A stretch of 31,870 bases of DNA, taken from IMG/VR virus record IMGVR_UViG_3300011336_000294, positions 1 to 31,870 of that record. One strand, written 5' to 3'. The stretch comes from a virus. Its lineage: Duplodnaviria; Caudoviricetes. Below are positions 1 through 31,870 of the stretch, piece by piece; the stretch's first letter is position 1; each line of letters begins with the position of its first letter. The notes beneath the pieces were generated by a model. The model was given only the letters and a program-made list of their open reading frames with translations. It was not told the DNA's origin and did not search any database. The position numbers were made by a program, and so were the translations under genes.

Positions 1-75
1 TTTGGTGAAATCAACAGACAGAGGGCCGAAACGGACAACTGTAAGATTGTTAGGAGTGCGTTTAGGTACGGACAT
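1..75 (-). CDS. 5' end of a probable virion gene downstream of the capsid genes (runs off the window)
   Basis: ATG at 75, open to the window edge (MSVPKRTPNNLTVVRFGPLSVDFTK); follows the 107-aa gene on the same strand. Confidence 0.55.
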   Translation of the reverse strand, partial: MSVPKRTPNNLTVVRFGPLSVDFTK

Positions 76-94
76 ATTTTTGTTTTGTTAATTA

Positions 95-418
95 TTAATA
101 AGAACCAGGGACATTATACACAACATTATTGAGTGTATAAGCAACGTGGGCGGTTCCAACCTGAGAAGCAACGATGATCTCTTGATAAAGAGGGCCGCTA
201 CCATTAAGGCTGATTGCACCAGTAATAGAATCACCATTGATCGTAATTGTTGCACCAGCAGGGCCAGAAATCGACCAAGTGATAGCACTTGTAGGAATCG
301 AAATGCTAGTACCAGCAGGGATTGATTCAATGTATGTAGTCAACGGTTGCCCAGACCCTGCGTATAGCAGGGCTGGGGCGTTGAGAACAGCCGATGGAGG
401 GTAATTAGATGGGTTCAT
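95..418 (-). CDS. Small beta-rich protein, possible capsid decoration/cement protein
   Basis: 107 aa, S/T/G/I-rich, directly after the putative major capsid gene; function inferred from position only. Confidence 0.5.
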   Translation of the reverse strand: MNPSNYPPSAVLNAPALLYAGSGQPLTTYIESIPAGTSISIPTSAITWSISGPAGATITINGDSITGAISLNGSGPLYQEIIVASQVGTAHVAYTLNNVVYNVPGSY

Positions 419-438
419 CGAATTGTTCGTTTATCCGA

Positions 439-1848
439 TTAGATCGGCTGGCTAACCACACTGGAGCAAACGTAGCAATCTGGGGTGTATTGCGGCGTAT
501 AGTTCGGGGTGAGGTTGCAAGGAGCAGGGATGATCAAACGGCTTGTGTTGAGCCTGTGAAGGATCGAATGCATAAGCGTTGGATCTTGGAACTGCATACC
601 CATACGGAACTGGTTCCAGAAGAAACCTTGGTCACGCTTGATGTTGCATTCCCAATCTGGATTCTTCCACTCCCAATCACCAGCATAGTTCTGGGTCATT
701 CCTTGAGCCTCACCAAGTCCACTCTGGGAAGGGCTGATCCACTTGATCATTGCCTTGTTTACCCAAGGGTTAGTGATACCAAAGTCTGCATTGGCAAACG
801 CTGGATTCTGGACGTATTTGCAACCAAGCTCCGTGGTAACGGGGTAGTATGGAAGAACACGAACCAGACGAGGCCAAGTCGTAGGATCATTGACGCTGAA
901 AGTTGGAAGAGACGCATTGTACGTCCAATCAACCGACAAGCGAACACCATTGATGTCGTTACAGAAGGCATAGTTACCGATGACACGATCAATACCAAGA
1001 GAGTATTGGAGTTGCTTGTCATCAAAGTCACTAACGCTCTCCCACCATCCACCAGACTGCTTGGCATACTGCCAGAGTTGACGAAGGACACGAGCATCAG
1101 GGACGATCACCTCAAGGAGAGGGCGACCAGCGGCCTCGCTAACGTCGAGACGATAAGCATCATCCTCACGCTGGAGGTTGATAAGAATATCATCAAGCGT
1201 ATCAAGCGAGAGAAGACCAATGTTATCAAGCTGTGAGGCAGGGAGCTTAACATAGACATAGCCCATGTTGTAGCTACCCTCGTTCGTGCCTTCAAAAGGC
1301 TGAACGATGAACATCTGATCGTCTTCAGCAACACAAGAGACAAGGCTCTGACCATCGCTGATTGGAACCCACTTGTGACCAGCACCACCGATCCAGTTGG
1401 AACGTGCGAACTCCTCATGGACGTTCTTGGTGATGTTGACATTGGTTGCCATGATGTGATCCATCTCCTCTTGTGGGAAGAGACGATACATGAAATCGGT
1501 AAGCTGATACCAATCGGTACGCATTGCCTTGGTGAAAAGGCTGAAGCTGTAGCTCTCGGTTCCAGGGTGAGCAATCGTCTCAAACTGGAAATCGTCTGCG
1601 TTCTGAACGCAACGACCAGACTGAACCTCTTGCCAAGGCTGATCAGGGTTATACCATCCACGACCAAAGCGGAAAGCCTTCATGGTCGGGAGAGTGTTCA
1701 AAGGCCAAGTCTCGGTTTCAAGACGACCATAGTAGATGCTGTTAATCGCCATCTTCTTGATGAAGAAGGGATTGTAGTACGTCCTAGCCTCACGGAACAG
1801 AGTGTCCACGTCTTGGCAGGATGAGAATGTAATTCCATTCTGTGCCAT
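439..1848 (-). CDS. Putative major capsid protein
   Basis: 469 aa; portal-scaffold-capsid gene order; long structured leader; no diagnostic motif recognised. Confidence 0.7.
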   Translation of the reverse strand: MAQNGITFSSCQDVDTLFREARTYYNPFFIKKMAINSIYYGRLETETWPLNTLPTMKAFRFGRGWYNPDQPWQEVQSGRCVQNADDFQFETIAHPGTESYSFSLFTKAMRTDWYQLTDFMYRLFPQEEMDHIMATNVNITKNVHEEFARSNWIGGAGHKWVPISDGQSLVSCVAEDDQMFIVQPFEGTNEGSYNMGYVYVKLPASQLDNIGLLSLDTLDDILINLQREDDAYRLDVSEAAGRPLLEVIVPDARVLRQLWQYAKQSGGWWESVSDFDDKQLQYSLGIDRVIGNYAFCNDINGVRLSVDWTYNASLPTFSVNDPTTWPRLVRVLPYYPVTTELGCKYVQNPAFANADFGITNPWVNKAMIKWISPSQSGLGEAQGMTQNYAGDWEWKNPDWECNIKRDQGFFWNQFRMGMQFQDPTLMHSILHRLNTSRLIIPAPCNLTPNYTPQYTPDCYVCSSVVSQPI

Positions 1849-2083
1849 AATATTTTAAGTTTTGGGTTTGTTTTGTATCCCAAAAGGAATCGCTCCCCTT
1901 GGAACACGTTTATTGTGTTTTAGGTTTGCGATCTGGCAACCATCGCTGTTGCTTTAACCACCCCACTATTCTCCAGCTTGGCAATCTGCTTATTATTTAA
2001 TGTGGGTCGCTATCCCACTCATTGCTTCTACCGAGAACAGTCGGCTAGTTAAACCAACTAATCCAGAGTTTTACTGACAACGA

Positions 2084-2106
2084 ACTATTAGGGGTTTCCT
2101 AATAGT
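2084..2106. promoter_or_regulatory. Perfect 9-bp hairpin between scaffold and capsid genes (terminator, processing site or operator)
   Basis: ACTATTAGG-ggttt-CCTAATAGT; a minus-strand TTGACG lies just outside it. Confidence 0.45.
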
Positions 2107-2122
2107 CCGTCAACATATTTAT

Positions 2123-3448
2123 TTATCTATTACGAAATTTTGCAAACAAACTAGCAGGAGTACGTTCCTCTGCTTCATTTGCTTTTCCAGAAGATGAAGA
2201 TCCAATGTTGCCATCAGATGTTCCAGATCCACGCATTTTCTTAATAGTTTCATTAAGTTCAGAAACTTGTCTCTCAAGTGCAAATGTATAAGCCTTTTGC
2301 TTTTTATACTTTGCTCCCTGTTGAAGAACTCGTGTAATTGCTTCTGGAGAATAACTGCTATTCTCACGCAATGCGGCTTCAGCAATCATCTCATCTTCAG
2401 TTGTATCATCATCAATTTGCTGTGAAGAAATAATCTTTGCTACTTCTTCTGGATACTTAACGGCATCATCCATAGCTTGTTTTGCTGATAGATAAGCATC
2501 TTGCCAACGCTTTCCAATTTGAGACTTACTTAGTGTAGCACGACGAGTTTTTTCCTCATCAAGTTGAGCTTTAGTTGACTGCCAATTGATTAAGGCATTA
2601 TTCCTAGCTTCAATTTTAGCCAAAACATCATAAGCTGTATTCTGGAACTTAGCCTGTTCCATCGGAGAAAGATTCTCGTAGATGGAATTAAGAGTCTGTT
2701 TGGATATTTCACTCTGCCTTGATTTCTCATTTGCATCTTGGGTTTGAAGTGACCTCTCATAAGCAGAAACAGCTTTCTCAAACTCCGTAAGAGCAATCTG
2801 ATCATCACCAACAATCATCTTTACTTGATTGTATCCATTAATAATTGGTGCATCGTAATCAGCTTTAAATCCCTCATCTGCTGGAAGATTCAACAAAGCG
2901 TTTGCTTGGCGAAGTCTTTCTAAATCAGTAGTCAATGCCTCTTCACGCTCTTGTTTGTCTTTAAGAGCTTGCTCTAGCTCTTTGCGGATGCTCTCAATTT
3001 CTTTCTTGCTTTTACTATCATCAAGATTTGAGCGAAGTTCTTGAATTTCTTTTTCGTACTCTGGAATCTTTTCTACACGAGCCTTTAATTCGGCGGCTTC
3101 TTTTGAAAGTTGCTCATTGGTTTGCTTCAAAGACTTGATGTATCCACCTTTCTTCTCATCATCAACAGAAGAGGCTTTAATATCTGGCTCTGGCCTATTC
3201 TCTTCAGCATCACGTTTGCTTTGCTTTTCCTCATCAATCTTATCTTGAAATTGAGAAGAGTCCTGGTTCAGTTTCTCTGCAATCTTTTTGAAAAGATCAG
3301 ACGGATTACCCTTTGGTGCTTCTTTAATATCTGCTTTAAAGAAGTTATCTGCTTGCTTTACAGCGGCATCCCTTGCGGCTTTGTCGGCAATAGATGCGGC
3401 GGTTAGATTAGGGTTTTGTGTTGGATCTGCTACAGCGGTTTCAGACAT
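2123..3448 (-). CDS. Putative capsid scaffolding protein
   Basis: 441 aa, charged coiled-coil character, short basic C-terminal tip (SLFAKFRNR), between portal and capsid. Confidence 0.65.
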   Translation of the reverse strand: MSETAVADPTQNPNLTAASIADKAARDAAVKQADNFFKADIKEAPKGNPSDLFKKIAEKLNQDSSQFQDKIDEEKQSKRDAEENRPEPDIKASSVDDEKKGGYIKSLKQTNEQLSKEAAELKARVEKIPEYEKEIQELRSNLDDSKSKKEIESIRKELEQALKDKQEREEALTTDLERLRQANALLNLPADEGFKADYDAPIINGYNQVKMIVGDDQIALTEFEKAVSAYERSLQTQDANEKSRQSEISKQTLNSIYENLSPMEQAKFQNTAYDVLAKIEARNNALINWQSTKAQLDEEKTRRATLSKSQIGKRWQDAYLSAKQAMDDAVKYPEEVAKIISSQQIDDDTTEDEMIAEAALRENSSYSPEAITRVLQQGAKYKKQKAYTFALERQVSELNETIKKMRGSGTSDGNIGSSSSGKANEAEERTPASLFAKFRNR

Positions 3449-3468
3449 ATTTGTGTGGTTGTTTGTGG

Positions 3469-3753
3469 TTACTTGCGGAGATTAAGTTCTTCTTCTGTCA
3501 AAACATCATTCATATCTGGATCAAATTCTAGATCATGCGTTACTGCTTTTGTTGAAGTAAGTTGTTTATTTTCTACCTCATTAAAAGAGTTTTCTTTTGC
3601 CTCTTCAGCGTAATCTTGCAATCTACGAAACACAGCAACAACAGTAGCGTGATCATGCTTAACAAGATCCTCGTATATTGCTGTTTTAAGTTCGCTGTAT
3701 CGTTTGTCGTTAATTACTGCGGCGGCTAGGTTTGATGTATTTATATCAGGCAT
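3469..3753 (-). CDS. Hypothetical protein between portal and scaffold
   Basis: 94-aa ORF overlapping the portal stop. Confidence 0.7.
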   Translation of the reverse strand: MPDINTSNLAAAVINDKRYSELKTAIYEDLVKHDHATVVAVFRRLQDYAEEAKENSFNEVENKQLTSTKAVTHDLEFDPDMNDVLTEEELNLRK

Positions 3754-6352
3754 TTTCTTGTCCTAATTGCTGGTTGCTTTGAATTACTGGTTCTTGAGGT
3801 TGCATTGGCATTTCTTGTACCATCATCTCTTGAGGTTGCATCTGCATCTCTTGACTGTTTTCTTTTTGCAGGATTGATGCATCATTTGCGGCTTTGGCTC
3901 TACGAATCTGAATCTCGTTAGCGGCCTTTGCCCTCTTGGTCGCAAGATCAGTTGCAGTTCTCTCCATTTGACTTGCCTCACGAAGTTGAGCCTTTGTTGC
4001 CAGTGACGCAAGTTTAATGTCTTCCTTCTTCTGAAGTGCATTGGTTTGAATTGCTTCTTTAGCAACCATTGCCTGTAGCTTCATCGTCTCTGGATCTTGC
4101 TGACCCTGCTGTTGACCCTGTTGCTCCATCTTAGCTTGAGCCATTTGACCAACTTGGCTACCAAGTTCATCAACTCCACGTTGCAGTTGTTGCATCTGTT
4201 GAGCAAATTCTTTAGCCATAGCCTTTTTGGAAGGATCTTTTTCAATGAATTGAAGATGGGCAATTAGATGTGGGCCTTTAAACCTCATTAGACAGGCGTA
4301 AATATCACGAAGAAGATTGAATGTTTCATCATCCACGGATGCTTCAGTCTGTTTGCTATTCCTTGCATTAGGATTGTTTCCTGTAGATTGAATAACTTGT
4401 TGAGCTTCCTGCATTGAAACCATTGCGTCTTGAATATGACCCTTAAAGTGTTCTACATGGTTTTGATCTGGGTACACCATGAAATTAGCGGTATTACCTC
4501 TTGGATCAGTCATGCCAATGTTCTCCATTGAGATAATTCCACGTTCATCTGGAATATCCACCTTGGTTTTCTGGAAGTAACGATTAACATTTTGCCTTCC
4601 ATTAAGTGCGGCAATTGCATCCGTGATAGCATTCGCTTGACCCTCGTTCATTGGAGTCATTCCAGTTAGTGAAACAGTTTGTTGAGCCGCCATCAGCTTG
4701 TAAGAAGGGCTACCAGAACCAGCAAGCATATTACTTTCAAGATTCTCAATGTTTTCCCACTTCCATGCTTCTTTTGGAACACCATTTTCTTCCATGAAGT
4801 CCATGAATTGCTCCTTGAGCTTATAGCCATTGCCACCTTTTGTGGTATTACTCATGCGTTTGTAGAGCAATCGCAACCAACGAGTCTGGTTATCGTTAAA
4901 CCTGCGAATTTGAGTACCTTGGAGTTTGGCAGATTCGGCGGCATCTAGTTCTGCCTCGCCTTTCGTCCTTTGCTTTCCACCCTTTGTGGTCTGACCAATG
5001 TTGTATGCACCGATTCCACGATACATATCTGCTTGGTAATACTGCATTCCTGCAAACAACTCATTGAGAGGCACACTAAGGCTTACTTGTGCTGGCTCAA
5101 CGTCTTGAGGGAGAATCATCCAAGGTTGCCACTCCATTTGTTTGAGCTTCTTGGTGGATTCGGCAGTTCCACCCTTCAGCATCAACCTGGTACTCCAATC
5201 CATTGCATCAAATGCACGATTCATGTGAATATCGTAAGCTCGGCATTGAATAAACACGGATTCAGCAAGCCCTTGGATCTCGTGCCAGATTCCACTTCCT
5301 GTAGAATCACACATTGGGGCGATAATATCAGCCCAACCATCTCCATCCTTCTCTACCCAATCTTTGCGGTAGTATAGGAATCCAGTTTGGTTACGATACT
5401 CTTCTTCTGTAAGGTCTTTGCGTCCATTTTCTTTGTAACCAAGGACAAGGCCACCATAATTCTGAAGAAGAAGCATCTTTGAAATACTTCCGTTGAACTC
5501 CATGATATAAAGCTCATAAAGCTCAATGCGAAGAGTATAAAGACGAGAAAGATTCAAGTTTCCACTAGCAACATCACGCAACCATTCGGTGTTTGTGTAA
5601 GTATTGCGATAGTTTGTATTGAACATCCTAAGTGCATCCACGCAAGCCCAGAAGTTCCAGCCCATATCGGTAGCATATGCCCTAGCCTTTTCTGGATCTT
5701 CTTCTCCTCCTGTAATTTTGAGCCAAAACTCAAGTGGGGTATAAGAACGCTTGATGCAAATCTCTCCTAAGTTTGTAAGATCAGCAAAAGTCTTGTCTGG
5801 TATTAGAACATTGGAGTTATGGAAGCTCTTGGTGGGCCACCCATCACGATCTTCTGCAATTTCAAATCCCTTTCCATAAAGAGTCATCTCTTCAACGTCT
5901 AGTTCCACGTTGTAGTTGTAGCTGTTCCACGCACGAAGCATTCGGTCAAACCCAATGCTAATAAGATCACTCCAATCTTTCTTTTCCGTAGGGTTTCCTA
6001 GCTTTGTAGTGATATTGGCGGCTGTATTTCGCTCCATCACCATGTCAACAAACGAAGATTTTTGGTTATCAACGATAAACTTCATTTGACGGAATGGCAC
6101 ATTGCTCATTCCAGAGAGTTGACGAGAGGCTACTTGGCTATAATCAGTTGGAGGGAATCCCTTGTAGCATTTGTAGATACGTCCCCACTTTCTTTCACGA
6201 CCAGCGTTATCTAGACGCAAGTTCCAACAAATAGTAAAGGCTGAGTTGGCATCTCTAACCCTGCTAGAAGGGGCAACGCCATTGGAATTAACGTTATTGA
6301 ATCCCCATGTAGAGACTCCTTCCGCTTCAATTGTTTTTTTAGATTTTGCCAT
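3746..6352 (-). CDS. Portal protein with long helical, Gln-rich C-terminus (P22-like architecture)
   Basis: 868 aa, upstream of scaffold/capsid; RTKGEAE segment resembles the portal T-A-T-E-type motif; coiled-coil/Q-rich tail. Confidence 0.75.
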   Translation of the reverse strand: MAKSKKTIEAEGVSTWGFNNVNSNGVAPSSRVRDANSAFTICWNLRLDNAGRERKWGRIYKCYKGFPPTDYSQVASRQLSGMSNVPFRQMKFIVDNQKSSFVDMVMERNTAANITTKLGNPTEKKDWSDLISIGFDRMLRAWNSYNYNVELDVEEMTLYGKGFEIAEDRDGWPTKSFHNSNVLIPDKTFADLTNLGEICIKRSYTPLEFWLKITGGEEDPEKARAYATDMGWNFWACVDALRMFNTNYRNTYTNTEWLRDVASGNLNLSRLYTLRIELYELYIMEFNGSISKMLLLQNYGGLVLGYKENGRKDLTEEEYRNQTGFLYYRKDWVEKDGDGWADIIAPMCDSTGSGIWHEIQGLAESVFIQCRAYDIHMNRAFDAMDWSTRLMLKGGTAESTKKLKQMEWQPWMILPQDVEPAQVSLSVPLNELFAGMQYYQADMYRGIGAYNIGQTTKGGKQRTKGEAELDAAESAKLQGTQIRRFNDNQTRWLRLLYKRMSNTTKGGNGYKLKEQFMDFMEENGVPKEAWKWENIENLESNMLAGSGSPSYKLMAAQQTVSLTGMTPMNEGQANAITDAIAALNGRQNVNRYFQKTKVDIPDERGIISMENIGMTDPRGNTANFMVYPDQNHVEHFKGHIQDAMVSMQEAQQVIQSTGNNPNARNSKQTEASVDDETFNLLRDIYACLMRFKGPHLIAHLQFIEKDPSKKAMAKEFAQQMQQLQRGVDELGSQVGQMAQAKMEQQGQQQGQQDPETMKLQAMVAKEAIQTNALQKKEDIKLASLATKAQLREASQMERTATDLATKRAKAANEIQIRRAKAANDASILQKENSQEMQMQPQEMMVQEMPMQPQEPVIQSNQQLGQENA

Positions 6353-6353
6353 T

Positions 6354-6743
6354 TTAGCCTAGTGCCTGATTCATTGCTTGTCTGCGTTTTTTGCAAGCAG
6401 AGCAACCTTTTGCGGTTTGTTCAAGGTTAGTATTAACCCCAAGACTTGCCGCAACACGATCTCCAAGATTAGCAAATGAATGAATTATATTTGCAACCTT
6501 GTCTCCTGCTTCTTGCCAGCAGTATTGACCAGGGAGTCTACCGCAAAGTTGTTGTTCGATCAAGTAAACTAAATTATCTGGAATAGAAACGTTGTTTACT
6601 TTCATGTCGCTTTCTACACGATTGGCAAACTGACTTCCAAAAGGTATGTCCATTCCATTAACACGATAGGTATTACCCTTATCGTCGCTATATTGATACC
6701 ATAGTCCACCTGGTATTGGGCCGTTGCGGTCTTTTAATCTCAT
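6354..6743 (-). CDS. Hypothetical protein with C-terminal CxxC (GCSACKKRR)
   Basis: 129-aa ORF ending 1 nt before the portal start. Confidence 0.7.
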   Translation of the reverse strand: MRLKDRNGPIPGGLWYQYSDDKGNTYRVNGMDIPFGSQFANRVESDMKVNNVSIPDNLVYLIEQQLCGRLPGQYCWQEAGDKVANIIHSFANLGDRVAASLGVNTNLEQTAKGCSACKKRRQAMNQALG

Positions 6744-6796
6744 AGGTTGCGTCTCTTACTTGCCTTCTTGTAGAAATTTTGTCAATCTTTTTACTA

Positions 6797-8722
6797 ATGA
6801 ATTACAAGGGATTGAGTTTAGAGCAACCACAGGACACTCCATATGGGCTTCAGTTCTTGGAAGGCTCACCGAAATTTGTTCGTGAACTAGTAGGGTATCG
6901 ACTTACTCGTGGAGAATTTGGTCGGCGTGAACGCATCAAGATGGGTATTAAAATGGATCAATGCGGATTGATTTCTCCTGCTCAACACATGATTAATGCC
7001 TTTCAATTGATTTATGGCAACGATGTATTGCTCCAATCGCAAGGAATACCCAACAATTACGCTTTAGACATCATTGATTTGTTCTGCAATGAGAACGATT
7101 GGGGTATTGCAGGGTGTGCATCTAGCGGAAAAACCTTTTCTGTTGCCGCTTGCATCGTTGTTGATTGGCTTTGTGCCCCAGATTACACCTCCACATACGT
7201 TGCTTCTACTTCCTTGGATGCATCGGAGGATCGTCTATGGGGTAAGGTATGCACCCTGTACCGAATTGCTATGAGAAACATTCAAGCGGCACATGGAAAG
7301 GATGCCTCCATTGGAAATCTTGTGGAATACAGGAGAATGATTGTGTTTGAGTCCATTGATACTCGTGATAGTGAACGAGACTACACAAACGCCATCAAAG
7401 CATTGGCTTTCCCCCGTGGTGGAGAAGGAAAGCGTTCAGTTGAGAACACAAGGGGTCGTAAGAACGCTAGGATGCGTCTATTTCTTGACGAGTTGGCTGA
7501 AATGGATCTCTACGCTCTGGATACTCGTGTCAACCTTGGAGCCAATCCTGACTTCATCTTTGGAGGAATGGCAAATCCTTCCAATACTGCCAACAATCCC
7601 CATACGGAACTCTGCCAACCAGACGATCCTATGGAATGGGACGCTGTAAACCGTTACACAAAAAAATGGAAGACCAGAACAGGGGTAGCATTGCACCTTT
7701 CTGGTGAAGATAGTCCAAACTTCCAAGTTCCAGATGCAGAAATCCCACCTTTTGATCGGTTTTTAACCCTAGAAGGCGAGGCCGCTACCCTTAAACGATG
7801 CTATGGCAACAAGAATGCCCTAGAATATTGGCGAAATGTTTACGGATGGTGGCCTGATTCATCTGTAGAGCTTACAATCTTCTCAAAGCAGTTCATTCAA
7901 GCGTGTGATATTGGTTGGCAACCAGTATGGAGTGACAAAACTCAGGTTGTTTGTGGCTTTGATCCTGCATTTACGGCTGGAGGAGATAGATGTGCGGCAT
8001 CTTTTTGCCGATTTGGGCCGAATGATGCTGGCAGAAGCCTTGGATACTACCTCGGAACCAGAGAATACAGCAGTTCTGTAGGTGAAGTCTTTGAAGAAAG
8101 TATCGCAATCCAAGTTGTTCGTGATTGTTTGGAGTACGGAATCCATCCTAGAAACTTTGGATTGGATATATCTGGTGATGGAGGAAAGATGATGAGGGCA
8201 ATCATCATCGAATGGAGCAAGTTCCATCCAGAGGCTATGTTCATATTCCCCATATCATCTATGGGTATGCCTACGGATAGGAAGATTTCAAACCTTGATA
8301 GAAGGACTTGCAAAGAAGCCTATGATCGTTTGGTTACGGAGTATTGGTTTGCCGTCCATACTGCAATGTCTACCAGATCACTTGTTGGCATTGATCTTGA
8401 TTCTCACTCGCAAGTCATCAGTGAGTTGTGTTCTAGGTTGTACCAGCACAAGGGAAGGAAGGTTTCCGTTGAGAAAAAATCGGAGATGAAGCAACGCATT
8501 AAGAAGTCTCCCGATTTGGCTGATTCCTTGACCTATGCCGTAGAGATGCTCCGCAGGGCTGGACTAGAATTTACTTTTGCTGAAGAAACAGAATCCTTGG
8601 ACATCCAAGAGATCCGTGATTGGGAACGTCATCTAATCCGTGATCGTGACAAGGATGAAGATGGCATGGATGGTGAAGACATGAGCTATGCAGGAACATC
8701 TTTTGACGAAGATGGATTTTAA
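6797..8722 (+). CDS. terL: Terminase large subunit
   Basis: Walker A GCASSGKT, Walker B LFLDE, coupling motif MANP, RNase H-like GFDPA and C-terminal KSPDLADS; ATG at 6797 preferred over TTG 6779. Confidence 0.9.
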   Translation: MNYKGLSLEQPQDTPYGLQFLEGSPKFVRELVGYRLTRGEFGRRERIKMGIKMDQCGLISPAQHMINAFQLIYGNDVLLQSQGIPNNYALDIIDLFCNENDWGIAGCASSGKTFSVAACIVVDWLCAPDYTSTYVASTSLDASEDRLWGKVCTLYRIAMRNIQAAHGKDASIGNLVEYRRMIVFESIDTRDSERDYTNAIKALAFPRGGEGKRSVENTRGRKNARMRLFLDELAEMDLYALDTRVNLGANPDFIFGGMANPSNTANNPHTELCQPDDPMEWDAVNRYTKKWKTRTGVALHLSGEDSPNFQVPDAEIPPFDRFLTLEGEAATLKRCYGNKNALEYWRNVYGWWPDSSVELTIFSKQFIQACDIGWQPVWSDKTQVVCGFDPAFTAGGDRCAASFCRFGPNDAGRSLGYYLGTREYSSSVGEVFEESIAIQVVRDCLEYGIHPRNFGLDISGDGGKMMRAIIIEWSKFHPEAMFIFPISSMGMPTDRKISNLDRRTCKEAYDRLVTEYWFAVHTAMSTRSLVGIDLDSHSQVISELCSRLYQHKGRKVSVEKKSEMKQRIKKSPDLADSLTYAVEMLRRAGLEFTFAEETESLDIQEIRDWERHLIRDRDKDEDGMDGEDMSYAGTSFDEDGF

Positions 8723-8725
8723 TCC

Positions 8726-8755
8726 TTGACCCTTGCGGAGATTGTGTGGGATATT
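8726..8755 (+). promoter_or_regulatory. Putative sigma70-type promoter
   Basis: TTGACC (8726-8731), 18 nt, TGn-GATATT (8750-8755), just upstream of two hairpins. Confidence 0.4.
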
Positions 8756-8762
8756 CGCCGCA

Positions 8763-8846
8763 TCTGAATGTGACAGCATTCTAGACACAACTTTCCTCAC
8801 AACAAAAGAAAGGGCCGTCGTACTGCTGTCACAGTCGGCGGCCCTT
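8763..8846 (+). ncRNA. Candidate structured RNA: two hairpins with complementary loops
   Basis: GAATG-TGACAG-CATTC and AAGGGCCGTCG(T)ACTG-CTGTCA-CAGT-CGGCGGCCCTT; loops are exact reverse complements; strand inferred from the promoter and a G-U pair. Confidence 0.5.
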
Positions 8847-9098
8847 GTCCGTTATAGCAAGTGAGGATGGGTGTGAATGCGTACCACATGATCCAATATC
8901 AAGGCTTTGAAGAACCAAAACTTCTTACCCTTGCGAAATGAAGAGAGGCATCCTGCTTGCAATTCTAATTCCCTTGGATTCGATGGAATTAAAATGGTGA
9001 GCAGTAGTTTCTTTTCTTTTCTGACAGGCTTTCCTACTGAGTGGTGGGGGGATCAGGGGGGTGTTTCCTTTACTCTTTGCTTTTCTTTAGCACAAGGG

Positions 9099-9126
9099 TT
9101 GACACTCTGTTCTTTCTAGACATACT
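9099..9126 (+). promoter_or_regulatory. Putative sigma70-type promoter
   Basis: TTGACA-N16-CATACT, 11 nt before ATG 9138. Confidence 0.45.
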
Positions 9127-9137
9127 CCCCTAAAAAT

Positions 9138-9332
9138 ATGGAAACAGTAATCATCTTACTCCATAAGGTCGTAGGTTTCATCTCATACATCAACGGCTAT
9201 TGTCCTGCTTGCTTCAACGAATTAAACTCTTGCCACTCCAATAGTTGCCATGTATGCAACGTCGGAGGTTGGATTAAACCAAACAACGTCTGGCAGAGAT
9301 TCAGCAAAACAACCACGCTAAAAAAATGCTAA
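9138..9332 (+). CDS. Small Cys-rich protein (CPAC...CHVC)
   Basis: 64-aa ORF with two CxxC pairs. Confidence 0.6.
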   Translation: METVIILLHKVVGFISYINGYCPACFNELNSCHSNSCHVCNVGGWIKPNNVWQRFSKTTTLKKC

Positions 9333-9715
9333 TCAAATCCATCATTCAATTTTTTGCAAATCCATTTCCAAAAGAAGAAGAGTCAATCGATCCAATTATG
9401 AATCCCAATCAAGACGCTTTTGATATTTGGTCTAAGGCTGGATCTGCTGGCATCAACAAGTACCTTGCAGGAAGCGAAGAACACAAAACTCAATTCTGGA
9501 CTGCTGGAGCAGGATGGTATGCAAAAAACTTAAAGGATGAACAACTTGATCTAATCAGCTACTTGCATCATCTTACAGAGCGAATCAAGTTATGCCAACT
9601 CCTGGCAAATATGATGAAGGATGAGGAAGTTTCTTTGAAAGATGCGGCAACGCTTCTAAACAACTTGGTATCAGATGCTCCTCCAAAGAAGCTACCCAAG
9701 ATTTCTAATGACTAA
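9326..9715 (+). CDS. Hypothetical protein, possibly all-alpha NTP pyrophosphatase (MazG-like) fold
   Basis: KY-x2-G ... DEQLDLISY acidic helix pattern; adjacent to a phosphoesterase. Confidence 0.45.
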   Translation: MLIKSIIQFFANPFPKEEESIDPIMNPNQDAFDIWSKAGSAGINKYLAGSEEHKTQFWTAGAGWYAKNLKDEQLDLISYLHHLTERIKLCQLLANMMKDEEVSLKDAATLLNNLVSDAPPKKLPKISND

Positions 9716-10505
9716 AAAACAACCTGTCGGAGCAGTAATTGTCTCCGATCTCCATTGCGGTTCCTCGGTAGGCTTGTGGCCTGATAACCACATCACTTCC
9801 ACAGGGAACAAGATTGGTCTTGGAAATAACCTTCACCAACAATGGCTTTGGCAATGCTGGAATGACATCCAGAAAAAAATCAAAGATCACTTCAAAGGCG
9901 AACCATTTGCCTTGATTGTCAATGGCGACTGCATTGAAGGAAGGCATCACGGAACAACTGAGATAGTTGTAGCCTTAAACTTTGATCATGCCCTTGCCGC
10001 TATCGAATGCCTAAAGCCTCTAGCTAAGATGGCATCTGTTACCTACATGACTGCTGGTACAGAATGCCACGTTGGAGATTGGGAGAAAATGATCTGTAAG
10101 GAGATTGGAGGAAAGTGGATGGGAGACAAGGGACTGCTTGAGATGAACGGAACCCTCATGGACATTGCTCACCATATGCCAACAAGTGCTAGGGCATACC
10201 TTGAGGCTGGAGCTATGTCTATAACGATGGGTAACGCTCGACAGAACTACTCTCGTGTAGGCCACAGAGTTCCAAAGATATATCTACGAGGCCACAGGCA
10301 CGTTGGAGGAATCTTCAATGATGGATCAGGAATCTTTATGGTCACTCCTGCTTGGCAACTTTTGACCCGATATGGTCACAAGGTAGTAGGAGATTCTATA
10401 TGTAGACCAGGATTTGGCATCATTGATTGGCGAGGATGTTCCAAAGGAGAGTTACCAGCAACCAAACTAACCGTATATGAACCGAAAGAAAATAAACCCA
10501 TCTGA
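9708..10505 (+). CDS. Calcineurin-like metallophosphoesterase
   Basis: Motifs SDLH, NGD, GTECH, HH, GHRH; ATG 9708 overlaps the upstream gene end. Confidence 0.85.
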   Translation: MTKKQPVGAVIVSDLHCGSSVGLWPDNHITSTGNKIGLGNNLHQQWLWQCWNDIQKKIKDHFKGEPFALIVNGDCIEGRHHGTTEIVVALNFDHALAAIECLKPLAKMASVTYMTAGTECHVGDWEKMICKEIGGKWMGDKGLLEMNGTLMDIAHHMPTSARAYLEAGAMSITMGNARQNYSRVGHRVPKIYLRGHRHVGGIFNDGSGIFMVTPAWQLLTRYGHKVVGDSICRPGFGIIDWRGCSKGELPATKLTVYEPKENKPI

Positions 10506-10746
10506 ATCTGAGTTACGAAATTCTGCTTTTGATTGGATTAATAAAACAGAAAGCTATTTAGAAGAAAATGTTCCCGAAGGTTGGCTTACTTGCCAGCAAA
10601 TTTGTCATATGAAAAATATGACTACAGGACAAGCAGAAACATTGATTAGGAGAATGATCAATAATGGAGAATGGAAAAAGAAATCATTTAGAATTAAAAT
10701 TGGCGGTGCAGGAGTAAAGTCAGTTCTTCACTACACAGGAAAATGA
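10477..10746 (+). CDS. Small putative winged-helix protein
   Basis: 89 aa; GWLTCQQI...helix...beta-hairpin ending HY. Confidence 0.55.
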   Translation: MNRKKINPSESELRNSAFDWINKTESYLEENVPEGWLTCQQICHMKNMTTGQAETLIRRMINNGEWKKKSFRIKIGGAGVKSVLHYTGK

Positions 10747-11114
10747 AACAACCATCCGAATACTACTTAGATGTAGCTGTTTGGAAAACAGGTTGTTGGA
10801 TTGTCTGGCCCGTTAATAAAGAGTCAGCCAAGACTTGGTTCAAAGAAAAGCTAGATGGAGAACATGATTTTGAAAACCTAGACAATCATTCTGATGCTTG
10901 TGCTGTTCTAGGAAGCGTACCGATTATATTCCTTACACAATGGAAAAATAATCCAGAATGGATTTCCATTCTAGCCCATGAATGTATTCATGTTGCTACA
11001 TTTATGCTCAAAAACTGCGGTGTTGAAGAAAAGGAATCCTGCGACGAGGCACTAGCGTACCTGGTCGGCTACCTTGTAGAGAGCTTTCTAAAAGCCCTTA
11101 CAAAGAAAGTTTAA
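10743..11114 (+). CDS. HEXXH zincin-like metallopeptidase domain protein
   Basis: AHECIH followed by DEALAY. Confidence 0.65.
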   Translation: MKQPSEYYLDVAVWKTGCWIVWPVNKESAKTWFKEKLDGEHDFENLDNHSDACAVLGSVPIIFLTQWKNNPEWISILAHECIHVATFMLKNCGVEEKESCDEALAYLVGYLVESFLKALTKKV

Positions 11115-11317
11115 GCAAAGGTAAGAAGATCGCTTTGATGATGTGCAATAAGTTGAAGGATTGCCTTTCCCTCATCGGTAGCAACATGACCTGTACCTTG
11201 GCACTTCCAGCAAGGTTCCCCTTGACCTTCATCGTACCAATCAGTTCCTGTTCCACCGCACTCATCACACGCTTTCTCAAGCATGATCTGTTTGAATAGA
11301 TTATTCATACGAACCAT
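11111..11317 (-). CDS. Small DnaJ-type zinc-finger protein
   Basis: CDECGGTG and CWKCQGTG repeats; minus-strand TTGACA at 11341-11346; true start may be ATG 11308. Confidence 0.7.
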   Translation of the reverse strand: MVRMNNLFKQIMLEKACDECGGTGTDWYDEGQGEPCWKCQGTGHVATDEGKAILQLIAHHQSDLLTFA

Positions 11318-11364
11318 CCATTGACGGATTTTTTTATTTATGTCAATCCTTTTTTACAAAAGAA

Positions 11365-11586
11365 ATGAAACAAAAAGATTTACTGGATCAAGCCAAGGAT
11401 CTTGCTAATCTAGGCAAGGACTACGGAAGTATTGTCGGTCAGCTTGAGCCAAACAACAAGCTACTCCTCAAACACTACGTCCTAAACCTCCCAGAAGAAC
11501 TAGCCAGCAAAACAATCTATGGCAGGGTTGCCTGGGCAAGCAGGGAAAATATCCCTAAAGGCAGAGGCAGACCACGCAAGAATTAA
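11365..11586 (+). CDS. Hypothetical protein with C-terminal AT-hook-like motif
   Basis: 73 aa ending KGRGRPRKN. Confidence 0.65.
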   Translation: MKQKDLLDQAKDLANLGKDYGSIVGQLEPNNKLLLKHYVLNLPEELASKTIYGRVAWASRENIPKGRGRPRKN

Positions 11587-11593
11587 CCAGCAT

Positions 11594-11785
11594 ATGAAAA
11601 TAGAAGATATTAAAGAAAACTACCCTGATGCTCTACTAGCAGATGGGTTTGATGAATGTATTGTTGGGGTAACAATCGAAGGTCAGGTTGTTTATGATGT
11701 AAATAAGATGATTGAACAGATGATGAGCCAAGACGGCATGGATCAAGACATTGCCCAAGAGTATTTTTACTTTAATTATATCTAA
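11594..11785 (+). CDS. Conserved phage protein (ADGFD...VYD...EYF family), apparently C-terminally truncated
   Basis: ATG 11594 after aaccagcat; stops 1 nt before the tRNA remnant. Confidence 0.6.
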   Translation: MKIEDIKENYPDALLADGFDECIVGVTIEGQVVYDVNKMIEQMMSQDGMDQDIAQEYFYFNYI

Positions 11786-11786
11786 T

Positions 11787-11821
11787 TACCCTTTGGTGTA
11801 ACGGTAGCACCGCAGATTTTG
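11787..11821 (+). pseudogene. 5' half of a disrupted tRNA-Gln(TTG)
   Basis: TACCCTT-TG-GTGT-AACGGTA-GCAC-C-GCAGA-TT-TTG: acceptor 5' strand, D-arm, anticodon 5' strand and anticodon. Confidence 0.85.
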
Positions 11822-11890
11822 CCGAATGGTGTAATGGTAGCACCGATCCCTTTGGAGGATCTTGTCTAGGTTCAAGTCCTAGTTCGGCAG
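11820..11890 (+). tRNA. tRNA-Gln(TTG), complete, CCA not encoded
   Basis: Acceptor TGCCGAA/TTCGGCA, D-stem GTGT/GCAC, anticodon stem GATCC/GGATC with loop CTTTGGA, T-arm CTAGG-TTCAAGT-CCTAG, discriminator G. Confidence 0.95.
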
Positions 11891-12384
11891 TTTTTACCAG
11901 CGTATGTTTTAGTTTGGCTATGACAATTAGGGCATAGAAAGCACAAGTTCTTTATTCTATGGTCGTTTGATACTCCATTTTTATGCTCCAAATGAAGCAC
12001 AAGTTCTTTGTTGCACCAAGACCCATTGTTTCCGCATTCAGAACACACCCAAGGTAAAATTTTAAATTTTAATATATTTTCTTTGATTGCCTTTCTGCTT
12101 CGTTGAGAATTTACAACAAGCCAGTCATTTAAAAATTCATCAATTGAAAGATTTCTTGAGAAATGTGTTGATTCATAGCTAGACATCATGTGTGCTTTAC
12201 TTAACCCAAGATGCTCTATTCTAGCGTTCGCGGTATTAAAATTACCTCCTTTATTTGCTACTCCAAAGAAATCCAGAACATCTTTCATTCTGTTTGATTT
12301 AGCAATCAGATGAATAAATTCATTATCTGGCAAAAGCCAGATTTTGCTTGTTCTCCTTCTTTTGATAGTACGATTTACACTCAT
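11872..12384 (-). CDS. HNH endonuclease (putative homing endonuclease)
   Basis: CSEC...LHLEHKNG..NDHRIKNL.FLCPNCHSQT; stop codon lies in the antisense of the tRNA T-loop. Confidence 0.92.
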   Translation of the reverse strand: MSVNRTIKRRRTSKIWLLPDNEFIHLIAKSNRMKDVLDFFGVANKGGNFNTANARIEHLGLSKAHMMSSYESTHFSRNLSIDEFLNDWLVVNSQRSRKAIKENILKFKILPWVCSECGNNGSWCNKELVLHLEHKNGVSNDHRIKNLCFLCPNCHSQTKTYAGKNCRTRT

Positions 12385-12391
12385 GTTTCAT

Positions 12392-12419
12392 ATACTACGA
12401 TCCAACAATAAAATGTCAA
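12392..12419 (-). promoter_or_regulatory. Promoter for the HNH gene (probably leaderless)
   Basis: TTGACA (12419-12414)-N16-TAGTAT (12397-12392), 7 nt before ATG 12384. Confidence 0.6.
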
Positions 12420-12441
12420 TCAAATCCATGAGGGGTAGCCA
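12420..12441 (+). pseudogene. 3' remnant of the disrupted tRNA-Gln
   Basis: TCAAAT-CCATG-AGGGGTA-G-CCA; AGGGGTA pairs 7/7 (one G-U) with TACCCTT at 11787. Confidence 0.8.
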
Positions 12442-12465
12442 GTTTATTCCAGCATAGCAATTTAA

Positions 12466-12540
12466 TCCAAGGTAGCTCAATGGTTGAGCAAGTCCCTGTT
12501 AAGGACGAGGCTGTGGGTTCGAGTCCCACCCTTGGAGCCA
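12466..12540 (+). tRNA. tRNA-Asn(GTT) with encoded CCA
   Basis: Acceptor TCCAAGG/CCTTGGA, D-stem GCTC/GAGC, loop CTGTTAA, T-arm GTGGG-TTCGAGT-CCCAC, GCCA end; one mismatch at the top of the anticodon stem. Confidence 0.93.
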
Positions 12541-12602
12541 AAGGTATTCCAACCAACAATCAAAACGATTTATAGGGCATCCTAGCCCCACAGGGATACC
12601 TT

Positions 12603-12971
12603 CTACTTAAGGAAGGTCAGCTTATAAAGCGTCGAGTCAATCAACTCCGCTATCCCATCCACCAAGTTCTGGATCTCGCTCCCTCCACCAAGCACTCCCC
12701 TGTTCTCCTCCAGAACCATCTTGACGTACATGACAAAGACCAGAGAATCATTCTGCTCCTCTACCTCTACAGTCTGGTCAGGGTACTCCACAAGCTCTCC
12801 ATTCCTTCCCTGCCACGCCTCAATCACTCCATCAACCAAGTCTGGCATACCCTTGTAAAACCCCTCCAGAGCCTTATGCTCCGAATAGCTCCTGCTCCTC
12901 AGATGCAACACATGAGCAATAGTAGCCGAATTGAGTAAAGTGATAAGTAGTTCTCCTGCTTTCATATCCAA
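12603..12971 (-). CDS. DUF5856-like ferritin/Dps-fold phage protein
   Basis: H..HL..RSYSEHKAL..FY...D...E and C-terminal TLYKLTFL. Confidence 0.75.
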   Translation of the reverse strand: MDMKAGELLITLLNSATIAHVLHLRSRSYSEHKALEGFYKGMPDLVDGVIEAWQGRNGELVEYPDQTVEVEEQNDSLVFVMYVKMVLEENRGVLGGGSEIQNLVDGIAELIDSTLYKLTFLK

Positions 12972-13212
12972 GCAACTTAGCTACCCACCCCACTCCTTGT
13001 AAAGAACTTTCTTATACAACCTATTCTACAAGGATCTTTCAATAAGGTAACTTCTGAAATACTGATATTTTTTCAGTGGCTTGAGACGGATATATCACTT
13101 TTGGCGGCTGGCATGGTGGGGGGGGGCACCACCCGAAGAGATCCCTTAGTGTGAGCAAAAGGATGCTTGCCAAGGCTAGGCCGTCAGCTTGTGCGTGACT
13201 ATCTGACTCGCA

Positions 13213-13761
13213 TCATCCGACTAGCTCTGCATCAATCACGCTCGGCTTGTCATCCAACCGAACAGGATTACCAGCCTCCCTAATCTCACTCATGCTCTGC
13301 GTCTTACCTAGTGAAACAATAAGCAAGAATGGATTACTCGCTTGGGGCGTACGATCTGCGAAGTTGTCCCCGATCATCTTATTGTCCAGACTCAACGCCT
13401 CCAACTTCCCGACCAACTTTCGAACTCTCTTCACTCTACCTTCCGAGTCTACCTCTTCCCGAATCTCCTGGACGAGATCAGCATCGGGCGAGCTTGCGTC
13501 TGCTCTCACTGCCCTAGCCAGAAACGCTCTCTTCTCTGAGAAGGTAAGAGCATCTTGATTGAAACTCTTCTCTTTCAACTTGTTCACATAGTTCTTCACT
13601 CGTTCTTGTCGAAGCAACTTGCAACCATAGCTTGAAGCATCTTCAACCCTACCCGACAGGATAGAGTAACCAGCTCTTCTAACAGATTCGGCGATACTCA
13701 GTCCCTTGGTGACATAATTATCAACGAACTTCTTTTGACGGGTGTTTAATGGCTTGCTCAT
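13213..13761 (-). CDS. terS: Terminase small subunit
   Basis: LNTRQKKFVDNY...RAGYS...KLLRQERVKNY pattern typical of the Terminase_2-type N-terminal HTH. Confidence 0.8.
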   Translation of the reverse strand: MSKPLNTRQKKFVDNYVTKGLSIAESVRRAGYSILSGRVEDASSYGCKLLRQERVKNYVNKLKEKSFNQDALTFSEKRAFLARAVRADASSPDADLVQEIREEVDSEGRVKRVRKLVGKLEALSLDNKMIGDNFADRTPQASNPFLLIVSLGKTQSMSEIREAGNPVRLDDKPSVIDAELVG

Positions 13762-14112
13762 GTAGTGGAGCTTTTTACCTTGGAGAAGTTACCTTGTCAA
13801 TCAGAGTTGATTCCATACCTGAACGAGTCTTCAACTAAAAGCCAATCAGATAGTCAGTAGCTTCTGAACTGATTCTACTGAAAGTACCCCAAAATAGTCA
13901 AGCATATAGTTAGTTAATACCATATAAAATGTTCTAAAAGAATAAGGGAATGCAATAGGTTTTTAAACGCACGAGAATGCCCTGTATCGAAGTTAGTATG
14001 CCTCTGTGGTAGATTCTATGGGTGCATAAAAGAGCTTTTCAGATTGTCAAAGATTCTTTCTATGTTGGCATGGGGTTTGCTATAGAGCATGAAAATATAT
14101 TGAAAGATTCTT

Positions 14113-14141
14113 TTGACATGGTTCCTGGTTTTTAGTACCTT
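14113..14141 (+). promoter_or_regulatory. Early promoter, probably leaderless transcript
   Basis: TTGACA-N17-TACCTT, 6 nt before ATG 14148. Confidence 0.65.
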
Positions 14142-14147
14142 CAATAC

Positions 14148-14351
14148 ATGACAAAAACATCACAGAAGTTCGAAATTGGAGACGTAGTACAATTCACCGA
14201 TTCCTTCAGTGAAGGTGATGAGTCTGCATACCTTGTTACAGAATGGAATCTTGACCGAGGGTTCATTGAGCCTCTTACCCCTCTCTTCACTATCAACCCT
14301 GTAGAGTTGGTGACTTCTGAAATGATCAGAATCGCCCCAATTCTTGACTAA
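14148..14351 (+). CDS. Small SH3-like/KOW-like hypothetical protein
   Basis: 67 aa starting KFEIGDVV. Confidence 0.65.
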   Translation: MTKTSQKFEIGDVVQFTDSFSEGDESAYLVTEWNLDRGFIEPLTPLFTINPVELVTSEMIRIAPILD

Positions 14352-14372
14352 TCACCCCAAACCAAAAACACC

Positions 14373-14666
14373 ATGAACAACGAAAACCCATACGGCACAG
14401 ATTGGAGCAATATCGACCTTGATAGTCATCAAGTAGAATATGCAATCATTGACCCTTATACCTTTGACGGATTGCTTTTAGAGATAAATTGCAATCTGCC
14501 AAAGATCACCAAGGAATCTGTCATGAAACAATTCGAAGATGCCCTACAATCTCGCATTTATTCAGCCCGTGAAGTTATGCGGGACAACTTGGAAAACATA
14601 GTCAGGCACGCAAACGAACAGAGAAACAACCAACCCAAACCAAACCAAAGGAGAAAAACAAAATGA
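14373..14666 (+). CDS. Hypothetical early protein
   Basis: 97-aa ORF, A/C-rich upstream, ATGA overlap with next gene. Confidence 0.7.
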   Translation: MNNENPYGTDWSNIDLDSHQVEYAIIDPYTFDGLLLEINCNLPKITKESVMKQFEDALQSRIYSAREVMRDNLENIVRHANEQRNNQPKPNQRRKTK

Positions 14667-15163
14667 GAACATACCCAACCAGCGAAGAATTATTAAGCCG
14701 ACGAGTTGAAGCAATCAACAAAGTGAACGCATACGCTAAACGCTTGCAGGATCAGATTGTGGAAATTCTTACCCCATACAAAGGGAAAAAGATTGTAAAA
14801 TCATCTGGTAATTATCCCAAATTGATCAAAAAAATAACAATGCCAGAACAGGAAAAGGGCTTTCGTTATTGGTTCCGAATTTCGGAATATCGTGTTGATG
14901 TTGAACTTGACACGACATACATCACAAACGGAGAGCAGGACGAATGTCACTCTGTTTCCTATGTTAAGCAGTCCGTTCATATTTGCACCCTTGCCGATGG
15001 AACTGAACTAAAGGAGATGACAGATGGAAAATATACTAATGACCTTCGGGAAGATTTCACCTTTCTTGAAGTATGGAACGCACGAAAACAGATTGCCGAA
15101 TTGAAAGACCAAATTGGCATACTTGAAGCATCAATCTATCAGTTTAAAAATTCAGACTTCTAA
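14663..15163 (+). CDS. Hypothetical early protein
   Basis: 166-aa ORF in the early gene run. Confidence 0.75.
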   Translation: MRTYPTSEELLSRRVEAINKVNAYAKRLQDQIVEILTPYKGKKIVKSSGNYPKLIKKITMPEQEKGFRYWFRISEYRVDVELDTTYITNGEQDECHSVSYVKQSVHICTLADGTELKEMTDGKYTNDLREDFTFLEVWNARKQIAELKDQIGILEASIYQFKNSDF

Positions 15164-15311
15164 ACATGAAAAAGTCTGACCTAATCACCGAATGGAACCG
15201 ATCAAAGCAAATCCATAAACTGACCATGCTTTCTTTGACCCTGCTGGCAATCCTAGCCTGTTTAATCGCTCGCCTTGCCTATCTCGCCAACATCTAAACA
15301 AACCGACCACA

Positions 15312-15521
15312 ATGACCACAGAACAAGCACGCAAACTGATCGAGTTTATGGGAGCAATTGCCTCCCTAATCAAAGAAGTGAAAGAAATTCCTTCGGGACA
15401 CTTATACGCTCAACTAATGGGGAAAATGTCCCTTGACCAGTATCAAGACATGATTGCAACACTACAGAAGGCAGGCCTAGTTAGCCTTAAAAATGACCTT
15501 TTAACCTATATTGGAGAATAA
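15312..15521 (+). CDS. Small winged-helix-like protein
   Basis: IPSGHLYAQLMG...LQKAGLV..KNDLLTY. Confidence 0.65.
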   Translation: MTTEQARKLIEFMGAIASLIKEVKEIPSGHLYAQLMGKMSLDQYQDMIATLQKAGLVSLKNDLLTYIGE

Positions 15522-15525
15522 ACCA

Positions 15526-15819
15526 ATGAAAACACGCCGAGACTACATGGATGGAAAAGCCACCTTTTCCGAGTATTACGCTCAATTCATCACGCCTTCC
15601 TTAATTGAAGCAGTAAAAGGGGAAATCGGGATTGATAAAGTAAAAGCGTCAAAAGATCCACACTTAAACGATATAGCACTTTCAAAGTGGGATAATCTTT
15701 TCCAAGATTACAATATAAAGAAAGAGATTGCCTTAAAAATGAAGGAAGCTGGTGATTATCTCTCAATGGCTGGGGCAGTATGCACCGCTAAAGAATGTGC
15801 CCGACTCCTTGCCGCTTAA
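15526..15819 (+). CDS. Hypothetical early protein
   Basis: ATG 15526 after aaacca preferred to TTG 15511. Confidence 0.7.
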   Translation: MKTRRDYMDGKATFSEYYAQFITPSLIEAVKGEIGIDKVKASKDPHLNDIALSKWDNLFQDYNIKKEIALKMKEAGDYLSMAGAVCTAKECARLLAA

Positions 15820-15849
15820 ATCGCAAGAACTAGCCCAAAAAGCAACCTT

Positions 15850-15987
15850 ATGAAATACAAGAAATCCGATGCCCTGTTTGCCTTTGAACGTGAGCAAATG
15901 CTGAGGGCTCTTGCCTTCCGCTTGCTAATTCTAACCGCTTCTGTGGCGATCCTCGCCGCAGTAATAACCCACCAGATCAACAACTAA
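15850..15987 (+). CDS. 45-aa putative membrane peptide
   Basis: Read by hand: MKYKKSDALFAFEREQMLRALAFRLLILTASVAILAAVITHQINN. Confidence 0.55.
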   Translation: MKYKKSDALFAFEREQMLRALAFRLLILTASVAILAAVITHQINN

Positions 15988-15992
15988 AACCA

Positions 15993-16199
15993 ATGAAAGA
16001 CACCATGAACGCACTACACAAAGCACAAAAAGCCGCCAGCATTTACAACCGAGCAACCAACCCCCGACTTCTCTTGAGCGATCACCAGCACAAGGCACGT
16101 CACAAGGTAGCCCGAAAGATCAGAGCATTCCTTAAATCCACCCCCTGCCAGGTGATCGAATGGACGAATGGAACCCTTCACGCAATGCCAAACGCTTAA
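15993..16199 (+). CDS. Hypothetical protein
   Basis: 68-aa ORF in tight gene run. Confidence 0.6.
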   Translation: MKDTMNALHKAQKAASIYNRATNPRLLLSDHQHKARHKVARKIRAFLKSTPCQVIEWTNGTLHAMPNA

Positions 16200-16203
16200 A
16201 CCT

Positions 16204-16341
16204 ATGACCACGCAACCGACCACAACTGAACCCCAAGATGCACCCCCAAAAGGGGAAAGTATAGACGATATTCTCGCCCGAATGATCCGAACCAGCGACG
16301 AAATAGCGAAGCAAATTGAGCTTATTAAATCATCACTATGA
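16204..16341 (+). CDS. 45-aa hypothetical protein
   Basis: Read by hand, MTTQPTTTEP...IKSSL; fills the gap. Confidence 0.5.
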   Translation: MTTQPTTTEPQDAPPKGESIDDILARMIRTSDEIAKQIELIKSSL

Positions 16342-16351
16342 GGAGAAGAAA

Positions 16352-16495
16352 ATGAATACATATAACATCATAATAAGTGCCGCTTTTCTTGGCTACCACC
16401 TAACGCAAAGAGAAGCGACCGAAATCCTTCACCTCTTCACAGGCGACAACCTCCCCGACTTCATCCGTAATTATTGTGCCGCATATGAAAGCTAA
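16352..16495 (+). CDS. 47-aa hypothetical protein
   Basis: Read by hand, MNTYNIIIS...AAYES. Confidence 0.5.
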   Translation: MNTYNIIISAAFLGYHLTQREATEILHLFTGDNLPDFIRNYCAAYES

Positions 16496-16670
16496 TAACG
16501 CCCCCGACCAGTTCCAACTGATCCCAGAAGCAGAAATGCCATTCAACCTATCGGGAGAAATCCTACCAGCGGAACCGCCGCCGCCGCCGCATCAGGAATT
16601 AGAAGGAGAACACCCAAGATCCGATTGCCAGACATGGATTGTAGACTTTGCCAACTATTCCAACGAATAA
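16485..16670 (+). CDS. Hypothetical protein with Pro5 tract
   Basis: ATG 16485; (CCG)5 at 16575-16589. Confidence 0.55.
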   Translation: MKANNAPDQFQLIPEAEMPFNLSGEILPAEPPPPPHQELEGEHPRSDCQTWIVDFANYSNE

Positions 16671-16696
16671 CAACAACCTAAAAAACCGCCGCCGCC

Positions 16697-16897
16697 ATGA
16701 AACTAAAACCCCCTTGCCGATGGAATGTTGCTAAAAGCCAAATTGGATACGAATGGAAACATCAAAACCTACCAGAAGATCCTATTTACACCCGTTCCTT
16801 TTATGAATTAAACGGCACAGATGGATTGATTTTTTTCCTAGAAGATAGATACGGGAAAAAATTCACCAGAAAAGCAACCGAATTACTTTCATTCTAA
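16697..16897 (+). CDS. Hypothetical protein
   Basis: 66-aa ORF. Confidence 0.6.
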   Translation: MKLKPPCRWNVAKSQIGYEWKHQNLPEDPIYTRSFYELNGTDGLIFFLEDRYGKKFTRKATELLSF

Positions 16898-16925
16898 ATA
16901 TCCCAACCCAAAAAACCGCCGCACC

Positions 16926-17030
16926 ATGAGCAAAACACGACAGCTTGCTTTGAATATCGTTTGCCTAATCCGAAACCCGAAAGCATGGAGATTCTATGCA
17001 CAAGGAATCACTAGAGCATTGAACCTTTAA
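16926..17030 (+). CDS. 34-aa hypothetical protein
   Basis: Read by hand; shares upstream motif aaaaaaccgccgc(g/a)ccATG-like with gene 16697. Confidence 0.45.
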   Translation: MSKTRQLALNIVCLIRNPKAWRFYAQGITRALNL

Positions 17031-17114
17031 CTGAAACTACCGCCGCAAAAAATAAGTAAAATATCCTTGCAATAGATACCGCCGCATACAACACTACAAT
17101 CCAGCAACCACAAT

Positions 17115-17309
17115 ATGAAAATTGATTACACTTGCCAAAACGAGGAATGCCAGCATGAGTTCCGTGTAGAATACTATGCGAAAGACGAATGGACAGAAGC
17201 AGAAATAACGCCTGGTGAATGCCCAAAATGCAACACCGATGTTGACTTTGAAGAGGTAGAGAACGATGCACTGCCAGATCCCGATTACTACGAGGAGATA
17301 GACCGATGA
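17115..17309 (+). CDS. Small zinc-ribbon protein
   Basis: CQNEEC...CPKC, acidic tail. Confidence 0.7.
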   Translation: MKIDYTCQNEECQHEFRVEYYAKDEWTEAEITPGECPKCNTDVDFEEVENDALPDPDYYEEIDR

Positions 17310-17472
17310 GACTACACGCTAAACCCTGCATTCCCTATATCTGGATCATGCTTGAATCCCTACGGAGCAAAGGCTTAATAGGCTTACCACGTTACAAAAA
17401 AACATCATACCCACCAAAAAGAGCTTGATCTATTATAAAACAATAGCAACAATGCTCGACTACCTAACCACT

Positions 17473-17661
17473 ATGACAACCGAAATTACTACACCTACCG
17501 CCGCAGAACCTGTAACTGAGACGCAAAAAACAAATTGCTTCCTCGGCCTTTATTTCCCAAAGGAACTGAAAGACAAAGTTGCCGCCGCCGCAAAGAACGA
17601 AGATCGCTCCATGAGCAAGTATGCAGTCAGGGTATTTGAAAAGCACTTTGAAGCCGCATGA
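17473..17661 (+). CDS. Ribbon-helix-helix (Arc/CopG-like) regulator
   Basis: FLGLYFPKELKDKVAAAAKNEDRSMSKY pattern; ATG 17473 after aaccact. Confidence 0.75.
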   Translation: MTTEITTPTAAEPVTETQKTNCFLGLYFPKELKDKVAAAAKNEDRSMSKYAVRVFEKHFEAA

Positions 17662-17729
17662 GTCCACGATTTACCGCCGCATTTATTCTTATTACAATCC
17701 TCATTGTTCTAACTATTCTAACCAAATGA
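17658..17729 (+). CDS. 23-aa hydrophobic peptide
   Basis: MSPRFTAAFILITILIVLTILTK; ATGA overlaps at both ends. Confidence 0.5.
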   Translation: MSPRFTAAFILITILIVLTILTK

Positions 17730-17872
17730 AAAAAGGCCTTTACGCAAACATCAACGCAAAGCAAAAACGCATCAAAGCAGGATCGGGAGAGAAGATGCGT
17801 AAAGTAGGATCTAAGGGAGCACCAACCGCAAAGGACTTCCGAGATTCAGCCAAAACCGCAAAGAAGAAATAA
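17726..17872 (+). CDS. Small basic phage protein (GLYANI..K..RI..GSGEKMRK type)
   Basis: 48 aa, very Lys-rich; a motif I recall from aquatic phages. Confidence 0.75.
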   Translation: MKKGLYANINAKQKRIKAGSGEKMRKVGSKGAPTAKDFRDSAKTAKKK

Positions 17873-17873
17873 G

Positions 17874-18134
17874 ATGACTGAGGCATGGACACGCAAGGAA
17901 GGCAAGAATCCCAAGGGAGGATTGAATGCCAAAGGACGAGCATCGTACAACAAGGCAACAGGAGGAAACCTAAAAGCCCCTGCTCCCTCTCCTAAAACCG
18001 CCGCAGATTCCGCAAGAAAGAAATCCTTTTGTGCCAGGATGAAAGGCATGAAGGCAAAGCTAACCAGTGCCAAGACCGCAAAAGATCCCAATAGTCGCAT
18101 CAACAAGAGTTTAAGAGCTTGGAAATGTAACTAA
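17874..18134 (+). CDS. Small basic phage protein, DUF6321-like
   Basis: GKNPKGGLNAKGR...RKKSFCARM...DPNSRINKSLRAWKC. Confidence 0.75.
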   Translation: MTEAWTRKEGKNPKGGLNAKGRASYNKATGGNLKAPAPSPKTAADSARKKSFCARMKGMKAKLTSAKTAKDPNSRINKSLRAWKCN

Positions 18135-18140
18135 CCAATT

Positions 18141-18163
18141 TCCTTCAGCCTGTAACTGAAGGA
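18141..18163. promoter_or_regulatory. 8-bp intergenic hairpin
   Basis: TCCTTCAG-cctgtaa-CTGAAGGA. Confidence 0.4.
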
Positions 18164-18178
18164 GCAACCAAAAAAACA

Positions 18179-18304
18179 ATGACCATCGCACAACTAAATA
18201 AAGTAGCACAAGAAATCGCCAATCTCCTTGGTGATTTAGACGAAGCCGCACTAATCAAGGTACTTGATTTTGTAAGGACAGCATCCGAACCCTCCGCAGA
18301 GTAA
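18179..18304 (+). CDS. 41-aa helical protein
   Basis: Read by hand; TAATG overlap with next gene. Confidence 0.55.
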   Translation: MTIAQLNKVAQEIANLLGDLDEAALIKVLDFVRTASEPSAE

Positions 18305-18477
18305 TGCTTACGGAATTAATGAATCACATCCGTAGCAAGATGCAAACTAAGGCACGACCAAACACTACGGTGATTGAAACTCGCAAGCTCACTCCAGCAA
18401 AGCGAACCAAGATCAAGTCAGAGGCTACAACGCCAGTAACAAAGGGACGCAAGCCACGTTCCAAAACCAAAAAGTAA
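18304..18477 (+). CDS. 57-aa Lys/Arg/Thr-rich protein
   Basis: Read by hand, MLTELMNHIRS...KPRSKTKK. Confidence 0.55.
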   Translation: MLTELMNHIRSKMQTKARPNTTVIETRKLTPAKRTKIKSEATTPVTKGRKPRSKTKK

Positions 18478-18479
18478 CG

Positions 18480-18587
18480 ATGAAAAAGAAATCCCCAATG
18501 ATGAAGAAGGCAACGCCAGCTTCTAAGGCAACCAAAGTCAAGCCCCCTGCTTCAATGATGAACAAGGGTATGGCAAAAAAGAAGTAA
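18480..18587 (+). CDS. 35-aa Lys/Met/Pro-rich peptide
   Basis: MKKKSPMMKKATPASKATKVKPPASMMNKGMAKKK. Confidence 0.55.
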   Translation: MKKKSPMMKKATPASKATKVKPPASMMNKGMAKKK

Positions 18588-18598
18588 CTATAAACTAG

Positions 18599-18631
18599 AA
18601 CTCCCTAGCCACATGACAAGGCTAGGGAGTT
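18599..18631. terminator. Perfect 12-bp hairpin, probable terminator or processing site
   Basis: AACTCCCTAGCC-acatgacaa-GGCTAGGGAGTT; U-tract weak. Confidence 0.55.
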
Positions 18632-18669
18632 ATTAGCAGTAATTAGCAACCACGCATTATTGACCGCAC

Positions 18670-19488
18670 ATGAACAATACAAACACGTTGGCAATTAGTC
18701 AACCCTCTCCTCAGATAGCTATTGGAGACATTGAAAAGATGGCACTAGCAGTTGCCAAGTCAGGATTATTTGGAATCAAAACTCCAGAAGCCGCAATGAG
18801 TCTCATGCTCATCAGCATTGCAGAAGGTCGCCACCCTGCACTTGCCGCTAGGGATTACGACATCATCCAAGGCAGACCAGCAAAGAAGAGTGAAGCTATG
18901 CTCCGAGACTTCTTGCAGTCTGGAGGGTCAGTAGAGTGGCATGAGCTAACTGATGACATTGCAGACGCTACCTTCAGCCACCCACAGGGAGGCAAGGTTC
19001 GCATCACTTGGGATATGGAACGTGCAAAGACAGCAGGACTTGCTGGAAGGGATATGTTCCGAAAGTTTCCAAGGCAGATGCTACGGAGCAGAGTTGTGAG
19101 TGAAGGAATCCGCACGACTTGCCCGATGGCGACGAGTGGTATGTATGTACCCGAAGAGGTACAGGAGTTTGAGAGTAAAACCATTCGCATTGAGAAGCCT
19201 GTAATTAAGCAGGAAGAACAAGCAGACGTAATCAACTTGGAAGTTACAGAAAACGAGCCACAGGAGGCATTAGAGGCTCCAAAACAGCTTCCTAGCACCC
19301 CATTGAGTATGCTCAGTAGCATAATGTGGAGTGATTCAGTTCCAGATGCTCATGTTATTCACTTTCTGATTGCAAAGAAGGTTCCCAATGTCACCAAGGC
19401 CACACTCCTAAAGGAGATTGATGAGAAGGTAATTGAACGTCTCATTGCCAAGTGGGATGACGTAAAGGCATTCAAACCAATCCTGTAA
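18670..19488 (+). CDS. RecT/Redbeta-like single-strand annealing protein
   Basis: KSGLF...IIQGRP...RQMLRSRVVSEGIR...GMYVPEEV; directly upstream of an exonuclease and an SSB. Confidence 0.75.
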   Translation: MNNTNTLAISQPSPQIAIGDIEKMALAVAKSGLFGIKTPEAAMSLMLISIAEGRHPALAARDYDIIQGRPAKKSEAMLRDFLQSGGSVEWHELTDDIADATFSHPQGGKVRITWDMERAKTAGLAGRDMFRKFPRQMLRSRVVSEGIRTTCPMATSGMYVPEEVQEFESKTIRIEKPVIKQEEQADVINLEVTENEPQEALEAPKQLPSTPLSMLSSIMWSDSVPDAHVIHFLIAKKVPNVTKATLLKEIDEKVIERLIAKWDDVKAFKPIL

Positions 19489-19489
19489 C

Positions 19490-20560
19490 ATGACTGACGA
19501 ACGCAAAGGCAAACCATCAGCAAGCGGCATGAGCCGATTGACTGATTGTGCTGGATCTTGGAATCTGGAGTCTACACTTCCAGAACAGGAGGCCAACCAG
19601 TATATGCAACTAGGTACGGATGTTCACGCCACCCTAGCTGGAACTAAGGAGTTTAATGAGCTAACTGAAGAAGGACAAGAGATCGCCACCCGATGCTTGT
19701 CTGACTTTTCTACTCTCATTGCTCAACTAGACCTTGGAGAACGAACCAATGAAGTTCTAGAACAACGCTTCTGGTACAACGATGCCTACTCTGGAGCAAT
19801 CGACCGCATTGACTTCTTTGGAGATGTTGCTGTTGTCACCGATTACAAGACAGGCAGAACCGCACAGGGTAAGGCTAGTGAGAATCAGCAGTTGAAGGCT
19901 TATGCTGTCCTGGTGAAATATCACTATCCAGAGTTAAAGACCATTTTTGTTGCCGTAATCCAACCCCTTGCAGGAGGCACAACCATTGCAGAATACAACG
20001 AGGAGGAATTAGAAGCCGCAACCACAGAGATTCTTGGAATCGTATCTGCTTCATTAGATCCAGATGCACCTAGAACTCCCTCTGTAACCGCTTGCAAATG
20101 GTGCAGGGCTAAGAGCATTTGCCCTGATGCATATGGTCAAGCTACCGCCGCAAAAACCCATCTCCAAGTCTTATCGGGAGTAGCTATCGCAACCCTATCC
20201 AACGATGAGCTTTCATCAATAGATTCCAAAGCAGACATTGTGGAAGACTTCATTGATGAGATCCGTAAGGAGATCAAGAAACGCCTCATGGAAGGTCAGC
20301 AAATTACTGGACGCAAGCTAGGAAAAGGTCGTACAACTAGGAGTGTTTCAACCGATTCAGCCGCCGTTATATCTACGCTTTCTGGTATTCTGTCACCTTC
20401 TGATGTTATGGCTTGTGCAAAAATTAGCGTCACGAGTTTGGAGAAAGCAGTTGGAAAGGCTAAAGGACTCAAAGGAAGAGAGGCCAAAGAAACACTTGAT
20501 GCCGCACTTGGTTGGCTTATCGAAACCAAGGAAGGCGAACCAATCCTCATGCGTGAATGA
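19490..20560 (+). CDS. PD-(D/E)XK exonuclease, DUF2800/Cas4-like
   Basis: SAS....C.GS, GTDVH, GAID, DYKTG, QLKAYA, CKWCRAKSICP. Confidence 0.85.
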   Translation: MTDERKGKPSASGMSRLTDCAGSWNLESTLPEQEANQYMQLGTDVHATLAGTKEFNELTEEGQEIATRCLSDFSTLIAQLDLGERTNEVLEQRFWYNDAYSGAIDRIDFFGDVAVVTDYKTGRTAQGKASENQQLKAYAVLVKYHYPELKTIFVAVIQPLAGGTTIAEYNEEELEAATTEILGIVSASLDPDAPRTPSVTACKWCRAKSICPDAYGQATAAKTHLQVLSGVAIATLSNDELSSIDSKADIVEDFIDEIRKEIKKRLMEGQQITGRKLGKGRTTRSVSTDSAAVISTLSGILSPSDVMACAKISVTSLEKAVGKAKGLKGREAKETLDAALGWLIETKEGEPILMRE

Positions 20561-20771
20561 TCAGCCGCATCCAGATGCCCATGCCTTGTGGATTAAATTT
20601 GCAGGAAGGGAATGGATCGTCATGCATCACATAGGCCACTTCCAAGCTATTCCAGCAGACAGCAGAAACGTAAAACCATTAGATGTTAAGAAACTTTTCC
20701 GTTACCTCGTTAATGAGGGATTCATAAACGATGACGGAAACCCACCAAACCAACACCCAGTAAACGTATGA
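20553..20771 (+). CDS. Hypothetical protein
   Basis: GTG 20553 overlapping nuclease end; YLVNEGFI motif. Confidence 0.55.
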   Translation: MNDQPHPDAHALWIKFAGREWIVMHHIGHFQAIPADSRNVKPLDVKKLFRYLVNEGFINDDGNPPNQHPVNV

Positions 20772-21094
20772 TAACCGCAAAGATTGATGTAAAAAAGATA
20801 GACAAAGAAGAGCTATACCAAGGCGAAAAGGGAACCTACCTGGATATTGTTCTGTATGCTAATACCGACGAGACAGGAACAGAAGTTCCAGACCAGTATG
20901 GCAACGATGGAGTAATCAAGCAGGGACTTTCCAAGGCTTCTCGTGAGGCCAAGAAGAAGCAACCCATCCTTGGCAACTACAAGGTTAAGGATCAGAACTC
21001 CTTTGCCGCAAAAGTAAAGCCAGCACCAGCATTCAAAAAGCCACAGCAAGAAGCACCCATTTGGGATGGTGCAGACGAAGAGATTCCATTCTAA
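20768..21094 (+). CDS. Putative single-stranded DNA-binding protein
   Basis: KIDVKKIDK...GTYLD...DQYGNDG...PILGN, acidic tail EEIPF. Confidence 0.7.
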   Translation: MITAKIDVKKIDKEELYQGEKGTYLDIVLYANTDETGTEVPDQYGNDGVIKQGLSKASREAKKKQPILGNYKVKDQNSFAAKVKPAPAFKKPQQEAPIWDGADEEIPF

Positions 21095-21124
21095 ACCCAA
21101 AACTAACAACAACCAACCACGCAT

Positions 21125-21352
21125 ATGACCCCAAAAGCTAAACCTACACAGGCAGAGAAGATAGGCCAATTAGAAGCAGGACTTGATTTCCAGAACAGGG
21201 AATCAAAACACATCCTAGAGATGGTAAGAAAGCATCATGTAGAGCTTCAAGAGCAAACCGAAACCATTAGTGAACTCACTGAAATTATGAGGATTTACGC
21301 AATCGTTCTATTAGCCGCAGTTGGACTAACCCTTTACTTTGTATTGCGATGA
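21125..21352 (+). CDS. Coiled-coil protein with C-terminal transmembrane helix
   Basis: 75 aa, ends IYAIVLLAAVGLTLYFVLR. Confidence 0.65.
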   Translation: MTPKAKPTQAEKIGQLEAGLDFQNRESKHILEMVRKHHVELQEQTETISELTEIMRIYAIVLLAAVGLTLYFVLR

Positions 21353-21582
21353 TGCCCTATTGCTCTTGTGCTGAAATTAAAGATAGCTTTGGCAAAGACG
21401 TAGCATCTGTTCCTGTATGGCATGATTGTGAGTATATCGCAAAGAGGAACAAACTGATCCCCGAAGCATGGAAGAAGGCTTTGGGTATGATAAATGAAAA
21501 CGGAGAACTAAATGAGGATAGATTAACTTATGTGTTCTCTACATTAATGGATGAAGCCGCAAAGAAGGAAAAACTTTTATGA
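21349..21582 (+). CDS. Hypothetical protein
   Basis: 77 aa, ATGA overlaps. Confidence 0.65.
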   Translation: MMPYCSCAEIKDSFGKDVASVPVWHDCEYIAKRNKLIPEAWKKALGMINENGELNEDRLTYVFSTLMDEAAKKEKLL

Positions 21583-21782
21583 AATATAGCGAATCAGCAA
21601 AAGCCTACGTCAACGGAGTAAACGTTCGATTCTTGGGAGTTGACAATAAGATACCAACCCTTGATGAGCGAGTGATGGCGGCATTCGATGCTGGAGCAAG
21701 ATCAGTAACTAGATCCTTCTCCAACCTTGATTGCTTATCTGATGAGAAAGGAAAAATCAACTTCCCAAAATGGAATGAGTGA
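21579..21782 (+). CDS. Hypothetical protein
   Basis: 67 aa, ATGA overlap. Confidence 0.6.
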   Translation: MKYSESAKAYVNGVNVRFLGVDNKIPTLDERVMAAFDAGARSVTRSFSNLDCLSDEKGKINFPKWNE

Positions 21783-22116
21783 TCAATTTGATTTCGACTT
21801 TACTCCTATAGTTCAAGAGCAGGATCGTTGCTCTTTAAGCGATAGATTTGAGAGGTTTCATTTAAACAATCCTCATGTTTACAAGAATCTCGTTCAGCTT
21901 GCGAGGCAGTTCCGAGATATGCGGCCTGATGCCATTATAGGTATTCAGATGCTCTTTGAGGTATTGCGATGGAACTACTGGATTAATGTAGATAGCGATG
22001 AGCAGTTTAAGTTTCCAAACGCATTTGCCGCTGGATACTCAAGATTGATTATGAAGAATGAATCTGATTTAGAGGGAATCTTCAAGCTATGCAAATCAAC
22101 CTTTGACGAGGAATAG
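21775..22116 (+). CDS. Conserved phage protein (FH..NPHVY...EVLRW...Y.RLIM family)
   Basis: Recognisable motif pattern; ATG 21775. Confidence 0.7.
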   Translation: MSDQFDFDFTPIVQEQDRCSLSDRFERFHLNNPHVYKNLVQLARQFRDMRPDAIIGIQMLFEVLRWNYWINVDSDEQFKFPNAFAAGYSRLIMKNESDLEGIFKLCKSTFDEE

Positions 22117-22117
22117 A

Positions 22118-22726
22118 ATGAACAATCATCATTGCTTAAACGCTTCAGTCCCACAGCATCTGTACGGATATGTAGCATCAGACATACTTCATGGGTTAGA
22201 TGGACGCACAGACTTAGAGGCTTGCGTTATAATTGGAGTTACTTCTTTGCCTAGTAGAGCATTGCACTTCAGCATTTTGTGCGAAAGTGGTGCTCAGTGG
22301 GCCAGGATTCCATTACATAAATTGTACCACGAACTACCTAAAATTTCTGCACATCCCATAACAAGTTTACAAATGTGGGATAGTCATGGATGGGATTTTT
22401 CTGTAGTTAGGTATGAGTATCTCAGAGAAATGAGTTGCCATTATCTTGACAGGGATGGCAATAGAATTAATGCAACCTACTGGTACACATTGGATCATAC
22501 AGACAATGGATATTCCCAGTATCCAAGTGAACACAAATGTTATCATATGTTATTATTAGATGATGGAAGTGGACAAATTGCGGCTCAACCTAACAACAGA
22601 ATTGTTTGGCACGATGATTCGTTTGTTAAACAGGGATCTATTCCTCAGTACCGAGTGATGCCACCTACAACCTGGCATGCCGAGATTGGCAGGAACGCAC
22701 AAGAAACCGCATTTACCAAAGACTAA
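22118..22726 (+). CDS. Conserved phage protein of unknown function (LNA.VP...GQIAAQPNNR family)
   Basis: Recognisable motif pattern; ATG 22118. Confidence 0.75.
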   Translation: MNNHHCLNASVPQHLYGYVASDILHGLDGRTDLEACVIIGVTSLPSRALHFSILCESGAQWARIPLHKLYHELPKISAHPITSLQMWDSHGWDFSVVRYEYLREMSCHYLDRDGNRINATYWYTLDHTDNGYSQYPSEHKCYHMLLLDDGSGQIAAQPNNRIVWHDDSFVKQGSIPQYRVMPPTTWHAEIGRNAQETAFTKD

Positions 22727-22729
22727 TTT

Positions 22730-22957
22730 ATGACCACCGACACACCTCGCACGGATGCCGCTTCCTGCAAATGGACGAGAGAGTATTTCACTGAATACTA
22801 CGATAGCGGCGACGAAGAGGAGAGATTTGAGTTCGCTACCGAGTGCGGGGATTACGCCGCATTCAATGGGTGTTTCAGACCAGAATTCGTGACCAAGTGC
22901 AAATTCTGCCAGAAGCCTATTGAAGAAATTGACCCAGAAAACCCAGAAGACAAATGA
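22730..22957 (+). CDS. Modular array gene 1: MTTDTPRTDA + Cys-rich (zinc-finger-like) module
   Basis: 75 aa; C.W...ECG...CKFC. Confidence 0.75.
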   Translation: MTTDTPRTDAASCKWTREYFTEYYDSGDEEERFEFATECGDYAAFNGCFRPEFVTKCKFCQKPIEEIDPENPEDK

Positions 22958-23295
22958 CCACAACCGACACCCCGCGAACCGATGCCATGTATGAGACTCA
23001 CACATCGGAGTATCAACGCAGGCTTTTAAGCGAGGATCTTGAACGAAAGCTACATGACGCTGAAATAAGAATCCAAGCAGAGGTATCTAGAATTGAGATG
23101 CTTAATCGCAAACTCGCAGCATCAAATGCCAAGGTCGAGAGGCTGGCTGGGAGAGTTAAAGAACTGGAGAGTGTATTGCGACAAGTTATCAACACGCCAG
23201 TTATAGACCCGGCAAAGCTGATTGATCTCTCTATGGGTCAACTATGGGACTCTATTGCTGATGCCAAAAACACCCTCAACCCCACCAACAAATGA
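22954..23295 (+). CDS. Modular array gene 2: MTTTDTPRTDA + coiled coil with AKVERL box
   Basis: 113 aa; ATGA overlaps at both ends. Confidence 0.8.
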   Translation: MTTTDTPRTDAMYETHTSEYQRRLLSEDLERKLHDAEIRIQAEVSRIEMLNRKLAASNAKVERLAGRVKELESVLRQVINTPVIDPAKLIDLSMGQLWDSIADAKNTLNPTNK

Positions 23296-23591
23296 CATCC
23301 GACACACCACGCACCGATGCTGAATGGGCATCAACTTGGCAAACCGAGCGCAGACTGCATGAATTGTGCCTGCAATTAGAACGCGAACTCGCAATCTCAC
23401 TTGAGAACCAACTCAAGACACAGGCCGAGGTCGAGCGGCTGAAGGGATTCCTGCATCGTAGCCTACAATTATCTGAGGGCTTTCGCGTAGCCCTTAGTGG
23501 AGTCACGGGCGGCGAGGTGACTTGCACACATCGCGAAAAGCTTATGCGCGAAATCTCCACCCTCTATCCCAAAACCACAACCAACAAATGA
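23292..23591 (+). CDS. Modular array gene 3: MTSDTPRTDA + AEVERL box
   Basis: 99 aa; ATGA overlaps. Confidence 0.8.
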   Translation: MTSDTPRTDAEWASTWQTERRLHELCLQLERELAISLENQLKTQAEVERLKGFLHRSLQLSEGFRVALSGVTGGEVTCTHREKLMREISTLYPKTTTNK

Positions 23592-24049
23592 AAACAAACG
23601 ATCATGTTACCGATCATGCTACCGATCATGCTACCGATCATGGCTGTGATGTCTCTCTAATCGAACAGCTCAAATCCATTCCGCTTGAATCAAGAGAGTG
23701 GATAAAAAATGAAGCAGGTTTAGGACTTAGAAACATGCCCTACGGAAGGTATTGTCAAAAAGCGGCGGAGTCACTCCAGAAAGCAAAGGCCGAGGTCGAG
23801 AGGCTTACAGGCAGAATGCAAGAAGCCGAAGACCTCATTGAAGGGCTTCACGAGGGATGGAAGAAGGCAAGGAAAGCCCATTTAGCAACCTGTAAAAACG
23901 CTCAAGCTGAAATTGATAAACTGCACACAGAAAACGTCTGTCTCCAAGAACTCATCCAAGAGTTTTACGAGTGGACGAGGCGAGACTTTCCAACCGAGCA
24001 GGAAGTCCGAGAGATCATGGACAGATACCACAACCTATTAAACAAATGA
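23588..24049 (+). CDS. Modular array gene 4: TDHA repeats + AEVERL box + shared 86-aa C-terminal module
   Basis: True start ATG 23588 (aacaaATGA overlap), 153 aa. Confidence 0.8.
   Translation: MKTNDHVTDHATDHATDHGCDVSLIEQLKSIPLESREWIKNEAGLGLRNMPYGRYCQKAAESLQKAKAEVERLTGRMQEAEDLIEGLHEGWKKARKAHLATCKNAQAEIDKLHTENVCLQELIQEFYEWTRRDFPTEQEVREIMDRYHNLLNK
23597..23644 (+). repeat. 12-bp tandem repeat, 4 imperfect copies (ACCGATCATGCT)
   Basis: aacgatcatgtt accgatcatgct accgatcatgct accgatcatggc; in frame. Confidence 0.9.
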
Positions 24050-24571
24050 CCACCGACACACCGCGAAATGCCTGCCCTCATTGCGGGGCTGAAAGTTACG
24101 TATCCGAAGATGCGTTCCACGATGCAGACGGCAACCCTCAATGGAGAAATATTACACGGTATGAGTGCGGTTCCACCTCAGGAAACCAAGCTCAGATATG
24201 TTTTGAGCGAGAGTATCGCAAGAAAGCAGAGGCCGAGGTCGATGATCTTCTCTTTATTCGCAAGACACTCGCTGAAAACCTTGAAAAGTCTCAGGCCGAG
24301 GTCGAGCGGCTTACAGGCAGAATGAAAGAAGCCGAAGACCTCATTGAAGGGCTTCACGAGGGATGGAAGAAGGCGAGGAAATCCCACCTTTTAACCTGCA
24401 AAAACGCTCAGGCAGAAATTGATAAACTCCACACCAAAAATGTCTGCCTCCAAGAACTTATCCAAGAGTTCTACGAGTGGACGAAGAGAGACTACCCAAC
24501 CGAGCAGGAAGTCAGAGAAATTATGAACCGATACCACGACCTACTAAACAAATGAACACCGACACACCACG
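23788..24571 (+). repeat. About 280-bp imperfect direct repeat (23788-24065 and 24294-24571, offset 506)
   Basis: Encodes 86-aa C-termini differing at 8 residues; runs from an AEVERL box to the next gene's TDTPR box. Confidence 0.92.
24046..24555 (+). CDS. Modular array gene 5: MTTDTPR + zinc finger + two AEV boxes + shared C-terminal module
   Basis: True start ATG 24046, 169 aa; CPHCG...ECGS...C. Confidence 0.8.
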   Translation: MTTDTPRNACPHCGAESYVSEDAFHDADGNPQWRNITRYECGSTSGNQAQICFEREYRKKAEAEVDDLLFIRKTLAENLEKSQAEVERLTGRMKEAEDLIEGLHEGWKKARKSHLLTCKNAQAEIDKLHTKNVCLQELIQEFYEWTKRDYPTEQEVREIMNRYHDLLNK

Positions 24572-24920
24572 CACTATGACACCAGCACAAATCAACAGAC
24601 GCATCTCTGAAACGTGCGGATGCGATGTCGATTGGACAGCTCCTTGCATCTATGCGTTAGAGGCAGAGGTCGCAGACCTTAAACAAGCATTGGAAATAGC
24701 GAACCGATCCGCAGACGACCAGATGTTTCAGAAGCGAGAAGCCGAGGCCGAGGTCGAGAAACTATGCCGAGAACTAGCAGAAGCAAGATCCTTGATTATC
24801 GAATCAAAAAAGATGCACGACTATATAAGAAAGCTACTCAGTTTTGTTTATATGGAACTGCCAGCACACGAGAACACCAAGAAATTCGTACACCAATACT
24901 TCAATGAGATTCAAAGCTAA
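24552..24920 (+). CDS. Modular array gene 6: MNTDTPRT + two AEV boxes
   Basis: True start ATG 24552, 122 aa. Confidence 0.8.
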   Translation: MNTDTPRTMTPAQINRRISETCGCDVDWTAPCIYALEAEVADLKQALEIANRSADDQMFQKREAEAEVEKLCRELAEARSLIIESKKMHDYIRKLLSFVYMELPAHENTKKFVHQYFNEIQS

Positions 24921-25242
24921 AGCCAATACCGCAAGGAGAGTTGCTGGTCAGATGAACAAGACCGAGCAAGCCTATGCCGCACTCTTAGAGCAACGCAAAC
25001 AAGCAGGAGAGATCCACCACTACCAGTTTGAGGCTATGGCGTTGAAACTTGCGAAGTTGACCACATACACTCCTGACTTTTTCGTGATACTTGCTAGTGG
25101 AGAGATCGAATACCATGAAGTAAAGGGGCATTGGATGGGTAATGGTCGTGTAAAAATAAAGGTTGCGGCTGAAAACCACCCTTGGTTTCGGTTCGTTGCT
25201 GTCCAATACAAAAAGAAAGAATGGTCATACGAGGAGTTTTAA
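24904..25242 (+). CDS. PD-(D/E)XK endonuclease, DUF1064-like (possible resolvase)
   Basis: MNKTEQAY...YTPDF...HEVKG...VKIKVAA; ATG 24904. Confidence 0.8.
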   Translation: MRFKAKANTARRVAGQMNKTEQAYAALLEQRKQAGEIHHYQFEAMALKLAKLTTYTPDFFVILASGEIEYHEVKGHWMGNGRVKIKVAAENHPWFRFVAVQYKKKEWSYEEF

Positions 25243-25243
25243 C

Positions 25244-25753
25244 ATGAATAAAATACAAGAAGCAGACATTTGCCCCTGTTGCAATCGTCCATACGACTTA
25301 CAGGATTCCCCTGTAAGCACCAAGAAGGCATCCAGCAAAGACTTTGAAGAGTTCTGGTTAGCCTACCCAAAGAAGACAGCTAAACCTTATTGCAGGGATA
25401 TATGGATGCGTAAGAAGCTGTCCATTGAGGATGTTCTACCAGCACTAAAGAAGTCTATTGCTTCACTAGATTGGCAGAAGGATGGAGGGAAGTTTATCCC
25501 TAACCCTAGCACTTGGCTAAACCAAGGACGCTACGAGGATGAAGGCATGGACTTTAAGGCTCTAAAGACCACAAAGCCTACGATCACCTCTCGCCTTGGA
25601 GTAAATGAGCAGGAGGCATTTGAGTGGCGTTGTTGGGTATACCCAGAGTCAATGCTAGTCAATCCAACTTGGAATACATTCCCCTTCTCTAATTGGCCTA
25701 AGTCCATTCAGCAGGAGTATCTAAACAGCATTACAAACAAAAAAAGTGAATGA
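25244..25753 (+). CDS. Protein with phage replication-initiator C-terminal-like domain
   Basis: FEEFWLAYPKK...W...FIPNPSTWLNQGRYED. Confidence 0.65.
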   Translation: MNKIQEADICPCCNRPYDLQDSPVSTKKASSKDFEEFWLAYPKKTAKPYCRDIWMRKKLSIEDVLPALKKSIASLDWQKDGGKFIPNPSTWLNQGRYEDEGMDFKALKTTKPTITSRLGVNEQEAFEWRCWVYPESMLVNPTWNTFPFSNWPKSIQQEYLNSITNKKSE

Positions 25754-26507
25754 GCTACACCTATTTGCAGGAGCAGGAGGGGGGATCTTGGGAGGAATGC
25801 TCCTCGGACACACCACAGTTTGTGCTGTGGAAATTGAACCATATTGCAGAAAAGTTCTCCTGCAACGTCAACGAGACAACATCCTCCCAAAGTTCCCAAT
25901 CTGGGATGACGTTACCACCTTTGACGGAACACCCTGGAGAGGAAAAGTTGATATCGTTTGCGGAGGATTCCCATGCCCCGATTTCTCAAATGCCAACCAA
26001 AGCAAAACAAGAATGTCTGGAATTGATGGAGAACGAGGTGGATTGTGGACTGAAATGTTTAGGATTGTTTGCGAAATTCGACCAAGAATCGTATTCGTGG
26101 AAAATGTGCCAAACCTTCTTAAACTTGGGCTTGGAATCGTCTTGGGAGACTTGGCCTCAATCGGGTATAATGCGAAATGGTGCGTGTTGGGAAGCAAGGA
26201 TTGTGGAGGAGTTCATAAGCGTAACAGATTATGGATTCTCGCTGTTAACGCCGATAGCATCGGACTACAAAAGAAACAATCTGTCTTTTCCAATGTGGGA
26301 AAGAAGAATCAAAACAAAGAAAAGCCCTGGGACACTTCCAGAGCAATTAGCTTGGATGGGGTTAAAGGGTATGTTGAATCCCACATTAGCGGAAAAGATG
26401 ATAAGATTCCCTATAGCATGGACAGATTTAAAGCCGTTGGTAACGCTCAAGATCCAAGAGTGGCGGCAACTTCATTCCGAATTCTTTCAGAACTACTAAC
26501 CAAATAA
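25746..26507 (+). CDS. DNA (cytosine-5) methyltransferase, large polypeptide (motifs I-VIII and X)
   Basis: LFAGAGG (I), GGFPC (IV), ENVP (VI), HKRNR (VIII), GNAQ (X). Confidence 0.92.
   Translation: MNELHLFAGAGGGILGGMLLGHTTVCAVEIEPYCRKVLLQRQRDNILPKFPIWDDVTTFDGTPWRGKVDIVCGGFPCPDFSNANQSKTRMSGIDGERGGLWTEMFRIVCEIRPRIVFVENVPNLLKLGLGIVLGDLASIGYNAKWCVLGSKDCGGVHKRNRLWILAVNADSIGLQKKQSVFSNVGKKNQNKEKPWDTSRAISLDGVKGYVESHISGKDDKIPYSMDRFKAVGNAQDPRVAATSFRILSELLTK
25750..26499 (+). CDS. Nested alternative-frame ORF, probable second methyltransferase polypeptide (TRD and motif IX); start uncertain
   Basis: 249 open codons in +1 frame; LLTPIASD and LNPTLAEKMIRFPIAWT. Confidence 0.65.
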   Translation: MSYTYLQEQEGGSWEECSSDTPQFVLWKLNHIAEKFSCNVNETTSSQSSQSGMTLPPLTEHPGEEKLISFAEDSHAPISQMPTKAKQECLELMENEVDCGLKCLGLFAKFDQESYSWKMCQTFLNLGLESSWETWPQSGIMRNGACWEARIVEEFISVTDYGFSLLTPIASDYKRNNLSFPMWERRIKTKKSPGTLPEQLAWMGLKGMLNPTLAEKMIRFPIAWTDLKPLVTLKIQEWRQLHSEFFQNY

Positions 26508-26515
26508 CCACGCAT

Positions 26516-26722
26516 ATGAGCATAGAAATAGACACAAACAAATTCAAAGAATATCCAGAGATTCAAAAGTTATTGCATGGAATAATGCATGATAACAAGC
26601 GTCTTGCAAAACGAGTTGGTTATCTTGAGGGAGTATTAAGTGAAATAATTATGTTTAATGCTTTAGGAAAGACACTAAAAATTAATGAGGCTATTCATGC
26701 CGCAATCGACATTACAGAATGA
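26516..26722 (+). CDS. Hypothetical protein
   Basis: 68 aa after aaccacgcatATG. Confidence 0.65.
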   Translation: MSIEIDTNKFKEYPEIQKLLHGIMHDNKRLAKRVGYLEGVLSEIIMFNALGKTLKINEAIHAAIDITE

Positions 26723-26928
26723 GTGAAGACATTAAACACTTTGTAGAGGCGTTTCTTATTGAGCAAGCAAGGCCAGAGCAAACCATCCAAGAGAAGCTGG
26801 ATCGTTCTAACAATGAACGTGATCGGGCAATAGCAATCTGCGATGCGATAATGAATTGGGAAAACCCTGCTGATGCCAGAAAGACATCCAAGGATTTATC
26901 GCAACTAAAGAAGGACATAGCCCAATGA
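26719..26928 (+). CDS. Hypothetical protein
   Basis: 69 aa, ATGA overlaps. Confidence 0.65.
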   Translation: MSEDIKHFVEAFLIEQARPEQTIQEKLDRSNNERDRAIAICDAIMNWENPADARKTSKDLSQLKKDIAQ

Positions 26929-27113
26929 CTGATATATCTAAATGCAATTACGATCTTTGTCCTTCCAGCAATAAATGTTGGAGGTACTTGTCGCCAGCAG
27001 ATCCACACTGGCAAGCCTACGCAGCATTTAATCCAGACGGAAAAGAGAAGTGCGAATACTTCATGGATGCAACCGAACATCTAAAACATAAGAAAAATGA
27101 AATCCTGCATTGA
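26925..27113 (+). CDS. Small Cys-rich phage protein (DISKC....CP....C.RY...C.YF)
   Basis: Recognisable Cys pattern. Confidence 0.7.
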   Translation: MTDISKCNYDLCPSSNKCWRYLSPADPHWQAYAAFNPDGKEKCEYFMDATEHLKHKKNEILH

Positions 27114-27390
27114 CCACATATTAAAAGAGATTGGACTAGAGACTCCTGATCTTGCTCCGCTTAATAAGCGTGAGGCATTTGAAATGGGTTTAATCAAAGG
27201 ACAAGAAAAGCCTAAGAAATGCGAGGGATGCGGCAAGTCTGCTTTCACTTCTGCTTCCAAATGCGACTCTGCTATCAAGCATAGGCTACAGCAGGGTTTC
27301 GGGGGTACTGGTATGCTACGAGCCTACGAATGCGACATCATTAAAGGCAATTGGCATATGTCATCTGTAAACAATAAGAAAAAACTATGA
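27097..27390 (+). CDS. Hypothetical Cys/His protein
   Basis: 97 aa; CGKSAF...RAYEC....WHMSS. Confidence 0.7.
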   Translation: MKSCIDHILKEIGLETPDLAPLNKREAFEMGLIKGQEKPKKCEGCGKSAFTSASKCDSAIKHRLQQGFGGTGMLRAYECDIIKGNWHMSSVNNKKKL

Positions 27391-27602
27391 ACCTATTACA
27401 ATCCGCAATCTTTGCTGGCGTAACAGCAACACAACCTATTGTGCCTAATACTTACTACGTTGCTAATTTAAGCGAAACAGATGGATCTAAATGTGGTGAA
27501 TACATAAGCATTACCCCAATGCCTGTTTATAACAACGTACAACTTCCTGTATCATATAACGTTACACAGCCAACCATTTCATTAGATGTCACAGAAGAGT
27601 AA
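27387..27602 (+). CDS. Hypothetical protein
   Basis: 71 aa, ATGA overlap. Confidence 0.55.
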   Translation: MNLLQSAIFAGVTATQPIVPNTYYVANLSETDGSKCGEYISITPMPVYNNVQLPVSYNVTQPTISLDVTEE

Positions 27603-27801
27603 GCAACCTAAAACCAAAGCAGGATTGTCTAAATACCGCTACGGAGTTACAGCAAAGTATCCTAAAGGCCAAGCATATGACCCCTCCCAATGCGGATGGG
27701 TTGTGCATCAAGCAAAATCGGATATGAGTTGGCAATGCAGTAGAAAGAACGGCTATGGGATGCATGGACTTTGGTGTAGTAATCATGCTACAAGTGTTTA
27801 A
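27586..27801 (+). CDS. Small C-C-C-H zinc-finger-like protein
   Basis: QC...QCSRKNGYG..GLWCSNH. Confidence 0.65.
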   Translation: MSQKSKQPKTKAGLSKYRYGVTAKYPKGQAYDPSQCGWVVHQAKSDMSWQCSRKNGYGMHGLWCSNHATSV

Positions 27802-27803
27802 AT

Positions 27804-28490
27804 ATGAACCAATACAGAGTAACTCGTGTTAACGAGAAAATGATTTGCCTTACGGATGATCAGAACCTTGTTCCAGAAGCAATCAAGTATGGAACAATTT
27901 GCTTGGAGCATTCCATTGCCAATCTTCCAGAAGTAGTATCCCTTAAAGCTGGAGATGTAGTTATTGATGTTGGAGGATTCATTGGAGATACAGCACTTAT
28001 CTTTGCAAAGAACGGAGCAAAGGTTATTGCCTTTGAGCCACAGGAGGATGCCTATTTCTGCATGGAGTATAATACCAAGGACTATCCCAAGATAGTTGTA
28101 GAAAACTCTGCTGTTGGAAACGGAGCATCTGTTTCCACGAATCAAGATCCCTTGAATGGCAACCCTGGAACTAGGACAGTTAAGGCAGACATAGTAGGAA
28201 AACCTTCTGTTCGACTTGATGACTACTTTGCTACATACAAGTCTATTGATCTAATCAAGATTGATTGCGAGGGATACGAGCCTCCAGTAATCGTTGGTGC
28301 AAAGGAGATTATAAAGAAGCACAAGCCTGTAATCCTTTGTGAAGTGTATCCAGAAATGCTTCAAAGAGCAGGATATTCTAAAGCAGACATTTATAATCCC
28401 TTGGTAGAGCTAGGGTATAAGATCGTTACCTCAATTGGAGAAGAGGATTCTGTGCGTTGGGATATTACCGCTACGTTTTCAGCTTTGTGA
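27804..28490 (+). CDS. FkbM-family SAM-dependent methyltransferase
   Basis: IDVGGFIG, AFEP, IKIDCEGYE, PVILCE. Confidence 0.9.
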   Translation: MNQYRVTRVNEKMICLTDDQNLVPEAIKYGTICLEHSIANLPEVVSLKAGDVVIDVGGFIGDTALIFAKNGAKVIAFEPQEDAYFCMEYNTKDYPKIVVENSAVGNGASVSTNQDPLNGNPGTRTVKADIVGKPSVRLDDYFATYKSIDLIKIDCEGYEPPVIVGAKEIIKKHKPVILCEVYPEMLQRAGYSKADIYNPLVELGYKIVTSIGEEDSVRWDITATFSAL

Positions 28491-30003
28491 AATCTGGACG
28501 TTTGAATTTTCCCTCGTAGTTTAGGGTTTCTATTTCCAGCAACGGCATCCTGCGTTCCTGCAACCATTGCCTTGCTAATAAGCAGTTCCTTAGATTACTA
28601 GGGTCACGATTAATATTCTGTGGGTCTTCCCATCCAGAGGGATGCCTCTCATGGTAGATCGCATTCTCTATCTCCCTACCTCCTGCCAACTTAAATAGCT
28701 CTCGCATAATCCTATCCCATGAATGCCTACCAAGGATCATATCAGGGAATAGCTCATGGTTTTTTCTCCACCACCCTATGCTCATGGCGAAGAAATCACA
28801 CCCTGCATACTTGTGTCCTTTGGCTATGTCATCATCTGGAATGGTAGCATCTAGTCTGTCAAAATCATTACGATAGGCATATGCAGGGAGGATTCCCCTT
28901 ATCCTTTGTGTCACGTTTGTAGCCACACAAGTATCGGTATTTGTAAGGAGTAAAACATCTGTATCAGCCCTGCCAACACAGGCTAAACGCAACATCTCTT
29001 TAATCATTGGGATACGTTTCGTTTCATCTGGAACCATTTCGGATGCTGTTCTTACAAAGCAGTTATCATCCATGCCACAATCAACCCACCCGATACCCTC
29101 CCAAGATTTTGCGGCTATTGCATTACGTCTCTTCTCGTCTCCTGTAGCCCAAGGGGTACGTTGATATACATGGATGATATTCTTATACTCCGCTTTTACA
29201 GGAGGTTTTCTGATTAGATCAAGTATCCTAGTAAGATCCCTTGGAAAATTCCTGTAGCGTGTATAGGAAGCGTAGAATGGTCTCCAAGCTGTTCCATGCC
29301 AGAGGCTGGGAGAATCTGTTGCAATCGCATGAATAGGCTTTTCTGTGGCATATGAGAGGTGCAATGGGCCGCTATCGGTCAAGATCATTGCCGCAGTATT
29401 CGGATGATCCATTATTCCTAGTAAATCAAAGAACTTTTCGGCCTTTACCTTACTCAGATCAATCACATGAAATTCTGGCACAGAGTGATTTAACACCTCC
29501 CAAAGCAAATCGTTGTAAGGAAATGGTGAAGAATTTCCTCCAGAACTAACCACGATCCAAGGCTTCAGAGTCGGGATATACTTGTATAGCCTCTTCTCTC
29601 TTTTCTTATCACGCTTATCAAATACCAACTTTGGTTGTTTAGGCCACAATTCTAGATTGCCAGCAAGCCTCCACGCATCTTGTTGAAAACTATCGCATAT
29701 AATCTTTGGAGCATGAGCATCACCATAGACCTGACTGACTACAACATCTGGTATGCCGACAACTTGACTTGCAACTACTTCCGATCCTATCCCTTTGGCG
29801 AACTTCAATGCTCCTGTAATATCCTCAAACTTACCTTGGTATACTATAGGCTCTACATACGAAACACCCTCTAGAATGTCTGCATAATCCCTAGATATGA
29901 TCAGCCTTGGCTTTTGCCCTGTCTCATCATACTCGTTTTTGAGAACAGGGAGAAACGCACAGACATCTCCATATCTACCTAAATTAAGATGCGTTCTTGC
30001 CAT
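28471..30003 (-). CDS. Two-domain glycosyltransferase: GT9 (GT-B)-like N-terminus plus GT-A-like C-terminus
   Basis: RYGDV and TDSGPLHL (GT9-like signatures); LLTNTD, WD and YHERH in the second half. Confidence 0.65.
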   Translation of the reverse strand: MARTHLNLGRYGDVCAFLPVLKNEYDETGQKPRLIISRDYADILEGVSYVEPIVYQGKFEDITGALKFAKGIGSEVVASQVVGIPDVVVSQVYGDAHAPKIICDSFQQDAWRLAGNLELWPKQPKLVFDKRDKKREKRLYKYIPTLKPWIVVSSGGNSSPFPYNDLLWEVLNHSVPEFHVIDLSKVKAEKFFDLLGIMDHPNTAAMILTDSGPLHLSYATEKPIHAIATDSPSLWHGTAWRPFYASYTRYRNFPRDLTRILDLIRKPPVKAEYKNIIHVYQRTPWATGDEKRRNAIAAKSWEGIGWVDCGMDDNCFVRTASEMVPDETKRIPMIKEMLRLACVGRADTDVLLLTNTDTCVATNVTQRIRGILPAYAYRNDFDRLDATIPDDDIAKGHKYAGCDFFAMSIGWWRKNHELFPDMILGRHSWDRIMRELFKLAGGREIENAIYHERHPSGWEDPQNINRDPSNLRNCLLARQWLQERRMPLLEIETLNYEGKFKRPDFTKLKT

Positions 30004-30334
30004 TCGCCCTTACAAATTCGGAATGGAAATGACTTACCAAGTTTGCGGCATGAACTGCCAATGTACGCACGCGAACATCTCCACCCTTTTCAGCCAACAT
30101 TTCTGGACTTAACTCTCCAGAAGAAGCAAGCCCTGTTAGAATAGCACACCATGCCGCAGACTTGTCCAATCCTGATACAAGATCAGCTTTGGGTATCATC
30201 GGAATAGGTCTTGCTAAACTTGGTTCTTGGTTGCTCTGTGGCAGGAGGGAGGACTTTGAGTTCAAAGCCTTCTTCCTTCGTTGGTACTTCCGCTTCTGCT
30301 TCAGTGGTTTCTGTGGTTGCTGTGTCGTTTCCAT
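29984..30334 (-). CDS. Hypothetical protein with basic N-terminus
   Basis: 116 aa; overlaps the 3' part of the upstream ORF. Confidence 0.55.
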   Translation of the reverse strand: METTQQPQKPLKQKRKYQRRKKALNSKSSLLPQSNQEPSLARPIPMIPKADLVSGLDKSAAWCAILTGLASSGELSPEMLAEKGGDVRVRTLAVHAANLVSHFHSEFVRANGKNAS

Positions 30335-30548
30335 TGTTTTCTAGTGGTGGAAGTTGTCCGTGTTGTTGTGCATAACGGAAAGTTTCGACCATGAAATAGT
30401 TCCTTTGCTCAAGTAAAGCTAGAACAACGGCCTGGTAGAATGACACTTCTGGCATCTTCTTCTCTTCACCTTGCTGGCGAATCTGCTTGAGAACTGGATC
30501 TTCCTCAAATGAAGATTTAAGGGATGGCGGTAGAATATATCGTTTCAT
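30183..30548 (-). CDS. Hypothetical protein with acidic tail
   Basis: 121 aa after gcaaccacaattATG. Confidence 0.65.
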   Translation of the reverse strand: MKRYILPPSLKSSFEEDPVLKQIRQQGEEKKMPEVSFYQAVVLALLEQRNYFMVETFRYAQQHGQLPPLENNGNDTATTETTEAEAEVPTKEEGFELKVLPPATEQPRTKFSKTYSDDTQS

Positions 30549-30607
30549 AATTGTGGTTGCTAAAGTGAAGATGAACTATGCGGAATTACCGAATAGTTGG
30601 CAAGGGC

Positions 30608-31870
30608 TTATTTTGCGTAGAATGGCTTGCTTTTTTTAGATTGGGAACTTTTCTGGTAAAACGGCTTTGAAGACTTGGAACTTGCTTTCGATTTAAGCGA
30701 CTTCTCGTACTCTTCAATATCGGCAGGAGTTTCAAGCCTTGTTCCCAAGAATGCGGCAGAACTAGCCTTAACAGCGGCAGGAAGCACTTCCTTCTGAGTT
30801 GCCGCTTCAGAGATCGGGATTGGAGCAAATTGCTCTTGAATAAGCTCACGCCAAGTAAGTTTCCTACGTCCACGATCTGGTTGTTCCTTTGACCAAGGAA
30901 CAGTATTACCGACATAATCCTTGCCAGTTGACGCAACGATAATATCCCTGGTAATTGGGCTAAATCCACTCCTCAAGTAAGTATAGATTGCATCCTTCAT
31001 GGCTTGCTCCCTCCCACCCTTTGCCTTCTGCCATCTGGATAGCTCACCAAATACGGCATTATACTCTTGTGCAACCAATCTGATTATTCTGGTAAATGCT
31101 CCAATAGTTGCTAGATCGTAACCAAATCCCTTATACGCAAGCCAATCACGCTTCTTTGGATCAAGGAAGTTAATGCTTTGGTTGCTTCCTGTAATGGATA
31201 GCAATGCTTGGTTTGCAAGCAATGTGCCTGTCATAACGCCTAAGAACTTGGCTTTGTTCTTTGCCTCATAGATGGCACTCGACCTTTCTTCTGGAGTTAC
31301 TTTAAGGAATGGATTCGCCATTTTCCCAAAAGTACCAAGCATACGGATGGGATCTTGGATCAGCCACTTGAAACGACTTGCAATAAGTTTAGGAGCAAAG
31401 AAAAGGATTTTGGTTATAGGGCTTTGAAGTATTCCAGCAGAACTCCTACCTCCCTTGGTGAATCCTGTAGCGTTGTTGATTGCGTTGGCATACATCTCTG
31501 CCATCTCTGGAGTCCTTTGGGTAACACTCAACTGCTCCCATGCCTGATCAAACATATCTTGACGCAAGTGGAATAGAGCATCAAATCCACGACCTCCGCT
31601 AATTGTATCCAATGCTTTGGCAAGAACAGAGTCACTCCTAGCTGGAGTTGCCCCCTCTCTTCTAATCTCTCTAGGATCATTCTCAAGCCCACCCTTTCGT
31701 GCAACGATCCAGCTTGGGCGATTAATTAAATCTTTGTTATCTACAATGTTTTGAACACGACCATTCTTTCCAGTAAAGCTATAAGACAAACCCTTGAGCC
31801 ATGCCTTTAATGCTAGTTTTGGATTAGTGTAAAGTGTTTGTGGGGCGTGAGTTCCAATGAATGCAGTTCC
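30608..31870 (-). CDS. C-terminal part of a large protein, probably internal virion/DNA-ejection protein (5' end outside the window)
   Basis: Frame is open from 31870 to stop at 30608; helical, with hydrophobic segments; function inferred from podovirus-like context. Confidence 0.6.
   Translation of the reverse strand, partial: GTAFIGTHAPQTLYTNPKLALKAWLKGLSYSFTGKNGRVQNIVDNKDLINRPSWIVARKGGLENDPREIRREGATPARSDSVLAKALDTISGGRGFDALFHLRQDMFDQAWEQLSVTQRTPEMAEMYANAINNATGFTKGGRSSAGILQSPITKILFFAPKLIASRFKWLIQDPIRMLGTFGKMANPFLKVTPEERSSAIYEAKNKAKFLGVMTGTLLANQALLSITGSNQSINFLDPKKRDWLAYKGFGYDLATIGAFTRIIRLVAQEYNAVFGELSRWQKAKGGREQAMKDAIYTYLRSGFSPITRDIIVASTGKDYVGNTVPWSKEQPDRGRRKLTWRELIQEQFAPIPISEAATQKEVLPAAVKASSAAFLGTRLETPADIEEYEKSLKSKASSKSSKPFYQKSSQSKKSKPFYAK

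Follow-up and report, generated by a model that had tools for sequence, protein, structure and literature searches.

A mobile phage cassette of an HNH endonuclease gene and a replacement tRNA-Gln lies within a broken tRNA-Gln gene and is probably a homing unit

Introduction

The WHO elements of yeast are intron-less homing units that consist of a nuclease gene and a resistant piece of the target gene. Their second homology arm is a 3′ piece of that gene which is left over, and the remnants and the nuclease later decay (available portion of PMC7282813). According to the same portion, these elements encode an intein-like/zinc-finger protein in eukaryotes, target FBA1 and create a chimera by replacing the 3′ end of a protein-coding gene, and their cleavage has been demonstrated.

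In phages, intronless homing of the T4 seg/mob type involves cleavage hundreds to thousands of bases from the insertion site of the nuclease gene, and in collaborative homing a free-standing nuclease is paired with an ORF-less group I intron (both from the available part of PMC2988022). SegB of T4 and T6 is free-standing, resides in tRNA regions, cuts tRNA genes and spreads together with neighbouring tRNAs; it is a GIY-YIG enzyme that sits between genes and recognises the T-psi-C motif of many tRNA genes (accessible sections of PMC2330249 and PMC13096335), and those of PMC13096335 give it no isotype preference. Viral tRNA clusters are already known to contain HNH genes, which were suggested to spread the clusters (PMC6409571, in part). 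HegA (F-TflIV in a related record's note) is an HNH protein of the T5 tRNA cluster.

Here we describe a locus of the IMG/VR record IMGVR_UViG_3300011336_000294 (G000), which is linear, 61% complete and 31,870 bases long; this whole stretch is called the window below. Sequence comparisons indicate that the locus holds a mobile cassette, an HNH gene placed tail-to-tail with its own complete tRNA-Gln(TTG). By analogy, the cassette works most like the WHO elements without being a member of that group: its nuclease is a 170-aa phage HNH protein, it carries a whole new tRNA gene to which the nuclease gene is antisense and overlapping, both halves of the old gene are dead, and its cutting is predicted from sequence, whereas that of WHO has been demonstrated. 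Among WHO-type features, the carried 3′ remnant is seen directly (L007 and L201; related loci and records bear L numbers), and resistance is predicted from allele counts with exceptions. Insertion inside the presumed target would also differ from the seg/mob rule, the cut site being a predicted one. T5 HegA shares the tRNA-cluster location and is a distant relative (29.9% identity to the window protein over residues 22–165, E 7e-9), but it follows tRNA-Ser and tRNA-Ile in the sense orientation, with no split gene or adjacent tRNA-Gln in the stretch shown. Collaborative homing resembles a sister HNH branch found at intron-split tRNA-Gln genes; the window locus has no intron, and immunity would come from a substitute gene.

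Results

A tRNA-Gln gene broken at its anticodon

An earlier note, made from the letters of the window, had described a tRNA-Gln gene interrupted by a second tRNA-Gln and an HNH gene, and all of these elements were recovered in place. The 5′ half of the old tRNA-Gln(TTG), from the acceptor 5′ strand to the anticodon, occupies 11787–11821 on the plus strand, stops at TTG and is identical to the intact gene of L004 at 35/35 positions. The 3′ remnant (12420–12441, plus strand), running from the T-loop to the CCA, matches L004 at 22/22 positions and finishes in G-CCA; between the two halves, all 7/7 acceptor positions pair, one of them as G-T. The missing stretch, first put at about 17–18 nt, is exactly 17 nt by comparison with the intact L004 allele and takes in the 3′ strand of the anticodon stem and the 5′ strand of the T-stem. 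Since 17 nt of the gene are lost, no splicing can restore the old tRNA-Gln, and the HNH gene is encoded in neither an intron nor an intein; ARAGORN, applied to the halves joined in silico as the note had proposed, called 0 genes. Complete exons and a tRNA restored by splicing, both of which a group I intron requires, are absent from the window locus. The old 5′ half is a dead remnant and likely a left homology arm, and the old 3′ remnant travels with the insert and is likely the right one.

The two halves are separated by 598 nt that contain only the new tRNA-Gln and the HNH ORF, with a GC content of 35.5% vs 43.7% for the whole window. An integrase-driven tRNA-targeting island was considered and rejected on this content and on the presence of each old half once in the window.

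The new tRNA-Gln(TTG) lies inside the old gene at 11820–11890 on the plus strand (ARAGORN, 11819–11891). It is complete, 71 nt long and different from the old one, has a C31-G39 pair and no encoded CCA, and folds as a cloverleaf both alone (z −3.46) and with the old half in front. The near-identical D-arm and the new acceptor and anticodon arms that had been noticed are borne out by the alignment, in which old and new agree at 17/18 positions of the D region, 3/7 of the acceptor 5′ strand and 6/17 of the anticodon arm. The TG common to the old anticodon and the first two bases of the new tRNA is likewise present at the left junction, where the anticodon loop and the start of the new gene have a TTTG microhomology.

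ARAGORN found two tRNAs in the window, Gln(TTG) and Asn(GTT). Downstream of the insert, a stub at 12448–12458 equals the first 11 bases of the tRNA-Asn allele that L081, L086, L087 and L104 have at the same spot, and it is followed by a different, complete tRNA-Asn at 12466–12540; stub and new tRNA-Asn are possibly the scar of a second tRNA replacement. The tRNA locus is flanked by genes for a DUF5856 protein (12603–12971, minus strand; PHROG 858) and a small Anti-TRAP/DnaJ-type zinc-finger protein (11111–11317, minus strand), both kept in empty-site relatives. The small terminase subunit is encoded close by (Pfam, PHROGs), and no host marker was found among the 22 window proteins with Pfam.

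The HNH gene and its product

The antisense gene between the old halves occupies 11872–12384 on the minus strand and encodes 170 amino acids. Its identification as an HNH endonuclease stands on PHROGs, whose HNH families matched at E 1.8e-33 (PHROG 10822) to 2.4e-6; Pfam gave no HNH match at E 0.05, and neither Pfam nor PHROGs gave a GIY-YIG match. The ORF overlaps the 3′ end of the new tRNA over 19 nt, and its stop codon falls in the T-loop. E133, H134, N146, H155 and four cysteines are invariant in 16/16 aligned rows, and H134, N146, H155 and the cysteines, which we take to be the catalytic and metal-binding residues, are intact. The protein model (pLDDT 84.6) has a helical N-terminal part and a zinc-finger HNH C-terminal part. 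Because Foldseek found no match at E 0.001 or better and the VIA-align matches to HNH domains were weak (best Z 4.1, none with Z ≥ 5), the structure supports the HNH assignment weakly. A sequence search of solved structures returned nothing useful, and sequence and structure searches together found no solved or characterised close relative.

The right junction had been placed at the edge of the HNH −35 box. A TTGACA-16-TAGTAT site on the minus strand (12392–12419, sigma-70-like, 10/12 consensus matches) does begin at 12419 and abuts the remnant, which upholds the position; the pattern itself is not above chance, with 5 sites found vs 3.6 expected, and the promoter is therefore a candidate only.

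The insertion is genuine and has empty sites

The two D regions are identical at 17/18 positions, so that an assembly chimera of two similar tRNA genes had to be considered. The locus recurs in L001, which differs from the window at 1 of 5025 bases. We also compared contigs, as distinct from raw reads, of 4/20 listed sequencing runs. Two contigs of run X12, which belongs to a separate study, cover 11531–12006 and 12051–12625 with 0 differences, one across each junction, and a contig of run X13 covers 11787–12441 with 11 differences and is unlike the window beyond 12441. A second X13 contig joins 11821 to 12420 via 17 letters, which is the empty allele, and filled and empty alleles thus occur together in one run. 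With the same junctions in L001, in X12 and X13 contigs and in diverged phages, a chimera is refuted at contig level, and we give it a practically negligible probability.

The note had asked for relatives with an intact old tRNA-Gln at this site, and these exist (L004, L076, L081, L083 and others). The exact 22-base 3′ end occurs in 33 viral records; one of these is the record of L001, and the fetched stretch of the other 32 contains an intact tRNA-Gln without an HNH match. L081 is 83% identical to the window upstream of the site and 79% downstream, and L083 89% and 79%. No HNH homologue was found in any of the 5/5 empty-site records tested, all of which are fragments. With an empty allele at the same locus in related genomes, the HNH gene is optional.

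In L068 and L071, which have no HNH gene in the stretch, the tRNA-Gln is 12 nt shorter than the intact allele through a deletion in the anticodon arm. This deletion is a possible repair scar.

Lateral movement, a fixed left breakpoint and decay

L007 is 97.5% identical to the window over 11803–12441 and 72–79% in the flank, and its 5′ half is another allele, which is intact in L066, L067, L069 and L070. These comparisons indicate that the insert has moved sideways into different tRNA-Gln alleles. Four different 5′ halves (window, L007, L010 and L201) end at the same TTG, and the 3′ remnant of L009 starts at position 37; the 5′ half of L114 has one extra base, and that of L011 is two bases shorter, ending within the loop. 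Only 3/7 of the outer acceptor pairs can form in L007 and L201, so the 3′ remnant came with the donor and the outer helix is dispensable. A required outer acceptor helix is ruled out by the same pairing. Between the HNH genes of the window and L007 there are 3 synonymous and 6 non-synonymous codon changes; recent copies thus give no sign of recent purifying selection, which is compatible with a homing or a passenger reading alike.

Old halves are also lost. One or both are absent in L008, L009 and L202. L202 and L203 represent a clean replacement, with the 5′ half lost and the 3′ end almost entirely so. The new anticodon arm occurs in 13 records: 4 with HNH, 1 with a 21-aa stub, 5 with a worn 5′ half and without HNH, 2 with another nuclease and 1 with the tRNA alone. 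Such a series would be expected from an invasion with subsequent decay, and it fits homing. The earlier proposal of an intron-less homing unit that targets a tRNA gene draws support from the lateral spread into other alleles and from these decayed copies.

Two side observations concern the same locus and a neighbouring lineage. L113 (966–1472), and also L115, hold an unrelated HNH_3 and AP2 nuclease in an equivalent layout at the same locus, with a cut 5′ half, a related replacement tRNA-Gln, an antisense gene and a short 3′ remnant. By eye, L002 and L069 have the same upstream gene end as L015 and L120, the former with an ordinary tRNA-Gln and the latter with one linked to HNH, which points to another lineage that has both empty and filled forms.

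The main rival to homing is that the cassette moves by ordinary recombination over short tRNA homology and is favoured on account of a superior new tRNA, one that might for instance withstand a host anticodon nuclease, with the HNH protein as a passenger or a SegB-like cutter of a general motif. It can draw on the TTTG microhomology at the left junction, on the tRNA outliving HNH in 6/13 records plus 1 stub, on the unrelated HNH-AP2 gene in the L113/L115 layout, and on the proposal that phage tRNAs evade host tRNases (PMC10264068, as far as its available text goes). Recombination alone, by contrast, should favour crossover in the 17/18 D region, which would give a chimeric single tRNA and not a split one. 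This rival would further leave unexplained why nuclease-adjacent A31-T39 alleles are so often interrupted at the anticodon, and why the nuclease family prefers Gln, as described in the following sections. We regard it as unlikely, and homing as the better reading of the same series. The note's side suggestion that the new tRNA might escape host anticodon nucleases found no support in these comparisons.

Association of the HNH family with tRNA-Gln

Three scans, contributing 58 of 58, the best 80 of 256 and the best 80 of 116 matches, gave 218 HNH loci, which form 124 clusters at 90% identity; a tree from a quick search covers 107/124 rows. In prokaryote genomes, only 11 distant HNH loci were found. 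A tRNA is present in the fetched stretch of 117/124 clusters. Within 100 bases of the HNH gene there is a tRNA-Gln in 56/124 clusters, only another tRNA in 44 and none in 24, so that 68/124 are without an adjacent tRNA-Gln, and an identical or related tRNA-Gln adjoins the closest HNH homologues. Gln accounts for 58/150 adjacent tRNAs vs 21/414 non-adjacent ones, counts that include 12 intron-bearing genes relabelled as Gln; the associated p of 3e-21 overstates the case because the clusters are related and the rows not independent. The expectation that HNH homologues would be tRNA-linked and lie inside split tRNAs is borne out, with a strong link to tRNA-Gln and repeated occurrence in split tRNA-Gln genes.

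This preference sets the family apart from SegB, as do its HNH type, its presumed target motif and its insertion inside the presumed target, and the recombination rival leaves it unexplained, a general-motif cutter like SegB being without isotype preference. Some clusters (L030/L176, L031/L168/L169 and L035/L046/L261/L192) adjoin tRNA-Gly(TCC) or tRNA-Trp, hinting that these branches arose by target switches between isotypes.

Anticodon-arm pair 31-39 as a candidate specificity rule

An A31-T39 pair is present in 29/32 empty-site records and in 6/7 distinct arms. As background we used 120 loci from 2/64 parts of the collection, chosen regardless of arm and unmatched for lineage or habitat, in which ARAGORN gave A31-T39 in 73/111 phage tRNA-Gln(TTG) genes. 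Among intronless genes adjacent to the nuclease, the pair occurs in 0/12 in an inner clade of 14 rows and in 4/29 in the enclosing clade of 28 rows (SH-aLRT 96 in the quick tree of 107 rows), of which 29 genes probably 1 is a false row from the relaxed tRNA finder, which also missed L011. That finder produced 3 false rows (reverse-strand T-arms) among 17 'empty-type' genes, and it was not used for the empty-site count. Over all clusters, 7/40 adjacent intronless TTG genes have A31-T39. The exceptions include intact A31-T39 genes beside L215, L217 and L219 and another 745 nt from L013. In the same loci, the pair is also rare (4/20) in Gln genes lying over 100 nt away from the nuclease, which may be a lineage effect. 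From these allele statistics, exceptions included, the new tRNA-Gln is predicted to be resistant to cleavage.

Adjacent tRNA-Gln genes that are interrupted by an intron have A31-T39 in 12/12 cases. These tRNA-Gln(TTG) genes (L016, L022, L023, L025, L061, L129, L139, L141, L146, L147, L148 and L156) carry introns of 194–203 nt between U34 and U35, removal of which yields a tRNA-Gln in 12/12; Rfam RF00028 (group I intron) matched 6/6 loci tested, 4 of them above the gathering score. ARAGORN miscalls most of these genes as Stop, Ser or SeC. Because 11/12 lie in one branch of the tree, they amount to about two events.

Shorter inserts interrupt the anticodon of an A31-T39 tRNA-Gln beside the HNH homologues of L019 (2238–2355, insert of 46 nt) and L024 (2319–2437, 45 nt). 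They end like a tRNA, with a 7-bp acceptor stem, G and CCA, and a T-arm in L024. ARAGORN calls a tRNA-Gln after their removal, and they are candidate tRNA-mimic introns.

As these 45–46 nt inserts would splice out cleanly, and the outer acceptor strands of the window pair 7/7, one may ask whether the outer tRNA of the window is still made, the insert being removed from the RNA in the manner of an intron and the halves joined. The window locus lacks 17 nt and its joined halves give no ARAGORN call, the outer helix is down to 3/7 in L007 and L201, and a half or both halves are missing in L008, L009 and L202. We consider splicing extremely improbable; the 17-nt loss and the 3/7 helices bring the rejoining of the outer halves close to refutation, and we rejected it.

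The frequency of A31-T39 bears on another alternative, in which the nuclease serves mainly as a weapon, directed at tRNA-Gln genes in rival phages or in the host chromosome, and the cassette is copied only incidentally. Because A31-T39 is the common type in phage tRNA-Gln (73/111), many unrelated genomes would be targets, and the 12-nt anticodon deletion of L068 and L071 could be a scar of repair after such an attack. A selfish cycle accounts better for the loss of HNH after fixation and for the weak constraint seen between recent copies, and we judge a primary role as a weapon to be very unlikely. A selfish homing cycle remains our preferred reading.

Discussion

The locus is real and mobile, and it is probably a homing unit. 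The insert, its empty sites, its lateral movement, the fixed left breakpoint and the family's tie to tRNA-Gln are established by the comparisons above. Together, the HNH residues, the empty alleles, the non-intron placement and the lateral transfer with decay would place the gene among free-standing phage HNH homing endonucleases. We consider it likely that the cassette homes by cutting close to the anticodon of tRNA-Gln genes and brings along, as a built-in rescue, a replacement that is predicted to be resistant.

In a mixed infection, the HNH protein would recognise the anticodon arm of the resident gene of a sister phage, probably of A31-T39 alleles, and break or nick it at or just after the anticodon. 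Since the phage HNH homing enzymes MobA, MobE and I-HmuI nick one strand (available part of PMC2988022), nick and double break are equally likely. In repair on the donor, the left homology would be provided by the old 5′ half or by the TTTG in common, and the right homology by the 3′ remnant that the cassette carries, as far as the common GTAGCCA end. The recipient gene would end as dead halves, and the new tRNA, processed by host RNase P and the CCA-adding enzyme, would restore tRNA-Gln. The 19-nt overlap would hold nuclease and rescue tRNA together. With targets exhausted, the nuclease gene would decay, leaving the replacement tRNA in place.

A broader reading is tentative, and we find it possible and on balance somewhat doubtful. 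The HNH family, a widespread one, would target the tRNA-Gln anticodon arm with the 31-39 pair as a main specificity determinant, and its own genome would be spared in three interchangeable ways, by a whole substitute tRNA whose anticodon stem is altered, as in the window, or by a group I intron or a 45-nt tRNA-mimic insert in the anticodon. Homing would then drive tRNA replacement, intron gain and anticodon-stem divergence in phages.

A literature search of openly available main texts found no nuclease cassette by which a phage tRNA gene is both split and replaced, and the available portions of PMC3706429, PMC10644984 and PMC10448857 hold nothing on such a cassette. The window contributes a well-sampled instance and an allele pattern. 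It also offers a testable handle in the form of a 170-aa enzyme, named natural alleles and a prediction about one base pair, namely that A31-T39 genes would be cut and C31-G39 or intron-bearing genes spared.

In summary, we have described a cassette that, if the homing reading is true, would represent a natural cut-and-rescue drive in minimal form, about 600 bases long, and a tRNA counterpart of the yeast WHO elements. Divergence and turnover of phage tRNAs are usually ascribed to codon use or to escape from host tRNases, and selfish homing would be a third driver.
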